From NCBI GenBank assembly GCA_009702965.1, contig WLHB01000001.1, positions 30,788 to 94,787 of the forward strand: 64,000 nt of DNA, in the 5' to 3' direction. Under the pieces are notes generated by a model, which was given only the letters and a program-made list of their open reading frames with translations, did not search any database and was not told the DNA's origin. Below, piece after piece: positions 1 through 64,000 of this stretch (positions within the stretch are counted from its first letter, which is position 1; every line of letters begins with the position of its first letter). The stretch comes from Actinomycetota bacterium. GTDB taxonomy: Bacteria; Actinomycetota; Actinomycetes; Nanopelagicales; Nanopelagicaceae. The position numbers and the translations under genes were made by a program.

Positions 1-402
1 ATCAAGGCGCTCAAAGAGGGATTAGATCCCATCTATCAAAAATCTGAAGTCACAACAGTGGGAAGAATTCGAGTGATCTCAACTTTACTTACTGACTACT
101 TCGATGGAGATCTCAGCGCCATCAGCGCCATCAAGACGAGCCAACCAGGAGGAGCCTTCTCTCAAGCTGCTTGGAAATCGATGCGTCGAGTCCGTGCAGG
201 CAAGGTGATTTCATATGCAGAGTTGGCAGAGAAATCGGGGAACCCGCGAGCAGTTCGGGCAGCAGGAAGTGCATGTGCCAAGAACGCAATCGTTTTAGTT
301 GTTCCATGTCATCGCATTGTAAAAACTGGTGGTGCGCTCGGTAATTATGCCTACGGCATAGATAAGAAAGAGTGGCTCTTAGCCCACGAGGGTCTTGCGT
401 AA
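1..402 (+). CDS. ogt: Methylated-DNA--protein-cysteine methyltransferase, 5'-truncated by window edge
   Basis: Frame open from base 1; SYAELA..GNPRAVRAAGSAC and active-site VPCHR motif. Confidence 0.93.
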   Translation: MKALKEGLDPIYQKSEVTTVGRIRVISTLLTDYFDGDLSAISAIKTSQPGGAFSQAAWKSMRRVRAGKVISYAELAEKSGNPRAVRAAGSACAKNAIVLVVPCHRIVKTGGALGNYAYGIDKKEWLLAHEGLA

Positions 403-1410
403 AATTTGAATCGCCTGATCGCATTGTGCATCATCAAAATCGCGATGGGTGACAAGGCGAGCAAAGTGTGGGCCAAGTGCTCCAATCAGCAGACCAGCGC
501 TCTTTGTACGATCAGCAAGTTCGGCAGCTGTGATACTTAAGCTTTTTAGATTAAGTCCAACGATATTTGTTTCAACCGTTGCAGGGTCAATCAGTGACGA
601 ATCGATAGAGGCGATTGCAGTGGCAAGTAATTGGGCACGGCGATGATCATGGGCAAGATCGTGCATGTGGTGCGTGATCGCATAATCTGCGGCGGCAGCA
701 AGAATTCCTACCTGGCGCATTCCAGCGCCATAGCGCTTTCGCCATATACGGGCTGTTGCGATTCGATCACGAGTTGAGAGCGCCATTGAACCGATCGGTG
801 CACCTAAACCCTTGGAGAAGCAGACACTTATTGTCTGCGCATACTTTCCATACTGATCAAGAGCTACACCACTTGCAATGTGAGCATTCCAAATTCGCGC
901 CCCATCAAGATGTATCGCGATACCTTCTTTGGTGGCACCTTCATAGAGAGCTTTCATTTGATCAAGGGGTTGTACGGTGCCTCCACCGAAGTTATGAGTA
1001 TTTTCAATGGCAATCGCAGCTGTTGAAACAAGATAAGGACCTGCGTTCGGCGCCGCAATCGCTAATGGTTGAGCCGCATCCAACAACCCAAAAGGAGCCT
1101 GCCATGTCCGCGTTGTGATTCCAGAAAAGGTTGCAGCAGCGCCAAGTTCGGCACGGACGACATGAGAGTTAACTTCAGCAAGTAATTCCTGTCCAGGTTG
1201 CACAAGTGTTCGCATCATCAATTGGTTGGCAAGTGAACCAGTCGGCGTGAAGAGCCCAGCTTCTTTGCCAAAGAGTGCTGCAACGCGTTCTTCAAGAGCG
1301 TTGACAGTAGGGTCATCGCCATAAACATCATCACCTACGGGTGCTTGCGCAATAACCTCGCGCATCGCTTGCGTTGGCTTAGTTACAGTATCTGAACGTA
1401 GATCAATCAC
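379..1410 (-). CDS. ltaE: Low-specificity L-threonine aldolase (PLP)
   Basis: [30 protein letters not shown] and CFSKGLGAP (PLP lysine) motifs. Confidence 0.93.
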
Positions 1411-2273
1411 GAGCTTGGCTCCTTGATAACAATGAGATACATAGCAATAAGTAAAGTGATGCCACCCAGAATAACTTGTGGCGTCATCACTTCACGGCCA
1501 ATTGTGATGGCAAAGAATGCAGCAAAGACAACTTCAAGAGTCAGGATTACAGCCACCTTGGTTGAATCGATATGTGCTTGGGCCCAGGTTTGGACGATAA
1601 ATCCAAGTGCGGTCGCGACTATGGCGGTAAAGAAAACTACGGCCCACACTCCGTTATCTGGGGGAGCCTCGTACCCTTCAATAAATGCAAAAGTTCCGGT
1701 AAGAACTGTGACTGCAAAGAGCTGCACAAGTGTCATCGCATAGACATCACGCCCTGCACTCCACTGTCCCAGTGCAACGATATGTCCAGCAAAGGCGATG
1801 GCGCAGAGAAGAACTAGGAATTCACCAAATCCCATCGACCAACCTCGTAGAGATAAGAGCGCAAGGCCAACGGTTGCCAGCGCCACACAGCCCCAGGTGA
1901 AGAGAGATATCTTTTTCTTAAGAAAGAGTGCTGAAATCAACGGAGTAGCAACAACGTAGAGACCAGTAATGAAGCCCGTAATCGCTGCACCTGTGCGAGC
2001 AAGACCCTCAGTTTGCAAGATGAAGCCAGCACCTAAAAGTAATCCGGCGGAGAAAGCTTTTATAAAAAGCTCCTTAGTAATCAAGCGAAAGATCATGGGA
2101 CGAATTGCCAATAAAACAAGTGTGGCAATTCCAAAACGAGTGAAGAGAAAACTGTTCACACTCTGACGTTCAATCGAATCTTTCATAATGACAAATGCCA
2201 GCCCCCACGCTGCAGCCAAGGAGATCAGCGCAATAGGGGCAAGGCGTAAAGGATTAGCACTTTTTTGTAACAT
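1407..2273 (-). CDS. EamA/DMT family transporter
   Basis: About 10 hydrophobic segments in two EamA repeats; start moved to ATG 2273 to avoid overlapping nfo. Confidence 0.88.
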
Positions 2274-2280
2274 GGAAGAT

Positions 2281-3159
2281 CTAACCCTTGCGCAATTTCT
2301 TGAGGAGTGCGATCTCTTTTCCATGCTCGGGTTCCATGCCAGGAGTTTCGAGAATCAGTGGTGCATTTGCAACTGCAGGGTGTGCCAATAACTCCTTAAA
2401 TGGGTCGACTCCAATAAATCCCTCGCCGATATTTTGGTGGCGATCTTTGAGAGCCCCACACACATCCATTGAGTCATTGGCATGAATAAGTTGAATTCGT
2501 TCAGCGCCCGCCACTTCAACTAAGAGATCAAGAGTCTCTTTCATTCCACCTTTTGTAGCAATGTCATGGCCTGCGGCAAATACATGACAGGTGTCGAGAC
2601 ATATTCCAACTTTTGGGTGATACTCCAGCGCCTTTAAGTAGTGCTCTAGATCCTCGAGCCGTTTAACTAACGATTGACCTTGTCCTGCCGTTGGCTCCAG
2701 CAAAAGGTATGGAGCATCTTCGGTCAGTTCATTAAGGATCGGCATCATGCCTTCATGTATCTGCTTCCAAGCTCTCTCAATGAAATCTTCATTAACTGCA
2801 GAGCCGGTATGGACAACAACACCTAATGCGCCAATCTCTTTGCCACGTTTAAGTGAATACTTCGTTGATGCCAATGAATTCTTATATGTGCCTTCAGTGG
2901 GTGAACCTAAGTTAATGAGAAAAGGTGCATGTACGTACACTTCAAGATCAAGTTCATCTGCACGCTCACGAAAGAGTGCATCAGCCTCGTGATTGGTTTC
3001 AGGCATTGCCCACCCACGTGGATTAGATGTAAAGACTTGAATCGCTTCGGCCTCGGTAATGCGCGCATATTCAATGGAGCGTTTAGCCATTCCACCACTT
3101 GTTGGGGTGTGGGCTCCGATACGCGGGCGGGGCTGTGATTGTGAAGACTGTGAAGGCAC
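2281..3159 (-). CDS. nfo: Endonuclease IV (AP endonuclease)
   Basis: VHAPFLINL, VVHTG, LLEPTAG, CLDTCH, HANDS, DRH and ILETP metal-binding motifs. Confidence 0.93.
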   Translation of the reverse strand: MPSQSSQSQPRPRIGAHTPTSGGMAKRSIEYARITEAEAIQVFTSNPRGWAMPETNHEADALFRERADELDLEVYVHAPFLINLGSPTEGTYKNSLASTKYSLKRGKEIGALGVVVHTGSAVNEDFIERAWKQIHEGMMPILNELTEDAPYLLLEPTAGQGQSLVKRLEDLEHYLKALEYHPKVGICLDTCHVFAAGHDIATKGGMKETLDLLVEVAGAERIQLIHANDSMDVCGALKDRHQNIGEGFIGVDPFKELLAHPAVANAPLILETPGMEPEHGKEIALLKKLRKG

Positions 3160-3163
3160 GGGC

Positions 3164-5044
3164 TTACCCTACTGTGATCGTCACCGTAGTTCCACGCTTG
3201 ACCTTCGTATTTATCTTCGGATTAATGCCAATCACTACCTTTGAGGTTTTCGTGACCTTCTTCACTTCAACAGTGAGCCCTAAATCTTCCAAGACGGCCA
3301 CAGCCCGCTCTTTGGTGTAACGCAAAATATTTGGGATAAATACAAAGGCAGATCCCCGCGAAATGAATATCTCAACTTGCGCACCAGCAGGAAGTGCAAC
3401 ACCAGCTGCAGGTTTCTGCGATATCACTTCGCCAGGCATTACGACCTCATCGTAAACATATGTGGGCGTCACATTGAATCCTGCATCTGTTAACTCATTA
3501 AGCGCCTGATCACCATTTTTTCCAACGTAAGAAGTTAAATCGAAAGTCTCGATACCTTTACTGACGACGAGGTCAACCAGAGTGTCTCGTTTTACTTGAG
3601 TTCCATTTTTCGGATTTGATGAGATTACTAATCCTTTAGGAACCTTGGCGTTAAAGACCTCAGTCACATCACCGGCCCGTAAAGGAGTTTCTGCCAGGAT
3701 TTTAAGCGCAGCGTCAGCTGTCATCTTTGTCAGTAGAGGTACTGCAAAGCGCTCGGCACCTTTCGATACGGTCAGAGAAACAACTCCGCCTGGATCAATT
3801 GAATCTCCAGCAGATGGATCTGTAGAAAGAACTCGACCCTTTGGAATCTCTTCGTCAAAGAGCTCTTGAGTAATAGTTGTCTCTAATCCAAGTGCAGTAA
3901 GGGTGGTATTAGCCTGCTCAACAGTGGCGCCAACGACAGAAGGAAATTTCACTGAAGCACCAGGTCCGGCCAGAACCCACCAGCCTGTCACTACAAGAAC
4001 AAGTGCTAAGGCGGCTGCGATCCAACGATTACGTCGCACTCGACTACTTACTTTTCTACGAGCCTTGACCTGATCTGTAGTCTCTGATGATTTCGCAGTT
4101 GGTTCAACTGCTGCAATCTTTTCAGAGCGCTTCTTTGTCTTTTCTCTCATCGGCGCAATCGGAATATCAAGTTCAAGACTTAGTTGAGGTGCGGATGGAT
4201 TCAGTGAATGTGAAATGGCTAGAAGTTCTGAATGAAATACCTGAGCATCACGGGGACGTTCATCAGGGTCAACTCGGGTAGCTCTGTAGATGAGGTCATC
4301 TAGCGCTTGCGGGACATTGTCTACAAGTGAACTAATTCGAGGGACTTGTGAGTTCACATGCATGAAGGCAATCTGTATCGGCTCATCTCCTTCAAAGGGT
4401 TTAGCGCCGGTAAAAATTTCAAAGGCGGTGATGGCCGCTGAATACACATCACTACGAGAATCGGCTATTCCTCGTGAAACCTGCTCTGGTGAAAGGTATG
4501 AAACGCTACCCAAGATCACACTTGATTCAGCTGTCATCGTGCTTCCGATCAGTGCGCCCTTGGCCAGGCCAAAGTCAGCAATTTTAATGCGGCCTTCTTT
4601 TGATACCAGAATGTTTTCAGGCTTTATGTCACGATGAACTATTCCCAACTTGTGGGCTGCTCCTAAAGCACTTAAGACTGGGAGTAAAAACTTTATTCCA
4701 TCTGCAATCGGAATTGTTCCGCGCTCGGTTAAGTACTCTCTTAAGGTATGTCCGACAACCATCTCCATCACAATAAAGACAGCAGGAACTCCACTTTGAT
4801 TCCACCCTTGATCTTGCACAGAGACAATGTTTGGGTGGCTTAGCGCAGCAGCGGCCTTTGCTTCTCGAATAAATCTTTCAACAAATTGTTCATCTTGAGC
4901 AAGGTGAGCGTGCATGATCTTCACCGCTACGCGACGATCAAGTCGAGTATCTATCGCCTCATAGATTGTCGCCATTCCTCCAGAGCCCATTTGCTTCAGG
5001 AGCTGATAGCGCCCATCGATGAGATGGCCAGTGAGATCAGACAT
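3164..5044 (-). CDS. PASTA-domain Ser/Thr protein kinase (PknL/Stk1-like)
   Basis: GSGGMA, VAVK, HRDIKPEN, DFG and SPE motifs, one TM helix, about 4 PASTA repeats; genomic position typical of pknL. Confidence 0.92.
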   Translation of the reverse strand: MSDLTGHLIDGRYQLLKQMGSGGMATIYEAIDTRLDRRVAVKIMHAHLAQDEQFVERFIREAKAAAALSHPNIVSVQDQGWNQSGVPAVFIVMEMVVGHTLREYLTERGTIPIADGIKFLLPVLSALGAAHKLGIVHRDIKPENILVSKEGRIKIADFGLAKGALIGSTMTAESSVILGSVSYLSPEQVSRGIADSRSDVYSAAITAFEIFTGAKPFEGDEPIQIAFMHVNSQVPRISSLVDNVPQALDDLIYRATRVDPDERPRDAQVFHSELLAISHSLNPSAPQLSLELDIPIAPMREKTKKRSEKIAAVEPTAKSSETTDQVKARRKVSSRVRRNRWIAAALALVLVVTGWWVLAGPGASVKFPSVVGATVEQANTTLTALGLETTITQELFDEEIPKGRVLSTDPSAGDSIDPGGVVSLTVSKGAERFAVPLLTKMTADAALKILAETPLRAGDVTEVFNAKVPKGLVISSNPKNGTQVKRDTLVDLVVSKGIETFDLTSYVGKNGDQALNELTDAGFNVTPTYVYDEVVMPGEVISQKPAAGVALPAGAQVEIFISRGSAFVFIPNILRYTKERAVAVLEDLGLTVEVKKVTKTSKVVIGINPKINTKVKRGTTVTITVG

Positions 5045-5053
5045 GGGTAAATT

Positions 5054-5590
5054 TTAGGTTGAAAGTACGAATTCAGAGCGCTCTTTCGTGCGATCGCTGA
5101 TGAAGTGTTGCTCCTGTTCTTCTAGCCACAAAGTCATCGAGTCCAAAATCTCTTCTCCATCGCGCTCTATAACTCGCTTGAATCCAACTGTTGGGTCAAG
5201 ATCAAGCCAAATCGATGTCGAGAGATATTCCTCAATAGCACGTTGCGAACTTCCAACACCTTCGAGGATCAGCAGTGATGTACTGCCATGAAGACGCGGA
5301 GAGTCAAAGCGTTTTTCTGACCAGTTAAAGGGGGAGTAGATCAGATCCTTCTTTGCCTTATGACAGCTGGTGATCCACGTCAGTGATTCCGTGAGTTTTT
5401 CTCCAAGCGCTCCATCCCACCCTGCATACAGATCATCCATATGGATCACCGTAATTGTGAAGTCATTAGATAGGGCGAGAGAAAGTGTCGAAGCGAGAGT
5501 GGTTTTCCCCGCACCTGCCGGCCCATCAATGGCGATGATGGGCTGATCAGATTTGCTACAAATATCAGCGAGTGCTGCGATAAGTTCCAT
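5054..5590 (-). CDS. P-loop kinase, uridine/nucleoside kinase-like
   Basis: IAIDGPAGAGKTT Walker A, HMDDLY and LILEG; likely start ATG 5590, overlapping the end of the PnuC gene. Confidence 0.82.
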   Translation of the reverse strand: MELIAALADICSKSDQPIIAIDGPAGAGKTTLASTLSLALSNDFTITVIHMDDLYAGWDGALGEKLTESLTWITSCHKAKKDLIYSPFNWSEKRFDSPRLHGSTSLLILEGVGSSQRAIEEYLSTSIWLDLDPTVGFKRVIERDGEEILDSMTLWLEEQEQHFISDRTKERSEFVLST

Positions 5591-6110
5591 ACCATTGCCT
5601 CCACCCAACTGCCGCAACAATTGTAAATACAAAGAATAGAGCAGAGGTAAGAAAGACTTCTTGTGAGTAGAAAAGCGCTGTATATCCAATATTGATGACA
5701 AGCCACATCGGCCAAGCTTCATACTTTTGGTAGACCATCAACATCTGAGCCGCGATTGAGCCAAAAAATAGCCCAGCATCGGCATACGTTGACGCTGCAC
5801 CGAGTCGTTCAAGAATTGGGGCAAGCCCTAAGGTAAGAATGAGAATTAAGAGAAGAAGGTAGATGCGATAAGAGTTCTTGATTCTTCCCGGAACGGCTCC
5901 TTTCTTTCCCCAACCAAACCAGCCTGCAATCGCTGCTGCAATGAAAACTAATTGAAGTGCAGAGCTAGCAAAGTAATCAGATTGAAGGTAGAAAACTCCA
6001 TAAAGAGCACTGCCTAGTATCCAGAATGGCCAGGTAATTCTCTTTCCAGTTACGCCAAGTGAGACTGCGATAAATGAGACAGTTGCTGCAACTATTTCTA
6101 GGGTCGACAT
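5565..6110 (-). CDS. PnuC-family vitamin transporter (probably thiamine-related, PnuT-like)
   Basis: PnuC-type pattern (LEIVA, TWPFWI, ALQL, GWFGW, AQMLM..QKYEAWPMW); preceded by a TPP-like riboswitch. Confidence 0.85.
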   Translation of the reverse strand: MSTLEIVAATVSFIAVSLGVTGKRITWPFWILGSALYGVFYLQSDYFASSALQLVFIAAAIAGWFGWGKKGAVPGRIKNSYRIYLLLLILILTLGLAPILERLGAASTYADAGLFFGSIAAQMLMVYQKYEAWPMWLVINIGYTALFYSQEVFLTSALFFVFTIVAAVGWRQWYGTYRSTR

Positions 6111-6211
6111 GAGTGATTCCTTTCCGCGTCCGCATTACCGGACGGGTCTAGCGGTCGATCTCACGTTGAGATCCTCTCAGCAGCGCTTGTAATAAGCGCA
6201 TGTGCTCCCGC
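6111..6211 (-). ncRNA. TPP-class riboswitch, structurally variant
   Basis: Minus strand reads GCGGGAGCA-[GCGCUU/AAGCGC stem]-UGCUGAGAG-[GAUCUCA/UGAGAUC stem]-GACCGC-UAGACCCGUCCG-GUAAUG-CGGACGCGGAAAGGA then AUG. It has the CUGAGA hallmark, P2 GCGG/CCGC and L5 GUAAUG. Confidence 0.85.
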
Positions 6212-6215
6212 GTTT

Positions 6216-7127
6216 TTAGTCTAGCGCACGACGAGCAGAAAGAGCCTGAACGTATGCCTTACCCGCCACACGAATCCTGCGGGCAGTAGATGTCTTGGCA
6301 CGTTTATTAAAAACGTCATAGCCGATTGCTTCGACTTCATCAACGATTCCACAGTAGAGCTCACTAGCAGCGCGAATACAGGGCCGGCTCGTTGGGTGCA
6401 ACAAATCAATACCAGGATCGGCTTCTCTTTGTAATTCTCGCACTCGTGCAATTTGAAACTTAAGGGCACGAACTATCTCAGGGGTTAACTTTCTGGCATA
6501 GAGCATCTCTTCATCAACACCATCGGCGGCGAGCTCATCAAGAGGTAGGTAGATGCGCCCTCTATCAAGATCTTCTCCAACATCTCGAATGAAGTTCGCC
6601 AATTGGAAAGCGACTCCAAGTTTTTCCGCCGGTGCGTAAGCGCCATCAGAAAGAGGGCCGAGAATAGGAACCATTTGAAGCCCAATCACGGCTGCAGATC
6701 CATAGACGTATTCACTTAAATCCTTGAATGTTGCGTATGTACCTACTGTTAAATCCATCTCCATAGAGTGAAGAAAATCAACGAAGTGTTGGTGGGGGAT
6801 TTTAAATCGTGTGACTGTATCAACAAGGGCAGCCCCTACTGCGTCACTACTTTTTCCAGTTTCCAAATCCTTAAGAACCCCTGAGCTCCACTTATGAAGA
6901 GCATCTGCCTTTTCTTGGGGCGAAAGCGTTGATGCTAAATCATCAACAATCTCATCGGCATATCGCGCAAACCCATAAAGTGCGTGGACAAAGGGCCGCT
7001 TTTCTTTCGGCAAAAGGAGAGTTGCTAAGTAATAAGTTTTTCCATGGAGAGAATTAAGTCTTTTACACTCGCTATATGATGCACGCAGGGCAGGATCAGA
7101 GATGCCTGCAGCATCTAACTCATTCAT
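6216..7127 (-). CDS. crtB: Phytoene synthase
   Basis: LYGFARYADEIVDD and AFQLANFIRDVGED..RGRIYLP motifs. Confidence 0.95.
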   Translation of the reverse strand: MNELDAAGISDPALRASYSECKRLNSLHGKTYYLATLLLPKEKRPFVHALYGFARYADEIVDDLASTLSPQEKADALHKWSSGVLKDLETGKSSDAVGAALVDTVTRFKIPHQHFVDFLHSMEMDLTVGTYATFKDLSEYVYGSAAVIGLQMVPILGPLSDGAYAPAEKLGVAFQLANFIRDVGEDLDRGRIYLPLDELAADGVDEEMLYARKLTPEIVRALKFQIARVRELQREADPGIDLLHPTSRPCIRAASELYCGIVDEVEAIGYDVFNKRAKTSTARRIRVAGKAYVQALSARRALD

Positions 7128-8611
7128 TACTTAACAGGTCCAACAATTCGTTCAGCAGCAAGTCGTCCTGAAATCAGAACCATCGGTACGCCTACTCCTG
7201 GCTGTGTTCCAGAACCGGCAAAGACGATGTTTTCAAAACCTGCAGCGATATTGCGTGGTCTAAATGGACCAGTTTGGAAAAATGTGTGAGCACTGGCAAA
7301 TGGCGCTCCACGTTCCATTCCCTGTGCCTGCCAATCAAGAGGAGTAGTCATTACTTCGGTTTCGATGCCAGCGCTGAAATCGGTGTAGCCACGATCTTCA
7401 AGAGTTTTGATCATATGGTCACGATATGGACCAGCCTGCTTCTTCCAATCAATATCAGCATCAAGGTTTGGTGTCGGATAGAGAATGTAATACGACTCTT
7501 TTCCGGCTGGGGCAAGAGCGGGATCATCTTTGCTTGGAATCGTGACGAGTACTGAAGGATCTGTCATCAAAATCTTCTTATTGATTAATTCGTCAAAAAC
7601 TCCATCCCATGACTCACCAAAATGAATGTTGTGATGCGCGGCGTGGTCATATTTCTTCGAGGATCCGACGAGCAAGGTCACACAAGATGGCGAATACTTA
7701 AGACGCTTGATGTTCAGTGGGGTCTTTCCAAGAAGATCTCGCCACACAACCGGCAGATCTGGATTCATCACCAATGCATCACACTCATAGCGCTCACCTG
7801 TTGCCGTTGTCACCGCGCGGGCGCGTGAATTAACAACCTCAACGCCGGTGACCTCTGTGTTGTACTTAAAGATCACTCCATGTTTTTCAGCCGCCGCAGC
7901 CAGTGCGCGGGGGACTGCGTGCATTCCACCTTTAGGGAAGAAGACGCCATTGACTGAATCCATATAGGCAATAACTGCATAGATAGCAAGTGCTTGCTGT
8001 GGGCTCACGCCGGCATACATGGCTTGGAATGAGTACACCTTTTGCAGGCGTGGGTCTTTAAGAAATTGATTTACCTTTGGTGAAAGTTTCCTAAATCCAC
8101 CGAGTGCAATAAGCCGAGCAAGATTGGGTGTGAGCAAGTTAAAGGGGGAATCAATGTTTCGATCAATGAAGTCGTTCATCTCATACTTATAGAGCTTGGT
8201 AACAAAATCCACATAGCGGCGATACCCGAGCGCTTCTTCAGCGCTGACTGTTCGTCTAATTTCTTCTTCCATCTCTGCAGTGTCCGCATGAACATTGATC
8301 ACGCTTCCATCATGATAAAAAGCGCGATAGAGCGGCTTCACTGGAGTGAGTTCTAGCCAATCTTTCATATCTTCGCCAACGCAAGAAAATGCATCTTGAA
8401 TCAGTGATGGCATTGTGAGAACAGATGGGCCGGTATCAAAAGCGTAGCCATCTTTTTTAAGAAGACCGTTGCGACCACCAGGAACGCTTTCACGTTCAAG
8501 AACTGTCACTTTACGTCCTGCGCCAGCAAGGCGAAGGGCAGCGCTCAAGCCGGCAAGACCTGCGCCGACAACGACAACGTGATCTGTCGGGCCTTTAATG
8601 CGTGCAACCAT
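7127..8611 (-). CDS. crtI: Phytoene desaturase
   Basis: GAGLAG FAD motif, FDTGPS, FPKGG, FQTGPFRP and GSGTQPGVGVPMV; coupled to crtB. Confidence 0.93.
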   Translation of the reverse strand: MVARIKGPTDHVVVVGAGLAGLSAALRLAGAGRKVTVLERESVPGGRNGLLKKDGYAFDTGPSVLTMPSLIQDAFSCVGEDMKDWLELTPVKPLYRAFYHDGSVINVHADTAEMEEEIRRTVSAEEALGYRRYVDFVTKLYKYEMNDFIDRNIDSPFNLLTPNLARLIALGGFRKLSPKVNQFLKDPRLQKVYSFQAMYAGVSPQQALAIYAVIAYMDSVNGVFFPKGGMHAVPRALAAAAEKHGVIFKYNTEVTGVEVVNSRARAVTTATGERYECDALVMNPDLPVVWRDLLGKTPLNIKRLKYSPSCVTLLVGSSKKYDHAAHHNIHFGESWDGVFDELINKKILMTDPSVLVTIPSKDDPALAPAGKESYYILYPTPNLDADIDWKKQAGPYRDHMIKTLEDRGYTDFSAGIETEVMTTPLDWQAQGMERGAPFASAHTFFQTGPFRPRNIAAGFENIVFAGSGTQPGVGVPMVLISGRLAAERIVGPVK

Positions 8612-8619
8612 GATCGCTC

Positions 8620-9705
8620 CTAGCTCTTTCGCGCAGTTGCACTAGCGGCAAGTGCTGATAATAAATCCTGTGAATCAGGTGCTATCTCATGAGACTGTGA
8701 TGCCTGGAGAGCGTCGTAGGTTAATTTCTCAATCAACCCTTCAACACTTTCCACTGCGCCACTATCAATAATGATGCCCCGAAGTACTTCAATGATCTCA
8801 TGAGATAGATCTGGCCGCCCAAGATAGGAAAGTAGTTCGGCTCGTCCAGCATCGGTTGTACGTTCCATGGCCATCGCCATCAAGACTGTGCGCTTTCCTT
8901 CGCGTAGGTCATCTCCAGCGGGCTTTCCAGTGATAGATGGATCACCAAAAATCCCCAAGAGATCATCGCGTAATTGAAAAGCTTCACCGAGGGGGAGTCC
9001 GTATTCTGAAAGCTTCCAGTTGAGCGGATTATCTTTGCTTGGGTTACCAAGTGCGATCGCAGCACCTAGATGAAGTGGACGTTCAATACTGTACTTTCCA
9101 GATTTAAAGCGTGCGATGCGCAGAGATCGATCCACGCTAAAACTCTTCTCGCCCGCTTCGCGAACATCGAGATACTGCCCAGCCATTAACTCAATTCTCA
9201 TTTCATCATGAATTTCTAGCGCGGCGAGTAACTTCGTCGATGAGATACCTGATGTATGAAGCATGTGATCAGATTGCACGAGTGCAAGGTCGCCTAACAG
9301 GATGGCCGCGGCTGTACCGAATTGTTCTGATAGCCCGGCCAATGCGTGCTCTTGGTGCAGGTTTTCAAATCGGCGATGGATCGCAGGTTTGCCACGGCGA
9401 GTATCGGATGCATCCATAAGATCATCATGAATCAGGGCGCAGGCCTGCAAAAATTCCAGACTTGCAAAGGCTTTTATCTCATTCGGTCCTACCTCTTTGC
9501 CAGCAGCTCTATGGCCAGCGTATGCAAAGAGAGGGCGAAGTCGCTTTCCGCCATCAAGGATGAATTCTTCAAGTCCATCACAGACAGGGGCTAACTGAGA
9601 GCCGATCGTTGTCAGATGCACCCGCGCATCGGCAAGATATAACGCAAGGGCTGCTTGAACTTGCTCGCGTACGGATACAAGTTCATCCATAACCTGACTA
9701 TTCAC
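8620..9705 (-). CDS. crtE: Geranylgeranyl diphosphate synthase (polyprenyl synthetase)
   Basis: GGKRLRP, IHDDLMD..RRG and FQLRDDLLG motifs. Confidence 0.9.
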   Translation of the reverse strand: MNSQVMDELVSVREQVQAALALYLADARVHLTTIGSQLAPVCDGLEEFILDGGKRLRPLFAYAGHRAAGKEVGPNEIKAFASLEFLQACALIHDDLMDASDTRRGKPAIHRRFENLHQEHALAGLSEQFGTAAAILLGDLALVQSDHMLHTSGISSTKLLAALEIHDEMRIELMAGQYLDVREAGEKSFSVDRSLRIARFKSGKYSIERPLHLGAAIALGNPSKDNPLNWKLSEYGLPLGEAFQLRDDLLGIFGDPSITGKPAGDDLREGKRTVLMAMAMERTTDAGRAELLSYLGRPDLSHEIIEVLRGIIIDSGAVESVEGLIEKLTYDALQASQSHEIAPDSQDLLSALAASATARKS

Positions 9706-9728
9706 GGGGGCAACGGTACCCTGACGCG
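9706..9728. promoter_or_regulatory. Overlapping divergent -10 elements (leaderless crtE and metF)
   Basis: TACCCT (+, 9717-9722) lies 6 nt before GTG 9729; TACCGT (-, 9718-9713) lies 7 nt before GTG 9705. Confidence 0.65.
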
Positions 9729-10592
9729 GTGAGGATGAGACCTGAAAAGACTATGTACTCTTTTGAGTTTTTTCCTCCGAAAGATCTCGCTGGCGAAGAT
9801 CGACTCTGGCAGGCGCTAGAAACTCTTGCACTTCATGCCCCTGACTTTGTGGCCGTTACATACGGCGCAGGGGGTGGCACACGCGATCGAACAATTCGCA
9901 TCACCTCTGAAATCACAGCACGCACCAAGATTCCAACTGTTGCTCACCTTACCTGTGTCGGCTCAACCCGCGTCGAACTCATTGAAATTTTGGATCGCTA
10001 TAAAGATGCAGGAATTAAAAGTATCTTGGCACTTCGTGGCGATCCAGTTGGTGGACCGCGCGCGCCGTGGACAGCAGTTGATGGAGGACTCACACACGCC
10101 GATGAATTGATCACTTTAGCGCGTGAACATAGTGATTTTACAATTGGTGTTGCAGCATTTCCTGACGGTCACCCAAATTCTGGTGGTGATATGAACAAAG
10201 ATATCGATGTTCTGATCCGCAAACAATCACTCGGTGCATCCTTTGCAACAACACAATTCTTCTTTGATGTTGATAAGTGGAAGCGATTAGTTGACACTCT
10301 AGAGTCACGTGGCTGCGATCTCCCCATCATTGCCGGAGTACTTCCTGTCACAAATGTAAAGCTGCTCACTAAAATGGCAGAACTCGGGGGCACTCCAATC
10401 CCTGATTCAATAGCATCTCGATTTGCAGCAGTAGAAGATAATCCTGATGATGTTCGCAAACTCGGTGTAGAAATTGCGCTTGATCTCTGTAACGAACTCA
10501 TCGACGCCGGAGTACCCGGAATACATTTTTATACGATGAACAGCTCGACAGCGACAAGTGAGATTTTTACTTCACTACAAGAACGGCGCTAG
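9729..10592 (+). CDS. metF: 5,10-methylenetetrahydrofolate reductase
   Basis: SFEFFPPK, VTYGAGG, AHLTC, LALRGD, TQFFFD and HFYTMN motifs. Confidence 0.95.
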   Translation: MRMRPEKTMYSFEFFPPKDLAGEDRLWQALETLALHAPDFVAVTYGAGGGTRDRTIRITSEITARTKIPTVAHLTCVGSTRVELIEILDRYKDAGIKSILALRGDPVGGPRAPWTAVDGGLTHADELITLAREHSDFTIGVAAFPDGHPNSGGDMNKDIDVLIRKQSLGASFATTQFFFDVDKWKRLVDTLESRGCDLPIIAGVLPVTNVKLLTKMAELGGTPIPDSIASRFAAVEDNPDDVRKLGVEIALDLCNELIDAGVPGIHFYTMNSSTATSEIFTSLQERR

Positions 10593-10595
10593 CAG

Positions 10596-11213
10596 ATGAA
10601 GCGGGACGAGTTTTTTTCTACCTGGTCACACCTTCACCTAGGTGCCCAAGTTTCAGGTATCGTCAAAGGTTGGCTCACTATCTCTTTTGCGATAGCGCGA
10701 GTACTTCATTTCTTCCGTATTACCCCTAACCTACTGACCCTTGCTGGAATTCTCTTCGCAGCAGCTGCTCTCTTCTATCCGACAACAGTAATTGCCCTTG
10801 CTTTCTTGATTCTCTCTCTTATCTGTGATGGTGTCGATGGAAGTGTTGCAATCATCGGTAAGCGCGAAAGCGCACTCGGTGCCATTGCTGATTCAATCGC
10901 TGATCGAATCACCGAGGCGCTCTGGTTTATTGCTCTCTATCAATGGGGGATTCCTGCCGAATTTTGCTTAGCGCTCTTCGCTCTTGCCCTCATTCAAGAG
11001 TACGCACGTGCTCGAATGGCATCACTTGGGTTTGCAGAGATAGGTGTTGTCACCATTGCAGAACGTCCAGTGCGAGCCAGCGCTTTAGCCATCTTTATGG
11101 TTTTAGAATTACTTGAGTTTTCATTTGCGCCACTAGCGATCTATATTTTTACAGCAATGGCCACATTTAGTGTCTATCAAGTGATGAAGGCAGCCCGGGG
11201 TTATCTCGTTTAA
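10596..11213 (+). CDS. CDP-alcohol phosphatidyltransferase family protein
   Basis: TPNLLT and DGVDGSVA...GAIADSIADR signature. Confidence 0.88.
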   Translation: MKRDEFFSTWSHLHLGAQVSGIVKGWLTISFAIARVLHFFRITPNLLTLAGILFAAAALFYPTTVIALAFLILSLICDGVDGSVAIIGKRESALGAIADSIADRITEALWFIALYQWGIPAEFCLALFALALIQEYARARMASLGFAEIGVVTIAERPVRASALAIFMVLELLEFSFAPLAIYIFTAMATFSVYQVMKAARGYLV

Positions 11214-12696
11214 TAATTGCCTCTGCAACAATTTCCGCGCTTAATCCAACGAGCGGAAGTCCGCCGCCCGGATGAGCCGATCCACCAACGCAGTACAAAC
11301 CCTTGAGCGGACTTCGATTCTTTGCACGGTTAAAGGCGCTCTGTGCTCCGTTGCTCGATGTTCCATAAATTGAACCACCAGGTGCCATCACACTTTTTTC
11401 TAAATCTGCAGGAGTACGAATCTCTAGTAGCTCTAGCCGATCACGAATTGAAATTCCTCGAGATTCAATGAGGTCAATGATTTTTTGAGCATACTTTTGC
11501 GCAAAGGCTCGGTCACTCCAATCAAAAGAGTCAGCTCCATGCCTTGGTGCATTAACCAGAACAAACCATGCCTCGTGACCAGCCTTACTCACCATTGTTG
11601 GATCGTGCGGGGCGCAGATATAGATAGTGGGGTCTTCAACCGGAATCTTCTTATTAAATATTGATTCAAACTCAGCGTCGTAATCGTGCGGGAAAAGAAT
11701 AGTGTGATGTTCAAGTGGTTCATCGGTCGATGGCTTCAACCCCAAAAGAAGCGAAAAGCCGGCAAGAGAAGGCTCCATCTTCGCAATCTTCTTCTTTGCC
11801 CGACGCACAGATGCTGGTGGATTCTTAATCAAATGCGAGTAGATCAGCCCAGCGTCACTATTTGCTACAACAGTTGCAGCGCTTAACACTCGGCCATCAG
11901 CGAGAGCAACACCAGTGACCTCACCACCTGTATGGAGGATCTCGATGACAGGTGAGTTAAATTCAAAAGTCACACCACGATCCAGGCACCTTTGATAGAG
12001 AGCATCTGCAAGTTTTCCAACGCCACCAGTGATGTGCCATGCGCCGAAGGCTTCTTCTACAAAGGCGATAGATGAAAGAACTGCCGGAGCAGTACGCGGA
12101 TCTGAGCCGCTATAGGTTGCATATCTATCAAGAATCTTTCGCAGATGCGGACTCTTGATCTTGAGCCCGCGTATAGATTTCCAGGGCGAGATTACAAATA
12201 AATCACGCACAAGAGAGCGTCGTTTCAATAAAGATGCCATGGACTTAAGTTCAGATTCAATGAATGGCTCACGCGAGACATCCCACATTGATTCTGCCCG
12301 TCGCATCACAGAGTCCCACTCGCGGGCGGAGTCATCTCCGTAAGAGTCAGCAATTGAATCGAGAGTTTTCTTCCGTGAAAGATTGGCAAAGCTCACATGT
12401 GTACCGTCATGGAATCGATAATCAAAAGATGGATCAACTTCCTTGAGTTCAACTACACGACCAAGAACTTCACCAGTACGTTGAAAGAGATCTCGATAAA
12501 CCGCAGGGAGAGTCAGTAGTGATGGACCTGTATCAAATGCGTATCCATCTATCCACTCAGTCCGACATTTACCGCCATGGCGATCTCCCGCCTCAAAGAC
12601 GCGAACGGTGTAACCCTTCCTTGCAAGGCGTGCAGCTGTTGCCATGCCACCCATACCAGCACCAATAACGATGACATCTTTGGCGTCAGGGCTCAT
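11167..12696 (-). CDS. CrtI-family carotenoid desaturase (CrtD-like 3',4'-desaturase)
   Basis: GAGMGG, FDTGPSLLTLP and VGGSAHPGGGLPLV motifs; clustered with cruF, GT2 and crtA. The specific CrtD activity is inferred from context. Confidence 0.8.
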   Translation of the reverse strand: MSPDAKDVIVIGAGMGGMATAARLARKGYTVRVFEAGDRHGGKCRTEWIDGYAFDTGPSLLTLPAVYRDLFQRTGEVLGRVVELKEVDPSFDYRFHDGTHVSFANLSRKKTLDSIADSYGDDSAREWDSVMRRAESMWDVSREPFIESELKSMASLLKRRSLVRDLFVISPWKSIRGLKIKSPHLRKILDRYATYSGSDPRTAPAVLSSIAFVEEAFGAWHITGGVGKLADALYQRCLDRGVTFEFNSPVIEILHTGGEVTGVALADGRVLSAATVVANSDAGLIYSHLIKNPPASVRRAKKKIAKMEPSLAGFSLLLGLKPSTDEPLEHHTILFPHDYDAEFESIFNKKIPVEDPTIYICAPHDPTMVSKAGHEAWFVLVNAPRHGADSFDWSDRAFAQKYAQKIIDLIESRGISIRDRLELLEIRTPADLEKSVMAPGGSIYGTSSNGAQSAFNRAKNRSPLKGLYCVGGSAHPGGGLPLVGLSAEIVAEAIIKRDNPGLPSSLDRH

Positions 12697-13772
12697 AAAG
12701 AACGACCCTTCCACATGATTTTTTTGCGAAATAGATTTGAATAGATCAGCAGATACACAAAGAGGATACTCGAGATGGGATGCAAGAGTGCGTCGATAAG
12801 TAACGAGCGCGATGAAAGAGCCGAGACCATACGGGAAGCGATGACGAGGAGTAAGGCTATGGCTGCAGTTGTCGATCCTGTAAATGAAAAGATGAATGGC
12901 ATAAGGCCCGAAATAATCATCAAGAGAGCGATTACCGATGAACCTATTCCCCCTCCAAAGCCTTGTGACAGTGATTTTCCATAACCATTACGAATTTCGC
13001 GAAAGTTTGAGTACATACGTGTCGAGGCGATTGAAGATCCATCGCAGACCCCACCGTGAAAACCATTGCGTACGAGTACTCGAGCAAGATCTATATCATC
13101 TAAAACACTCGATCTAATTGAGTCGAAAGATCCGGATGTAATGAGAGCACTTCTTTTGATAAAGAAAAATTGACCATTTGCCACAGCCAAAGATGGACGT
13201 GAGCTTTTCATCGCTAGACGTAGCGGAACCGTTGTCATCCATGTCCACTGCAAGAGAGGTTGAATCAATCGCTCTGAGAGAGTGAGCGCAATCTGGGCTG
13301 GGTATGGCGATAGGAAATCAGCCTGAGTACGAGTCAATACTGCATCCATTCTGGATAGCGCATCAGGAGATAAACGCACATCCGCATCGACTGTCACAAT
13401 GAAATCATTCTTTGCATGAGTCAACCCTTGCGAGAGAGCCCATGGTTTGCCCAGCCACTCTTGTGGCAGTGGATCTGCATCAATAACTAACATGCCAGGG
13501 CGAGTCTTTGTCGCCTCTACTAAGAGCTCACGCGTGTTATCGGTTGAGTTATCGTTGATGAAAATCACTTCGTATCGAGGATGATCAAGAGCTGCCAGAC
13601 TTTCGACCAAGGCGACGACATTGTCTTCTTCGTTTCGACACGGAACTAATAGCGAAAAGGTCAAGTGCCTAGAGCCCACTCGTGGTGGCCTAGTTATTGT
13701 CGATGAATTAACAAATGCCATCACGAAAAGAAAGAGATTGATTCCACATGCAAAGCTAAGAAGAATCGACAT
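12693..13772 (-). CDS. GT2 glycosyltransferase, carotenoid glucosyltransferase-like
   Basis: VPCRNEE, NDNSTD, WLGKPWA, DAD, ANGQ and LDDIDLAR motifs; C-terminal TM helices. Confidence 0.85.
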   Translation of the reverse strand: MSILLSFACGINLFLFVMAFVNSSTITRPPRVGSRHLTFSLLVPCRNEEDNVVALVESLAALDHPRYEVIFINDNSTDNTRELLVEATKTRPGMLVIDADPLPQEWLGKPWALSQGLTHAKNDFIVTVDADVRLSPDALSRMDAVLTRTQADFLSPYPAQIALTLSERLIQPLLQWTWMTTVPLRLAMKSSRPSLAVANGQFFFIKRSALITSGSFDSIRSSVLDDIDLARVLVRNGFHGGVCDGSSIASTRMYSNFREIRNGYGKSLSQGFGGGIGSSVIALLMIISGLMPFIFSFTGSTTAAIALLLVIASRMVSALSSRSLLIDALLHPISSILFVYLLIYSNLFRKKIMWKGRSL

Positions 13773-13778
13773 CAGGAA

Positions 13779-14582
13779 TTACGCGCGATTGAGCCAACGA
13801 GTAAAGAAATACGGTGCAAGGATTGCCGCATAAATCGCTCCGGCAAAAAGCGCCAAACCTGGGCGATCAAAGAAGAAGAACTGAGAGACAAACCCACCGA
13901 CAAGGCTCCACCCTAAGAAAATATCTGCTGCCAGAGTGCTCGGAGCATCTTTACGTCGCTCTGTTGGAAGAATGAAATGCAGAATAGCAATCAGGGTGAG
14001 ACCCGAGAGTAACCATCCAAATGGATTCGATAATGGAATTTCAGGGGCGAATGGAAATGCTGCACCCGTTACTTCCCATGTCCAACGTCCTGCAGTAACC
14101 ATTTGAGGATCAAGGAATAGATCCCACCCCATCAAGATCGCACCACCGTATAAAAAGACCCAAGCACCTGCAACGCGACGTGCAGCAATGAGTGCAGGGT
14201 AGGCCATCATCGCCCAGGCAAAGGGAACAACAAGTGGGACGTCAACGATGAAGAGCCCAAGAGTGCTGCTGTATTCATATACTCCAAAAGGCCAACCTGT
14301 GTTTACGCCGATTGTTTCAATAACTAATGCAAAAACTGTAGTGATCGCAAGGTATGTCAATGCAAATTTACTTCCAAAACTTAACCATGCGTGCAGGAAC
14401 ATCGCTGCTGCACCGCAATACACGGTTGCTAGTGTGAGAATCTCAAGAGGTCTTCCATCGAGAAGTGGATATGGAATTTGAAGCAAGATTGCTAACCCAA
14501 GTACCAAGGTCATCAGAATTTTTGAGCGCTGAGATTGGCCTCGTCGACGGTTTGCCCGCGGCGTGAAATCTCGAATAGACAT
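13779..14582 (-). CDS. cruF: Carotenoid 1',2'-hydratase (CruF family)
   Basis: ETIGVNTGWPFGVYEY, VPLVVPFAW, WDLFLDP and IPLSNPFGW family motifs. Confidence 0.87.
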   Translation of the reverse strand: MSIRDFTPRANRRRGQSQRSKILMTLVLGLAILLQIPYPLLDGRPLEILTLATVYCGAAAMFLHAWLSFGSKFALTYLAITTVFALVIETIGVNTGWPFGVYEYSSTLGLFIVDVPLVVPFAWAMMAYPALIAARRVAGAWVFLYGGAILMGWDLFLDPQMVTAGRWTWEVTGAAFPFAPEIPLSNPFGWLLSGLTLIAILHFILPTERRKDAPSTLAADIFLGWSLVGGFVSQFFFFDRPGLALFAGAIYAAILAPYFFTRWLNRA

Positions 14583-14599
14583 GGGCTAAGTCTGCCTTA

Positions 14600-15274
14600 C
14601 TAGAGTTCTCCACGCATATCGCGCAGAGCAAAACGTGAAAATAGCTCTTCGGCATACCAATTAAAGCGATGGGTCGCCTCAATTGCACCTTGATGAGCGC
14701 TTCCTTTGTAAGCAAAATCTCGCAGCGCTTTTCCGTTCTCCCATAATGAGAATGTGCCCTGCAATCCAACCGGTGCTTCGCCTATTCCGATTGCGGCAAT
14801 AAGACCAGGGGATTGATGCAATTCTGTCGAAACCGGTGGGACTGCTGCCCAGAAGCGAAAATTCTGAAGCCATTTAATGCGCGCACGAGTAATTGCTATC
14901 ACTTTCGCATCTGCTGAAGGAGTATGGCTCCAATCAAAAGGATTAGATCCAGACCAAAGACCGTGGGCGGCAATCGGATCTAGAATCATTCGAACTTCAT
15001 TGCTTGATCGTTTTTTCCATCCCTTAACTACTGCATTGTTGTCAATCGCATCTAGCTGAGCCTCATCAAGTACAACGAGTGCGCCCCATCGAGATAGATC
15101 AGCATCACTGGGCGTGAAATTCTCGCCAGTTCCAGTGCCGAGCATCTTTGCAAAGTGAACACCGCGAGAATTCCTTAAACGCCTGCGATCGCGTGCCATC
15201 GAGAAAAGTGCAAAAGGAAGGCTCTTTTTCTCGATCTTCCAAAAGTATGCAACAACGACTTTTTCCACCCTCAC
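14600..15274 (-). CDS. crtA: CrtA-like carotenoid monooxygenase/hydroxylase
   Basis: FAKMLGTGTGENF, ITRARI, GIGEAP..QGTFSLW, FAY...H and WYAEELFSRF motifs. Confidence 0.82.
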   Translation of the reverse strand: MRVEKVVVAYFWKIEKKSLPFALFSMARDRRRLRNSRGVHFAKMLGTGTGENFTPSDADLSRWGALVVLDEAQLDAIDNNAVVKGWKKRSSNEVRMILDPIAAHGLWSGSNPFDWSHTPSADAKVIAITRARIKWLQNFRFWAAVPPVSTELHQSPGLIAAIGIGEAPVGLQGTFSLWENGKALRDFAYKGSAHQGAIEATHRFNWYAEELFSRFALRDMRGEL

Positions 15275-15759
15275 TCACCAACGATCATCGGTTGTGCATT
15301 GGTGCAACGAATGAGTTCTGCATAACTAGTTGGATACACCGCATGGGGATGTCCAGCAGCAGCCCAAACAACGTCGTAATCGTTTAGCGCTTCATCAATA
15401 AGAATTATTTCTGGCTTTGAAATCCACCCTAATGGGCTAACACCTCCTATTGAGTAACCAGAAATTTCTTTTACAAAGTCTGCATCAACCCGCACAAGTT
15501 TTTCGATGCTTAAATTCCTTGCAACCAGATCTGTATCCACTCGATGGCGACCACTTGTGATGATCAGGAGTGCTCCTCCTGATGGAAGTTTAAAGATTAA
15601 TGACGATGCAATTTGGCCTACTTCAACCCCGAGTGAGTCAGCAGCTTCTTGGGCAGTGCGGGCACTGTCACTTAAAGCATGAATACGGCCAGCAACATTG
15701 AGGCGATCCATCGCTTCTTGGGCACGCTTTACCGATACACGCCCAAGAATGTGTTCCAT
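15271..15759 (-). CDS. YbaK/EbsC (aminoacyl-tRNA deacylase) family protein
   Basis: TAQEAA, GYSIGGVSP and VWAAAGHP motifs. Confidence 0.88.
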   Translation of the reverse strand: MEHILGRVSVKRAQEAMDRLNVAGRIHALSDSARTAQEAADSLGVEVGQIASSLIFKLPSGGALLIITSGRHRVDTDLVARNLSIEKLVRVDADFVKEISGYSIGGVSPLGWISKPEIILIDEALNDYDVVWAAAGHPHAVYPTSYAELIRCTNAQPMIVGE

Positions 15760-15826
15760 AGATCAAGAGTACGACATCGCCCGAACTATCAGCATTAGTA
15801 CTCTCGATGGTTTAGCGTTAGCGGCT

Positions 15827-17056
15827 ATGAGCCCGCAGAGATTACGAGCCACTACTCCTGTGGCCATTGCAGGGCAGGCACGTAAATCACTCTTGGCTAT
15901 GTTCTTATTGATGGGCATGGTCTCAATGGGATGGGTTCCACGAATTCCTGAAATCAAAGATGCAATCGGACTCACCAACGGTCAATTTGGATTTATCTTG
16001 TTGGCAAGCACCTTTGGTTCTGTTACAGGTGCGCAACTTGGCGGCCGCGCGATTCATACATTTGGTTCACGCAGAGTTACTCAAGTAGCTATTTCGATTA
16101 TGCCGTTGGGCCTTGCAGGAATGGGCCTTGCGAATTCTGGGCTGGCACTTGTGATCTCACTCTTTACTATGGGATTTGGATATTCATTAATGGATATCTG
16201 CCTAAACGCACAAGGATATACCGTTGAGAGGATTATTAAAAAGCGTTGCATGTCAACACTGCATGCCATGTGGAGTGTGGGTGCATTTCTTACTACTGTG
16301 ATTGGTGGATCTGTTGCACGTTTTGTTTCCTATGAAATAAACCTTGTGGCAATCGCGATATTTGCAGCAATTGCATTTATTCCTGCAGCTTTTTTCCTAC
16401 TACCAGGAGATCTAGATGAGCACGACGGGGGAGAAGAAGAGACTAGCGCCAAGATTCCACTCTTTGGAAAGAGCGTTCTTTCATTGTGGGGATTGGGTAT
16501 TGGATTATTTGGTTGTCTGATCGCTGAAGGTGCAGCAAGTGATTGGGCAGGGATTTTGCTTCGCGATGATATGGGCTATGGCAAGGGAGTGAACGCCTCA
16601 GGTTTTGCCAGCTTTGCACTCGCGATGATTGTGAGTCGCTTGCTAGGTGATTGGACGCTCGATCGCTTTGGCCCAGCGAACACAGTCAAGTATGGCGCTT
16701 ACCTTGGAGGATTTGGTTGGGGCGCTGCAATTGTGATTGCAGTTCCTCTCTCTGACTCACATCCACTCATTGCTCTCATCATTATTAACTTGGGATTTGC
16801 CTGTGCAGGATATGGAATGGGTCCCATGTTCCCAGCATTTATTCTTGCAGCAGGTGCAACACCAGGTGTAGCCCCTGCTGTTGCTATTGCCCGAGTAGGT
16901 GTCATTGGAATTGCAGGTTTTTTCTTTGGGCCAACAATCACGGGACTTATTTCAGAGTTTACAAGTTTGCCAATTGCACTTTTCTTCCCAGTTGCCATGC
17001 TGTTTCTAGCCGGCTTTTTATCGCGAACTATTAAAACTGAAAAGGACCGTGACTAA
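15827..17056 (+). CDS. MFS transporter
   Basis: About 12 TM segments; WVPRIPEIK, HAMWSVG and EGAASDW motifs; start at ATG 15827 avoids overlap with ybaK. Confidence 0.88.
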   Translation: MSPQRLRATTPVAIAGQARKSLLAMFLLMGMVSMGWVPRIPEIKDAIGLTNGQFGFILLASTFGSVTGAQLGGRAIHTFGSRRVTQVAISIMPLGLAGMGLANSGLALVISLFTMGFGYSLMDICLNAQGYTVERIIKKRCMSTLHAMWSVGAFLTTVIGGSVARFVSYEINLVAIAIFAAIAFIPAAFFLLPGDLDEHDGGEEETSAKIPLFGKSVLSLWGLGIGLFGCLIAEGAASDWAGILLRDDMGYGKGVNASGFASFALAMIVSRLLGDWTLDRFGPANTVKYGAYLGGFGWGAAIVIAVPLSDSHPLIALIIINLGFACAGYGMGPMFPAFILAAGATPGVAPAVAIARVGVIGIAGFFFGPTITGLISEFTSLPIALFFPVAMLFLAGFLSRTIKTEKDRD

Positions 17057-17068
17057 GTAGCTCTAGCG

Positions 17069-17815
17069 TTAGAGAATAAAGATTCGCTCGACAAGGCTAA
17101 AGGCGGCTACTGCGAAGAGGAAGTATGCAAAAATCTTTCGTAAGAGAACATCCCTTATAGGCAATTTAATTCGAGATGCAATTTGAGCAATGATGACAGC
17201 GCTAGCGCCCATCAAGAGTGGGATCTCCCACGAGATTTCACTCCAGAGTTGAAAGTGTCCGAGCAAGGCAGTAGCTGAATTCATGGCGATGACTAAGAGC
17301 GCTGTGCCAGCAGCAATCGATTGTGATGTCCCAAATCCGAGGACCAGAACAGGGATCACTAGGAAGCCTCCACCGATGCCAAAGAGACCGGTGATTGAAC
17401 CAATCAAGAGTGAGACTCCAATGAGAACTGGCCACGTCATTCGTTTGTGAATAGTTGTCAGCGGTGAGCCAAGCATGCTCAGACCTGCAAAGATAATGAC
17501 AAATGAGAATCCGATAGCGATAAAGTCTTCTGGTAAACGATGAACAAGGCTTGAGAATCCGATATTTGTAGCTAAACCAATAGCCCAAATAGCCAGGGCA
17601 TCTCTGTAGTAAATTTCCTTACTTTTAATTTTTGCGCTAGCCCCAGAAAGTGCGGCCGCACCGACAACTGCTAGCGCTGAGGTTGATGCAACTGATGGTG
17701 CCAATCCAAAGCCGTAGATCAAGATTGGAACTGCCAGCATCGCACCACCAGCGCCAACAAATCCGAGAACTGCTCCGATGAATATGCCTGCAATGAGTGC
17801 GGCCAGTATTTCCAT
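17069..17815 (-). CDS. TauE/SafE family (sulfite exporter-like) membrane protein
   Basis: Duplicated GFVGAGGA / GLFGIGGGF..P motifs; hydrophobic throughout. Confidence 0.85.
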   Translation of the reverse strand: MEILAALIAGIFIGAVLGFVGAGGAMLAVPILIYGFGLAPSVASTSALAVVGAAALSGASAKIKSKEIYYRDALAIWAIGLATNIGFSSLVHRLPEDFIAIGFSFVIIFAGLSMLGSPLTTIHKRMTWPVLIGVSLLIGSITGLFGIGGGFLVIPVLVLGFGTSQSIAAGTALLVIAMNSATALLGHFQLWSEISWEIPLLMGASAVIIAQIASRIKLPIRDVLLRKIFAYFLFAVAAFSLVERIFIL

Positions 17816-17843
17816 AGAGCCATCCTCTCAGATGTGAGTTGCT

Positions 17844-17880
17844 AAAAGAGGAAAGCCCCCGGTTTCCCGAGGGCTTCCTT
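17844..17880 (-). terminator. Intrinsic terminator after doxX
   Basis: Minus strand AAGCCCUCGG-GAAA-CCGGGGGCUU followed by UCCUCUUUU. Confidence 0.8.
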
Positions 17881-17902
17881 ATCTCACAAGTTTCTTTTTA
17901 TT

Positions 17903-18328
17903 TTACTTGAAGAGCGAGATGCTTCCGATATTCACGAGAAGATCTCCACCCTCAACGACGCCCGATGCTACGAGTGCGACAAGGATGAGTGCAGCACCTG
18001 CAAGTGAGAGGTCCTTATTGAAGGCGATCTGCTCTTGCATCTTTGTATTCGCATCGGTCTCTTTCCAGAAGTTATGGAAAATCACAGCTGCAAGTACGAG
18101 TGTGATGGCAATGAGAAGCGCGCCGAAATCTACATATGTGCCGATGACGATCAAGATGCCGCCAACTAGGAAGAAGAGGCCACTTGCCATTACTCCAAGC
18201 TTTGCCGCCGGGAGCTTCTTGTACTGCGCGTAGCCGGTCATAGCCTCAAGCTTTGCGAAGTGGCCAATGCCTGATGCGATGAAGAGGGCAGCAAAAAGCA
18301 GCTGGCCGATGAATAAAACGATGGTCAT
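17903..18328 (-). CDS. DoxX family membrane protein
   Basis: LFIASGIGHF, FHNFWK and FNKDLSLAGAAL motifs; SD AAGGAG. Confidence 0.88.
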   Translation of the reverse strand: MTIVLFIGQLLFAALFIASGIGHFAKLEAMTGYAQYKKLPAAKLGVMASGLFFLVGGILIVIGTYVDFGALLIAITLVLAAVIFHNFWKETDANTKMQEQIAFNKDLSLAGAALILVALVASGVVEGGDLLVNIGSISLFK

Positions 18329-18383
18329 TATTTCTCCTTAGGTGCAATCAATAGTTTCTCTTACCCACTTAGGATAGAGGATT

Positions 18384-18401
18384 TAGTTGAAATTTCAACT
18401 A
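18384..18401. promoter_or_regulatory. Perfect 18-bp palindrome, probable repressor operator upstream of doxX
   Basis: TAGTTGAAATTTCAACTA is its own reverse complement. Confidence 0.65.
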
Positions 18402-18443
18402 TCTATCGGTCACCTGAGCGTGGGCGTGTTGGCCGCTTGATCT

Positions 18444-18465
18444 TGTCAGGGGTGTGGGCTATTTT
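18444..18465 (+). promoter_or_regulatory. PafBC/RecA-NDp-type DNA damage promoter
   Basis: TGTCAG-N10-TATTTT matches the actinobacterial TGTCRG-N10-TANNNT consensus. Confidence 0.72.
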
Positions 18466-18481
18466 TCGAACATCTGTTCGA
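18466..18481. promoter_or_regulatory. LexA SOS box
   Basis: TCGAACATCTGTTCGA is a perfect TCGAAC-N4-GTTCGA box upstream of the dnaE2 operon. Confidence 0.92.
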
Positions 18482-18528
18482 ACATTTTTTGATAACTACT
18501 CCACATAGCTAGAAAGCAGGCAGTACCG

Positions 18529-18819
18529 ATGTCAGTCCCAGAGATAGCCCCGCCACATGATGTTCTCGCCGATGGCATGGATGCGATGGCTACACCTATC
18601 GAGTTCACCTTTAAAGGTAAGCGCTTTCGCATCCACGCTGTTCTTTCACGCTGGTGTGAAGCCGGTGGATGGTGGAATCGAGTCAGTGATGGTCGCTATC
18701 GCCCTGATGATGGAGCGCGCGCACTGTGGACGGTAGAGGCGGCGCCGATTGGTGCACTGACAACATTTGAAATCGAACGCGATGAAGCCACGGGGCAGTG
18801 GCTTATTAGATCTGTCTGA
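18529..18819 (+). CDS. Small protein resembling the ImuB C-terminal domain (DUF6504-like)
   Basis: P..FTFKGKRFRI...RW...GGWW...W.V...FEI.RD...GQW pattern; first gene after the SOS box. Confidence 0.7.
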   Translation: MSVPEIAPPHDVLADGMDAMATPIEFTFKGKRFRIHAVLSRWCEAGGWWNRVSDGRYRPDDGARALWTVEAAPIGALTTFEIERDEATGQWLIRSV

Positions 18820-18837
18820 GAATCTATCTAATAACTC

Positions 18838-21800
18838 ATGAGCTTTATACATCTGCGCGTTGCTAGCGCCTTCTCCATGAAATATGGAACAACTCAACCA
18901 GATGATCTTGTTGAGCGCGCTCGCGAGCATGGCGCACCGGCTCTGGCTCTGACAGATCGCGCCAGCCTTTCAGGTGCTATCCGTTTTGCAAAGGCATGTG
19001 TTACTCATGGGATCGCACCGATTATTGGAATCAATCTTCCTATAGAGATCACAACCCCAATCAAGAGTCAGCCACTACCTCGCGTGACTGTTTTAGCTCA
19101 CGGTGATGGGGGATGGGCTCACCTTGTACGTTTTCTTACCGGCCTCCATATGAATAAAGGTGATGGCGAAGTTCGCATTACCACCGATCTCTTAGAAAAA
19201 TTTAGCGCTCATAGCACTCAATTACATCTTCTCCACGGGCCACAATCACCGCTGAGTTATGAACTAGCAGCCCACAGAACAGATAGAGCGCTCGACCTCT
19301 TTAATCTCACTCGTGGATTCTTTAGTGATCATGCCATTGAATGCGTTTCACATTTAATTGCAGGTAACGGTCCTGGCTCTACCGCGCATGCTGCTAGGTC
19401 GCTGATCTTTGCTCGTGATCACGATATCGATGCGGTGATTACCAATGCAGTACGAATGCGCGATCCTAGCGATGGCCCCATTGCAGATCTCTTAGATTGC
19501 GCTCGCCAACTCGTGCCGTTGGATTTCAGACATATTGAACGCCGCAATAGCCAGGCTTATTTAAAAAATAGTGAAGAGATGACACAAGTAGCTACAGAGG
19601 TAGCGCGCGCAGCAGGTGAGGCAACACCGCGTGCACTCCTTAAGACGACGCGAGAGTGGGCAGAGCGCGCACTTTTATCACCACAGCGAGACATTGGTCT
19701 TGGAGGAATCCATCTTCCTGAACCACATATTGTTGGTGCAACATCACAGAGTTCGATGCGCACTCTTTTGCGTTCACGAGTGGAGACAGGAATTCATTGG
19801 CGCTATAGCGCAAATAAGGATGTGAAGGCTGCTCGGATGCGTTTAGATGATGAGCTCGCAACAGTTGCATCCTTGGGGTACGAGTCTTACTTTCTTACCG
19901 TTACAGATATTGCAGAGATGGCTCGCGATAAAGGGATTCGCGTTGCAGCGCGAGGAAGTGGTGCTGGCTCTCTGATCTGTCACTTACTTGGTATTTCTGG
20001 CGTTGATCCAATGCGCCATGGACTTTTAATGGAGCGTTTCTGTTCACCACTCAGGGCGGCTCTACCCGATATTGATATTGATGTGGAATCAGACCGTCGA
20101 CTTGAGATATATGAGATGGTCTTTAACCGCTATGGGTCTCCATCGCTACATCTGCCAGGTGCAATCTCGCGTGCTGCAACGGTTGCAATGTTTGATACCT
20201 ATCGAGCCCGCCATGCGATCCGAGATACAGGTGCCGCCCTTGGCCTACCAGCGGCAGAGATTGATCTTCTTGCAAAGGCGATGCCACATGTGCGTGCACG
20301 CAATATTCAAGCGGTACTGCAATCTCTTCCTGAATTAAAGACTTTAAATACCTCAGCACCTCTTATGGCGATGACGGTATCTCTTGCACAAGAACTTGAT
20401 GGTCTACCACGCCATCTTGCTATGCATCCATGTGCAGTTGTTCTCTCTGATGGCGGTCTCTTAGATCGCATTCCTCTGCATATGAATGCCGGTGGATATC
20501 CGATGGTTGAATTTGATAAAGACGATGTAGAAGATATCGGTCTGCTTAAACTCGATATCTTGGGTGTACGCATGCAATCCACATTGGCATATGCAGTCTC
20601 TGAGATTGAAAAGATAGAAGAGAAGAAGATTGATATTGATGCAATCTCACTCGAAGACAAAGCAACGTATCAACTTATCCAATCCACTCGGACACTCGGA
20701 ATCTTTCAAATTGAAAGTCCGGGTCAACGCGAGCTGGTAGGTAAACTTAACCCGCGAACCTTTAACGATCTGATTATCGATATCTCACTCTTTCGACCAG
20801 GACCAGTAAAGAGCGACATGATCGCCCCCTTTCTTAATTCACGACACGGATTTACCGCAGCCGATGTCATTCATCCTGATTTAGCTCCCATTCTGCAAGA
20901 GACTGAAGGCGTTGTTGTCTTTCATGAACAAGTGATCTCCATGATCGCCACCATGACAGGAATCTCTCTTGCTAGCGCTGATGAGAAGCGACGTTCACTA
21001 GGGGATAAACAGGGTCAACAAGAAGTCTGCGACTGGTTCTTTCCTGCAGCAACGCAGAAGGGGTACCCACTTGATGTGGTTACTAAGGTCTGGGAGATCT
21101 TGCGCGCCTTTGCATCCTTTGGTTTTTGTAAAGCTCATGCTGCAGCCTTTGCTCTTCCTACCTATCAATCGGCATGGCTAAAGACGCACTATCCCGCTGA
21201 ATTTATTGCAGGAGTTCTTACTCATGATCCGGGAATGTATCCGCGACGCCTTATTCTTGATGAGGCAAGGCAGATGGGAATTACTTTGGCCCCACTTGAT
21301 GTGAATAAATCAGATGCGTCATATCGTGTTGAATCTGATGAGGGTAAGAAATCAATCCGTATCGCACTCTCCTCAATTGCTGGAATTAGCGATCATGAGA
21401 TCGCATCAATTATTCACGGCAGACCATATATAGATATGGCAGATTTTGTGGCACGAAGTGGTTCATCAACTCCTGTTACTGAATCACTGATTCTTACTGG
21501 AGGCTTTGATGAATTGCATTCACTCGATAATGGAAAAATTAATCATCGCGACCTTCTCTTACACCTGAGCGATATTGATAAATCACACTCTGCGAAGAGT
21601 TCAAAAAAAGGTGCAGGTGGTGCACAGATGACATTTGGCTTTACCCCACCCGCTCTCATCTCAAGTGGGCTACCAGATATCACCGTTAATGAACGAGTGC
21701 GTCATGAAGTAGAGCGACTAGGCATGGATATCACCCACCACATGCTTGAGTTCTATGCACCCTTTCTTAACGCTATTGGGGCGGTGCGTTCTTGTGATCT

Positions 21801-22116
21801 TCTTACTCAACGTTCGGGTGCCGATGTTTTAGTTGCTGGTGTCAAAGTTGCCTTACAGACACCACCTATTCGTTCAGGGCGACGCGTTATCTTTCTTACC
21901 CTTGATGATGGATATGGTTGTAGCGACTCCACCTTCTTTAGCGATGTGCAGAGCAGTAGCGCTGCCCTTCTCTACTCAACATCACTGATCCTTGTGCGCG
22001 GTGTTACTCGCCGCACAGGAGATCGCGGAATATCAATACGTGCTACAGAGGCATGGGGTCTACGTGAGGCCTACGATAAATGGCAGATTAGTAAGGGCAG
22101 TAAGGTGGCTATATGA
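18838..22116 (+). CDS. dnaE2: Error-prone DNA polymerase III alpha (DnaE2/ImuC)
   Basis: RGSGAGS, PDIDID, KLDILG and FCKAHAAAF; degenerate PHP ligands; OB domain; SOS box upstream. Confidence 0.93.
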   Translation: MSFIHLRVASAFSMKYGTTQPDDLVERAREHGAPALALTDRASLSGAIRFAKACVTHGIAPIIGINLPIEITTPIKSQPLPRVTVLAHGDGGWAHLVRFLTGLHMNKGDGEVRITTDLLEKFSAHSTQLHLLHGPQSPLSYELAAHRTDRALDLFNLTRGFFSDHAIECVSHLIAGNGPGSTAHAARSLIFARDHDIDAVITNAVRMRDPSDGPIADLLDCARQLVPLDFRHIERRNSQAYLKNSEEMTQVATEVARAAGEATPRALLKTTREWAERALLSPQRDIGLGGIHLPEPHIVGATSQSSMRTLLRSRVETGIHWRYSANKDVKAARMRLDDELATVASLGYESYFLTVTDIAEMARDKGIRVAARGSGAGSLICHLLGISGVDPMRHGLLMERFCSPLRAALPDIDIDVESDRRLEIYEMVFNRYGSPSLHLPGAISRAATVAMFDTYRARHAIRDTGAALGLPAAEIDLLAKAMPHVRARNIQAVLQSLPELKTLNTSAPLMAMTVSLAQELDGLPRHLAMHPCAVVLSDGGLLDRIPLHMNAGGYPMVEFDKDDVEDIGLLKLDILGVRMQSTLAYAVSEIEKIEEKKIDIDAISLEDKATYQLIQSTRTLGIFQIESPGQRELVGKLNPRTFNDLIIDISLFRPGPVKSDMIAPFLNSRHGFTAADVIHPDLAPILQETEGVVVFHEQVISMIATMTGISLASADEKRRSLGDKQGQQEVCDWFFPAATQKGYPLDVVTKVWEILRAFASFGFCKAHAAAFALPTYQSAWLKTHYPAEFIAGVLTHDPGMYPRRLILDEARQMGITLAPLDVNKSDASYRVESDEGKKSIRIALSSIAGISDHEIASIIHGRPYIDMADFVARSGSSTPVTESLILTGGFDELHSLDNGKINHRDLLLHLSDIDKSHSAKSSKKGAGGAQMTFGFTPPALISSGLPDITVNERVRHEVERLGMDITHHMLEFYAPFLNAIGAVRSCDLLTQRSGADVLVAGVKVALQTPPIRSGRRVIFLTLDDGYGCSDSTFFSDVQSSSAALLYSTSLILVRGVTRRTGDRGISIRATEAWGLREAYDKWQISKGSKVAI

Positions 22117-23282
22117 GCAGTGCGTACGAGGCGACGATTTTGCATGTCGATATGGATGCATTCTTTGCATCCGTCACAGAGCGTGATCATCCCGAGCTCA
22201 AAGGTAAGGCCGTTGTCATCGGTGCTGGAGTGCGCGGTGTGGTGACATCGGCAAATTATGAGGCGCGTAAATTTGGAATCAAGGCTGCGATGCCTGTTGG
22301 TCGTGCGCAGAGATTAGCTCCGCATGCGATTTTTATTCCACCAGACCATAAACGTTATAGCGAAGTTTCAGAGCACATTATGGAGATTTTTCATTCATTT
22401 ACCCCGCTGGTTGAACCCATTTCACTCGATGAAGCTTTTCTTGATGTCACCAAGGCAAAGCGATTACTTGGTGATGGAAGAGCAATAGCTACGGCAATCC
22501 GTGCAAAAGTTGAAGAGCAAGAGGGAATTACATGCTCTGTTGGTATCGCCGCTTCTAAGTTCATTGCAAAACTTGCATCACAGCGCTGTAAACCAAATGG
22601 AATGTTAGAAATTCCTACAGATCGAGTCCTTACCTTTCTTCATCCTCTTCCTGTATCTGCGCTGTGGGGAGTAGGGCCAAAGACCAATGAGGTGCTTGAG
22701 CAATTAGGACTTCGTACCGTCGGAGATATTGCACAGACACCGCCACAGACTTTGATTCGAGCACTCGGTCAGGCGGCAGGAGAATCGCTCTATGAACTTG
22801 CATGGGGTCGCGATGATCGTGATGTGATTCCGGAAGAACCTGATAAGAGCATCAGCGCTGCAGAGACATTCGATCGTGACATTGACGATCCTGAAATCAT
22901 TGCAAAAGAGATTTTACGAATGTGCGAGAGAGCCTCTTCGCGAATGCGTGAGCGTTCACTCTTTGCCAAAACAATCTCATTGAAGGTGCGCTTTGCAGAT
23001 TTCACAACCGTTAATCGTTCAAAGACAGTTGCATTACCAATTGATACAACGCATGAGATTTATGAAGTTGCTAAATCTTTATATGAAGGCTTGAAGTTGG
23101 GGCGCTCACGGATTCGACTTGTTGGAGTCTCATTAGAAAACTTGCATACCGAAAGTCATGAACAACTCGAACTAGGGGGCCGGGAATCGAGTTGGAGAGA
23201 ACTTCAAGGAGGGATAGATGCCGCGAAGGCCCGATTTGGTGGCGATAGCGTGCGACCTGGTCGCCTGATCGATGAAGAGTGA
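22113..23282 (+). CDS. dinB: DNA polymerase IV
   Basis: HVDMDAFF, SANYEAR, SLDEAF and KFIAKLAS intact; C-terminal QLEL clamp motif. Confidence 0.95.
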   Translation: MSSAYEATILHVDMDAFFASVTERDHPELKGKAVVIGAGVRGVVTSANYEARKFGIKAAMPVGRAQRLAPHAIFIPPDHKRYSEVSEHIMEIFHSFTPLVEPISLDEAFLDVTKAKRLLGDGRAIATAIRAKVEEQEGITCSVGIAASKFIAKLASQRCKPNGMLEIPTDRVLTFLHPLPVSALWGVGPKTNEVLEQLGLRTVGDIAQTPPQTLIRALGQAAGESLYELAWGRDDRDVIPEEPDKSISAAETFDRDIDDPEIIAKEILRMCERASSRMRERSLFAKTISLKVRFADFTTVNRSKTVALPIDTTHEIYEVAKSLYEGLKLGRSRIRLVGVSLENLHTESHEQLELGGRESSWRELQGGIDAAKARFGGDSVRPGRLIDEE

Positions 23283-23349
23283 CCATTCCTACCCTTTCTC
23301 AGCGGGAATCTGAGTAGTCAGGGAGAAAAAGTTGATCTAGAGTATGCAT

Positions 23350-23721
23350 ATGCCACTTTCTGAGCATGAAAAACGCCTCCTAGCGCAGATGGAAGAAGCT
23401 CTCGCAGCTGATGACCCGCGCCTTGTGAGCGCTCTGACTGGCCCCGCGAAGGTTTCTCGTAACCGCGTCTTTCTCGCCATCGCCTTGCTTCTCGGTGGAA
23501 TAGCTACCCTCTTTGCAGGCTTAATCGCCCAAATCACCGCCATTGGCCTTCTCGGATTCCTTGTCGCCCTGACCGGCGTAGTCCTCATGCTGCGCGCATT
23601 CACAGCACCTGGCGCGCTCATTTCGGCGACACAGAAGGGTAAAGGGCGTGCTCCACGCTCGCAGAAAGGCTTTGGAGATCGACTTCAAGACCGCTGGGAT
23701 CAGAGAAACTTCGACCAGTAA
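23350..23721 (+). CDS. DUF3040 family membrane protein
   Basis: MPLSEHEKRLLAQME..L..DDP, two TM helices and ..RW..R tail; usual position before mraZ. Confidence 0.88.
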   Translation: MPLSEHEKRLLAQMEEALAADDPRLVSALTGPAKVSRNRVFLAIALLLGGIATLFAGLIAQITAIGLLGFLVALTGVVLMLRAFTAPGALISATQKGKGRAPRSQKGFGDRLQDRWDQRNFDQ

Positions 23722-23755
23722 GACAGACCCGCCCATACCGAATCCAATCGGAGCG

Positions 23756-23780
23756 AACCCGCCCATGAGGCGGGTTTTTT
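23756..23780 (+). terminator. Intrinsic terminator
   Basis: AACCCGCC-CATGA-GGCGGGTT followed by a T-run. Confidence 0.8.
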
Positions 23781-23827
23781 CTTGCCCATTTTTTAGACCC
23801 TGAAGAGAGGGAGCTGTAGGGCAAGTG

Positions 23828-23916
23828 CTGGGAATGGGTGGGGTAGGAGTGGGGGAGAAAGGGGAGATCGTGGGGAAAGGTGGTTGAAAAAGGAGGAAAA
23901 GGGAGTAAAGTGGGGG
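23828..23916 (+). repeat. Array of GTGGG-like boxes, MraZ operator (dcw promoter)
   Basis: Boxes at about 23828, 23838, 23849, 23860, 23870, 23880, 23890, 23900 and 23910, with 10-11 nt period. Confidence 0.8.
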
Positions 23917-23968
23917 ATTAAGCGCAGGTTCACGCATAGCGCTTACAACCTTGGGGAAGGGGTCAGAG

Positions 23969-24400
23969 ATGTTTCTTGGTACTCACGAACCCCGCCTTGA
24001 TGAAAAAGGTCGCCTCATCCTTCCCGCCCGATTCCGCGAAGAACTTTCTTCAGGTCTTGTTATCACAAAGGGACAAGAACGTTGTCTCTATGTTTTTCCA
24101 GCAACTGAATTTGAAACATTGACACAGACCTTGAGACAAGCGCCAGTTACTGCAAAAGCAGCACGTGATTATCAGCGCGTGATGTTTGCAGGCGCACACG
24201 ATGAAATTCCTGATCGTCAAGGTCGCGTAACAATTCCACAAGGTCTTCGTACATATGCCGGACTTGAAAGAGAGTGCGTTGTTATTGGCGCAAACACTCG
24301 AGTTGAAATTTGGGATGCACAAGCGTGGAACAAATATCTCGCAGATCGTGAAGAAGGTTTTGCCGATGTTTCAGAAGAAGTATTTCCAGGACTTTTTTAA
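23969..24400 (+). CDS. mraZ: Transcriptional repressor MraZ
   Basis: MFLGT..LDEKGRL..P and DRQGRV duplicated motif. Confidence 0.96.
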
Positions 24401-24448
24401 AAAACAAAAACTTAATAGCAGTACAAGCAAGTAAAACAACTACATAGC

Positions 24449-24571
24449 GCTCTCTCGATTGTGGCCACCGTCGACCCCATGCCTAGGTTTTAAGGCCGAG
24501 AGCAGACGCCCCTTCCCCGGCGCCTGCTTTTGTGAGATCCGTCGGCCGGCGGTGACCAGAGTTGAGAGAGC
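24449..24571 (+). ncRNA. mraW RNA motif (actinobacterial cis-regulatory RNA candidate)
   Basis: Hairpin AGCAGACGCC-CCUUCCCC-GGCGCCUGCU with the CUUCCCC loop, enclosed by a long stem (GCUCUCUC...GAGAGAGC), between mraZ and rsmH. Confidence 0.85.
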
Positions 24572-24617
24572 AGATTCATTCAATAAAAAGTAATGAAAGT
24601 CAGAAGTGGGGGAGAAG

Positions 24618-25559
24618 ATGCAACACATATCAGTAATGCGCGATCGTTGCGTTGACCTCTTAGCCCCTTCTATTGAGATGCATTCCCAACCTGTAGTAGT
24701 TGATGCAACTCTTGGATTAGGTGGGCATACAGAAGCGCTACTTTCTCGTTTCCCTCAATTGACGGTAATTGGAATTGATCGCGATACTCGCGCACTTGAG
24801 AAAGCAAAGAAGCGTTTAGCAGTCTTTGGTGACAGGGTAAAGACATCTCACGCAATCTTTGATGAGATAAGCGAAGTTGTCGCAGCTCATGGCTTCACCC
24901 AGGTCTCTGGAGTTCTCTTTGACCTTGGAGTCTCTTCAATGCAGCTTGATGAGCAAGATCGAGGATTCTCATACTCACATGATGCTCCGCTCGATATGCG
25001 AATGGATGCAACCCAAGGAATAACCGCCTTCGAAATTGTTAACCACTACGAACCAGGAGCGCTAGTAAAGATTCTGCGCACATTTGGTGAAGAGAAGTTT
25101 GCAACTCGTATTGTCGAAAACATTGTCAAAGCACGCTCGCAAGCACCTCTGAATTCGACAATGGAGCTTGCCACATTGGTTAAAGAGAGTATTCCAGCAG
25201 CCACCCGTCGCACGGGCGGAAATCCAGCAAAGAGAACCTTTCAAGCGCTTCGAATTGCAGTCAATGACGAACTCGGCGCAATTACTCGTGCCCTACCCCA
25301 GGCTCTGGATCTCGTTGATGTGGGCGGCCGCGTAGTTGTGATGTCCTTTCAATCACTTGAGGACAAGATCGTAAAAGAGATTTTCGTTGAGGCCTCAACT
25401 TCAAAGAGCCCACGAAATCTCCCTATGGATCTCCCTGAATATGCTGCGAAATTTTCCTTAGTAATTAGAGCGAGCGAAAAAGCCAGTGAACTTGAACAAG
25501 ATGAGAATCCTCGATCAACATCTGTTCGCCTCCGCGCAATCGAGAGGGTGGCCGCATAA
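24618..25559 (+). CDS. rsmH: 16S rRNA m4C1402 methyltransferase
   Basis: DATLGLGGH, DLGVSSMQLD..RGFS, PLDMRMD and FQALRIAVNDEL motifs. Confidence 0.96.
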   Translation: MQHISVMRDRCVDLLAPSIEMHSQPVVVDATLGLGGHTEALLSRFPQLTVIGIDRDTRALEKAKKRLAVFGDRVKTSHAIFDEISEVVAAHGFTQVSGVLFDLGVSSMQLDEQDRGFSYSHDAPLDMRMDATQGITAFEIVNHYEPGALVKILRTFGEEKFATRIVENIVKARSQAPLNSTMELATLVKESIPAATRRTGGNPAKRTFQALRIAVNDELGAITRALPQALDLVDVGGRVVVMSFQSLEDKIVKEIFVEASTSKSPRNLPMDLPEYAAKFSLVIRASEKASELEQDENPRSTSVRLRAIERVAA

Positions 25560-25966
25560 TGTCGATCGCAGCACTTGCCCAACAAACTCGTGAGAAAGTC
25601 ATCACTCAATCTTCACGTGCAATCCTTAAGCTTGTTCCAGAAACCTCTGAAGGTGTTCAAGCGACCCAAAGGTTTTTTGCAGTATTTGTGAGCGTTGTGG
25701 CAACACTTGGATTCCTTGCCCTTCTAGGTGTCCACACATTATTGGCACAAGATGCCTTCAAGCTCTCTGAATTGAAGTCAGATGCAAAGATGATTGCTGA
25801 TCAGCGCGAGGCAATTTCGAGAAAAATGGAGCTCTACTCTTCGCCTCAAGCGCTAGCAAATCAAGCTGCCTTGTTGGGAATGAGTCCTTCTGAAAACCCA
25901 ACGTTCCTAGATATCTCTCCAACGATGCCAACAATTTCTGAGAGTGACGGTGTCTCGCGTGGGTAA
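25559..25966 (+). CDS. FtsL-like cell division protein
   Basis: Single TM helix plus coiled coil and A..LGM motif; lies between rsmH and ftsI. Confidence 0.75.
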   Translation: MSIAALAQQTREKVITQSSRAILKLVPETSEGVQATQRFFAVFVSVVATLGFLALLGVHTLLAQDAFKLSELKSDAKMIADQREAISRKMELYSSPQALANQAALLGMSPSENPTFLDISPTMPTISESDGVSRG

Positions 25967-27791
25967 TTTCGAACTATCAGTTAAGCGCATTCGAACCTTG
26001 TTCGTTATTGCGCTTGTGATTTTTCTACTTTTTGGCGCACGCCTTATTCAAATTCAAGCAATTCAATCAGGGGAGTACAAGCTCAAGGCAGCCAATGAGA
26101 TGGAGTCCACGCGTGCAATCCCCGCTCCACGAGGTGAGATCACAGATATCAATGGTGTGGCCTTCGCACGAAGCGTCTCCGCAATTAACATCGTCGTGGA
26201 TCAGCAGATGATTAAGGATCCTGCACGAGTAGCCCTTTTTGTTGCACCTATATTGGGACTTACAGTTGAAGAGGTTGAACTCTCGATTACGGGAGACCGT
26301 AGATATTCGATGGTTCTTGAGAGTGCGCAACCGAGCACGTGGAATCGTCTTACTGCGGCAATTGAACGTTACAACGCGACTCTCGAACCAGTAGATTTTG
26401 AAAAGAGAATTTCTGGCTTCTTCTCCGAGCGTGGTTATGTCAGAGAGTATCCATCTGGAAATCTCGTCTCTTCCCTTGTTGGATTTGTTCGCAAAGATGG
26501 CTTAGGTGCATCAGGTGTTGAACTGAGTATGAATTCTTCGATCACTGGAACACCTGGGTTGTATTCATTTGCCCGTGGCCGTGGAGCAGAAATACCAGGA
26601 TCCCAGTCAGAGATAGTCGCCGCTGAAGCAGGAACAACTGTGCGCCTTACAATCGATAGAGACATTCAATGGGTTGCTCAAAAGGCAATTGCTGAGGCTG
26701 TACGAAAAGCGAGAGCAAGTAGCGGAACAGTGATTGTTATGGATCCAAAAACTGGCGCGATCTTGGCCCATGCCACCGCTCCAACATTTGATCCAAATAA
26801 CACAAAGAAAGTCTCTTTAGATTTAATGCGCAACCCATCTGTCCAAGATGCCTATGAGCCTGGATCAACAGGAAAAATCGTAACTTTGGCCGCAGCTCTA
26901 GAAGAAGGAAAGATCACGCCAGAGACAGTTTTTGATGTGCCTTACAAGATCAAAAGAGGTGGTGAGGAATTTAAGGATCACGATCCTCATCCACTTCAAA
27001 AACTAACAACTGCTGGAATTCTTGCAGTATCAAGTAACACCGGAACAATTAAAATTGCAGAGACAATGAGTAACGACACTCTCTATTCCTATCTCAAGAA
27101 ATTTGGAATCGGTACAAAGACTGGCGCAGGGCTGCCAGGGGAGAACGTTGGAAAATTGCTCGAAGTCAAAGATTGGTCGGGAACAACAGCGCCCACAGTC
27201 GCTTTTGGTCAGGGATACTCCCTCAATGCGATGCAAGCAACAAGCATCTTCGCAACAATCGCCAATGATGGAATCAGAGTCTCTCCAACAGTAATCGCAG
27301 GTACTAGCGATTCGTCAGGAAACTTCACTCCTTTCAAATCTGAAAAAGGAACAACGGTTGTCAGTCCAGAGACGGCGGCCAAGATGCGCCTCATGATGGA
27401 GAGTGTGGTCTCATCACATGGAACCGCACCAAGTGCGTCAATTCCTGGATATCGAGTCGCAGGAAAAACTGGTACGGCGATTAGATATGACGATCTATGT
27501 GGCTGCTATAGAGGTTACACAGCATCCTTCATTGGTTTCGCACCTGCTGAAGCCCCAGCGTATGTCATCAACGTAACGATTCAAGATCCAAAGGGTGCCT
27601 ATTACGGTGGATCTCTGGGCGGCCCAGTATTTAAAAAAGTAATGACATTTGTTCTACAGAGCAAACACATTTCCCCTTCAGGGGCGACCTTTCATCCAAT
27701 AGCACTTGATCTCAAAGAGTTGAATGCAAAGAAGCGCGCGGAGAATAAGGCAGCAAAGATCGAGATTTCCCAGGCGAGTAACAGGGGATAG
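25944..27791 (+). CDS. ftsI: Class B penicillin-binding protein (PBP3)
   Basis: RGEITD, EPGSTGK (SxxK), SSN and KTGT motifs; start may be GTG 25959. Confidence 0.93.
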   Translation: MTVSRVGNFELSVKRIRTLFVIALVIFLLFGARLIQIQAIQSGEYKLKAANEMESTRAIPAPRGEITDINGVAFARSVSAINIVVDQQMIKDPARVALFVAPILGLTVEEVELSITGDRRYSMVLESAQPSTWNRLTAAIERYNATLEPVDFEKRISGFFSERGYVREYPSGNLVSSLVGFVRKDGLGASGVELSMNSSITGTPGLYSFARGRGAEIPGSQSEIVAAEAGTTVRLTIDRDIQWVAQKAIAEAVRKARASSGTVIVMDPKTGAILAHATAPTFDPNNTKKVSLDLMRNPSVQDAYEPGSTGKIVTLAAALEEGKITPETVFDVPYKIKRGGEEFKDHDPHPLQKLTTAGILAVSSNTGTIKIAETMSNDTLYSYLKKFGIGTKTGAGLPGENVGKLLEVKDWSGTTAPTVAFGQGYSLNAMQATSIFATIANDGIRVSPTVIAGTSDSSGNFTPFKSEKGTTVVSPETAAKMRLMMESVVSSHGTAPSASIPGYRVAGKTGTAIRYDDLCGCYRGYTASFIGFAPAEAPAYVINVTIQDPKGAYYGGSLGGPVFKKVMTFVLQSKHISPSGATFHPIALDLKELNAKKRAENKAAKIEISQASNRG

Positions 27792-27794
27792 ATC

Positions 27795-29276
27795 GTGCGA
27801 CCACTCCTTGAATACTCAATTAGCGTGGAGCTGATTTCTCATTTACTCAGCGTTGAGACCACATTAGATCCTCAGCTCACTTTCACGGGTGTGACATCAG
27901 ATGATAGAAATGTGATCGCAGGAGATCTCTTCCTTGCCTATCCTGGAAAAAATTCACATGGTGCAGAATTTGCTCAGAGTGCAATCTCTAGAGGAGCACG
28001 TGCGATCCTTACAGATCCACGCGGCGCTGAGATCGCACAGGGCTTGCCGGTTATTGTTATTGCTAGCGCTCGTATTGCTGGTGCCCTGGTGAGCTCTCAT
28101 CTCTATGGCAAACCGATACAAGAGATGCAGAGTATTGCTATAACTGGAACGAATGGGAAAACAACAGTATCTACTTTGCTCTATCAACTTTTGCAATTAG
28201 CAGGACGTGAAACTGGCTTGATCGGAACTGTTGAAACACGCATAGGGCGTCAACGACTGGAAAGTTCACGAACAACTCCTGAAGCTGATGATTTACAGGC
28301 ACTTGCTGCGTCCATGAGTGAGCAGCACCTACGCCACCTCGTCATGGAGGTATCAAGTCATGCGATGGTGATGAACCGAATCCATGGCTCTCACTTTGCT
28401 ATCGCAGGATTTACCAACCTCACACAAGATCACTTAGATTTTCACGGCAACATGGAGGAGTACTTCGCAGCAAAATCTTCACTCTTTTCGCTTGAATTTG
28501 CAGACCAGGCCTTTATCAATATCGATGATCCTTATGGTCTAAGACTTTTTACCAACTGTCAGATCCCTGCAACATCGCTCTCTCAGAGCAATCCTCAGGC
28601 TACCTGGCACTACACATCAATTACTCCAACCGCTCGTGGAACGGATTTCTCACTTCGTGGCAGCGGAGGAATACTTATCGAATCATCAACTCCTCTACGC
28701 GGAAGTTTTAATCTAGATAACCTACTTTTGGCTCTTGCGATTGCAACCGAGTGTGGAATCGATCCCTTGGATAGCGCAGCGCTTACTCCGAAACTTTATG
28801 GTGCACCGGGGCGTATGGAGGTAGTTGATAGAGGACAGAGTTTTAACGCTTTAGTTGATTATGCCCACACACCTGATGCTGTTCGTAGCGTGCTCGCCAC
28901 CGCAGCAGCCTTTACCTCCGGAAGAGTCATTGCCGTACTAGGTTGTGGGGGCGATAGAGATTCGAGCAAGCGCCCACTCATGGGCAAGGCTCTGCATGAA
29001 GGTGCCGCTATTGCAGTGTTTACAAGTGATAATCCAAGAAGTGAGAATCCGATGGAAATCCTTAAGGAGATGACATCAGGAATTTCTGTATCAGAACCGT
29101 CTGCAGTAATCAGTGATCGAGCAGCAGCTATTGCACATGCGGTCTCACTGTCGCTGCCAGGTGACACCCTTCTCATTCTTGGCAAAGGTCACGAAGTAGG
29201 ACAAGAAGTCGCTGGTCAGACGATCGACTTTGACGATCGCGTGGTTTTGGCAGCGGCAATAGAGGCGCAATCATGA
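27795..29276 (+). CDS. murE: UDP-MurNAc-dipeptide:diamino acid ligase
   Basis: TGTNGKTT, TTPE, EVSSH, DHLDFH, DYAHTPD and DNPR (DAP-type) motifs. Confidence 0.96.
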   Translation: MRPLLEYSISVELISHLLSVETTLDPQLTFTGVTSDDRNVIAGDLFLAYPGKNSHGAEFAQSAISRGARAILTDPRGAEIAQGLPVIVIASARIAGALVSSHLYGKPIQEMQSIAITGTNGKTTVSTLLYQLLQLAGRETGLIGTVETRIGRQRLESSRTTPEADDLQALAASMSEQHLRHLVMEVSSHAMVMNRIHGSHFAIAGFTNLTQDHLDFHGNMEEYFAAKSSLFSLEFADQAFINIDDPYGLRLFTNCQIPATSLSQSNPQATWHYTSITPTARGTDFSLRGSGGILIESSTPLRGSFNLDNLLLALAIATECGIDPLDSAALTPKLYGAPGRMEVVDRGQSFNALVDYAHTPDAVRSVLATAAAFTSGRVIAVLGCGGDRDSSKRPLMGKALHEGAAIAVFTSDNPRSENPMEILKEMTSGISVSEPSAVISDRAAAIAHAVSLSLPGDTLLILGKGHEVGQEVAGQTIDFDDRVVLAAAIEAQS

Positions 29277-30673
29277 TTCCTTTACTCGCTTCACAGATTG
29301 CAGAAATAGTTAATGGAGTTCTCGAAGGCGGGGATGTGGAGGTCACTGCAGCCCCGGTACTGAACTCTTCTGCAGCCACTCATGGTTGTATCTTCTTAGC
29401 TTTCGCGGGAGAGAAATCAGATGGTCACACCTTTGTTTCCGACGCCTTTGCACGCGGATGTGTCGTTGCAATTACCTCTCAAGCGGTCAATGAACGACAC
29501 ATTCTCGTAGATGATGTCACTGCAGCACTTACAGCTTTAGCACGCTTTGTTCGAGAGAGATTAACAAACCTGACAGTTATTGGCATCACGGGTTCGCAAG
29601 GTAAGACTACGACTAAAGATCTTCTGCGTCATATGTTGTCTCAGCATGGAGAAACGATTGCTCCTCAAGGAAATTACAATAATGAACTCGGCGTTCCTCT
29701 TACAATTTTAGAATGTTCGATGACAACGAAATTTGCAATCATCGAAATGGGTGCGCGCCATAAAGGAGATATTGCCCATTTGGCTTCTATCGCTCAACCA
29801 GATATCGCAGTAGTTCTGCGCGTTGGCATGGCTCATCTCGGCGAATTTGGATCGATGGAACTTATCGCGGAGACGAAATCAGAGCTTGTAAGTTCACTTA
29901 AAGATAATGGAATTGCGATCTTGGGGCAGTATGACCCATTCACTAAGGCGATGAGCTCTTTACATCATGGCCACATCATTACCTTTGGAGTCGCACACTC
30001 CGATCTCGTTCGCGCAACGGAGATTGAGCTTCGCGAAGGCCGTCCTCACTTTGATCTCGTCACCCCAGAAGGTCGAGCCGCAGTAGGCCTAAGAATTGTT
30101 GGCGAACATCAGGTAGCAAATGCCCTCGCCTGTGCCGCAGTCGGAACCGCATTGAAATTCTCGCTCGATTCGATTGCCGGTGCACTTTCCACTGCATTCA
30201 TCGAGAGCCGTTGGCGTATGCAGATTGAGGAGTTCTGTGAAGTTGTTCTGATCAATGATTCCTACAACGCAAGCCCTGATGCGATGGAGGCAGCCCTTAA
30301 AACCTTGATTCTCTTTGCCCAAGAGCGCGGAGGGCGATCATGGGCATTTCTAGGAAAGATGGCTGAACTCGGCGAGTCCTCAGAGGTGGCACATCAACAC
30401 ATTGGCACCCTTGCCTATGAACTTGGTATCGATCATCTGGTTGCGATTGATACCCCGGAGTACTTAACAGGGGAGTCATCGACGGCAGGCATAACGACAC
30501 ATTCCTGCTCACGCGAGGAAGCGATCGCACTTGCAGAGCAAGTTGAACCAGGTGATGTGATTCTTGTAAAGGCTTCTCGATCAGAATCGTTTGAACTTAT
30601 TGCGGAAGAGATTGAAAAGGTTATTAGGGCTCGGCACGGAGAGATTGAACAGATAGGAGGTGAGTTAAGTTGA
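29273..30673 (+). CDS. murF: UDP-MurNAc-tripeptide:D-Ala-D-Ala ligase
   Basis: [25 protein letters not shown] and VKASR motifs. Confidence 0.96.
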
Positions 30674-31728
30674 GAACTATTCTGATGGCTGGAGGATTTG
30701 CACTCCTTATCTCTCTCTTTGGTACCCCTGTGTTGATTCGTGTACTAGCGCGTCGTGGTTATGGACAAATCATCCGAGATGACGGACCAACTTCTCACCA
30801 CACTAAACGAGGCACACCTACTATGGGTGGAATCATTATCATTTTTGCAGCAATTAGCGCATATTTGTTGGCCCACCTCATTAGTGGAAATGCCGTTACC
30901 GCTTCCGCAGCGCTGGTAATCGGATTAGTCGTTGCTCTGGGACTCGTTGGTTTTATCGATGATTGGCTAAAGGTTTCACGCCAGCAATCGTTAGGCCTCA
31001 CCTCACGGCAAAAACTGCTAGGTCAGGTTTCAATTGCGTCGATCTTCGCATATCTCGGAACTCAATTCGTTGACAAAGATGGACTTAGCCCAATTTCTCT
31101 ACAACTTTCTACTGTACGAGATACATCAATCACTCTTGGAGCTTTCTTTGTAGTTATCTGGGTAGCGCTCATGGTGACTGCCACCAGTAACGGCGTTAAT
31201 CTCACAGATGGTTTAGATGGTTTAGCTTCAGGCGCTTCCGTCCTTACCTTCATCTCCTTTATTCTCATTGGAGTGTGGGAGTTCGGACAAAGTTGTGCCG
31301 TTGCTCCTGGAATCAATTGTTATGAAGTCAGGGACCCTCTAGATATTGCTGTTCTCGCTGCATCATTTGCTGGAGCATGTACAGGCTTCCTCTGGTGGAA
31401 CGCGTCACCAGCAAAGATTTTTATGGGAGATACGGGCTCACTTGCATTGGGTGGAGCGTTGGCAGGTATTGCAACTACATTGCGAGTAGAGCTCCTTCTC
31501 ATTCCATTGGGCGGATTGTTTGTCATCATTACGATGTCAGTAATTATCCAAACTCTCTACTTCAAGATTTCCGGAGGGAAGCGAGTTTTTCGCATGGCTC
31601 CACTTCAGCACCATTTCGAATTGATGGGCTGGGGAGAGGTAACGATTGTGATTCGTTTCTGGATTATCGCTGGCCTCTGCGTCGCTGGCGGGCTAGGGCT
31701 TTTCTATGCCGATTGGGTTGCCGGTTAA
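30670..31728 (+). CDS. mraY: Phospho-MurNAc-pentapeptide transferase
   Basis: [28 protein letters not shown] and APLQHHFE motifs. Confidence 0.97.
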
Positions 31729-31750
31729 TGCCATCGATAGCGAGCAGTAA

Positions 31751-33148
31751 GTGAGTAACGAATCTCTTTATTCTCAGAAGAGAATATTGATTTTAGGTGC
31801 GGGAGTTACAGGCCTTGCCTGTGCTCACTCACTCTCCTCACGCCAGGCACAAATCACAGTTGTAGATGACAATCACAGTGAACCTAACGCTGCAGATTAT
31901 GAAGTTCTCACAACAACCTCAGTCTCAGCAACTGATTTTGATTACGTTCTCATTTCACCCGGTTGGAAGGCGACCCACCCTCTGATTATTCAGGCGGTGC
32001 AAGAAGGCATCCCTCTACTCAATGAAATTGATCTTGCATGGGAGATTCGCCAAGAGCGCTCACCAGGGCAAAAATGGATTGCACTCACTGGAACTAACGG
32101 CAAGACAACAACGGTCGAGATGACAGCTTCCGCGCTTCGTTCCGGGGGACTTCACGCAGTTGCGTGCGGAAATGTTGGTAAGACAGTTATCGAGTGTGTA
32201 GATAGCAGCGAAAACTATGATGCCTTAGTGGTTGAACTATCGAGTTTTCAACTGCATTGGTTGAAGCGGGCAGAGTTTCTCTCATGCGCAATTCTCAACA
32301 TTGCCGATGACCATACTGATTGGCATGGAAATTTCGAGCTGTATGCAAATGCCAAGATTTCAATTTTAGATCGATCACTCACTGCAATCCTCAATGGAGA
32401 TGATAAAGAAGTTGTTGGGCGAACATCACACTGGAACGGGCGAAAGGTTTTCTATTCACTCGATACGCCAAAGCCAGGAGAAATTGGTTTAGTTGAAGAG
32501 ATACTCGTTGATCGAGCCTTTGTCCCAGACCCACAAGAAGCGTCCATGATTGCCGAGCTGCTAGAGATCAAGCCGACAGTCCCACATAACATTTCAAATG
32601 CTTTGGCCGCTGCGGGTCTAGCAAGAACTCTTGGCGTACCTCACGAAAAGATTCGTGAAGCCTTGGCAGATTTTTCTCCAGGACGCCACAGAATTGAAGT
32701 GGTGGCAGAGAAAGATGGAATCACGTGGATAGATGATTCAAAGGCAACTAATCCGCATGCCGCGCAAGCGTCACTGTTCTCTGCTCTTTCTGTAATTTGG
32801 TTAGCGGGAGGGATGGCTAAAGGTGCCGATGTCAGCGGGCTAGTTGCGCGAGCACATCCTCGAATCAAGAGAGCGATAATTTTTGGTCAAGATCGTAAAC
32901 TTTTTGCTCAAGCCTTTGCCGAGCATGCCCCGCACATTCAGGTGATTGAACTAGACCCCCCAGCGGATTATCAGCGCGGTGCTTCATCGAATACTTTTAT
33001 GGAAGAGATTGTTCGCAGAGCCCACGAATGTGCAGAAGATGGTGATACCGTCTTATTGGCTCCGGCCTGCGCTTCTATGGATCAATTTGTATCCTATGCC
33101 GATCGTGGAGATCGATTTGCAGATGCCGTGCGAAAGGCGCTGAAATGA
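31751..33148 (+). CDS. murD: UDP-MurNAc-L-Ala:D-Glu ligase
   Basis: TGTNGKTT, ELSSFQL, DDSKATN and LAPACASMDQF motifs. Confidence 0.96.
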   Translation: MSNESLYSQKRILILGAGVTGLACAHSLSSRQAQITVVDDNHSEPNAADYEVLTTTSVSATDFDYVLISPGWKATHPLIIQAVQEGIPLLNEIDLAWEIRQERSPGQKWIALTGTNGKTTTVEMTASALRSGGLHAVACGNVGKTVIECVDSSENYDALVVELSSFQLHWLKRAEFLSCAILNIADDHTDWHGNFELYANAKISILDRSLTAILNGDDKEVVGRTSHWNGRKVFYSLDTPKPGEIGLVEEILVDRAFVPDPQEASMIAELLEIKPTVPHNISNALAAAGLARTLGVPHEKIREALADFSPGRHRIEVVAEKDGITWIDDSKATNPHAAQASLFSALSVIWLAGGMAKGADVSGLVARAHPRIKRAIIFGQDRKLFAQAFAEHAPHIQVIELDPPADYQRGASSNTFMEEIVRRAHECAEDGDTVLLAPACASMDQFVSYADRGDRFADAVRKALK

Positions 33149-34317
33149 CACGATTAACTCCTTCGCGATCACTTAAGAATCCAGCAGCACCTTTCTATGC
33201 TCTCATTATTAGCGTCGCACTTCTTTCAGTCATTGGCGTCGTCATGGTCTTCTCTGCATCGTCAATCTATTCACTGGATACAAAAGGCTCTGCAGGTGCG
33301 ATTTTTCTCCGACAACTAGCCTTCCTTGCTATTTCAATCCCGATGGTTTTTTTCATGGCCAGGCTTTCACTCAAGAGCTGGAAGACTCTTGCTCGATTTG
33401 GTTTGATTCTCTCAGTTGTAATCCTTCTGGCCTTGCGTACTGGTATCGGTAAGACTGTTAATGGAAATACAAACTGGATTAATCTCGGCCCTATTGATGT
33501 TCAACCAAGTGAACTAGCAAAGTTCTTGCTTATTCTGTGGGCCGCTCAGCTTCTAGCCTCTCGCGTAAGCGCTGGTTTTGTCCGAATAAATGTTTTGGCG
33601 TTGATCGCACCTGGATTCATTGTGGTGAGTGGACTCGTAATGTGGGGAAGAGATTTGGGTACCGCCTCTGTAATCATGGCAATCTTAGGTGGACTTCTAT
33701 TTGTCTCAGGAATTCCACTGCGACTCATTGGAACCCTTGTCGCATCTGCTGCAATCGCTTTAGGATTTTTTATCGCAACCGCTCCTTACCGTGCTGCGCG
33801 TTGGAGCGTATTCCTTAACCCATTTGATCCCGAACAGTATAAAAACGAAGGATGGCAACCAGCGCACAGTTTGCTTGGTCTTGCTAGCGGAGGAATCTTC
33901 GGAGTCGGTCTTGGTGGCAGTAGACAAAAATGGGGAAATCTTCCAGAGGCCCACACCGATTTTATCTTTGCCGTCATTGGTGAAGAGCTAGGACTAATCG
34001 GCACGCTCTCGATTCTCGCTCTCTTGGGAACACTGATTTACTCAATAGTTCGAATCTCAATGAGTTCGGTTGATCCATTCACACGCTTTGCCTGCGCAGG
34101 TATCGCTTCGTGGATAGCAATTCAATCGGTCTTGAATATGGGTTCTGCTCTCAGTCTTCTTCCAGTTGTTGGAGTCACGTTGCCACTGGTTTCTTACGGT
34201 GGATCGGCTCTTATCGCCACTTACATGGGAATAGGTTTTGTGGCATCGAGTGCTCTTCGAAATCCTGAGATTATCGCTGAAGTCAGAAGAGCAGTTGCAA
34301 AGAGAAAAGGTAAGTAA
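33145..34317 (+). CDS. ftsW: SEDS peptidoglycan polymerase
   Basis: QPSELAK, LPEAHTDFIFA.IGEELG and LPLVSYGGS motifs. Confidence 0.95.
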   Translation: MTRLTPSRSLKNPAAPFYALIISVALLSVIGVVMVFSASSIYSLDTKGSAGAIFLRQLAFLAISIPMVFFMARLSLKSWKTLARFGLILSVVILLALRTGIGKTVNGNTNWINLGPIDVQPSELAKFLLILWAAQLLASRVSAGFVRINVLALIAPGFIVVSGLVMWGRDLGTASVIMAILGGLLFVSGIPLRLIGTLVASAAIALGFFIATAPYRAARWSVFLNPFDPEQYKNEGWQPAHSLLGLASGGIFGVGLGGSRQKWGNLPEAHTDFIFAVIGEELGLIGTLSILALLGTLIYSIVRISMSSVDPFTRFACAGIASWIAIQSVLNMGSALSLLPVVGVTLPLVSYGGSALIATYMGIGFVASSALRNPEIIAEVRRAVAKRKGK

Positions 34318-35421
34318 TTGAGCCCGCGCACTGTTGTCTTTGCTGGCGGTGGAACTGCAGGTCATATCCAACCCGCTGTAGCAGTTGCTCGCCATTGGCG
34401 AAAAGAAAACCCCCAGGATCGAATTCTCTTTCTCGGTACCTCCACTGGCTTGGAGACAACGCTCATTCCCGAATCTGGATTTGAGCTGCAACTCATTGCA
34501 CGGGTAAGAGTTCCACGAAGTCTCTCTATTAATTTGCTGCGTATTCCAGCTCAACTTGTGCGTTCTATCTTTGATTGTCGCCGAGCTCTTAAAGACGCAG
34601 ATGTATTAATTGGATTTGGGGGATATGTCTCGGCACCTGCCTACCTTGCGGCAGCATCGCGCAGAATTCCGATCGTCATCCATGAGGCAAATGCAAAGCC
34701 AGGATGGGCTAATCGTCTCGGAACCCTCTTCACCAAATCACTTGCAGTCGGAACGCCGGTCTCTCGTGGAGCATTCTCTTCGGCGCTCATCGCTGGAATT
34801 CCTCTGAGGGGCGATATTGCCCAGCTCCTTCACCTGAATAGAGATCTCGATAGAAATAAGTGGCAGGATCTTCAAGCCCAAGCAAAAAAGTCCTTAGGTT
34901 TCGATCCACAGCGACCGTTGATACTGGTCTTTGGTGGTTCACAAGGTTCACAGGTAATCAACTCTGTCATCGAAACGGCTCGCCCGCGCATTAGCGCAAA
35001 GTCGATTTCAATACTTCATTCTGTTGGCGGATCAAATGATCTTCCAGCTGCCCAGGAGTACTACAAAGCAGTCTCATACATTCACGACATGGCAACTGCA
35101 TATGTAGCAGCAGATCTAGTTATTGCGCGAAGTGGCGCTATCACCTGCTCAGAGGTGCGCGCCTTAGGAAAATTCACAATTTTCATTCCGCTTGCAGTGG
35201 GAAATGGTGAACAAGCTCTCAATGCTCTTGAATTAGTTGCTCGGGAAAGCGCGGTGATGATTGAGCAGAAATCCTTCACCGCTACATGGTTGGTCGATAA
35301 CATTGACTCCATGATCGACCAGAGTATCGCCAACGTGCGTGGCATCGACTTTGGCGATCTTGATGCAGCGCAGAAGATTGCAGCACTCATGGAGAACGCT
35401 CTCAGAAAATTTAAGGCTTAA
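34318..35421 (+). CDS. murG: Lipid II GlcNAc transferase
   Basis: GGGTAGH, GFGGYVS, HEAN, GGSQG, RSGA and EQ..NA motifs. Confidence 0.96.
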   Translation: MSPRTVVFAGGGTAGHIQPAVAVARHWRKENPQDRILFLGTSTGLETTLIPESGFELQLIARVRVPRSLSINLLRIPAQLVRSIFDCRRALKDADVLIGFGGYVSAPAYLAAASRRIPIVIHEANAKPGWANRLGTLFTKSLAVGTPVSRGAFSSALIAGIPLRGDIAQLLHLNRDLDRNKWQDLQAQAKKSLGFDPQRPLILVFGGSQGSQVINSVIETARPRISAKSISILHSVGGSNDLPAAQEYYKAVSYIHDMATAYVAADLVIARSGAITCSEVRALGKFTIFIPLAVGNGEQALNALELVARESAVMIEQKSFTATWLVDNIDSMIDQSIANVRGIDFGDLDAAQKIAALMENALRKFKA

Positions 35422-35465
35422 CTCGATGCCTAACTCGATGCCTAACTCGATGCCTAACTCAATGC
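35419..35465 (+). repeat. 12-bp tandem repeat (TAACTCGATGCC x3 plus TAACTCAATGC) at the murG/murC junction
   Basis: Units start at 35419, 35431, 35443 and 35455. Confidence 0.95.
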
Positions 35466-36862
35466 AGCGACCAGAGCTGAAAGAGTGGATTGGAGAGTCT
35501 CTCCACTTTGTTGGTATTGCCGGTGCCGGCATGAGCGGATTGGCCCGTATCGCACTCTCGCACGGCATACAGGTCTCCGGAAGCGATAGCAAAGACTCTT
35601 CGGTCGTCTTAGCGCTGCGGGCACTTGGTGCGGTGGTGCATATTGGACATGATGCATCGAATGTAGAAGGTAAAAAATTTGTTATCTACTCAAATGCAAT
35701 TCCCCAAAGCAACCCTGAAATTGTCAGTGCGAAAGAGTTGGGTGCGGTCTTGCTCACGCGCGCGCAGGCGCTAGCAATATTAATGACTGGCACAGAGAGC
35801 GTTGCAGTGGCTGGTACGCATGGAAAAACTACAACATCGTCCATGCTGACCGTTGCCCTTCAATCCTGCGGTGCCGATCCTTCATTTGCGATCGGGGGAA
35901 CGCTCACCGCCTCTGGATCGAATGCTCACAGAGGAACCGGAAATATTTTTGTTGCTGAAGCGGATGAGTCAGATGGATCGTTCTTGGAGTATCGCCCCTA
36001 TAGCGCGATTGTGACCAATGTTGAACACGACCATGTCGATTATTTTCTTACACCTGCTTCAGTTATCGAAGTCTTTGTCGAGTTTGTGAAGTCAATCGAC
36101 CCAGAAGGGTTTCTTATCTATTGCAGAGATGATGCAAGTGCGACTGCAATTGCAGAGAACTCATCAGCTAAGAGGGTCTCTTACGGCACAGATCCTCAAT
36201 CAGATTTACTCATTGATCAGATTCAATTACTTCCAATGGGTTCAAAGTCACGTCTGCTATGGAAAGGCCGAACCATTGGAACGCTGGAATTACAGGTTCC
36301 GGGCCACCACAACCTGCTCAATGCTGCTGCAGTGGTTGCAATGGGATTATCACTGGATCAACCAATCGCAGAACTTCTTCAGGGATTGCGCACCTTTCAA
36401 GGAGCAGGTCGCCGCTTTGAGTTAAAGGCCAGCGTGGCCGGAGTCAGGGTGGTTGATGATTATGGACATCACCCAACCGAGATTGAAGTAACTCTGACAG
36501 CTGCGCGCCGTTATGCCGGTGACGGTCGAGTGCTCGTCATATTTCAGCCGCATCGTTACAGTCGAACTCAGGCATTTCTTGACTCCTTTGCGCGAACTCT
36601 AGATTTGGCAGATCACGCAATACTTCTTGAGATATATCCTGCGAGTGAGCTACCGATTCCTGGTGTGAGCTCTTCATTGATTGCAGAGAAAATGGTTAAC
36701 GGAGTTTTTCTTCCCAACTTTCTCGAAGCATCGGAGGCAATCATCTCTATGGCAAAGCCTGGTGATGTGATCCTCACACTGGGCGCAGGTGATGTAAATT
36801 CATTAGCGCCGATCATTGTGGCCGGCCTCGAGCAACGATTTGAGATAGACCTGAAAAAGTGA
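35426..36862 (+). CDS. murC: UDP-MurNAc:L-Ala ligase
   Basis: HFVGIAGAGMSG, GTHGKTTT, EADESD, DDYGHHPTE and FQPHRYSRT; start is one of ATG 35426, 35438, 35450 or 35462. Confidence 0.95.
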   Translation: MPNSMPNSMPNSMQRPELKEWIGESLHFVGIAGAGMSGLARIALSHGIQVSGSDSKDSSVVLALRALGAVVHIGHDASNVEGKKFVIYSNAIPQSNPEIVSAKELGAVLLTRAQALAILMTGTESVAVAGTHGKTTTSSMLTVALQSCGADPSFAIGGTLTASGSNAHRGTGNIFVAEADESDGSFLEYRPYSAIVTNVEHDHVDYFLTPASVIEVFVEFVKSIDPEGFLIYCRDDASATAIAENSSAKRVSYGTDPQSDLLIDQIQLLPMGSKSRLLWKGRTIGTLELQVPGHHNLLNAAAVVAMGLSLDQPIAELLQGLRTFQGAGRRFELKASVAGVRVVDDYGHHPTEIEVTLTAARRYAGDGRVLVIFQPHRYSRTQAFLDSFARTLDLADHAILLEIYPASELPIPGVSSSLIAEKMVNGVFLPNFLEASEAIISMAKPGDVILTLGAGDVNSLAPIIVAGLEQRFEIDLKK

Positions 36863-37542
36863 AGCGGATTCTGTTAAAGCCAACATCTCTAGTACTCATC
36901 TTCATCACTAGCGCTTTGGCATATGTTCTCGGCTGGTCACAGATCTTTACAGTCAAAGAAATCACCGTTGTTGGATCTCCGAATATTCTGACTGAAGGCG
37001 ATATCCGAAAGATGAGTCAAATCACGATTGGCCAGCAACTGGCGAGAGTGAACATCCAATCAACTGAGGGCAATATAGAGACGATTAACTGGGTCCGCGA
37101 TGCTGAGATTTCACGTAATTGGATTGATGGAAGCGTCGTCCTCTCGGTTACCTTGCGGGAGCCGATCGCTTACTTTAACTCCGACCAAGTTTCCGGTCAG
37201 ACCATCGATAGTGAGGGAGCCCTCTTTATCCTGCCAGGTTTTTCCAACAAGGAACTAGCCGTGATCTCGTCTTCCTCGCCAGAAGGAGCGCTGGCGGCGA
37301 ACTCACTCTTCACAAATCTCCCGACTGACTTTCAAGGCTCTATCTCATCGATGGTGGCAACCACGCCCTCCTCATTCATCCTCAACACACGTTTTAAAGG
37401 TCGGGATATAAAGATTCGCTGGGGCGATAGTTCGCAGATGAATCTAAAAATCTCAGTTGTTAACCGCCTTTTAGCAATGCCAGAAAATAAAAAAGTGACG
37501 GTCATTGATCTTCTTGCACCACATGCGCCAATAGTCAGTTGA
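36859..37542 (+). CDS. ftsQ: Cell division protein FtsQ
   Basis: N-terminal TM helix plus POTRA-like region; lies between murC and ftsZ. Confidence 0.85.
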   Translation: MKRILLKPTSLVLIFITSALAYVLGWSQIFTVKEITVVGSPNILTEGDIRKMSQITIGQQLARVNIQSTEGNIETINWVRDAEISRNWIDGSVVLSVTLREPIAYFNSDQVSGQTIDSEGALFILPGFSNKELAVISSSSPEGALAANSLFTNLPTDFQGSISSMVATTPSSFILNTRFKGRDIKIRWGDSSQMNLKISVVNRLLAMPENKKVTVIDLLAPHAPIVS

Positions 37543-37544
37543 AA

Positions 37545-37676
37545 AACTCTCAAGGTGAAGATGAGGAATTGGTACGAGTCGGTATTTGATTCACCCTGCG
37601 TATCAGCCTACTTTGGCGCATATTAAAGAACCACTAGAGACGATGAATCGTAACTCTCAAGGCGAGATTTATAGTT
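37545..37676 (+). promoter_or_regulatory. Two related ~25-bp boxes upstream of ftsZ (FtsR-like operator candidates)
   Basis: AACTCTCAAGG is repeated at 37545 and 37652; the second box is an imperfect palindrome, AACTCTCAA-N7-TTTATAGTT. Confidence 0.55.
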
Positions 37677-37692
37677 CATAAGGGGGATTGTT

Positions 37693-38823
37693 GTGGCTGC
37701 TCCACAGAATTACTTAGCTGTTATTAAAGTCGTTGGCATTGGCGGCGGCGGAGTGAACGCGATCAATCGAATGATTGATGTCGGACTCAAAGGTGTTGAG
37801 TTCATTGCGATTAACACTGACGCGCAACATCTACTCATGAGTGATGCCGATGTGAAACTTGATATTGGTCGTGCGTCAACAAAAGGTCTCGGTGCTGGTG
37901 CCGCACCTGAAAAAGGAAGACAGGCTGCAATTGATCACACAGAAGAGATTGAAGAAATTTTACGTGGTGCAGATATGGTCTTTGTCACCGCCGGCGAAGG
38001 TGGCGGTACAGGAACTGGTGGCGCACCGATAGTTGCAAAAATTGCACGCGATCTTGGTGCACTTACTATCGGAGTTGTTACTCGTCCATTCTCATTCGAA
38101 GGAAAAATTCGCACTAAGCAAGCAGAAGAAGGAATTGCGCTTTTGCGCGACGAAGTCGACACTCTCATTGTCATTCCTAATGATCGCCTTCTAGCAATTT
38201 CTGATCGCAACATCACCGCTGTAGATGCATTCAAGAGCGCTGACCAGGTGTTGCTATCAGGCGTGCAAGGAATCACTGAGATCATTACTCAACCAGGTTT
38301 GATCAATCTAGATTTTGCAGATGTAAAGACTGTCATGACTGATGCTGGATCGGCTCTGATGGGTATTGGTTCTGCTCGAGGAGAAAATCGTGCAGTGCGC
38401 GCTGCCGAACTTGCTATTTCTAGTCCACTACTTGAAACATCAATCGATGGTGCAATGGGTGTTCTCCTCTCCGTCGCTGGTGGATCAGATCTGGGACTCT
38501 TTGAGATCAATGAAGCATGCGAGCTGGTACAGGCTGCTGCCCATCCAGATGCTCGAATTATCTTTGGAACAACAATTGATGATGCCCTTGGCGATGAAGT
38601 ACGCATCACTGTGATTGCCGCTGGTTTTGATGGGGGCGAGCCAAAGAAGATTTCGGTGCCCGTCATCAACGCCTCAATTCTTGGTGGGGTTGCTGATCCA
38701 CTTCCAGATAATGACCCACTGGTCGTTGCAATGGATTTGGATGAGAAGAAGCCAACTAGGAAGGTAACTTTTGAAGATCTCGTTGCTGAGGATGAGATCG
38801 ATGTGCCTGACTTCATGAAGTAG
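37693..38823 (+). CDS. ftsZ: Cell division GTPase FtsZ
   Basis: GGGGVNA, GGGTGTG, INLDFAD and C-terminal DVPDFMK. Confidence 0.98.
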
Positions 38824-38828
38824 GGCGA

Positions 38829-39494
38829 GTGAACTTTAGATTTACAGAAAACACCGGTGGTAATTCCACCGGTGTTTTTCTCTCCCGCAATCTTGCTCTT
38901 CATGTAAGCGATCAGCCAGAGATTGTTGGATCTAACCGCAGGTCGCTCAGTGATGAAATTGGTTTGCCTATTCAGTTTATGGAGCAGGTTCACGGTGATC
39001 ACATTGAAGTCATCAATGAGTTCACCCAGTCGTCTCCGACCGCCGACGCTCTTGTTACCTCCAATCCACAGATGGCGCTAGCGGTGATGGTTGCAGATTG
39101 CATTCCACTGCTTCTTGCAAATCAGGGAAGCATTGCCGCGGTTCATGTGGGTAGACAAGGTTTACTTAATGGAGTGTGGCACAGGGCAATCGTCAAGATG
39201 CGCGAGTTGGATTCATCACCTATCAGCGCTGTCATTGGTCCTTCGATTTGTGGCAGGTGTTATGAAGTTTCGCCAGAGATTTTTGCCGAAGTTACCCAAC
39301 TTTTCCCACGAGCAGCGGCAGAGACAATTCAGGGAACACCATCACTAGATCTTGCAACCGCACTTACTTTTGAATTAGAGAAGATCGAGATTGAGGTTCT
39401 TACAATCGCTCGATGCACAGTGGAGGATTCGTCACTCTATTCTTATCGTCGAGATGGGGTAACAGGTCGACAAGCGGGTGTGATTTGGATATGA
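38829..39494 (+). CDS. pgeF: Peptidoglycan editing factor / polyphenol oxidase-like (YfiH/PgeF)
   Basis: MEQVHG, ADC, VHVGRQG, GPSIC..CYEV and YSYRR...GR motifs. Confidence 0.92.
   Translation: MNFRFTENTGGNSTGVFLSRNLALHVSDQPEIVGSNRRSLSDEIGLPIQFMEQVHGDHIEVINEFTQSSPTADALVTSNPQMALAVMVADCIPLLLANQGSIAAVHVGRQGLLNGVWHRAIVKMRELDSSPISAVIGPSICGRCYEVSPEIFAEVTQLFPRAAAETIQGTPSLDLATALTFELEKIEIEVLTIARCTVEDSSLYSYRRDGVTGRQAGVIWI
38848..38880 (+). terminator. Hairpin plus U-tract inside the 5' end of pgeF
   Basis: AAAACACCGGTGG-TAATT-CCACCGGTGTTTT, a perfect 13-bp inverted repeat. Confidence 0.55.
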
Positions 39495-40186
39495 GCGATC
39501 AAGAGCGAGTGAAGGAGATCTCTAGCGCCCTCGCCGATGTTGAATCTCGCATTGCTCACGCCTGTCTTTTGGCGAACAGGGCGAGAGAGGATGTGAAGTT
39601 AATAGCAGTGACGAAGACTCATCCGATCCGCGATGTTGAAATCCTTCACTCGTTAGGTATACGAGATTTCGGTGAAAATCGAGATGCAGAGGGTGTCGAA
39701 AAGTCTGTCGCCGTCACGGGAAGCTGGCATTACCAAGGGCAGATACAGAGCAAAAAGATCGGATCGTTGGCGCGCTGGGCCCAGGTAGTTCATTCATTGG
39801 ATGATCTTTCTCATCTCCAAAAGTTTGATCGCGCACTGGATGTGATTGGTGATAAGACTCTTGAAATTTTCATACAAGTCTCCCTCGATGGGGATCCTTC
39901 TAGGGCCGGAATCACAGATGACGAGGTGCTCAGGGCCTGCCAATTAGTGGTTAATTCTTCGCATCTGAAATTGATGGGTGTGATGACCGTACCTCCAGTT
40001 GAGGCAGATCCTGGAGAATCATTTTCTACAATTGCAGCGATCGCCGACCGCGTACAACGCGATTTCCCGCAGGCGAAATACATCTCTGCGGGAATGAGTG
40101 GGGATTTTGAAGTAGCTATCGCCTATGGCGCGACACACATTCGAATCGGTAGCCAAATACTGGGATCGAGAAGGCTAGCGCCATAA
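39491..40186 (+). CDS. yggS: PLP homeostasis protein (YggS/PipY)
   Basis: LIAVTKT, FGEN, WHYQGQIQSKK and SAGMSGDF..AI..GAT.IRIG motifs; ATGA overlap with pgeF. Confidence 0.93.
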   Translation: MSDQERVKEISSALADVESRIAHACLLANRAREDVKLIAVTKTHPIRDVEILHSLGIRDFGENRDAEGVEKSVAVTGSWHYQGQIQSKKIGSLARWAQVVHSLDDLSHLQKFDRALDVIGDKTLEIFIQVSLDGDPSRAGITDDEVLRACQLVVNSSHLKLMGVMTVPPVEADPGESFSTIAAIADRVQRDFPQAKYISAGMSGDFEVAIAYGATHIRIGSQILGSRRLAP

Positions 40187-40195
40187 AATAGAGCC

Positions 40196-40681
40196 ATGTC
40201 AGCACTTAATAAAGTCATGGAATATCTCGGCCTCGTAGATGGCCCAGTCGGTGCTACTGGAACTGACGAAGAGAAGGTTATTAAGAAAACCGTTCGAGAA
40301 GTGCGTCCGGTATCAGTTGTTAACTCTAATCAAAACGCAGGAGTGACAATTATTGGTGGAAGCCAGTCGGTTCAGGAGGAAGCAACTCTTGATATGGAAC
40401 CTTCATACAACATCATTACATTGCATCCTCGCTCCTACTCTGAGGTGCGTCAAGTGGGAGAGCATTACCGCCAAGGAAATCCCGTCATCATCAACCTCGA
40501 TGACATGGATGAATCTGAAAGAAAGCGCCTCGTTGATTTTGCAAGTGGACTTGCCTTTGGATTACAGGGTGGCATCGAAAGAATTGCTAGCCGAGTGTTT
40601 TTGATTTCACCTGCCAACGTCAAGGTTCGCACTGAAGATAAAGCAGCGTTCGCTCAGGCAAGTTTCTTTAACCAGAGCTAA
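40196..40681 (+). CDS. sepF: Cell division protein SepF
   Basis: N-terminal amphipathic helix; P.SY.E...GE.YR.G.PVI.NL and RLVDFASGL motifs. Confidence 0.93.
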   Translation: MSALNKVMEYLGLVDGPVGATGTDEEKVIKKTVREVRPVSVVNSNQNAGVTIIGGSQSVQEEATLDMEPSYNIITLHPRSYSEVRQVGEHYRQGNPVIINLDDMDESERKRLVDFASGLAFGLQGGIERIASRVFLISPANVKVRTEDKAAFAQASFFNQS

Positions 40682-40696
40682 CCCCAAGCAGAAGAT

Positions 40697-40984
40697 TTGC
40701 ACATGCTTCAATCGCTCTTACTCAATCTGCTCACATTTTTTAAGTGGGTTCTCTTTGCTCGTTTGATTATTGATTACATCAGAATGTTTGCGCGAAATTG
40801 GCGGCCAAATAGTTTCTTACTCGCAATTTTTGAGTTGATTTACTCGATTACCGATCCAGCAATGAAATTTGTTGGCCGTTTTATCCCGCCATTACGACTT
40901 GGCGGAGTTTCATTAGATCTCTCGTTCATTGTCATATTACTTGCCATTCAACTCGCGCAGCGAATGGTCATCGCACTTCTTTAA
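40697..40984 (+). CDS. yggT: YggT family membrane protein
   Basis: ITDP...RFIPPLRLGGVSLDLS motif. Confidence 0.9.
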   Translation: MHMLQSLLLNLLTFFKWVLFARLIIDYIRMFARNWRPNSFLLAIFELIYSITDPAMKFVGRFIPPLRLGGVSLDLSFIVILLAIQLAQRMVIALL

Positions 40985-43900
40985 TTCTTACTCAACACCG
41001 CAGCGATACCAAGATCATTCTCACCCTGATTTAGCGATTCATCCAGTACAAGTGTTGTTGCCAGAACTTCAGAACTGATAAATGAATGTTCTGAGACGAT
41101 CGCTGCGTGGGTCTGAGCGTTAGCGTTGTACTTCACATCAATTCGATCTGAAATCTCGAATCCATCTGACTTACGCTTCTCTTGAATAAATCTAATGACT
41201 TCACGGACAATTCCTGCCTGGATGAGCTCTGGAGTGAGAGTCAAATCAAGGGCGACCGATTCGCCATCGTGGCTTGCCACCATCCAGCCACTTCTAGGGA
41301 CTTCAGTGACAACAAGGTCGGCTAGGTCGATTATGAAAGTTCCTAGTTCGGTTGTCGAATTCTTACGTAAGGATTTAACGAGAGCGGTGGCATCTGCTGC
41401 TGCAACCAGTTTGGCAACCGTCTGAACTTCAGAGCCATATTTGGCACCGAGAGATTTGAAGTTAGCCTTAACTGAAACATCAACGAGATCGCCATCTGCA
41501 TCGGCAATGTCGGCAAGCTCTAGAACATTAAGTTCATCTGCGATCTGGTCCTTCATCTCTTGCGGAAGTCCATCCCAACCCGCTGCTGAGATGAGGGCCC
41601 GGCCAAGTGGCTGGCGAATTTTCACACCAGATTCGGCACGAGCAGCTCGTCCTTGCTCAACAACTCTGCGAGTCATGGCAACTTGTTCGCTCAACTTCCG
41701 ATTAATGAGAGCGCTTGATGAAGTTGGGAAATCACTCATGTGCACAGAAGAAATGAGGGAAGAATCTGCAGGAAGGATCAGCTCTTGCCACGCGTGCTCG
41801 GTAATAAATGGAACCATAGGGGCAAGTAATTGAGTCAGCGTTACTACACACTCGTGCAATGTGGTCAGTGCAGCAAGGTCACCATCCCAAAAACGACGAC
41901 GCGAGCGTCTGACATACCAGTTAGATAGATCATCAATAAATGTTGCAAGGACTCGACCTGCATGCTGGGAATCAAAATCTGTGTATGCCTTATCAACTTC
42001 CTCGATAAGAATATTTAATTCCGAGATAATCCAGTGATCCATGAGCGAGCGATCTGCATGTGCTGGAGCGGTTGCAAGATCAAATTTGGCAGCGTGTGCA
42101 TAGAGCGAGTGAAACGAAAGAGTATTCCAATAGGTAAGAAGTGTCTTTCGCACAACATCGCTGATGGCATCGTGACCCACACGTCGTGCTGACCAAGGTG
42201 ATCCTGCAGCGAGCATGTACCAGCGGACGGCGTCGGCTCCGTGTTGATCCATGAGTGCAATTGGTTCGAGAACGTTGCCAAGATGCTTACTCATCTTGCG
42301 ACCATCTTTATCAAGAATGTGTCCAAGGCAGAGCACGTTCTTATATGAGGATTGATCAAAGACCAGCGTGCCAATAGTCATGAGCGTGTAAAACCAGCCA
42401 CGTGTTTGATCGATTGCTTCACAGATAAAGTCCGCTGGATATGCGGCTTCAAACTTTTCCTTTGAGCCTTCTTTATGTGGATAGCCCCACTGCGCAAATG
42501 GCATAGCCCCTGAATCAAACCAACAGTCAATTACCTCAGGCACTCGCGTCATAGTCGACGAACATTGCGCGCAGTTAAAAGTAATGTCGTCCACGAATGG
42601 ACGATGGGGGTCGAGTTCCAGCAAATCAAGACCTGCTCGATCACCTAGTTCTTTGAGCGAAGCAACGCATTCTTCATGCTTGTTCTCACAACGCCAGATG
42701 GGAAGAGGCGTACCCCAGAATCGATTGCGCGAGAGCGCCCAATCAATATTGTTTTCAAGCCAGTCACCGTATCGACCAGTTTTAATTGTCTCTGGGTGCC
42801 AATTGGTCTTCTCATTCTCTCTGATAAGTGCATCTTTTATCGAGGTGGTTCGGATGTACCACGATGGTTGTGCGTAATAAATAAGAGCGGTGTGGCAACG
42901 CCAGCAGTGCGGATACTGGTGCTCGTACTGAAGGTGCTTGTAGAGAACACCACGAGATTTAAGTTCCTTCACCAATGGCTTATCTGCATCCTTGAAAAAG
43001 AGACCGCCTACAAGGGGAGTATCTGCAATGAAAGTTCCATCAGGTGCGATTGGATTAATTACCGGTAGACCATAGGCACGGCATACCTGTAAATCGTCTG
43101 CACCAAAGGCTGGCGCTTGGTGAACTAAGCCTGTTCCATCTTCAGTAGTGACATAGGTTGCAAGTACCACGAAATGTGAATCGGGAATATCAACAAAATC
43201 TAGAGGTCGCTTGTAGCTCACTCGTTCGAGAGTCGAGCCTTTAAACTCTTTAAGGATTTCAACTGTTCCAGTAAGGCTAGAGGTCAGTGCCTTTGCAACA
43301 ACAAGCACCTCGCTCGCATCTTCGTGGGTGACTTTTGCAGCAACGTAATCAACATCAGGATGAACAGCAATTGCAGTGTTAGAAACAAGTGTCCATGGAG
43401 TTGTGGTCCATACAAGGAGGGCTGCATTGAGATCAACGAGGTCTCCAGATGTGATTGGGAAACGGATAAACACTGAGGGGTCTGTGACAGTTTCATACCC
43501 TTGCGCCAACTCGTGATCGCTTAATCCAGTTCCACATCGCGGACAGTAGGGAGCGACGCGATGGTCTTGGACGAGAAGACCTTTCTTCCAAATTTCCTTA
43601 AGTGACCACCAGACGCTTTCAACATACTCTGGAGACATCGTCCAATACGCTTCGTCGAAATCAACCCAGAATCCCATGCGCTCGGTCATCGTTGTAAAGG
43701 CACCAACGTGACGCGTTACTGATTCGCGACACCGGTCATTGAATTCGGCAATTCCAAACTTTTCGATATCTCCCTTGCCAGAAAAGCCCAACTCTTTCTC
43801 GACTGCAATCTCAACGGGGAGGCCATGGCAATCCCAACCCGCTTTGCGAGTGACAAACTTCCCCTTCATTGTGTGAAAACGGGGAAAGACATCCTTAAAT

Positions 43901-44097
43901 ACTCGTGCCTCAATGTGGTGTGTTCCCGGCATTCCATTTGCAGTAGGCGGACCCTCATAGAAGGTCCACGGCTCTTGCCCTGCACGAGCCGACAAAGACC
44001 GTTCAAAGATCTTCTCATCGCCCCATAGATCGAGGATGGAACGCTCCATCGCGGGCAGATCAATCTGCGCAGGAAGAGGGCGAAATTGTGAACTCAT
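40981..44097 (-). CDS. ileS: Isoleucine--tRNA ligase (type 2)
   Basis: EGPPTANG, GWDCHGLP, WTTTPWTL, DWALSRNRFWGTP and KMSK; type-2 C-terminus. Confidence 0.97.
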   Translation of the reverse strand: MSSQFRPLPAQIDLPAMERSILDLWGDEKIFERSLSARAGQEPWTFYEGPPTANGMPGTHHIEARVFKDVFPRFHTMKGKFVTRKAGWDCHGLPVEIAVEKELGFSGKGDIEKFGIAEFNDRCRESVTRHVGAFTTMTERMGFWVDFDEAYWTMSPEYVESVWWSLKEIWKKGLLVQDHRVAPYCPRCGTGLSDHELAQGYETVTDPSVFIRFPITSGDLVDLNAALLVWTTTPWTLVSNTAIAVHPDVDYVAAKVTHEDASEVLVVAKALTSSLTGTVEILKEFKGSTLERVSYKRPLDFVDIPDSHFVVLATYVTTEDGTGLVHQAPAFGADDLQVCRAYGLPVINPIAPDGTFIADTPLVGGLFFKDADKPLVKELKSRGVLYKHLQYEHQYPHCWRCHTALIYYAQPSWYIRTTSIKDALIRENEKTNWHPETIKTGRYGDWLENNIDWALSRNRFWGTPLPIWRCENKHEECVASLKELGDRAGLDLLELDPHRPFVDDITFNCAQCSSTMTRVPEVIDCWFDSGAMPFAQWGYPHKEGSKEKFEAAYPADFICEAIDQTRGWFYTLMTIGTLVFDQSSYKNVLCLGHILDKDGRKMSKHLGNVLEPIALMDQHGADAVRWYMLAAGSPWSARRVGHDAISDVVRKTLLTYWNTLSFHSLYAHAAKFDLATAPAHADRSLMDHWIISELNILIEEVDKAYTDFDSQHAGRVLATFIDDLSNWYVRRSRRRFWDGDLAALTTLHECVVTLTQLLAPMVPFITEHAWQELILPADSSLISSVHMSDFPTSSSALINRKLSEQVAMTRRVVEQGRAARAESGVKIRQPLGRALISAAGWDGLPQEMKDQIADELNVLELADIADADGDLVDVSVKANFKSLGAKYGSEVQTVAKLVAAADATALVKSLRKNSTTELGTFIIDLADLVVTEVPRSGWMVASHDGESVALDLTLTPELIQAGIVREVIRFIQEKRKSDGFEISDRIDVKYNANAQTHAAIVSEHSFISSEVLATTLVLDESLNQGENDLGIAAVLSKN

Positions 44098-44234
44098 GAG
44101 GGTGGAGAGTCTAATGCAGGCGAGATCGGCGCTGGCTACGAGGGGCTCGAATCAACCCTTATTTCTCAACTATTCCCATCCAAGAGTGAGTGGCATATTT
44201 GGTAGAAGTGGGAAAAGCGCATAAGGTGCGCGGC

Positions 44235-45026
44235 GTGTCAGCAAAAAAGGTAGTGAAGAAGGCCGCCGCATCTGCTTCGAAAGCGAAGAAGAAGCCAGTG
44301 GCTAAGAAGGCTGCCGTAAAGAAGAACGCAGTGAAAAAGGCCGCTCCAAAGAAAGCTGCAAAGAAGGCTCCTGCAAAGAAAGCAGTAGCCCCTAAACCTT
44401 TAAAGAAGAGCGCACCAGTAAAAAAGAGCGCACCGGGTCGTCCATTTCCTGCAAAGGCAGGCAAGCCAACACTTACAGTTGATGAGAAATCACAGACGGT
44501 TTCAGTTGCAACGGTAGTTGCACCAGTTGCAGCGCCAGTGGTTGAAGAGCGCCGCTTGGTCATGCCACCTCCGGCGCGCCCAATCAAGAGTGGTAAAAAG
44601 GTTGCACCGCTCAAGCCAATTAAATCTGCACCTACGCCTGTGACTGCTGCTGCAGGTGAAGCTCCTTGGAGTGCGAGCGAACTTAAAGCAATTCGGGTTG
44701 AACTTTCTAAAGAACTCACTCGATTAAAGCATGAGCTAGAACTGATCGAAGCAGAGATGGAAGATTTGATTGCAGATTCTGGAGAAGGTGCTGGCGATGA
44801 TCAGGCTGATTCAGGAACAAAAACTTTCGAACGTGAACATGAGATGTCCCTGGTGATTAATGCTCGTGACATGGTTTTGCAGACTGAACGAGCACTTGTC
44901 CGCATTGATAATAAAAGTTACGGTAACTGCGAAGATTGTTCGAACCCAATCGGAAAAGAGCGCCTTCATGTATTTCCTCGTGCAACGCTCTGCATGATCT
45001 GTAAGCAGAAAGAAGAGCGGCGCTAA
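44235..45026 (+). CDS. DksA/TraR C4 zinc-finger protein with N-terminal Lys/Ala/Pro-rich histone-like tail
   Basis: AKK/PAKK repeats, coiled coil with DQAD, CEDC...CMIC; GTG 44235 follows TAAGGT by 7 nt. Confidence 0.9.
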   Translation: MSAKKVVKKAAASASKAKKKPVAKKAAVKKNAVKKAAPKKAAKKAPAKKAVAPKPLKKSAPVKKSAPGRPFPAKAGKPTLTVDEKSQTVSVATVVAPVAAPVVEERRLVMPPPARPIKSGKKVAPLKPIKSAPTPVTAAAGEAPWSASELKAIRVELSKELTRLKHELELIEAEMEDLIADSGEGAGDDQADSGTKTFEREHEMSLVINARDMVLQTERALVRIDNKSYGNCEDCSNPIGKERLHVFPRATLCMICKQKEERR

Positions 45027-45028
45027 TA

Positions 45029-45559
45029 GTGCCCTCGAAAGTGCCTTTCAATCTAGGTTTAACAAGGTTTGCATTTCACTGGCAACGCCTTTATCTCGTT
45101 GGCGCTTTGATCTGGGCAATCGATTTCACAACTAAGGTCTGGGCACTTGAATCGGTCAGCCCGGTAAAACCCACTCCTATCATCGGATCCTTCCTCCAAC
45201 TGCGACTTGTCTTTAATCCAGGCGCCGCCTTTAGCGTTGGCACAAATGTCACATTCATCTTTACGATTCTCTCAGGCGCTGCAGTTGCTGGTATTGCTTA
45301 CTATGCGATCAAGATCGATAACCGTTGGTGGTCAGTGGTTCTAGGGCTCGCTTTAGGTGGAATATTGGGAAACCTCACCGATCGAATCTTTCGCCAACCA
45401 TCACCTTTCAACGGCCATGTCATTGATTGGATTGAGTTACCGCGCTGGCCAGTCTTTAATATTGCAGATATGGCAATAGTGTGTGCAGCAGTTCTATCAG
45501 TAGTGTTGATCACTAAGGAGATTCCTCCTTTTGCCCCTGTGGGCGATCAGAAGAAGTAG
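45029..45559 (+). CDS. lspA: Signal peptidase II
   Basis: NPGAAF, GNLTDR, VIDW and FNIAD motifs. Confidence 0.95.
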   Translation: MPSKVPFNLGLTRFAFHWQRLYLVGALIWAIDFTTKVWALESVSPVKPTPIIGSFLQLRLVFNPGAAFSVGTNVTFIFTILSGAAVAGIAYYAIKIDNRWWSVVLGLALGGILGNLTDRIFRQPSPFNGHVIDWIELPRWPVFNIADMAIVCAAVLSVVLITKEIPPFAPVGDQKK

Positions 45560-45568
45560 GTGACGTAG

Positions 45569-46507
45569 ATGGCAAGAGAGTTGCGAATACTCAGCGTGCC
45601 AGAAGGCGTTGCTGGAGAGAGAATCGATAGCGCGCTGGTTCGAGTACTAGGTTTGTCGCGCTCTGCAATTGTTCGCCTCATTGATGATGGTGACATTACA
45701 TGTGGTGGGGTCGCTCTCGGAAAATCTGAACGAGTAAGCGCTGCTCAAGTAATTGAAGTTCTCCTTCCAGAACACATTGAGCGCGAAGCAATTCCGCTGA
45801 CACCTCTTGATGGACTTGAGATTGTCTATAACGATGACCATATTATTGTCATCAATAAACCTGTTGGGTGTGCAGCACATCCAAGTCCAGGCTGGCACGG
45901 TCCAACAGTCGTCGGCGCTCTTGCTGCTGCCGGATACACAATTTCAACTTCTGGTGCTGCAGAACGTGCAGGCATCGTGCATAGACTCGATGTGGGAACA
46001 AGTGGATTAATGGTTGTTGCAAAAACTGATAGAGCTTTTACCGTTCTTAAGGAAGCTTTTCGATCTCGTAGCGTAAAGAAGACGTATCACGCGATGATTC
46101 AGGGACATATAGATCCACCGACAGGAACAATTGATGCACCGATTGATCGACACCCTAAAGTCGATCATCGCTTTGCAGTTGTTGCTGATGGAAAAGAGAG
46201 CATCACCCACTATGAACTCATTGAGTATTACCGTGGCGTGACAATGGTTCAGGTCGAACTTGAAACGGGAAGAACTCATCAGATTCGAGTTCACATGAGC
46301 GCTCTTAATCACCCGCTGGTTGGAGATACGACTTATGGCGCTGACCCTGTTCTTGCCAAATCTCTGCAGATGACCCGGCCTTGGCTGCACGCTAAAGAGC
46401 TCGCCTTTGCTCACCCGATTTCCGATCAAGGGATGAAATTCACGGTCGAGTACCCCGAGGACCTTCAGGCGTGCTTGGCGTTGCTATCCGATGCTGTGAT
46501 TCCGTAA
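45569..46507 (+). CDS. rluD: RluA/RluD family pseudouridine synthase
   Basis: S4 domain, NKP, GIVHRLD..TSG and TGRTHQIRVH motifs. Confidence 0.92.
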   Translation: MARELRILSVPEGVAGERIDSALVRVLGLSRSAIVRLIDDGDITCGGVALGKSERVSAAQVIEVLLPEHIEREAIPLTPLDGLEIVYNDDHIIVINKPVGCAAHPSPGWHGPTVVGALAAAGYTISTSGAAERAGIVHRLDVGTSGLMVVAKTDRAFTVLKEAFRSRSVKKTYHAMIQGHIDPPTGTIDAPIDRHPKVDHRFAVVADGKESITHYELIEYYRGVTMVQVELETGRTHQIRVHMSALNHPLVGDTTYGADPVLAKSLQMTRPWLHAKELAFAHPISDQGMKFTVEYPEDLQACLALLSDAVIP

Positions 46508-46526
46508 GTGCTAATTTAGCCAGCCT

Positions 46527-49500
46527 ATGTCCAGTACATCTTCAGACTCATTCGCACACCTGCACGTCCATACCGAGTACTCAATGCTCGATGGCGCGGC
46601 TCGTGTTGCAGATTTAGTAGCTGAAGTCGCGCGACAAGAAATGCCCGCGATCGCAATGACAGATCACGGAAATGTTTTTGGTGCCTTTGATTTTTATAAG
46701 CAGGCGACCAATGTTGGCGTCAAACCAATTATCGGAATTGAAGCCTACGTCGCCCCCGAATCTCGTCATGAAAAGAAGCGAGTGCAGTGGGCCAGCGGAG
46801 GAGATGACGATGTCTCAGGCGGTGGCGCATATACCCATATGACAATTCTGGCTGAGAATAATCAAGGTCTAGCAAATCTCTTTCGACTCTCATCCCTTGC
46901 CTCCCTTGAGGGGTACTACTACAAGCCACGAATGGATCGAGAACTCCTTTCGCGCTATGCCGACAGCCTCATTGCAACGACAGGATGTCCTGGCGGAGAA
47001 ATACAGACGCGACTTCGCATGGGCAACTATCGCGAGGCGCTTCGAGCCGCGAGTGATTACAGGGATATCTTCGGAGCCAATAATTTCTATCTTGAGGTAA
47101 TGGATCACGGAATCGATATTGAAAATCGTGTCAGGACCGACCTGCTGAGATTAGGTAAAGAACTCAAACTTCCACTTCTTGCAACTAATGATCTTCACTA
47201 CACATTTGCTGAAGATGGCGCTGCGCACGAAGCGCTTCTCTGCGTTCAGTCTGGATCCACCCTTGCAGATCCAAAGAGATTCAAATTTGATAATCATGAG
47301 TTCTATGTAAAGACAGCCGCCCAGATGCGCGAGATCTTTAAAGATATCCCTGAATCATGCGATAACACCCTACTTGTCGCAGAACGTTGCAACGTTACCT
47401 TGCGCGAAGGTGAGAATCTTCTTCCGCGTTTTGAAGTGCCACAGGGAGAGAGCGAAGATTCATGGCTCCGTAAACTCTCACACGAAGGACTCATCTCACG
47501 TCTTGGTGATCGAGTGACACCGACACATGTGCAACGTCTTGATTACGAACTCGACGTCATGGCTAAGATGGGATTTCCGGGCTACTTCCTAGTCGTTGCA
47601 GATCTTTGTTCACACGCTCGCAGTGTTGGGATTCGAGTGGGCCCTGGAAGAGGTTCGGCAGCAGGTTCACTTGTTGCGTACGCACTTGGAATTACCGGAC
47701 TCGATCCACTCGAACACGGCCTTCTCTTTGAACGCTTTCTTAACCCTGAGCGAATCTCGATGCCAGATATTGATCTGGACTTTGACGAACGTCGTCGTTC
47801 AGAGATGATTCGTTATGCCACTGAGAAATATGGTGACGATCGTGTCGCGCAGATCATTACCTACGGCACAATTAAATCTAAGCAAGCACTTAAAGATGCA
47901 ACTCGCGTACTTGGCTATCCCTATGTAATCGGTGAAAAACTTACAAAGGCACTTCCACCATCAGTCATGGGTAAGGACATCACGTTAGGTGGAGTATTTG
48001 ATAAAGATGATCCTCGATATGGCGAGGCGGGAGAGTTTAGAACTCTCTACGAAACAGATGTCGACTCTAAACGCGTGGTCGACTTGGCCAAAGGGCTTGA
48101 AGGACTCAAGAGGCAGTGGGGAGTACATGCAGCAGGAGTGATTCTTTCGCGCGAACCGTTACTCGATGTCATTCCGATTCATCGTCGTGAAGCCGATGGA
48201 GCGATAATTACTCAATTCGATATGGGCGCTTGTGAAGCCACGGGCCTTCTTAAAATGGATTTCTTGGGGCTTCGAAATCTATCTGTCCTCGATGATGCGC
48301 TTGCGAATATCAAACTCAATCTGAACGTTGATGTCGTTCTTGAGGACCTTCCCCTTGCAGATAAGAAGACCTTTGAACTCTTGAGCCGCGGTGACACTCT
48401 TGGTGTGTTCCAGCTCGATGGTGGACCAATGCGCGCACTTCTTCGCAGCATGGCACCTGACTCTTTTGCCGATATCTCGGCAGTTATTGCTCTCTATCGC
48501 CCTGGACCAATGGGCGAGAATGCACACAATAACTATGCAGACCGAAAAAATGGTCGCAAACCTGTCGAAGCAATTCATCCAGAGCTGCGTGAGCCTCTTG
48601 CAGAGATTCTCGGTGATACCTATGGGCTCATTGTCTATCAAGAGCAGGTAATGGCTATTGCTCAAAAAGTGGCAGGTTTTTCACTCGGCCGCGCAGATCT
48701 CTTGCGAAAGGCGATGGGTAAGAAGAATAAAGAGATTCTAGATAAGGAGTACATTCCATTTGAAGCAGGAATGAAATCTAATGGCTTCGGTGATGCAGCA
48801 ATCAAGAGACTCTGGGAAGTTCTAATTCCATTCTCTGATTACGCATTCAATAGAGCGCACTCTGCTGGATATGGAGTTGTCTCGTTCTGGACTGCCTATC
48901 TGAAAGCAAACTATCCAACCGAATATATGGCCGCTCTATTAACTAGTGTTCGCGATGATAAAGATAAATCAGCGCTCTATCTCTCCGAGTGTCGTCGTAT
49001 GGGAATCAGTGTTCTGCCTCCAGATGTTAATGAATCCAACTCTGAATACACCCCTCGTGGTAAAGATATTCGTTTTGGCCTCGCCGCGATAAGAAATGTC
49101 GGTGAGGGAGTTGTTGCCTCGATCAAGAGTGCGCGCGAAAGCAAGGGTGCATTCACATCATTTGGAGATTTCTTAGCCAAGGTCGATGCTCAAGTGTGTA
49201 ACAAGAAAACAATTGAATCACTGATCAAAGCAGGAGCATTTGATGATTTAGGTCATCATCGTAAAGCTCTCGTTGCAGTTCATCTGACTGCAATTGATGC
49301 TGTTATAGAAAGCAAGCGCGCCGAAGCAATTGGTCAATTTGATCTCTTTGGAGATGAAGGCGGCTCACAGATGAGCGGTCTGGAAATCGAAATTCCTGAA
49401 GGCGAGTGGGATAAAGCAACTTTGCTCTCATTTGAAAGAGAGATGCTCGGTCTATATGTATCGGATCACCCACTTCTTGGGGTTGAACACATTCTGCGCT

Positions 49501-50039
49501 CTAACACCGATATGTCGATCAGTGCGCTACTCGATGATGGGGGAGTTCAAGAAGGGTTTGTCACGATCGGTGGGCTCATTACCGGAATCTCCCGCAAAGT
49601 TTCGCGCCAAGGTTCATCTTGGGCGATTGTCACCATTGAAGATCTAGAAGGTGCGCTAGAAGTTCTCTTCTTCGCCAACACCTACAATCAGTATGCACTG
49701 ACTCTTATTGAGGATCGCGTAGTAACAATTAGAGGCCGCGTCGATCGACGTGAAGATCAGGTGAGATTCAGTGCATTTGAAATGTCTTCTTTGGACATCA
49801 CTAGCGGTCCCGTCGGACCACTGCTGATTTCACTACCGATCACTTCATGTACCCCACCGATTGTTGAACGAATCAAGGAAATTCTGCGCTCACATCCAGG
49901 TAAACGAGAAGTACATCTTCAGATCAATGATGCGGGTTCCCAGACGATGATGAAAATTGATGCCCTCGTCACATCTTCACCAAGTCTGAGCGCTGATCTG
50001 AAGAGCATCCTTGGCCCTGACTGTTTGGTGCGTAGCTAA
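46527..50039 (+). CDS. dnaE: Replicative DNA polymerase III alpha
   Basis: HLHVH, TDHG, intact PHP ligands, PDIDLD, KMDFLG and QFDLF clamp motif. Confidence 0.97.
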   Translation: MSSTSSDSFAHLHVHTEYSMLDGAARVADLVAEVARQEMPAIAMTDHGNVFGAFDFYKQATNVGVKPIIGIEAYVAPESRHEKKRVQWASGGDDDVSGGGAYTHMTILAENNQGLANLFRLSSLASLEGYYYKPRMDRELLSRYADSLIATTGCPGGEIQTRLRMGNYREALRAASDYRDIFGANNFYLEVMDHGIDIENRVRTDLLRLGKELKLPLLATNDLHYTFAEDGAAHEALLCVQSGSTLADPKRFKFDNHEFYVKTAAQMREIFKDIPESCDNTLLVAERCNVTLREGENLLPRFEVPQGESEDSWLRKLSHEGLISRLGDRVTPTHVQRLDYELDVMAKMGFPGYFLVVADLCSHARSVGIRVGPGRGSAAGSLVAYALGITGLDPLEHGLLFERFLNPERISMPDIDLDFDERRRSEMIRYATEKYGDDRVAQIITYGTIKSKQALKDATRVLGYPYVIGEKLTKALPPSVMGKDITLGGVFDKDDPRYGEAGEFRTLYETDVDSKRVVDLAKGLEGLKRQWGVHAAGVILSREPLLDVIPIHRREADGAIITQFDMGACEATGLLKMDFLGLRNLSVLDDALANIKLNLNVDVVLEDLPLADKKTFELLSRGDTLGVFQLDGGPMRALLRSMAPDSFADISAVIALYRPGPMGENAHNNYADRKNGRKPVEAIHPELREPLAEILGDTYGLIVYQEQVMAIAQKVAGFSLGRADLLRKAMGKKNKEILDKEYIPFEAGMKSNGFGDAAIKRLWEVLIPFSDYAFNRAHSAGYGVVSFWTAYLKANYPTEYMAALLTSVRDDKDKSALYLSECRRMGISVLPPDVNESNSEYTPRGKDIRFGLAAIRNVGEGVVASIKSARESKGAFTSFGDFLAKVDAQVCNKKTIESLIKAGAFDDLGHHRKALVAVHLTAIDAVIESKRAEAIGQFDLFGDEGGSQMSGLEIEIPEGEWDKATLLSFEREMLGLYVSDHPLLGVEHILRSNTDMSISALLDDGGVQEGFVTIGGLITGISRKVSRQGSSWAIVTIEDLEGALEVLFFANTYNQYALTLIEDRVVTIRGRVDRREDQVRFSAFEMSSLDITSGPVGPLLISLPITSCTPPIVERIKEILRSHPGKREVHLQINDAGSQTMMKIDALVTSSPSLSADLKSILGPDCLVRS

Positions 50040-50090
50040 CTTCATTAATTCATGACTCACCGTCGGGTCGCATCAAAGTAGACTCTGCTC

Positions 50091-51398
50091 ATGATTCGCA
50101 GAGTTGACCTCAGAGGAACCGGCCTGACAAAGGCTGGCTACCAAAAACTTCTGCCTCGAGCCACCCTTGATATCAATCAAGCGATGAAGACCGTTGAACC
50201 AATTCTGGCGAGAGTCAAAAATGGAAGCATCTCTGATCTCCTTGATCTGTCATTCGAATTTGATGGTGTGAGGCCACCAGCACTTCGGGTCTCACAGCGT
50301 GATCTGGATCAAGCACTGAGCACACTTGATCCAGCGGTTCGAGCAGCCCTTGAGCTCTCTATTGAACGTATCCGCAAAGTTCACAATGATCAACGACGAA
50401 AAGAAATTAAGACGAGCGTTGTCGATGGTGGAATTGTTACCGAGCGTTGGATTCCAGTTGATCGAGTGGGTCTCTATGTTCCAGGAGGAAGAGCGGTCTA
50501 TCCATCGAGTGTGATGATGAATGTGATTCCGGCTCAGATTGCAGAAGTTGCGAGTATTGCCGTTGCGTCTCCTCCGCAGAAAGAGTTTGGCGGCTTGCCA
50601 CATCCAACAATTCTTGCAACGTGCGCTCTCCTTGGTATCAATGAGGTGTATGCCATCGGTGGCGCGCAGGCAATTGCACTCTTTGCCTATGGCATGGATG
50701 AGGTCTGCGAAAAATGTGATCTCGTAACGGGACCTGGCAACATTTATGTAGCTGCCGCTAAAAGAGCGCTTCGAGGTGTTATTGGAATTGATTCAGAGGC
50801 AGGACCTACTGAAATTGCAATCTTGGCAGATAGTTCTGCAGATCCAGTTCACATCGCGGCAGATTTGATTAGCCAGGCAGAACACGATGTCATTGCAGCC
50901 GCAGTCTTAGTCACAGATTCACAAGAATTGGCTGATGCAGTTCAGATCGAACTCAATCGTCAAGTTCCGCTCACAAAGCATGCAGAGCGAATTGGAACCG
51001 CACTCAGTGGAATACAGAGCGCTATCGCACTTGTCGATGACATCGCGCAAGGGCTAGATGTCGTTAATGCATATGCCGCCGAACACCTTGAAATTCAAAC
51101 CAGAGACGCACGCACCGTGAGTGCAAACATTCGAAACGCAGGTGCAGTATTTATCGGTGCCTTCACTCCCGTTTCACTTGGGGATTACTCAGCTGGCTCT
51201 AACCATGTTCTGCCAACAGGGGGATGTGCTTGCCATAGCAGCGGACTTTCGGTCGCAACTTTTCTCAGAGGGTTACATTTTATTGAGTACGACGAAAAAG
51301 CATTTCGTGATATCGCACCTACAGTGATCACTCTCGCTGAAGCAGAAGATCTCCCCGCGCACGGGCAAGCAATGAGTGCGCGATTGGATCAACGATGA
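50091..51398 (+). CDS. hisD: Histidinol dehydrogenase
   Basis: GLYVPGG, GPGN, AGPTE, SQAEH, EHL and [11 protein letters not shown] motifs. Confidence 0.97.
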
Positions 51399-52495
51399 CA
51401 GACCAAACTTGGCCTTCTTGGTTGCCAATCCGTTCGTCACTCTCACACCTATCACCGTATGGTGCACCTCAGGTGGAATCCGACGCGGCTCTTAATACAA
51501 ATGAAAACCCATTTCCACTATCTGCGGCCATCGCTGAGGCGATTTCTCATCGCATCTCAGAGGTTGCAACAACTCTGAATCGTTATCCTGATCGTGATGC
51601 ACTCTCACTACGAACAGGGCTCGCGGAATATATCAATGAGATGTCATCGACTGATTTCACTGCTGGGCAGATCTGGGTTGCAAATGGAAGTAACGAAATT
51701 ATTCAATCCTTGTTCTTAGCCTGTGGTGATCAAGGAGCAATTGGATTTCTTCCGTCATATTCAATGCACCCATTGATCGCAAAAGTCACTTCGACGAAGT
51801 GGTGTGATGGAACACGAGAGAGCGATTTCTCACTCAATATTGAGAGCGTTCTCACTCAAATCAAGGCAAACCCTTCAGGTCTCACCTTCATCACTACTCC
51901 AAACAATCCCACAGGTGAAGCCATCACTCTGGCTGACATTGAAAGAATTGCTCAGCATGTTTGCGGATTACTAGTTGTCGATGAAGCGTACGCAGAATTT
52001 TCAGATGAAAAATCTGCCGTTACCTTAATCGCGCAATACCCACAGATCGTTGTAATTAGAACAATGAGCAAGGCCTTCTCTTTTGCTGGGGCGAGAGTGG
52101 GATACCTCGTTGCTCATCCTCGAGTCATCGATGCCATGATGCTCGTCCGCCTCCCGTATCACCTCAGTACCCTGACTCAGAGTGCAGCCCTTGTGGCGCT
52201 AGATTTCAAGCGCGAACTTCTTTCAGGAGTGGCGCAGTTGATTGCAGAACGAAAGCGCGTAACAGAAGCACTTGTTGCGATGGATCTAAAAGTTCTTCCT
52301 AGCCAGGCTAACTTTCTTCTCTTTACTGGCTTCACTCACAGCTCCGCCGAATTGTGGCAATCAATGCTTGATCGAGGCATATTGATTCGGGATGTGGGAT
52401 TATCGGGTTACTTACGGACCACAATCGGCACTTTCGCCGAAAATCAGAAATTTCTACATGCGTTAGAAGAGTGCCTAGTGAAGGAGAGATCATGA
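51395..52495 (+). CDS. hisC: Histidinol-phosphate aminotransferase
   Basis: NTNENP, NRYPD, PNNPTG, DEAY and RTMSKA motifs. Confidence 0.96.
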
Positions 52496-53076
52496 GAACA
52501 GCCAGAGTTGAACGTAAGACCAAAGAATCGCACGTTCTAGTTGAAATCAACCTCGATGGCTCTGGTCAGATCAGTGTCGATACGGGTGTTCCGTTCTTCG
52601 ATCATATGCTTTCGCAACTAGGCAAGCACTCTGGATTTGATCTAACGGTAAAGACAGATGGCGATGTAGATGTTGACTCTCATCACACAGTTGAAGATAC
52701 ATCTCTTGCCTTTGGCCAAGCGCTACGCGAAGCTCTTGGCGACAAGGCCGGCATTCGTCGCTTTGGTGATGCCATGGTTCCACTCGATGAGGTATTAGTG
52801 CAGGTAGCAGTGGATCTCTCCGGGCGACCATATTTAGTCCATCGTCAACCTGAAATTGTTGAGCTGATCGGCACATTCGACACCACATTAGGTAAGCACA
52901 TTTGGGAATCAATCGTTGCAGAAGCCCGCATCGCGCTACACATTCGCGTTCTTGAGGGTCGCAACGCGCACCATGTCTTTGAGGCTCAATTTAAGGCTGT
53001 TGCTCGCGCACTTCGTGATGCAGTCGCAATCGATGCTCGTGTATCTGGCATACCTTCGACTAAAGGCTCACTCTAA
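52492..53076 (+). CDS. hisB: Imidazoleglycerol-phosphate dehydratase
   Basis: [20 protein letters not shown] and PSTKG; SD AAGGAG before ATG 52492. Confidence 0.97.
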
Positions 53077-53675
53077 TTTCAACGATTGCAATTCTGGATT
53101 ACGGCTCTGGCAATCTTCGATCGGCGGCGAGAGCCTTTGAAACATCTGGATTAACAGTTGTATTGACATCTGATCCCCAAGTTGCGCGAGAGGCGGCAGG
53201 TCTTGTAGTTCCTGGTGTCGGCGCTTTCTCGGCCTGTATGGAGGGACTAAAAAAAGTTGGAGCACCAGCAGTAATCGCTGATCGTTTTAGAGATAACCGA
53301 CCAACCCTTGGAATCTGTGTTGGAATGCAAGTTCTATTTGCAGATAGTGATGAGAACGGAATCCATCAGGGCATCGGTATGTGGAAAACATCTGTACGGA
53401 AGTTGCAGTCCCCGATTCTTCCTCATATGGGATGGAACACCATTGAGCCAAGCCATAACTCCATACTTTTCGACGGGGTAGAAGGTGAATCCTTTTACTT
53501 TGTTCACTCGTATGCAGCGCGTGAGACACATGTTGGCAATGCGACATATGCCTTGCACGGAGAGAAATTTTTAGCAGCGGTGGAAAACGGCCCTCTCAGC
53601 GCAACACAATTTCATCCAGAGAAGTCAGGTCGCGCAGGCCTCGCACTGATCAAAAATTGGAGTAAATCGCTATGA
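53076..53675 (+). CDS. hisH: IGP synthase glutamine amidotransferase subunit (apparent ATT start)
   Basis: In-frame [13 protein letters not shown] lies upstream of the called TTG; PGVG, GICVGMQ, PHMGWN, YFVHSY and QFHPEKS motifs. Confidence 0.93.
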
Positions 53676-54397
53676 ACTTTCTTGAACTTTTACCTGCAGT
53701 AGATGTAAAAGATGGGAGAGCAGTCCGCCTAGTTCAGGGTGAGCTCTCTCAAGAAAGTATCTACGGATCTCCACTTGAAGTTGCACTCGAATTTGAAAAG
53801 TCAGGCGCTGAGTGGATTCACCTCGTTGATCTCGATGCCGCCTTTGGCCGTGGTGAAAATACTGCGCTGCTGGCTGAAGTTGTTGGCAGGCTAGATATCG
53901 ATGTCGAACTCTCTGGTGGAATCAGAGATGATGAATCACTTGAGCGCGCAATTGCTACTGGATGTCGACGTGTCAATCTCGGAACTGCAGCTCTTGAAAA
54001 CCCAGAGTGGACTTCAAGGGTAATCAGTCGATACGGTGATCAGATAGCAGTCGGTCTTGATGTTCGCGGACATGTTCTTGCCGCTAGGGGATGGACCCAA
54101 GAAGGTGGCGACCTCTTCGAAACAATCTCTCGCCTTGAATCAGATGGGTGTGCTCGATATATCGTCACAGATGTCACTAAAGATGGAACGCTGCAGGGTC
54201 CGAACTTAGAACTGTTGAGAGAAGTCTGCGCCGTGACAAAGAAACCTGTCGTTGCAAGTGGCGGAATATCAAGTCTTGCAGATATTTCTGCACTCAGTGC
54301 GCTGCGTGCGATCGGTGTTGAAGGTGCCATTGTTGGAAAGGCACTCTATGCAGGTGCATTTACCTTAGAACAAGCTCTTGAAGTGACGCGATCATGA
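53672..54397 (+). CDS. priA: Phosphoribosyl isomerase A (HisA, likely bifunctional HisA/TrpF)
   Basis: [26 protein letters not shown] and TDVTKDG; no trpF in the adjacent trp cluster. Confidence 0.9.
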
Positions 54398-55167
54398 CGC
54401 TGTCCACTCGAATCATCGCCTGTCTCGATGTTGATAATGGGCGAGTAGTTAAGGGCGTTAACTTCACCGATCTTGTTGACGCGGGCGATCCGGTTGAGAT
54501 GGCAAAGCTCTACGACTCTGAAGGTATTGATGAATTAACATTTCTAGATATCTCTGCAAGTGTTTCAAATCGTGAAACAACCTATGATGTTGTGGGACGT
54601 ACAGCAGACCAAGTTTTTATCCCCTTGACAGTCGGCGGAGGCGTGCGATCAGTAGATGATGTAGATCGTCTACTTCGCGCAGGTGCAGATAAAGTCTCGA
54701 TCAATACCGCAGCAATCGCCCGCCCAGAACTCATCTCAGAGATTTCAGAACGCTTTGGCAATCAAGTACTAGTTCTCTCCGTCGATGCGCGACGAGCACG
54801 AACACCATCTGGATTTGAAGTAACTACTCACGGAGGGCGTACCAGCGCGGGTCTCGATGCATTGTCATGGATAGAAGATGCAACTAGCCGGGGTGTTGGT
54901 GAAATTCTGCTCAACTCGATGGATGCTGATGGAACTCGCGCCGGTTATGACATAGGAATGATTACTCGAATTCGGGAGGTATCTTCACTTCCACTCATTG
55001 CAAGCGGTGGCGCAGGCTCGCTAGAAGACTTTGCTGCAGCCATTGAGGCAGGTGCCGATGCCCTCCTTGCTGCAAGTGTCTTTCACTTTGGCATCCATCG
55101 CATTCAAGATGTGAAGAAGTATCTATCTGAGCATGGATATTCCGTGCACACAGGTTCCTCGCTCTAG
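54394..55167 (+). CDS. hisF: IGP synthase cyclase subunit
   Basis: [28 protein letters not shown] and IASGGAG motifs. Confidence 0.97.
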
Positions 55168-55181
55168 GGCACAATTAGCAG

Positions 55182-55553
55182 GTGAACACGATTCTTCCCC
55201 AAGAGATACGCGAGCTTTTGAAAGACTCCGATGCTCTGATGCCAGCGATTGCCCAAGATAGCCTCTCGGGCGAGGTCTTAATGCTTGCTTATGTAAATGC
55301 CGAATCCCTAGCGCTCACAATTGAATCGGGTTTTGCCACCTACTTCAGCCGATCACGTAATCAGATATGGAAGAAAGGTGAAACGTCAGGTCACCTCCAA
55401 AAAATTGTCTCCATCTCTCTCGATTGTGACGGAGATGCAATTCTCTTTCAGGTCAGTCAAGAAGGATCGGCATGCCACACTGGCGAGTTCACGTGTTTTC
55501 ATCGAGAAGTTTTTCCAGCCGCAGATGCAGAAAGCAATGACATCACAGAATGA
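55182..55553 (+). CDS. hisI: Phosphoribosyl-AMP cyclohydrolase
   Basis: SRSR..W.KGETSG, DCDGD and ACHTG..CF motifs. Confidence 0.95.
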
Positions 55554-57043
55554 ATCTGCAAGAGTTTAGAGAGTACGCACGCGAATACAACGTTATCCCC
55601 GTGTACAGAAAGTTACTCGCAGATGGCGAAACACCACTTGGTGTTTATAGAAAGCTGGCCGGAAAATCTCCTGGCTCGTTTCTCCTTGAATCGGCCGAGC
55701 ATGGCGGTGTGTGGTCTCGGTACTCGTTTATCGGCGCACATTCTCAGGCAACGCTCACCGAAGTAGATGGTCTCGCGCAGTGGATTGGCGTCGCACCTGC
55801 TGGAGCGCCCGCCGGGATTGATCCGCTAGAAGCACTTCGCTTATCTGCATCACATCTTCGCTCTCCAAAAATCCCAGGCTTACCTCCACTTACCGGTGGA
55901 CTGGTTGGTTATATGGGTTATGACAGCGTTCGTAGATTAGAGAAGTTACCAAGTAGTGCTATGAGAGATATTCCACTTCCAGAGATTGCATTCATGTTGA
56001 CGAGTGATTTAGCAGTAATGGATCACACAGAGGGGAGTATCACTCTGATTGCTAATGCGATCAACTGGGATGGCTCCGATGATCGTATTGATGAAGCTTT
56101 TATCGATGCTACTGCGCGATTGGATCGAATGCAGAGTCAACTCACGGCAGCAATCCCTGGTGAGATTGCAGAGATACCGTCTGTCGGTGAGCTCACCTTT
56201 GACCGCAATATGAGTGAAGAAGATTTCATCTCAAAAGTGTTACGCGCTAAGGAAGAAATTCTTTCGGGTGAGGCGTTCCAGATCGTTCTTTCGCAGCGTT
56301 TTTCAATGGAGTGCACTGCAGATGCAATAGATGTCTATCGCATGCTTCGTCTTCGAAATCCATCGCCATATATGTACTTGTTCAGGTTTGAAGGTGGCGT
56401 AGAGGTTGTCGGATCTTCACCTGAAGCACTAGTCAAAGTTACACAGGGCGAAGTGATGGTTCATCCGATTGCGGGAACTCGAAAGCGTTCAGAAGCACCC
56501 GAAGAAGATATTCGGCTTGGTGAAGAACTTCTGGCTGATCCTAAAGAGCGAGCAGAGCACCTCATGCTGGTAGATCTAGGACGAAATGATCTTGGTCGAA
56601 TCTGTGCTGCAGGTTCTGTTGAAGTTATTGATTTTATGAGTATCGAGAGATATTCCCATGTGATGCACATTGTCTCGACAGTTACTGGGACGTTAGCCGA
56701 TGGAAAAACTGGCGTTGACGCGCTCTTTGCAACCTTTCCTGCTGGAACGCTCTCAGGCGCGCCTAAGCCGCGAGCAATGGAGATCATTGAAGAACTTGAG
56801 CCACATCGTCGCGCTCTATACGGTGGTGCCATCGGTTACCTTGATTTCACTGGCAATGTAGATACTTGCATTGCAATTCGTACAGCGCTGATCTATGACG
56901 GTCGTGCCTATGTACAAGCAGGTGCTGGCGTTGTCGCCGATTCAGTACCCGAATCTGAGTATCAAGAATGTATAAATAAAGCGGCAGCGGTCTTGGGCGC
57001 TGTGAGCGCTGCGCTGGCAATGCAGGTAAGAAGTGATGGGTAA
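55550..57043 (+). CDS. trpE: Anthranilate synthase component I
   Basis: [30 protein letters not shown] and [10 protein letters not shown] motifs. Confidence 0.96.
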
Positions 57044-57046
57044 ACC

Positions 57047-57226
57047 ATGATTGATCTTCTTCCGATTGCAGTGAGTGCAGTTGTTGTCGCAGCGTTTGTA
57101 ATCGCGATAAGCAGAAAGTTCTCTCTATCCCCACGATATGAACGCAAGCCCAGAAATCGATCGATATGGAGCGCGCAAGATCATGGGGAAGATCCCACCG
57201 ATGAGGGCAATCATGAGCGTTCTTGA
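57047..57226 (+). CDS. 59-aa membrane protein, truncated homolog of the trp-operon-associated membrane protein
   Basis: Hand translation gives [59 protein letters not shown], with S.RYE and W.A.D.GEDPT motifs; lies between trpE and trpC. Confidence 0.8.
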   Translation: MIDLLPIAVSAVVVAAFVIAISRKFSLSPRYERKPRNRSIWSAQDHGEDPTDEGNHERS

Positions 57227-57983
57227 TTCCATCATCGAAGGTGTACGTGAAGATCTTGCTGCACGTAGATTGCCTTTACACGATCTACAAGAAAAACTTG
57301 AACACGCCCCTGCTCCAATTGATCCTCACTCACAACTGCGCGGTGATCTCGTATCTGTCATTGCAGAGGTGAAGCGATCATCTCCAAGTAAAGGAGCGTT
57401 GGCAGAGATTACTGACCCAGCAGCTCTTGCCCATACTTATGAAGAGGCAGGAGCGAGCGTGATCAGTGTTCTCACCGAAAGACGTCGATTTGGTGGTTCG
57501 CTTGAAGATCTCACTGCAGTTCGATCTGCAGTGAAAATTCCTGTCTTGCGTAAAGATTTCATGGTCGATGAATATCAATTCTACGAGGCGCGTGCATATG
57601 GCGCTGATGTTGTACTCCTTATTGTCGCCGCCTTATCTACCAATCAACTTAAGGATTATTACGAGATGGCGACAGAGCTAGGTATGGCCAGCCTTGTGGA
57701 AGTTCACACTCACGAAGAGCTAGATCGGGCGATGGAGATTGAGCCGCGCATTATTGGTATCAATTCAAGAAACCTAAAAACGCTAGAAGTCGATCAACGG
57801 GCATTTGCCGAATTACTTCCTGAGATTCCCGCTACTATCATTCGTGTTGCTGAGTCAGGAATATCAACGCGGCTCGAGGTAGAGAGTGCCGAATCATTTG
57901 GCGCAGATGCGATTTTGGTGGGTGAGGCGCTGGTTCGTGCGGGGGATCCACTTTCTGCACTGCGCGCACTGCAGGGTCTCTAG
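57213..57983 (+). CDS. trpC: Indole-3-glycerol phosphate synthase
   Basis: [34 protein letters not shown] and AESG; start ATG 57213. Confidence 0.96.
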
Positions 57984-57996
57984 TACCCTCATATCC

Positions 57997-59193
57997 ATGA
58001 CTACTCAGGAAGAGAAGATTATTGGCCACTTTGGTCCGTACGGTGGTCGTTTCGTTCCTGAAGCACTTATTGGTGCACTTGAAGAGTTAGAACAGGCCCA
58101 CATTGCTGCAGCATCCGATCCTGCATTTGCTGCAGAACTTGATCATCTTCATCGCACATACACAGGGCGCCCAAGCATCCTCACCGAAGCGCCACGTTTT
58201 GCCGAGTATGCAGGTGGTGCACGGATTCTCCTTAAGCGAGAAGATCTCAATCACACGGGCTCACATAAGATAAATAATGTTTTGGGGCAAGCACTATTAA
58301 CCAAGCGTATGGGGAAAAAGCGAATCATCGCTGAAACAGGTGCTGGTCAACACGGAGTTGCATCTGCAACTGTAGCTGCACTGATGGGTCTTGAGTGCGT
58401 TGTTTACATGGGCGAGGAAGATACCAAGCGCCAAGCTCTCAACGTCGCTCGTATGAAATTACTCGGAGCCACAGTTGTACCTGTTACTAGTGGGTCTCGA
58501 ACTCTTAAAGATGCAATCAACGAAGCAATGCGCGACTGGGTTACAAATGTAGAAACGACACATTATCTCCTTGGCACAGTTGCTGGCCCACATCCATTTC
58601 CAACTATGGTTCGAGATTTTCATCGCATCATTGGTGTTGAGGCCCGCGCTCAAGTCTTAGAACTGACCGGCAAACTTCCAGATGCTGTACTTGCATGTGT
58701 TGGCGGCGGATCGAATGCGATTGGAATTTTTCACCCATTTATCGATGATGTGAGCGTTCAATTAATCGGCCTTGAGGCTGGTGGCGATGGTGTCAGTACT
58801 GGGCGTCACGCTGCGACCATTTCAGGTGGAACACCCGGTGTATTACATGGAACTCGATCATATGTTTTGCAAGATGAAAACGGTCAGACGGTTGAGTCCC
58901 ATTCAATTTCTGCAGGTCTAGATTATCCCGGCGTCGGTCCAGAGCACGCCTTCCTTCATGACATTGGTCGCGCGCAATATCGCGCAATTACAGATGCAGA
59001 GGCGATGGAGGCATTTGCTCTTCTCTGTAAAACTGAAGGCATTATTCCCGCTATCGAAACAGCGCATGCTCTAGCCGGTGCGATGCAAGTGGGAAGAGAG
59101 ATGGGGCCATCAGCAACACTTCTTTTAAATCTTTCTGGTCGCGGAGATAAGGATGTTGCAACTGCAGCCCAATACTTTGGAATTGAGCTCTAA
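57997..59193 (+). CDS. trpB: Tryptophan synthase beta
   Basis: [25 protein letters not shown] and [13 protein letters not shown]; start ATG 57997. Confidence 0.97.
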
Positions 59194-59194
59194 G

Positions 59195-60004
59195 GTGTCA
59201 CTAGACACTCCGCTGGACCAAGTACTTGCCAGAGCCAAGAGTGAGAATAGAGCGGCGCTAATTGCTTACATCCCCGCCGGATTTCCAAGTCACGAAGGGT
59301 GCAAAAAAGTAATCGCCGCTTTTGCCGCTGGAGGCGTCGATGCAATTGAGATTGGTTTCCCCTATAGCGATCCAGTGATGGATGGTCCAACAATTCAAGC
59401 GGCTGCAGTGCAGTCGTTGAGTCAAGGCACTGGTGCAAAAGAAGTATTTGAATCACTCAAGTGCGCTACAGATCTTGGCGTCGCAGCAGTTGTGATGACG
59501 TACTGGAATCCCATTGAACGATATGGCGTGGAAAAGTTCGCGGAATCAATCGCTGCGAACGGGGGATCAGGTGTTATCACTCCAGATCTGACCGTTGAAG
59601 AATCTCGCGAATGGATTAAGGCGACAGATCATTCAAAGATTAATCGCATCTATGTTGTTGCCCCTAGTACATCTGATGCGCGGTTACCAAAAGTGACAGG
59701 GTCTTGTGGCGGCTTTATCTATGCCGCAAGCCTTATGGGTGTGACAGGAACACGATCGAGTGTGTCTTCATCTGCCGCCGATCTCGTTGCACGCATCCGT
59801 AGATCATCTGACACGCCAGTGAGCGTGGGGCTTGGAGTATCAACTCGCGAACATGCAAAATCAGTTGCAGCCTATGCAGATGGTGTGATCGTTGGCTCTG
59901 CATTCATCAACGTCTTGCTTGAGGCCCCTGACGAAGAATCTGGACTCAGGGCAGTAAAAGAACTAGCAGAGCAATTGGCGATGGGCGTACGAGAAGGCCG
60001 GTGA
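59195..60004 (+). CDS. trpA: Tryptophan synthase alpha
   Basis: EIGFPYSDPVMDGPTIQ, MTYWN, GVTG and DGVIVGSA; start GTG 59195 or TTG 59183. Confidence 0.95.
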   Translation: MSLDTPLDQVLARAKSENRAALIAYIPAGFPSHEGCKKVIAAFAAGGVDAIEIGFPYSDPVMDGPTIQAAAVQSLSQGTGAKEVFESLKCATDLGVAAVVMTYWNPIERYGVEKFAESIAANGGSGVITPDLTVEESREWIKATDHSKINRIYVVAPSTSDARLPKVTGSCGGFIYAASLMGVTGTRSSVSSSAADLVARIRRSSDTPVSVGLGVSTREHAKSVAAYADGVIVGSAFINVLLEAPDEESGLRAVKELAEQLAMGVREGR

Positions 60005-60074
60005 GCAGGTACCATTTGAGGAGAATTTTCTCTCGAATAAAAGTCTGATTAAGTCTAACTAGTGAGGATCAATA

Positions 60075-60818
60075 ATGAGTAAAGCAAAGAAGAATTCGGT
60101 CAAGGCGCAGAGCGGAGATCCGTTCACACGTTGGCTCGTCGTCGGCATGGTCGCTCTCGTTGTTGCAGTTGGAGCATTCTTTTTCTTTACTACTGAGAAT
60201 AAAGAGAGCACCGCTTCACTCGCTGCACTGGATTCATTCTCACCTATCGGCGAATTTGAGGCTGCTGTTGATCCTGCCCAGGGAGATGGAATTGTCTTCA
60301 ATGCTGGCCTGCCGTTAAAGATCAACGTCTTTGAAGATTTTCAGTGCCCAATTTGTAAGTTATTTGAAGATCCGATTGGTCCATACCTCACATCGCTGAT
60401 TACAGAGAAGAAGGCTGAAGTTGTTTTTCACCCGCTCTCATTCCTTGGTAATGGACAGAAAGATGACGAATCTATCGCGGCATCAAATGCTGCATATTGC
60501 GCAGTTGATGAAGGTCGATTCCTCGACTTCCATAAGGCTCTCTATGACGTGCAGTCGAGTGCTGAAAATTCTGGATTCCTCAACGATAAGAATCTCATCG
60601 CCATCGGTAAGAAAGTTGGAATCTCATCTCAAAAATTCTCGGATTGCGTCACCAATAAATCTAAGTTGGTAAACGTTGCTGCCGCAACTGACTCTATGAC
60701 TCGTTATGGAGTGCGCGGAACACCGACAACCTTAATCAACGGAAAAGTTTGGGAACGACAGAGTCCGGGCTTTGATGTGAATGAGTTTAAAGCCGCGGTT
60801 GAAGCTGCGATAAAGTAA
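60075..60818 (+). CDS. Membrane-anchored DsbA-like thiol-disulfide oxidoreductase
   Basis: TM helix, EDFQCPIC (CxxC) and GVRGTPT cis-Pro loop. Confidence 0.88.
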   Translation: MSKAKKNSVKAQSGDPFTRWLVVGMVALVVAVGAFFFFTTENKESTASLAALDSFSPIGEFEAAVDPAQGDGIVFNAGLPLKINVFEDFQCPICKLFEDPIGPYLTSLITEKKAEVVFHPLSFLGNGQKDDESIAASNAAYCAVDEGRFLDFHKALYDVQSSAENSGFLNDKNLIAIGKKVGISSQKFSDCVTNKSKLVNVAAATDSMTRYGVRGTPTTLINGKVWERQSPGFDVNEFKAAVEAAIK

Positions 60819-60836
60819 TTCGAGAAGAACTCTCGG

Positions 60837-61661
60837 ATGTTTAGACACTCAATTCCTTCGCCTAGCTCTGCCTATCTTGAGATAGGCCCGCTCACTCTGC
60901 ACTTTTACGCACTCTGCATCATTACTGGAATTGCAGTGGCAGTCTGGCTTGGCGATAGACGCCTGAGAGCGATAAATCCAGCTCTTACATCAGTTGTTGC
61001 AGACGTAGCAATATTCGCTGTGCCCTTTGGAATCATTGGTGGTCGTATCTACCACGTTCTCTCCGCACCTTCAGATTACTTTGGCTCGGGCAGTGAGCTC
61101 CTTAACATCTTTGCAATTTGGAAAGGTGGACTTGGAATCTGGGGCGCAATTTCACTCGGGGCACTCGGTGCATTTATTGGTTATCGTAAGGCGGTACGAA
61201 GTAAGCCTGAGCTGACATTCCCGCCATTTATTCGATTTTTAGATTCATTAGCGCCAGGAATTTTATTAGCACAGGCAATTGGTCGTATTGGCAATTGGTT
61301 TAATATCGAACTCTTTGGATCACCGACACAGAGTTGGTGGGGGCTTGAGGTTCCGCTGGCATCGCGTCCAGTTGGATATACAGATTTTGCAACTTTCCAT
61401 CCAACCTTTGCCTACGAGGCGATCTGGTGCATTCTTGTTGCAGTGCTTCTTCTCATCTTTACAGGGCGTTTAAAGCAAGGACAGGCTTTCGCACTCTACA
61501 TCGCCCTTTACTGCCTAGGTCGATTCCTGATTGAGGATATACGAATTGATTCAGCCAATGAGTTTCTGGGGCTACGCCAAAATCAATGGGTGAGCGTGGT
61601 TATTGGATTACTGGCTCTTGCCGCATTCATGAAAATTCAGAAAAAGAGTTCAAAGATTTAA
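60837..61661 (+). CDS. lgt: Prolipoprotein diacylglyceryl transferase
   Basis: GGRIYHV, W.GGLGIWG, AQAIGRIGNWFN.ELFG and HPTFAYE motifs. Confidence 0.95.
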   Translation: MFRHSIPSPSSAYLEIGPLTLHFYALCIITGIAVAVWLGDRRLRAINPALTSVVADVAIFAVPFGIIGGRIYHVLSAPSDYFGSGSELLNIFAIWKGGLGIWGAISLGALGAFIGYRKAVRSKPELTFPPFIRFLDSLAPGILLAQAIGRIGNWFNIELFGSPTQSWWGLEVPLASRPVGYTDFATFHPTFAYEAIWCILVAVLLLIFTGRLKQGQAFALYIALYCLGRFLIEDIRIDSANEFLGLRQNQWVSVVIGLLALAAFMKIQKKSSKI

Positions 61662-61683
61662 CTCCTCAGGTACCCTTACCAAC

Positions 61684-62397
61684 ATGGGTCTGGAAGATGT
61701 CTATCAAAGAAATCGTGAACACCGCACTCACCGTGCTGGCTGGTTGCGTGCTGCAGTACTAGGCGCTAATGATGGCATCGTCTCCACTGCAAGCCTCATG
61801 ATCGGTGTCACTGCGGCAACGCCAGATGAAAGTAGTTTTATCGTTACCGCGGGTGTTGCAGGAATTGTTGCTGGCGCAATGTCAATGGCGGTTGGTGAGT
61901 ACGTTTCTGTTCGCTCACAAAATGATGTTGAAGATTCCGATAGACATTTAGAGATTGAACATTTAGCAATTGATCCAGAAGGTGAATTGTTGGAACTCAC
62001 CCAGATCTATATCGAACGCGGACTTACTCCAGAATTGGCAGAAGAAGTCGCACGTCAGATGCATGCGCGTGATCCACTCGAAGCTCATCTACGCGATGAG
62101 TTAGGGCAAACACCCCACAGCAAGGCGCGTCCGATGCAGGCAGCCCTTGCTTCAGCAGCAAGTTTTTCATTGGGTGGTCTCATTCCATTTCTCGGTGTCT
62201 TCGCTCCAACCCCTGGCGCGATAGCACTGAGCATCGTTGCTTTTGCCTTGGTCGGTCTTCTCTTCACCGGAATTACCAGCGCGAAGATTGCTGGAAAGCC
62301 TGTGCTGGGTCCTACGGTCAGAGTGCTGATCGGTGGCTCACTCGGGATGGCTGTCACCGCTGGCGTGGGTCGTCTTTTTCACATCACTCTTGGGTAA
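61684..62397 (+). CDS. VIT1/CCC1 family Fe/Mn transporter
   Basis: LRAAVLGANDGIVS, AGAMSMAVGEYVSV and H.RDELG motifs. Confidence 0.92.
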   Translation: MGLEDVYQRNREHRTHRAGWLRAAVLGANDGIVSTASLMIGVTAATPDESSFIVTAGVAGIVAGAMSMAVGEYVSVRSQNDVEDSDRHLEIEHLAIDPEGELLELTQIYIERGLTPELAEEVARQMHARDPLEAHLRDELGQTPHSKARPMQAALASAASFSLGGLIPFLGVFAPTPGAIALSIVAFALVGLLFTGITSAKIAGKPVLGPTVRVLIGGSLGMAVTAGVGRLFHITLG

Positions 62398-62506
62398 TCG
62401 ATAAGCGCGCTTGACCTACCATCTAGCCCCTTGAGTTGATACTCTTTTCTTCGGGTCAGCGTTGTCCCGTTGATATAACGGCACAAGACAACAGGGGACA
62501 CCTTCC

Positions 62507-64000
62507 ATGGCTCTTCCATCTACATTTCCGGTAGCTCAGGGTTTATACAACCCTGCCGACGAACATGATGCATGCGGTGTTGCGATGGTTGCCACGCTTA
62601 ACAAAGTTGCAACACATCACATTGTCTCGCAAGCACTTACTGCACTTCGTAATCTTGAACACCGCGGAGCAGCGGGCGCTGAACCCGACAGCGGTGATGG
62701 CGCAGGCATTCTTATTCGTGTGCCAGATGCGTTTTATCGCGCAGTAACAACCTTTGATCTACCTGCTGAAGGAAGTTACGCAACTGGAATTGCATTTATT
62801 CAAGATGGATTTGACCCGACATCATTGATCTCCACCCTCGCACTAGAAGAAAATCTTATTGTGATTGGTTGGCGAGACCTGCCAATCAATCCAGAATCAG
62901 TCGGATCTACAGCCAAATCTGTCATGCCGATCTTTAAGCAACTCTTTGTGAAATCAAAGAACGGAGAGAGCGGGATCGCTCTCGATCGCATGGCCTTTGC
63001 TCTTCGAAAGAGAGCAGAGCATCAAGGAGAGATTTACTTTCCATCATTTTCTTCCCAAACAATTGTTTACAAGGGCATGCTTACAACTGGACAACTCGAA
63101 GAGTTCTTCCCAGACCTAAACGATGAAAGAGTTGTTTCACCTTTGGCACTTGTTCACTCTCGATTTTCTACAAACACTTTCCCATCGTGGCCACTTGCAC
63201 ACCCATATCGCTTCATCGCTCACAATGGTGAGATCAATACCGTTAAAGGAAATCGAAACTGGATGCGTGCGCGTGAGTCACTTCTTGCAAGTGATTTGAT
63301 TCCAGGTGATTTGGCTCGACTATTTCCAATCGTTGAAATGTCCGGAAGCGATTCAGCTTCATTTGATGAGGTTCTAGAACTTCTCTATCTTGGCGGTCGC
63401 TCTCTTCCACACTCAGTTTTGATGATGATCCCCGAAGCGTGGGAAAACCATGCCACCATGACAAAGAAGCGACGCGATTTCTATGCATTCCACTCTTCCC
63501 TTATGGAGCCATGGGATGGCCCTGCATGCGTGACATTTACAGATGGAAACCAAGTAGGAGCAGTCCTCGATCGAAATGGCTTACGCCCTTCGAGATTCTG
63601 GGTTACTCGCGATGGCCTCGTAGTACTTGCATCTGAAGCTGGTGTTCTTGATTTTCCTGCTGACTCAATCGTTCGCAAAGGTCGTTTGCAGCCTGGCAAG
63701 ATGTTCTTAGTTGATATCAATGCGGGTCGAATCATTGAAGATGATGAAATTAAAGATTCACTGGCAGAAGCTGCGCCATACGGCAAATGGGTAGAAGAAG
63801 GAGTTGTAAAGCTTTCTGATCTTCCTGCGCGAGAGCACATTATTTATCCTCACTCTTCAGTTCTGCGTCGTCAGCGAGCCTTTGGATATACCGAAGAAGA
63901 GCTCCGCATGATTATTACTCCAATGGCTAAAGGTGGGGGAGAAGCCCTTGGTTCCATGGGAACGGATACTCCGATCGCAGCGCTTTCAGATAAGCCACGC
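62507..64000 (+). CDS. gltB: Glutamate synthase large subunit, 3'-truncated by window edge (not in ORF track)
   Basis: ATG 62507 gives [25 protein letters not shown]...LEHRGA..GDGAG, later [22 protein letters not shown] and DRNGLRP. Confidence 0.96.

Follow-up and report, generated by a model that had tools for sequence, protein, structure and literature searches.

Organization of the pnuC–kinase locus

The window, that is, the whole stretch of 64,000 nucleotides analyzed here, is nearest to Ca. Planktophila of the acI lineage, and its kinase is 94–96% identical to those of the loci L001 and L002. On the reverse strand of the window, a TPP-class aptamer precedes a gene for a PnuC-family transporter, which runs into a gene for a P-loop kinase (Table 1). 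The longest open reading frame of the kinase (5054–5722, with a 222-aa start) was dropped, as the 178-aa form dominates among homologs: the ATG at 5590 is preceded by GGAGG at 7 nt and yields 178 aa, the length of most database homologs. With this start, the kinase frame shares exactly 26 nt with pnuC on the same strand, the overlap given in an earlier note on this DNA. The placement of the GGAGG suggests that translation of the kinase is coupled to that of pnuC.

Table 1. Features of the pnuC–kinase locus, in window coordinates.
Feature	Position	Strand	Remarks
−10 element TAGACT (predicted) of the riboswitch transcript	6218..6223	−	Overlaps the end of crtB; predicted start 0–2 nt before P2
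TPP-class aptamer, P4–P5 variant	6124..6210	−	P2, P3, GCUGAGA, P3a, 2-bp P4, 5-bp P5, UAAUG loop; no conserved P1
Purine-rich ribosome-binding region GGAAAGGA	6118..6125	−	Bases 1–2 are the P4 3′ strand
pnuC, PnuT-type (PnuC family) transporter, 181 aa	5565..6110	−	Profiles and WxxWxxxN motif
Ribosome-binding site GGAGG of the kinase	5598..5602	−	Within the 3′ end of pnuC
P-loop kinase, 178 aa, candidate thiamine kinase	5054..5590	−	UCK/PRK/PanK-I fold, PRK06547-like
−10 element TAAAAT of the downstream PASTA kinase	5051..5056	−	Contains the stop codon of the kinase; likely end of the unit

Downstream, the start codon of the PASTA kinase is preceded at 6–7 nt by a TAnnnT motif in 28 of 28 loci, including those with a longer spacer. 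This agrees with the claim that this gene has its own −10 element and supports a separate promoter; its start is probably leaderless, and the pnuC–kinase unit thus appears to be bicistronic. A sigma-70 scan that required a −35 element missed both this −10 element and the aptamer promoter, and the two sites that it returned are at chance level (1.9 expected). A metatranscriptome search yielded five runs with a word share of at most 0.09, and the three examined consisted of short contigs, none usefully spanning the pnuC–kinase junction.

On the other side lies a carotenoid-type cluster (6216–14582) comprising crtB, crtI-like desaturases, a polyprenyl synthase and a glycosyltransferase, together with metF. 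Many relatives (L010–L029) have two lycopene cyclase genes between crtB and the aptamer; these are missing from the window, and therefore the aptamer promoter overlaps the crtB stop codon.

A TPP-class aptamer with altered pyrophosphate-contact positions

At the Rfam gathering score, no aptamer match was obtained in the window, in a search of its own genome or at 19 related loci; the best that RF00059 reached in the window was 30.4 bits (E = 4.3e-4; 6104–6221, reverse strand), below its gathering score of 54.3. After these misses, we built a custom model from relatives. Across 26 aligned homologs, 99.6% of the cells pair, compensatory changes preserve P2, P3, P3a, P4 and P5, and two-sided changes occur at 7 of 18 pairs; none of 500 shuffles reached the covariation score, with the structure derived from the same alignment. 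The P2/P3/P5 architecture and the J3/2 pyrimidine sensor (U39–A43) are present, and CUGAGAG is invariant in 26 of 26.

The divergence lies at the pyrophosphate end. In the thiM aptamer, as described in the text available for PMC3764141 and bioRxiv 2025.01.21.634073, G60, C77 and G78 touch the pyrophosphate or its metal. The corresponding positions, U59–G60 and C77–G78, are not retained as a rule in Nanopelagicales: the UG after P4 is found in none of 35 distinct aptamers, all of which have a 2-nt linker, and the CG after P5 in 2 of 35 (the window copy retains CG), versus 37 of 38 other actinomycete aptamers in either case; 2 and 3 loci gave no pattern match. The element was thus aptly called a variant aptamer: it is of a real TPP type, falls below the Rfam threshold and has lost pyrophosphate-contact positions across Nanopelagicales.

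Of 39 Nanopelagicales aptamers, 37 have a TAnnnT motif at a distance of 7–11 nt ahead of P2 (background for a 6–10 nt gap: 2.9% of window positions). With a promoter element so near P2, there is room for little or no P1, and the P1 of the acI aptamer appears to be absent. At the other end, the P4 3′ strand continues into the ribosome-binding region. Direct translational control by riboswitches is described in the literature that we could consult as frequent in Actinobacteria, and we predict it for this aptamer; here we infer both ligand and mechanism from the sequence.

The acI aptamer is probably an already known kind of TPP riboswitch variant. McCown et al. 2017 (PMC5473149), in the portion of their text available, state that P4–P5 variants bind thiamine, TMP and TPP alike, citing unpublished work (‘in prep.’). 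In these, as in acI, the pyrophosphate core is changed and the pyrimidine sensor kept; the acI aptamer differs in that P1 is apparently absent too, the likeness being to a description that, in the available text, comes without sequences or gene contexts. For ligand tests, the acI aptamers offer a large natural set of P4–P5 variants whose gene context is clear. Outside acI, TPP aptamers with 2-nt J4/5 linkers lead cytosine/purine/thiamine permeases at L121, L122 and L134, and the L134 aptamer has lost both UG and CG.

The PnuT-type transporter

The pnuC product passes the cut-offs of both PF04973 (119.7 bits versus 27.3) and TIGR01528 (65.9 versus 42.45), and residues 133–140 display the Pnu ligand motif WxxW(x)3D/N, as given in PMC5749112, in its Asn-terminated form. 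From the aptamer and the locus, we take it to be a likely thiamine transporter. PnuT is described in the same source as working by facilitated diffusion and as binding neither TMP nor TPP; hence, a trapping kinase is required. Genes of the pnuC type near the kinase at L036, L044, L066 and L068 belong to another group beside rib/his genes, with an FMN riboswitch at L044, and were left uncounted.

The kinase: a UCK-like fold with UCK specificity residues lost

The best family for the kinase is PRK06547 (NF005115), a family of unknown function that matches all 64 aligned kinase-family members; the window protein, at 86.5 bits, lies under the curated cut-off of 173. Its AlphaFold model (mean pLDDT 95.7) recovered 1rz3 as the best structural match (Z 18.4, rmsd 2.3, 161 aligned residues), followed by a PRK-like protein (Z 18.1), with PanK-I at 16.9 and NRK1 at 11.4. 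Uridine–cytidine kinases (UCKs) gave Z 17.1 (rmsd 2.5, 161 aligned; hhalign probability 97.3). Thiamine kinases are not listed among the structure matches, which carries no weight for or against thiamine activity. The gene is matched neither by an E. coli ThiK query nor by PF04263 (the TPK profile) or PF01636, and AAA_28 is absent from the 25 Pfam matches of the protein. This upholds the description of its motifs as being of the nucleoside-kinase type and fitting no known Pnu partner: the fold is that of a UCK, and the ThiK, ThiN and NadR-type families are unmatched.

These affinities raise the alternative that the protein is a kinase of nucleosides or small alcohols (uridine, cytidine, nicotinamide riboside), unrelated to B1 and simply carried behind pnuT. 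Database and Atlas homologs are named uridine kinase, the Atlas names being automatic only, and the nearest folds (UCK, PRK-like and PanK-I, Z 16.9–18.4) point the same way. Against it, the protein scores far under the cut-offs of the NCBIfam udk models (35.3 versus 180; 24.6 versus 220.3), and several UCK specificity residues are gone. We mapped positions from the kinase through E. coli Udk to UCK2, whose residue roles follow the account available in PMC9163393, in 46 clade sequences that include near-duplicates. The equivalents of the P-loop, the catalytic Asp62 and the Mg-binding Glu135 are K29, D52 and E110 in 46 of 46. The ribose-binding Arg166 is replaced by Val140 in 46 of 46; the base-binding His117 position is Lys93 in the window, with His outside the five commonest residues there; and the equivalents of Arg174 and Arg176 are not kept. 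On balance, we regard such a nucleoside or small-alcohol kinase as improbable.

One residue counts against a thiamine kinase: Asp59 in the window aligns with the position of the ribose-binding Asp84 of UCK2, at the edge of a 13-residue gap, where Asp is found in 17 of 46 sequences. Four Trp positions (58, 90, 128 and 155) are conserved across all branches of the family. An invariant MDDLYAGW in alignment A2 was discounted, having been the search seed pattern, and alignment A3 was used instead. Compared with human UCK2, T. thermophilus UCK and E. coli Udk, the window kinase thus has in common the fold, P-loop, catalytic Asp and Mg-binding Glu, and differs by the 13-residue deletion before the Asp84 position, the four lost residues and the conserved Trp. 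Model and alignment suggest an active kinase of alcohols that is not specific for ribonucleosides; thiamine, a pyrimidine ring with a hydroxyethyl group, may resemble a nucleoside in shape.

A gap in the thiamine pathway of Planktophila

The pathway survey covered five genomes of Planktophila; three consist of a single contig, and G000, the genome of the window itself, is 76% complete. ThiL scores above the cut-off in G000, and the same holds for 22 of the 24 other Planktophila. TPK (thiN) and ThiC were found in 0 of 5, thiB had no match over the cut-off, ThiE and ThiD were represented by weak fragments only, and the E. coli ThiK query returned a single fragment (E 0.001) across the five genomes; with 13 queries, tblastn searches of G000 yielded two matches, both short and weak. 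Thus, the pathway check proposed in the earlier note came out as expected in 5 of 5 genomes, with thiL present and thiC, thiE, thiD, thiN and thiK not found, and no B1 synthesis genes were found, consistent with its view of the host as a vitamin auxotroph. Since thiL is present and thiE, thiN and thiK were not found, the missing step is that from thiamine to TMP.

ThiK has a protein-kinase-like fold (APH/choline kinase). A full-length gene of the APH family occurs in G000 (G000:C24:7242-7910) and G014, with no match at all in the single-contig G007; it is not universal in Planktophila. Neither is a second udk-like gene (G000:C19:8613-9161), found in 3 of 5 genomes. The incompleteness of G000 and its possession of both genes weigh against a thiamine kinase at the locus. 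In G007 and G017 the window-type kinase is the sole udk-like gene, which favors a nucleoside kinase; against this, a nucleoside kinase would leave acI without a visible trapping kinase.

PF04263 has matches in 113 of 251 actinomycetes, which we did not accept as ThiN: the aligned part spans only about positions 9–44 of 113, mostly in frames of about 400 aa, and the one protein checked (L201:877-2061) is SteA-like, from G058, a genome flagged unpublished. The Pfam TPK_catalytic profile, passing its cut-off on SteA-like proteins in 112 of 251 actinomycete genomes, would yield false thiN calls in pathway surveys.

Conservation of the module and its exceptions

The order-level sample comprises 101 genomes, all of one family (Nanopelagicaceae), and kin are not independent. 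Among these, 100 have the kinase, 92 the variant aptamer at 53.8 bits or more (by the model built from relatives), and 91 the aptamer, pnuC and kinase side by side; the proposed linkage is thus conserved. The module lies between crtB and pknL–nfo, with other surroundings for the same cassette at L030, L031, L035, L178 and L179. The nine genomes with a kinase and an incomplete module have thiB (eight) or ykoE (one), each behind a canonical TPP aptamer. G330, the sole genome without the kinase, has crtB, thiE, TPP–thiO–thiS–thiG, pknL and nfo at the module’s site and additionally a TPP-led CytX-like permease; thiE–thiOSG also stands beside pknL in 4 of 5 other TPP–thiO loci compared. Because relatives keep thiE–thiOSG at the same site, the module fills the lineage’s slot for thiamine synthesis. 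Two points run against a thiamine kinase here: G330 is a single case, and a kinase kept after the loss of pnuC also fits a thiamine-independent job.

In G317, pnuC has suffered an in-frame deletion to a 21-codon remnant (L286:2806-2960), with aptamer and kinase still coupled, and thiB–thiP lie elsewhere beside an IS30 transposase (L277), which suggests that the importer was recently replaced. Two loci (L269 and L272, of G344 and G289) have TPP–thiC–thiM–thiE–thiD with an MFS transporter, unusual for the auxotrophic Nanopelagicaceae.

The kinase family beyond acI

The kinase family is present in 130 of 251 actinomycete genomes, a class tally that includes G051 and G058, both flagged unpublished. 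It directly follows ykoE–ykoD–ykoC at seven loci in six genomes of three families, with a TPP aptamer at five, which extends the kinase’s tie to thiamine transport beyond acI. In a quick tree of 169 rows, for which composition bias was flagged, the kinases linked to pnuT group together (one clade of 39 rows, SH-aLRT 98), and those linked to ykoEDC lie in a separate clade (12 rows, 97; five rows without adjacent ykoEDC). Recruitment was therefore likely independent in the two cases, and the presence of two separate branches in TPP-controlled transporter operons is a further point against a nucleoside kinase.

Most family loci are without thiamine context, a fact that favors a nucleoside kinase and counts against a thiamine kinase. 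Outside Nanopelagicales, thiamine-type transporters neighbor the kinase at only 9 of 130 loci, a count in which some loci had been picked after nearby TPP matches and about twenty had only 1.5-kb flanks; the rest lie near infC–rplT/hisG, argH–tyrS, gatB and other genes. Also against a thiamine kinase, many thiE-less actinomycetes outside acI are without the kinase: 33 of 47 thiE-less genomes had no match and 43 of 96 thiE-positive genomes had one, with only 15 candidates scored per genome and three weak partial matches dropped. Among those 33, thiB-type binding proteins occur at four scanned loci, an APH kinase at two and an AAA_28 kinase at one, and six loci carry ykoEDC in an operon to which no kinase gene was assigned; hence, Actinobacteria have other solutions besides this family.

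This distribution could also reflect a broad-specificity salvage kinase with another ancestral substrate, in which thiamine activity was selected only in the B1-operon branches. Such a history is suggested by the spread over 130 of 251 genomes in varied contexts, with fusions at two loci (L171 and L156), by the presence of the family in many prototrophs and its lack in many auxotrophs, and by the long stem of the pnuT clade (0.55). It sits less well with the conservation of the four Trp positions and the catalytic residues in all branches, suggesting a shared substrate class, and with the co-occurrence of kinase and ykoE (55/74 versus 56/161, kin not being independent). We consider it a long shot, rather less probable than a nucleoside kinase; furthermore, the window protein would still be a thiamine kinase, so that it overlaps with our preferred reading. 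A further point against a thiamine kinase comes from family f17, where ykoE is found in 15 of 15 and thiE in 0 of 7, yet the kinase in 6 of 15.

In a third alternative, the kinase acts not on intact thiamine but on a B1 precursor or breakdown product (HMP or an amino-pyrimidine). The text available of PMC6593275 assigns transport of both HMP and B1 to YkoEDC and ThiXYZ, and the kinase follows NMT1/THI5-type ABC genes and a rhodanese at L051 and L061 and precedes such genes at L144. Set against this, no more than 3 of 101 Nanopelagicaceae genomes gave a thiE match and thiD was not found in the five Planktophila, which would make HMP-P a dead end, and the NMT1 loci are without a TPP aptamer, so that the substrate there is uncertain. 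As the 98 of 101 genomes without thiE could not use the product of an HMP kinase, such an activity is unlikely here, and we give this alternative as a whole very little credence. Hence, of the earlier proposal of a non-orthologous kinase for thiamine or a thiamine precursor, the thiamine part is supported by linkage and the pathway gap, and the HMP part is unlikely.

A probable thiamine uptake-and-trap module

In the mechanism that we favor, a TPP-class aptamer would control the PnuC-family transporter gene and the overlapping gene for the UCK-fold kinase. The PnuT-type transporter likely lets free thiamine diffuse in, and the kinase likely phosphorylates it to thiamine monophosphate, preventing it from leaking out; ThiL, encoded elsewhere in the genome, would then convert TMP to TPP. 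Binding of B1 vitamers to the aptamer next to the ribosome-binding site would shut off translation.

We estimate at about 70% the probability that the window kinase is a thiamine kinase with a fold not known for that role. Thiamine as the presumed substrate is favored because of the pathway gap, the module in 91 of 101 genomes, its position at the thiE–thiOSG site and the thiB/ykoE exceptions; because of the second branch in ykoEDC operons and the retention of catalytic residues with loss of the UCK2 Arg166 and His117 equivalents; and because the equivalent operon position holds an APH (L213 and L214) or AAA_28 kinase (L224) elsewhere. We therefore see the locus as a genuine module for thiamine uptake and trapping that is conserved and belongs to a known kind, and that combines a probable thiamine kinase with a variant aptamer.

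The closest known systems are the Bacteroides pnuT–tnr3 (PMC5613172) and Shewanella PnuT (PMC5749112) systems, which, as far as described in the accessible text, share with it a TPP-type riboswitch, a Pnu facilitator, an adjacent kinase and metabolic trapping. The window module differs from these in its partner, a UCK-fold P-loop kinase instead of thiamine pyrophosphokinase, in its predicted product, TMP to be completed by ThiL, and in having no TonB-dependent receptor. E. coli ThiK, according to the available part of PMC3020362, catalyzes the reaction proposed here, thiamine to TMP; the window kinase differs from it and from B. subtilis ThiN in matching neither the ThiK query nor the TPK profile. 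In acI itself, Kang et al. 2017 (PMC5301498) had read a THI element with pnuC as PnuT, a system identical in riboswitch, transporter and lineage to that of the window. In the parts of that paper available to us, acI are said to lack almost all salvage enzymes, and neither the overlapping kinase nor the changed aptamer is brought up; those of PMC12442306 hold nothing further on the kinase gene. In the main-text literature, we found no earlier functional assignment of the kinase or account of the aptamer, and an earlier prediction may exist. The claim of an undescribed system may thus stand for the kinase, which is absent from the available acI account (PMC5301498), and falls for the riboswitch–pnuC pair, known as PnuT since 2017, and for the P4–P5 variants, already in print.

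The available text of PMC5301498 presents acI actinobacteria as B1 auxotrophs without an annotated salvage enzyme. Few freshwater bacteria are as abundant, and an identified kinase would complete the one route to TPP that is visible in them. If our reading is correct, acI need intact free thiamine and not TMP, TPP or precursors, which bears on cultivation and on vitamin cross-feeding in lakes. A widespread annotation would also need correction, as roughly half of actinomycete genomes have the family listed as ‘uridine kinase’, and thiamine kinase activity would gain a new fold. We hold more tentatively, and would sooner bet against than for, the wider idea that the PRK06547-like family supplies the thiamine kinase missing from Actinobacteria, as a third fold that traps thiamine, and that in acI it stands under a P1-less aptamer that no longer discriminates by pyrophosphate and senses free thiamine, the cassette having taken the place of thiE–thiOSG at the same site.

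Other kinases and contexts

In family f6, an APH-family phosphotransferase, a candidate ThiK-like enzyme, ends TPP–ykoEDC operons (L213:3266-4417 and L214:2409-3524); it had no tblastn match in G000. In G091, pnuC and the gene for an AAA_28 kinase of the NadR type stand behind a TPP aptamer that keeps UG and has CC after P5 (L224:4464-5760); this kinase is a second candidate for a non-orthologous thiamine kinase.

The NMT1/THI5-linked members combine a binding protein of that type, a rhodanese and the kinase with ABC or ECF genes; they comprise two Actinoplanes loci (L051:532-4480 and L061:69-4492) and L144:1829-7315, the latter with a GntR regulator. These clusters possibly take up a sulfur-containing vitamer and break it down.

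Two fusions of the kinase domain occur: with a chorismate-binding (PabB/TrpE-like) enzyme at L171:1051-3159, L172 being of similar length and location, and with a PhzF-like domain at L156:4170-5588. Finally, 19 loci have, adjacent to the kinase gene, a gene for a protein of about 410 aa with an alanine-racemase N-terminal domain; it mostly lies immediately upstream, and in many cases the two overlap (loci with this type of neighbor: L037, L039, L049, L068, L082–L100 and L168–L170).

What the first reader, a model, noticed from the sequence alone, without database searches (positions are those of the whole stretch)
6111..6223. TPP-like riboswitch with no P1 and a collapsed pyrophosphate pocket: candidate altered-ligand variant
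Seen: the pyrimidine-sensing arm is canonical (GGGAG...CUGAGA, P2 GCGG/CCGC, P3 and an extra stem), and L5 is GUAAUG. The other arm reads ACC-CG-UCCG-GUAAUG-CGGA-CG-C-GG rather than ACCU-GAU-NNNN-loop-NNNN-CG-U-AGG. The J4/5 'AU' is missing, so the conserved CG can pair into a continuous 6-bp helix (CGUCCG/CGGACG). No 5' P1 strand is available, and a TAGACT -10 overlapping the crtB stop puts the start site at about 6211, the first base of P2. The SD (AAAGGA) abuts the aptamer. Established: the J4/5-J5/4 loop binds Mg-pyrophosphate of TPP. Inference: this RNA may sense unphosphorylated thiamine, a precursor or a degradation product, and act by direct SD occlusion. Some actinobacterial TPP aptamers have a shortened J4/5, so novelty needs testing.
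Basis: partly seen in the sequence, partly recalled or inferred. Interest (0 to 1): 0.85.

Follow-up and report, generated by a model that had tools for sequence, protein, structure and literature searches.

The report
Thiamine riboswitch lacking pyrophosphate pocket
A vitamin-B1 riboswitch conserved across abundant freshwater actinobacteria has its pyrophosphate-gripping loop replaced by a plain helix, and likely senses thiamine and its phosphates alike to turn down a likely thiamine transporter and a candidate thiamine kinase; variants of this kind were briefly reported in 2017.

Summary
Real and conserved, not decay. The element is a TPP-riboswitch derivative (RF00059, 30.4 bits, under the 54.3 cut-off). 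It precedes a Pnu transporter in 101 of 104 loci and scores 69-97 bits in 137 of 151 genomes of the family. The pyrimidine arm is intact. P4 and P5 fuse into an 8-bp helix with at most one bulge (91 of 95 sequences), and the former G60/G78 position swaps among A-U, G-C and C-G, so the pocket is gone. A -10 element precedes P2 in 95 of 95 and P1 is absent, but 11 of 16 canonical actinobacterial TPP riboswitches also lack it. The cassette (transporter plus P-loop kinase) stands where relatives have a TPP riboswitch with thiO-thiS-thiG. Best reading: an OFF switch that reads thiamine, TMP and TPP alike; binding is untested. Precursor sensing is unlikely because the salvage genes were not found. 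McCown 2017 mentions such variants; Kang 2017 noted this element. This scan found it before on other DNA.

The parts
6218..6223 (-). Predicted -10 promoter element (TANNNT type, preceded by GC); places the start site about at the first base of P2
   Evidence: TANNNT ends 6-10 nt before the P2 core in 95 of 95 distinct upstream sequences; shuffles mean 12.3, max 24; same-width windows further upstream 2-11. It is also present where the upstream gene is divergent. Start site not measured.
6124..6211 (-). TPP-riboswitch-derived aptamer without P1 and without the J4/5-J5/4 loop
   Evidence: RF00059 30.4 bits; own model R1 85.5 bits, which contains this sequence by construction; fold
6151..6211 (-). 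Pyrimidine-sensing arm: P2 (6211-6208 / 6154-6151), P3 (6205-6180), J3/2 UGAGA (6179-6175), P3a (6174-6157)
   Evidence: UGAGA, the G-C pairs opening P3 and most of the P2 core are invariant in 95 sequences; P3a covaries on both sides at 5 of 6 pairs
6124..6146 (-). Fused P4/P5 helix, 8 bp, one bulged C (6126), loop L5 GUAAUG (6138-6133); replaces the pyrophosphate pocket
   Evidence: 8 of 8 pairs with at most one 3' bulge in 91 of 95; 99.1% of cells paired over the six inner pairs; pair 6 is AU 53, GC 26, CG 13, other 3
6118..6123 (-). Junction adenosines (predicted equivalents of G83/A84) and Shine-Dalgarno-like AAAGGA directly after the helix
   Evidence: A before the arm in 94 of 95; A at +1 in 88 and at +2 in 94 of 95; start codon 13 nt after the arm here
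5565..6110 (-). Pnu-family transporter, likely thiamine transporter PnuT (181 aa)
   Evidence: PF04973 E 1.8e-34; TIGR01528 65.9 bits; WxxWxxxD/N motif; substrate inferred from the riboswitch and context, as in PMC5301498
5054..5590 (-). Small P-loop kinase of uridine-kinase-like fold, overlapping the transporter's end by 26 nt; candidate thiamine kinase
   Evidence: PRK06547-like, E 6.6e-24 but below cut-off; model pLDDT 96, best fold matches uridine kinases and phosphoribulokinases; follows the transporter in 98 of 101 loci, the other 3 are cut short; start read from the sequence
6216..7127 (-). crtB (phytoene synthase), upstream synteny marker; not part of the system
   Evidence: PF00494 E 3.3e-69
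3164..5044 (-). Ser/Thr protein kinase gene (pknB/pknL-like; name recalled from its sequence, no family scan), downstream synteny marker
   Evidence: Follows in 98 of 101 loci and follows thiG in relatives

Best explanation
This is a TPP-riboswitch derivative whose pyrophosphate-binding loop has become a plain 8-bp helix; it likely binds the aminopyrimidine end of thiamine, TMP and TPP with little discrimination and likely lowers translation of a predicted thiamine transporter and its overlapping candidate thiamine kinase. Shown: the structure, its conservation, the gene context, and that de novo and precursor-salvage genes were not found in the complete genomes tested. Inferred: transcription starts at P2. 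The ligand's pyrimidine enters the UGAGA pocket and L5 docks on P3. The junction adenosines after the helix, which open the ribosome-binding site, pack onto P2, so the 30S subunit loses access with no separate expression platform. Thiamine diffuses in through PnuT, is trapped as TMP by the P-loop kinase, and ThiL makes TPP.
For: Pocket gone: the G60/G78-equivalent pair is Watson-Crick in 92 of 95, in three pair types, with 8 changes on a 93-protein quick tree; the G-C state needs 5 changes, at least 3 forced by well-supported branches. In E. coli thiM, G60, A61, C77 and G78 hold Mg2+ and the beta-phosphate (bioRxiv 10.1101/2025.01.21.634073, passages). Pyrimidine pocket, L5 and junction adenosines are kept; A56-G83 and A53-A84 dock on P2 (PMC3764141, passages). 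Variants mutated in this core bind thiamine about as well as TMP and TPP (PMC5473149, passages, citing unpublished work). Thiamine link: the cassette occupies the crtB-pknB interval that holds a canonical TPP riboswitch with thiO-thiS-thiG in 5 of 5 genus-g7 loci. ThiL is over the cut-off in 5 of 5; thiamine pyrophosphokinase was found in 0 of 5 and 0 of 45; ThiE, ThiB, ThiC and YkoE in 0 of 4 variant genomes each over the cut-off, each with a positive control. Shewanella PnuT binds thiamine but not TMP or TPP (PMC5749112, passages). For keeping a response to the phosphorylated forms: a same-shaped fused arm precedes thiO in G280, and the variant directly precedes the kinase in G112 and G088. 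In both, repression by products makes more sense than repression by free thiamine (inference).
Against: No binding or reporter data exist for this RNA. The 2017 statement gives no sequences in the passages read, so it may not cover fully fused arms. Predicted stability of the fused arm equals that of canonical arms (-10.1 against -9.7 kcal/mol), so no gain in pre-folding is shown to offset the lost contacts. The helix is predicted to form without ligand (pairs 5 and 6 at 0.92 and 0.88), so switching must rest on tertiary docking alone. Overlap of the anti-SD duplex with the helix end (86 of 95) is only modestly above shuffled tails (mean 65.6). The transporter's substrate is untested. The kinase family is widespread (93 of 201 class genomes), also in genomes with thiG (11 of 11 in genus g46), and 14 of 20 inspected homologue regions show no thiamine link.
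Confidence: 0.6

Rival explanations
1. True specificity switch: the closed helix excludes the diphosphate, so the RNA prefers unphosphorylated thiamine and reports the transporter's own substrate.
For: All loci of this transporter clade with readable upstream DNA carry a pocket-less arm, including five genomes of two other families with different arm sequences. PnuT delivers free thiamine. In larger relatives that use thiB, the arm is mostly canonical.
Against: The published statement reports similar affinities, not reversal. A fused arm precedes thiO in G280, and the variant directly precedes the kinase in G112 and G088, where repression by free thiamine alone makes little sense. Trapping should keep free thiamine low (inference).
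Confidence: 0.15
2. Still TPP-selective: the diphosphate and Mg2+ are held by new contacts, for example in the major groove at the conserved G of pair 5 and U-A of pair 4.
For: Pair 5 has G on the 5' side in 91 of 95 and pair 4 is U-A in 91 of 95, more constant than a plain helix needs. An A61G change in thiM did not reduce switching by TPP. It is the only TPP-type element the model found in each of the 137 genomes.
Against: The C77/G78 equivalents, which bind the beta-phosphate, vary freely. The arm is 2 nt shorter on the 5' side and 1-2 nt shorter on the 3' side than the canonical arm.
Confidence: 0.12
3. No longer a ligand switch: a stable leader kept for mRNA protection or to set a fixed translation level in streamlined cells.
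For: The arm is predicted to fold without ligand; no P1 and no alternative structure was found.
Against: UGAGA and the L5 core are invariant in 95 sequences while the stems covary. These bases serve ligand binding and arm docking in the parent class.
Confidence: 0.08
4. It senses a pyrimidine precursor or thiamine breakdown product (HMP, amino-HMP) and the Pnu protein imports that compound.
For: Only the pyrimidine-binding half is intact. The kinase has a nucleoside-kinase fold of unknown substrate.
Against: Complete variant-bearing genomes gave no ThiE (0 of 4 over the cut-off), TenA (0 of 5) or ThiC (0 of 4), and only partial ThiD-type matches (2 of 4, 24 and 37 bits, against 311 in the control). 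An imported precursor could not be built into TPP by a known route. The known HMP-PP riboswitch is a different RNA (PMC6478431, passages), and no Rfam family reached its cut-off here.
Confidence: 0.05

Closest known systems
TPP riboswitch / THI element (Rfam RF00059; E. coli thiM)
   Same: P2, P3, UGAGA pyrimidine pocket, optional P3a, L5 loop, junction adenosines, thiamine-gene context
   Different: No J4/5-J5/4 loop; 8-bp fused arm; no P1; scores 27.6-46 bits, below the 54.3 cut-off, so standard annotation misses it
[quoted passage not shown] 'in prep.', cited in McCown et al. 2017, PMC5473149)
   Same: Altered P4-P5 region with the rest of the aptamer kept; present in many bacteria (passages)
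   Different: No sequences or consensus in the passages read, so identity cannot be checked. Here the loop is wholly replaced by covarying pairs, an extreme form: among 59 parsed actinomycete hits outside the family, 38 have an altered J4/5 with CG kept and only 3 lack the CG
THI element upstream of acI pnuC/pnuT (Kang et al. 2017, PMC5301498)
   Same: The same element and gene, found with RF00059 in four acI genomes and read as a thiamine transporter (passages)
   Different: The passages read do not note the missing pocket, the missing P1 or the kinase
Actinobacterial TPP riboswitches acting by direct translation attenuation (Barrick and Breaker 2007, PMC2258182)
   Same: Purine-rich 3' end of the aptamer serves as ribosome-binding site; most frequent in Actinobacteria (passages); short or absent P1 in 11 of 16 canonical examples here
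   Different: Those keep the GAU/CG pocket
PnuT plus kinase uptake-and-trap modules (Shewanella PnuT, PMC5749112)
   Same: Pnu transporter with WxxWxxxD/N motif, next to a kinase gene
   Different: The kinase here is uridine-kinase-like, not thiamine pyrophosphokinase or ThiK; its activity is untested
HMP-PP riboswitch (thiS motif, PMC6478431)
   Same: Senses a thiamine-pathway compound other than TPP
   Different: A terminator-embedded aptamer of other architecture (passages); no Rfam match at the cut-off in this window

Membership tests
TPP riboswitch (RF00059) | Score at or above the Rfam gathering cut-off (54.3 bits) | tested here: not met
   30.4 bits; family orthologues 27.6-46 bits
TPP riboswitch (RF00059) | Pyrimidine sensor: P2, P3 and UGAGA in J3/2 | tested here: met
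   UGAGA and the first two P3 pairs invariant in 95 of 95; P2 core paired in at least 94 of 95
TPP riboswitch (RF00059) | L5 loop (UAAU-type) on P5 | tested here: met
   GUAAUG or AUAAUG in 95 of 95; the search pattern required this loop, but 101 of 104 loci matched it
TPP riboswitch (RF00059) | J4/5 (GAU) and J5/4 (CG) internal loop that binds Mg2+-pyrophosphate | tested here: not met
   Continuous 8-bp helix in 91 of 95; CG in 4 of 95 and then paired or partly paired
TPP riboswitch (RF00059) | P1 closing helix | tested here: not met
   At most 2 bp in 83 of 95, equal to the mismatched-partner control (81.8); but also at most 2 bp in 11 of 16 canonical actinobacterial examples
TPP riboswitch (RF00059) | Junction adenosines (A56, A84) docking on P2 | tested here: met
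   A before the arm 94 of 95; A at +2 94 of 95; role from PMC3764141; the contact itself was not modelled
TPP riboswitch (RF00059) | Upstream of thiamine synthesis or uptake genes | tested here: inconclusive
   Pnu transporter of untested substrate at the thiO-thiS-thiG site; thiamine role inferred
TPP riboswitch (RF00059) | Strong preference for TPP over TMP and thiamine | not testable with these tools
   Needs in-line probing or ITC
Pyrophosphate-core TPP variants (McCown 2017) | Mutations in the P4-P5 pyrophosphate core with the rest of the aptamer kept | tested here: met
   against the description
Pyrophosphate-core TPP variants (McCown 2017) | Similar affinity for thiamine, TMP and TPP | not testable with these tools
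   Biochemical property
Pyrophosphate-core TPP variants (McCown 2017) | Sequence present in that study's collection | not tested
   The paper's supplements were not consulted; the cited study was not found
PnuT thiamine transporter | Pnu family with WxxWxxxD/N motif | tested here: met
   PF04973; both Trp invariant, followed by D or N, in 32 aligned proteins
PnuT thiamine transporter | Transports thiamine | not testable with these tools
   The motif is shared with PnuC, so it does not fix the substrate
Known thiamine kinases (ThiK, thiamine pyrophosphokinase) | Homology to TIGR02721 or PF04263 | tested here: not met
   The neighbouring kinase matches neither; its fold is uridine-kinase-like

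The most novel reading that the evidence does not exclude
A thiamine-selective riboswitch class, derived from the TPP aptamer by closing the pyrophosphate pocket, that travels with one PnuT clade and is paired with an undescribed uridine-kinase-fold thiamine kinase filling the thiamine-to-TMP gap in actinobacteria.
Probability: 0.15. Interest if true: 0.8.

Novelty: new variant of a known kind. Interest (0 to 1): 0.5.

Why it matters
It gives a clean natural test of what the TPP aptamer does without its pyrophosphate pocket and without P1: 95 distinct covarying sequences of about 80-100 nt, easy to make and probe. A class of relaxed-specificity TPP variants was announced in 2017, but no description turned up in the searches run. 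The element falls below the Rfam cut-off, so the apparent vitamin B1 control point of acI bacteria, among the most abundant freshwater groups, is missed by routine annotation. The linked kinase is a directly testable candidate for the missing thiamine-to-TMP step in genomes that have ThiL but no known thiamine kinase or pyrophosphokinase. It is not a new architecture, and specialists already expect such variants.

Tried and rejected
Sequencing error or one-off decay: rejected; 101 of 104 loci carry it and close relatives have the same arm. Start site from RNA data: four metatranscriptome runs were available only as sparse contigs, none across the 5' end, so no information. The sigma-70 scanner found no promoter or terminator; the -10 claim rests on positional conservation instead. 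RF00059 over the own genome found nothing at E<=1, a filter miss given. Phage carriage: 0 exact pattern matches in viral contigs. The idea that the fused arm is more stable than a canonical one was not supported. Anti-SD overlap with the helix end was weak against shuffled tails. Kinase as a marker of thiamine auxotrophy across the class: not supported, although inside the family it was not found in 0 of 6 g7 and 0 of 2 g15 genomes, the genera where thiO-thiS-thiG was seen at this site. A SteA-type protein as alternative pyrophosphokinase: 0 of 5. One ThiK-like match in G009 (67 bits, cut-off 299) and a weak one in G128 are not ThiK by the cut-off but were not examined further. The careful tree did not finish; the quick tree was used. 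The protein atlas did not answer. Serganov 2006 and Weinberg 2017 (PNAS) were not held, so structural roles come from secondary passages.

Full report
Observation. The described sequence is present on the minus strand between crtB (6216-7127, PF00494) and a Pnu-family transporter gene (5565-6110, PF04973). Rfam finds nothing in the window at its cut-offs. On the local kilobase it aligns the element to the TPP model at 30.4 bits (cut-off 54.3), with a two-base gap in J4/5 and P1 unpaired. Folded from 6212, the leader gives P2, P3, P3a and a hairpin of 8 bp with one bulged C as both best and centroid structure (z -2.2).

Conservation. The transporter has a match in 128 of 151 family genomes. Public records of its closest relatives are named Ca. 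Planktophila and Nanopelagicaceae, the acI lineage. Of 107 loci taken, 104 gave a transporter match and 101 of these carry the motif upstream; the 3 without are distant homologues of 22-24% identity. After removing duplicates, 95 distinct sequences remain, the window's included. In a second, partly overlapping set of 110 loci, 104 carry it, 4 are cut off upstream and 2 are distant homologues. A covariance model built on the 95 scores 69-97 bits in 137 of 151 genomes of the order sample, all of one family, with one match each. Eleven more genomes score 51 bits or less (those inspected are canonical or near-canonical TPP riboswitches) and 3 have no match. These genomes are kin and not independent.

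The pocket is gone. In 91 of 95 sequences the arm forms 8 of 8 pairs with at most one 3' bulge; the bulge, where present, lies mostly after pair 6 (46 of 95), at the place of U79 in E. coli thiM (numbering recalled). The CG that follows P5 in canonical aptamers is found in 4 of 95. The pair at the G60/G78 position is A-U in 53, G-C in 26, C-G in 13 and unpaired in 3; 99.1% of cells over the six inner pairs are paired, and sliding the partners drops whole-structure pairing from 98% to 19-40%. On a quick tree of 93 transporter proteins this pair changes 8 times; the G-C state needs 5 changes, at least 3 forced by well-supported branches (four rows are mislabelled because their bulge lies elsewhere). 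In thiM, G60 and A61 coordinate Mg2+ and C77 and G78 bind the beta-phosphate (bioRxiv 10.1101/2025.01.21.634073, passages). By contrast UGAGA, the P2 core, the L5 core and the adenosines flanking the arm are nearly or fully invariant. These carry pyrimidine binding and arm docking in the parent class (PMC3764141 and PMC2258182, passages).

Promoter, P1 and ribosome site. A TANNNT hexamer ends 6-10 nt before the P2 core in 95 of 95 upstream sequences (shuffle mean 12.3, maximum 24), also where the upstream gene is divergent. Transcription therefore likely starts within a few bases of P2. RNA data gave no start site. Possible P1 pairing is at most 2 bp in 83 of 95, the same as with mismatched partners (81.8). 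However, 11 of 16 canonical actinobacterial TPP riboswitches also have at most 2 bp, and all 16 have a TANNNT 8-14 nt upstream, so the missing P1 is a lineage trait. The start codon lies 9-16 nt after the arm in 87 of 95. Use of the aptamer's purine-rich 3' end as ribosome-binding site is published for TPP riboswitches and is most frequent in Actinobacteria (PMC2258182, passages). The predicted anti-SD duplex, using the 16S tail found in 5 of 5 genomes (mature end not known), reaches into the helix in 86 of 95, against 65.6 for shuffled tails, which is weak support. The fused arm is not predicted to be more stable than canonical arms and should form without ligand, so any switching must come from tertiary docking.

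What it controls. A small P-loop kinase follows the transporter in 98 of 101 loci; the other 3 are cut short. Here it overlaps the transporter's end. In 5 of 5 genus-g7 loci examined, and in G014, a TPP riboswitch region with thiO-thiS-thiG lies directly before the same pknB-like gene, with thiE divergent. thiE is confirmed by PF02581 and thiG indirectly through G280; thiO and thiS were named from recalled motifs. Complete variant-bearing genomes have ThiL. Thiamine pyrophosphokinase was not found (0 of 5, 0 of 45), nor ThiE, ThiB, ThiC or YkoE (0 of 4 each over the cut-off), TenA or SteA (0 of 5). ThiD gave only partial matches and ThiK none over the cut-off. Kang et al. 2017 already reported acI thiamine auxotrophy and a THI element before pnuC, read as PnuT (PMC5301498, passages). 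Shewanella PnuT carries thiamine by facilitated diffusion and ignores TMP and TPP, and pnu genes often lie beside trapping kinases (PMC5749112, passages). These cells therefore likely need intact thiamine and a thiamine-to-TMP kinase.

The kinase. It has Walker A, a HMDDLY motif and an LILEG motif and folds like uridine kinase and phosphoribulokinase. For a thiamine role: it stands directly behind the variant, with no transporter, in G112 and G088 (one genus, likely one event). It ends canonical TPP-riboswitch ABC-transporter operons in G198, G300, G320 and G386 (ykoE identified in two). I chose G198 and G300 because a riboswitch hit lay nearby, so this is not a random sample. It stays at the locus in relatives whose TPP riboswitch controls thiB elsewhere and was found in 0 of 8 g7 and g15 genomes. 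Against: the family occurs in 93 of 201 class genomes, many with thiG, and 14 of 20 inspected regions show no thiamine link. It is a candidate only.

Wider setting. The transporter clade occurs outside the family in 5 of 378 other class genomes (two weak hits are other Pnu proteins). All five have an arm without the J5/4 CG loop; three lack this kinase beside them, and in the one examined (G233) an AAA_28 kinase follows instead. So the riboswitch may have travelled with the transporter rather than descended in place from the thiO leader; the data do not decide. Among 61 of the best-scoring outside hits of the model (3 from unpublished genomes left out), 59 could be parsed: 13 canonical, 38 with altered or shortened J4/5 but CG kept, 5 two bases shorter with the CG able to pair, and 3 without CG, one of them an 8-bp fused arm before thiO in G280. 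This sample is biased towards short arms. The acI form is the extreme end of an actinobacterial continuum.

Mechanism and rivals. Most likely (0.6) the RNA reads thiamine, TMP and TPP with little discrimination and lowers translation by locking the junction purines that open the ribosome-binding site. This agrees with the statement that pyrophosphate-core variants bind thiamine about as well as TMP and TPP (PMC5473149, passages, citing unpublished work), and with fused arms before thiO and before the kinase. Rivals: thiamine-selective switch 0.15, TPP selectivity through new contacts 0.12, non-switching leader 0.08, precursor sensing 0.05. No binding was tested.

Novelty. Ten literature searches found no description of this fused-arm form; the library lacks most subscription papers. 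Eight papers were read as passages only; no supplements were opened, and those of PMC5473149 may hold these sequences. The element itself and the idea of such variants are in print. Earlier notes of this scan reached the same reading on other DNA; I saw them after forming mine, and they are not independent evidence. Verdict: a real new variant of a known kind, interest 0.5.

Noticed in passing
window 5054-5590 (-): Uridine-kinase-fold P-loop kinase (PRK06547-like) overlapping the transporter gene; candidate for the missing thiamine kinase in genomes with ThiL but no known thiamine kinase. It also ends TPP-riboswitch ABC-transporter operons in G198, G300, G320 and G386.
   Followed up: partly
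L192:1564-2237 (-) and L193:1492-2165 (-) (G112, G088): The variant riboswitch stands directly before the kinase; the transporter gene is missing at this locus.
   Followed up: partly
L195:4909-6261 (-) (G280): An 8-bp fused arm with one bulge, the same shape as the acI variant, precedes thiO-thiS-thiG in another actinomycete family; possibly independent.
   Followed up: partly
L194:3967-5246 (-) (G233); also L223, L224: The same transporter clade with a differently built pocket-less arm; in G233 it is followed by an AAA_28 P-loop kinase instead of the uridine-kinase-like one.
   Followed up: partly
L137 and L144 (G062, G049): TPP riboswitches before thiB-like genes with another altered arm lacking the J5/4 CG; G049 carries both this and the pnu-linked variant.
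   Followed up: no
L154-L177, L360-L399: Shortened or altered J4/5 is common among actinomycete TPP riboswitches: 46 of 59 parsed were non-canonical, in a sample biased towards short arms.
   Followed up: partly
L056 (record CAMCXZ010000005.1): The record is titled Bifidobacterium breve but its locus groups with Planktophila sequences; likely a mislabelled or mixed assembly.
   Followed up: no
G152:C109:104-201 and G152:C2:27831-27924: Two different copies of the variant, each before a transporter, in one assembly with 5% contamination; probably mixed bins.
   Followed up: no
G009:C1:706799-707449: A ThiK-like match (67 bits, cut-off 299) in one variant-bearing genome; could be another small-molecule kinase.
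   Followed up: no
window 6216-7127, relatives L012-L030: The two small genes that lie divergent between crtB and the riboswitch in many relatives (lycopene-cyclase-like; name recalled) are absent here and match contig C8 of the same genome.
   Followed up: no

Follow-up and report, generated by a model that had tools for sequence, protein, structure and literature searches.

A predicted trans contact between the loops of the mraW RNA and a DUF3145-leader hairpin in Actinomycetes

Introduction

What does the CUUCCCC loop of the mraW RNA, which lies upstream of rsmH (mraW) in Actinomycetes, pair with? The motif (Rfam RF01746) was catalogued in 2010 as a probable cis-regulatory RNA whose status as a switch was unknown (PMC2864571). 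The supplement text of that paper holds no descriptive comment on mraW, and another of its supplements may discuss the loop. In the literature covered, which leaves out most subscription papers, we found neither a mechanism for the mraW RNA nor any RNA in the leader of DUF3145 genes. A 2016 study by Maeda reportedly concerns RNase III and the mraZ mRNA, going by its title.

The window analysed here is a stretch of 64,000 nt from a member of the Nanopelagicaceae that contains mraZ, the hairpin, and rsmH. The original prediction for this DNA held that the loop is an anti-SD sequence, which toggles between a long-range contact silencing mraZ and a local pseudoknot silencing rsmH. We compared this proposal with loci across the phylum and with a second, unlinked hairpin.

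The window carries a diverged mraW RNA

The features of the locus, all on the forward strand, are as follows.

23838..23916, +, mraZ promoter read from the sequence, with -35-like TTGAAA at 23884-23889 and -10-like TAAAGT at 23906-23911
23838..23916, +, GTGG-like boxes over the mraZ promoter with a period of about 10 bp (box type GTG(G/T) with 6-nt spacers, per PMC12957436)
23949..23962, +, mraZ leader site GGGGAAGGGG (23953-23962) within a weak CCTT/AAGG mini-hairpin, overlapping the ribosome-binding site and complementary to the mraW loop
23969..24400, +, mraZ, 143 aa
24449..24571, +, mraW RNA motif in a diverged Planktophila form, a long stem with a terminal hairpin
24511..24518, +, terminal loop C-CUUCCCC, predicted to kiss the GGGGAAG loop in the DUF3145 leader
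24608..24614, +, rsmH ribosome-binding site GGGGGAG, compatible with the loop through one G-U pair; not general
24618..25559, +, rsmH (mraW), followed by ftsL, ftsI and mur genes

The closest relatives of the window's MraZ come from Ca. Planktophila/Nanopelagicaceae, and the GTGG-like boxes on the mraZ promoter are likely, judging by their sequence, the MraZ operator. An intrinsic-terminator-like hairpin with a T-run (23752-23783) follows a small membrane-protein gene upstream of this promoter. GGGGAAGGGG (23953-23962) ends 6 nt 5' of the mraZ ATG at 23969, and CCCCTTCCCC (24509-24518), two of whose ten complementary bases sit in the top of the stem, is its exact 10-nt reverse complement. On both strands of the 1.12-Mb genome, this 10-mer has two sites only, the mraZ leader and the loop. 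GGGGGAG (24608-24614) lies 3 nt 5' of the rsmH ATG. These positions and the 10-nt complementarity, as given in the original prediction, were all correct. GGGGRRG stands near a candidate start in 12 of 1949 open frames of at least 100 codons, with mraZ and rsmH among the 12. Additionally, the fold of the region (-74.4 kcal/mol; z -4.5 vs 200 shuffles) reproduced the long enclosing stem, which opens at 24449 and ends in a terminal loop of 8 nt whose opening costs 0.0 kcal/mol.

Against RF01746, the window copy scored 19.8 bits (E 0.37), below the gathering score of 50. Matches at E<=0.001 were obtained in 25 of the 41 genomes searched, all at the locus upstream of rsmH; among genomes of the same genus, 11 of 24 reached this E-value and none reached the cut-off. 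The window element has the CUUCCCC hairpin loop and the position upstream of rsmH/mraW in Actinomycetes. Its likeness to the family lies in the locus before rsmH, the long stem and the invariant CUUCCCC loop; the differences are that the Planktophila form stays under the cut-off and that the candidate partner in the DUF3145 leader is outside the family. Collectively, these features mark the window element as a diverged orthologue of the mraW RNA at the corresponding locus, and not as a formal Rfam member. The 6C/B11 family model gave no match in the window at its gathering score, nor at E<=10 in 23600-24800.

We gathered 245 rsmH/mraZ loci, of which 219 had a mappable mraZ start and rsmH; the 26 dropped comprised 11 without mraZ, the others being cut or unmapped. 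The Nanopelagicaceae set holds 96 loci, with some genomes represented twice (77 distinct loop/leader pairs), and the other-family set holds 121 loci from 38 families, including one unpublished genome (G030) on which no conclusion rests. CTTCCCC was found in the mraZ-rsmH spacer of 217 of the 219 mraZ-bearing Actinomycetes loci; among the loci sampled from the phylum's other classes (n=59), none had it. The one variant of this C-loop found was CUUCCCU. In many families (e.g. L015, L070, L255 and L258), the segment between the motif (or mraZ) and rsmH holds a short open frame that is hydrophobic and has a ribosome-binding site of its own; such a frame also precedes rsmH in motif-less classes and is possibly an unannotated small membrane protein of the division operon.

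Complementary sites in cis are a feature of Nanopelagicaceae

In Nanopelagicaceae, the mraZ leader (n=96) carries GGGGAAG at 82 loci, GGGGAGG at nine and GGGGGAG at one, and GGGGRRG precedes rsmH at 91 of 96 loci. With the G-run as the sole anchor, purines predominate at the two positions that follow. This conservation (92/96 and 91/96), with variation mainly A/G opposite the two U of the loop, argues for a loop that alternates between the mraZ ribosome-binding site at long range and the rsmH site in a pseudoknot, as do the uniqueness of the 10-mer in the genome and the modest median opening costs of the two sites in this family (3.4 and 2.8 kcal/mol). Moreover, GGGGRRG is present at mraZ in 11 of 25 other families, compared with 0 of 157 control starts (from eight control genes, with tsf left out) and only 3 of 55 in motif-less classes. 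In C. glutamicum, the mraZ leader ends in a 6-base match to the loop (PMC3890552), and the M. tuberculosis rsmH has GGGGAGG (PMC3526491).

Against this alternation, the last 30 nt before mraZ at the 121 loci of the other 38 families contain the exact site at 1% and GGGGRRG at 35%, and the leader site there is mostly GGAGG (79%). Motif-bearing genomes with an mraZ ribosome-binding site lacking complementarity, the observation named beforehand as counting against the switch, thus do occur. The suggested covariation between loop and leader was not found: the loop itself is invariant, and the loop flanks of a genome gave no better pairing with the mraZ leader of that genome than permuted flanks did (77 genera, p 0.69; Nanopelagicaceae, p 0.16). 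Two Nanopelagicaceae loci, L168 and L195, have a disrupted mraZ-leader site and an intact loop. In these two leaders, which belong to genomes that are not closely related, GGGGAAG is replaced by a similar insert of 10-11 bases starting with GGCCA within a retained stem. In the window, the cis sites cost 6.9 and 8.6 kcal/mol to open, and the predicted linker is shorter than 15 nt in 24% of 101 Nanopelagicaceae loci versus a median stem of 36 bp. Furthermore, the G-rich mraZ leaders also pair best with the 16S tail, so a strong ribosome site together with a GTGG box explains much of their G-richness.

On the rsmH side, the start signal downstream of the hairpin outside Nanopelagicaceae is often of a non-complementary type among the loci listed, and the rsmH pseudoknot is therefore not general. 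In C. glutamicum and C. diphtheriae, the mapped 5' end of an rsmH RNA falls within the motif or 3' of it (PMC3890552, PMC5784534), which leaves some rsmH transcripts without the loop. The C. glutamicum end lies in the 3' arm of the outer stem and has no scored -10 box (ends from PMC3890552, alignment from PMC2864571).

Collectively, these results support the loop-compatible sites, with GGGGAAG at mraZ in 82/96, only as a feature restricted to Nanopelagicaceae; they refute the switch as a general mechanism, and alternation between the two start sites is very unlikely to be the function of the motif. A contact with the mraZ leader of Planktophila as a non-exclusive, lineage-specific addition is conceivable, if doubtful.

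The loop persists in genomes without mraZ

The labels Streptomycetaceae and Streptomyces-like genus g26 used here are inferred from gene order and sequence. In 18 of 36 Streptomycetaceae genomes, mraZ is absent within 1.5-2 kb of rsmH, and eight of these 18, from six genera, have an intact C-loop without an adjacent mraZ. A genome-wide search for PF02381 found none in five of five tested genomes of this kind (98-99% complete), and no GGGRRG was found between the promoter and the loop in seven of seven mraZ-less leaders examined. It follows that the loop depends on neither mraZ mRNA nor MraZ protein, and its retention in genomes without mraZ also counts against the cis switch. A dependence of the loop on mraZ, the impression given by one genus in which 10 of 11 genomes lack both, was overturned by wider sampling with these eight genomes. 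mraZ has been lost patchily in Streptomycetaceae, at least twice on the rsmH tree (L632-L656), and in most genomes of this group the 3' bulge of the motif holds a further CTTCCCC.

The same observations bear on a feedback model in which MraZ itself binds the loop, recognising either the RNA or a minus-strand box that resembles an operator. The joint absence of loop and mraZ in 10 of 11 genomes of the one genus fits such binding, and the minus strand resembles the G-rich operator repeats. However, the five tested genomes without a MraZ match keep the loop intact, which largely refutes it. In addition, MraZ reads phased GTG(G/T) boxes in duplex DNA (PMC12957436), and the leader site is out of phase with the boxes (17-65 nt). 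We regard binding by MraZ as extremely unlikely.

The DUF3145 leader carries a conserved, covarying hairpin

CCTTCCCC was listed in four complete Planktophila genomes, and among the 53 of its 61 matches that were examined, four of four genomes showed a DUF3145 gene preceded by a hairpin whose loop reads GGGGAA(G). DUF3145 was not found in the window's own assembly (76% complete); the hairpin is present in all four other Planktophila. PF11343 (DUF3145) was found in 29 of 30 genomes (24 families), and GGGGAAG lies in the leader at 27 of these 29 loci (23 families), against a shuffle rate of 1.9%. In an alignment of 25 of the 27 rows (two same-genus rows were left out), the stem of this G-hairpin has double changes at eight of eight pairs, and 91% of cells are paired versus 28-54% when slid; the structure was drawn from the same sequences, which partly favours control b by construction. 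The 1x1 mismatches on the mRNA strand comprise 12 G-U and 2 A-C, an excess that favours the mRNA strand. No Rfam match to the hairpin was found in the 10 loci scanned.

In metagenomes, 108 of 117 matches to the G-hairpin pattern precede DUF3145, six are too short to tell and three are unrelated; a pattern search of viral contigs gave 0 matches. The three without DUF3145 (L713, L788 and L789) represent an unrelated leader with twin hairpins that have a common CUAGUCACC loop; it stands before an unknown open frame and has no Rfam match. In 121 Streptomycetaceae the pattern is multi-copy, and of 30 loci examined, six are DUF3145 leaders and most others lie within reading frames. The DUF3145 protein is predicted to form a ferredoxin-like domain (pLDDT 90.7), and fold searches gave no match at E<=0.001 (best Z 7.8) and no specific structural relative.

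The two loops are complementary and largely co-occur in Streptomycetaceae

Both hairpins, the exact complementarity of their loops, their covarying stems and, in Streptomycetaceae, their largely joint retention or loss are observed features. Each loop typically consists of one unpaired 5' base and seven complementary bases on its own sense strand. Both are cheap to open (median 0.0 and 2.1 kcal/mol), and the 7-bp kiss, calculated as a free duplex, is short and amounts to -11.2 kcal/mol. No complementarity extends beyond the loops into their flanks. The CUUCCCU variant still pairs via G-U, and the genome carrying it keeps the G-loop.

Among the 36 Streptomycetaceae genomes, 26 have both loops, nine have neither, one has the G-loop only and none has the C-loop only; mraZ is missing in eight of the 26 with the C-loop. 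Every joint loss falls within one genus (g26), so the events are few and a Fisher test overstates the association. The g26 genomes that lost the loops have differing remnants; in one of them the stems are intact and the loop has a single substitution. Both loops are kept by a genome that nests within g26 on a tree that is poorly resolved there. Together, the nested genome and the differing remnants suggest more than one loss. Some genomes depart from the pattern: C. glutamicum has the C-loop (alignment of PMC2864571), yet PF11343 was found in none of 14 control genomes including it; G033 (93% complete) has the C-loop and no PF11343 match; and G070 (88% complete) and G079 keep the G-loop with the C-loop absent. 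No compensatory change between the C-loop and the G-loop was found. Both are invariant, and the case for pairing is accordingly built on complementarity and co-occurrence.

In a M. tuberculosis mutant, mraZ, mraW, ftsL, ftsI and Rv2256c were induced together, among 41 changed genes (PMC4450064), and Rv2256c is a DUF3145 gene (PMC13090312). This co-induction could come from shared transcription control, and the pattern as a whole could equally be produced by a protein or transcription regulator common to both elements. Based on the sequence evidence, we give about even chances to a predicted kiss in trans between the CUUCCCC loop of the mraW RNA and the GGGGAAG loop of the DUF3145 leader.

Alternatively, a hairpin excised from the transcript could be a 6C-like small RNA that acts on many G-rich ribosome-binding sites, with DUF3145 and mraZ among its targets. 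The C. glutamicum rsmH 5' end, in the outer-stem 3' arm and without a scored -10 box, is what would be expected of such processing; in 12 of 85 genera, another C-rich stretch is found 3' of the mraW loop; and several targets would account for the invariance of the loop. Nevertheless, only 12 of 1949 open frames of the genome have GGGGRRG near the start, and losses of the loop coincide exactly with losses of the DUF3145 loop. In 6C (B11), as in the predicted kiss, C-rich hairpin loops of the same phylum pair with single-stranded G-rich leaders without a chaperone (PMC6486639). The difference is that 6C is free-standing with many targets, whereas the two candidate partners described here are both parts of mRNAs, and the G side is itself a loop, invariant and carried by a covarying stem. 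We consider a 6C-like RNA quite unlikely.

Other C- and G-rich hairpins in Planktophila

A second long hairpin, with the loop CUUCCCCUU, has a zincin (PF10103) gene on one side and an M48-like peptidase frame on the other in L458 (G000:C58 near 16448, minus strand) and L452-L456. It is present in six of six Planktophila with a compensatory stem change and no Rfam match, and is absent after the best zincin match in 25 other loci. Its mismatches favour the antisense (G) strand, and it is possibly a small RNA. About 100 nt before the zincin gene, the same six of six Planktophila have a conserved GGAAG-N18-GTT, which we take to be an ECF-sigma-type promoter. GGGAAG upstream of this gene was rejected as a pairing site, as it fits that promoter.

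CCTTCCCC also follows an SOS box before a LysM gene divergent from lexA, in four of four Planktophila plus G216 (L567-L569, L571, L494 and L505). In several of these leaders, it forms a mini-hairpin whose sequence is the reverse complement of that of the hairpin in the mraZ leader, and about five other families also have C-rich words upstream of the LysM gene. The recA leader of Planktophila has a conserved long hairpin after an SOS box with no convincing Rfam match (L457, at G000:C12 near 85850; L401, L405, L406, L408 and L409). Its CUUCCCC loop in the window's genome was dismissed as chance: 24 other recA loci listed have no CTTCCCC, and five of five other Planktophila have a different loop. 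A dnaE leader loop was rejected as well, with a hairpin-loop copy in just one of 20 dnaE1/dnaE2 loci from 10 genomes.

Some of these sites would fit a third party, namely an RNA-binding protein or a factor reading the hairpins on DNA or the antisense strand, that recognises GGGGAAG/CTTCCCC hairpins as parallel sites of a regulon and not as partners. The post-zincin hairpin (6/6) with its G-strand lean and the LysM site after an SOS box (4/4) point that way. The strand signal of the mraW stem is mixed and leans antisense (49 G-U vs 68 A-C over 83 genera; 83 vs 156 in Nanopelagicaceae, with the lean driven by few positions), and joint loss and co-induction fit a third party as well. However, the two main loops, each on its sense strand, are complements of one another instead of copies, and reading both on one strand places the extra loop base on opposite sides. 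The search turned up no candidate reader. The DUF3145 protein persists in genomes that lost both loops, and its fold is generically ferredoxin-like. Overall, we find a third-party reader rather unlikely.

Discussion

Our preferred reading is a contact between two mRNAs. A 7-base kiss in trans is predicted between the mraW loop of the division operon and the loop of the unlinked DUF3145 leader, and a pairing constraint acting from both sides would be the reason that neither loop varies. The division transcript, either whole or as a processed hairpin, would act on DUF3145 translation; this direction is favoured because the G-hairpin is placed close before the DUF3145 ribosome-binding site, whereas the mraW loop usually stands at a long distance from the ribosome-binding site that follows it. 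The contact might in turn affect how the division transcript is processed. The mraZ leader of Planktophila carries a second G-site, which could compete for the loop in cis as an addition specific to this lineage.

ColE1 RNA I/II is a known pair of regulators with kissing hairpin loops. S. aureus RNAIII is another loop-loop regulator (PMC6486639). As in these systems, the contact predicted here would be nucleated by complementary hairpin loops about 7 bases long. The pair described here differs from both systems in that unlinked chromosomal mRNA elements are involved and no extended duplex is predicted. More broadly, the mraW hairpin and the DUF3145-leader motif might be obligate partners in a class-wide mRNA-mRNA kissing circuit, in which lineage-specific loops (the mraZ leader, the SOS-controlled LysM leader and the post-zincin hairpin) join a 7-base code coordinating division post-transcriptionally. 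We hold this wider circuit to be plausible but short of probable.

The mraW RNA itself was already known; the DUF3145-leader hairpin is uncatalogued. The obvious cis explanation of the mraW RNA has been removed as a general mechanism, and one specific candidate partner in trans is named in its place, which makes this orphan RNA testable. If the predicted kiss is true, it would be a rare conserved trans contact between two chromosomal mRNAs, it would add a new RNA motif, and it would tie the uncharacterised DUF3145 family to cell division in the class that contains the mycobacteria and streptomycetes.
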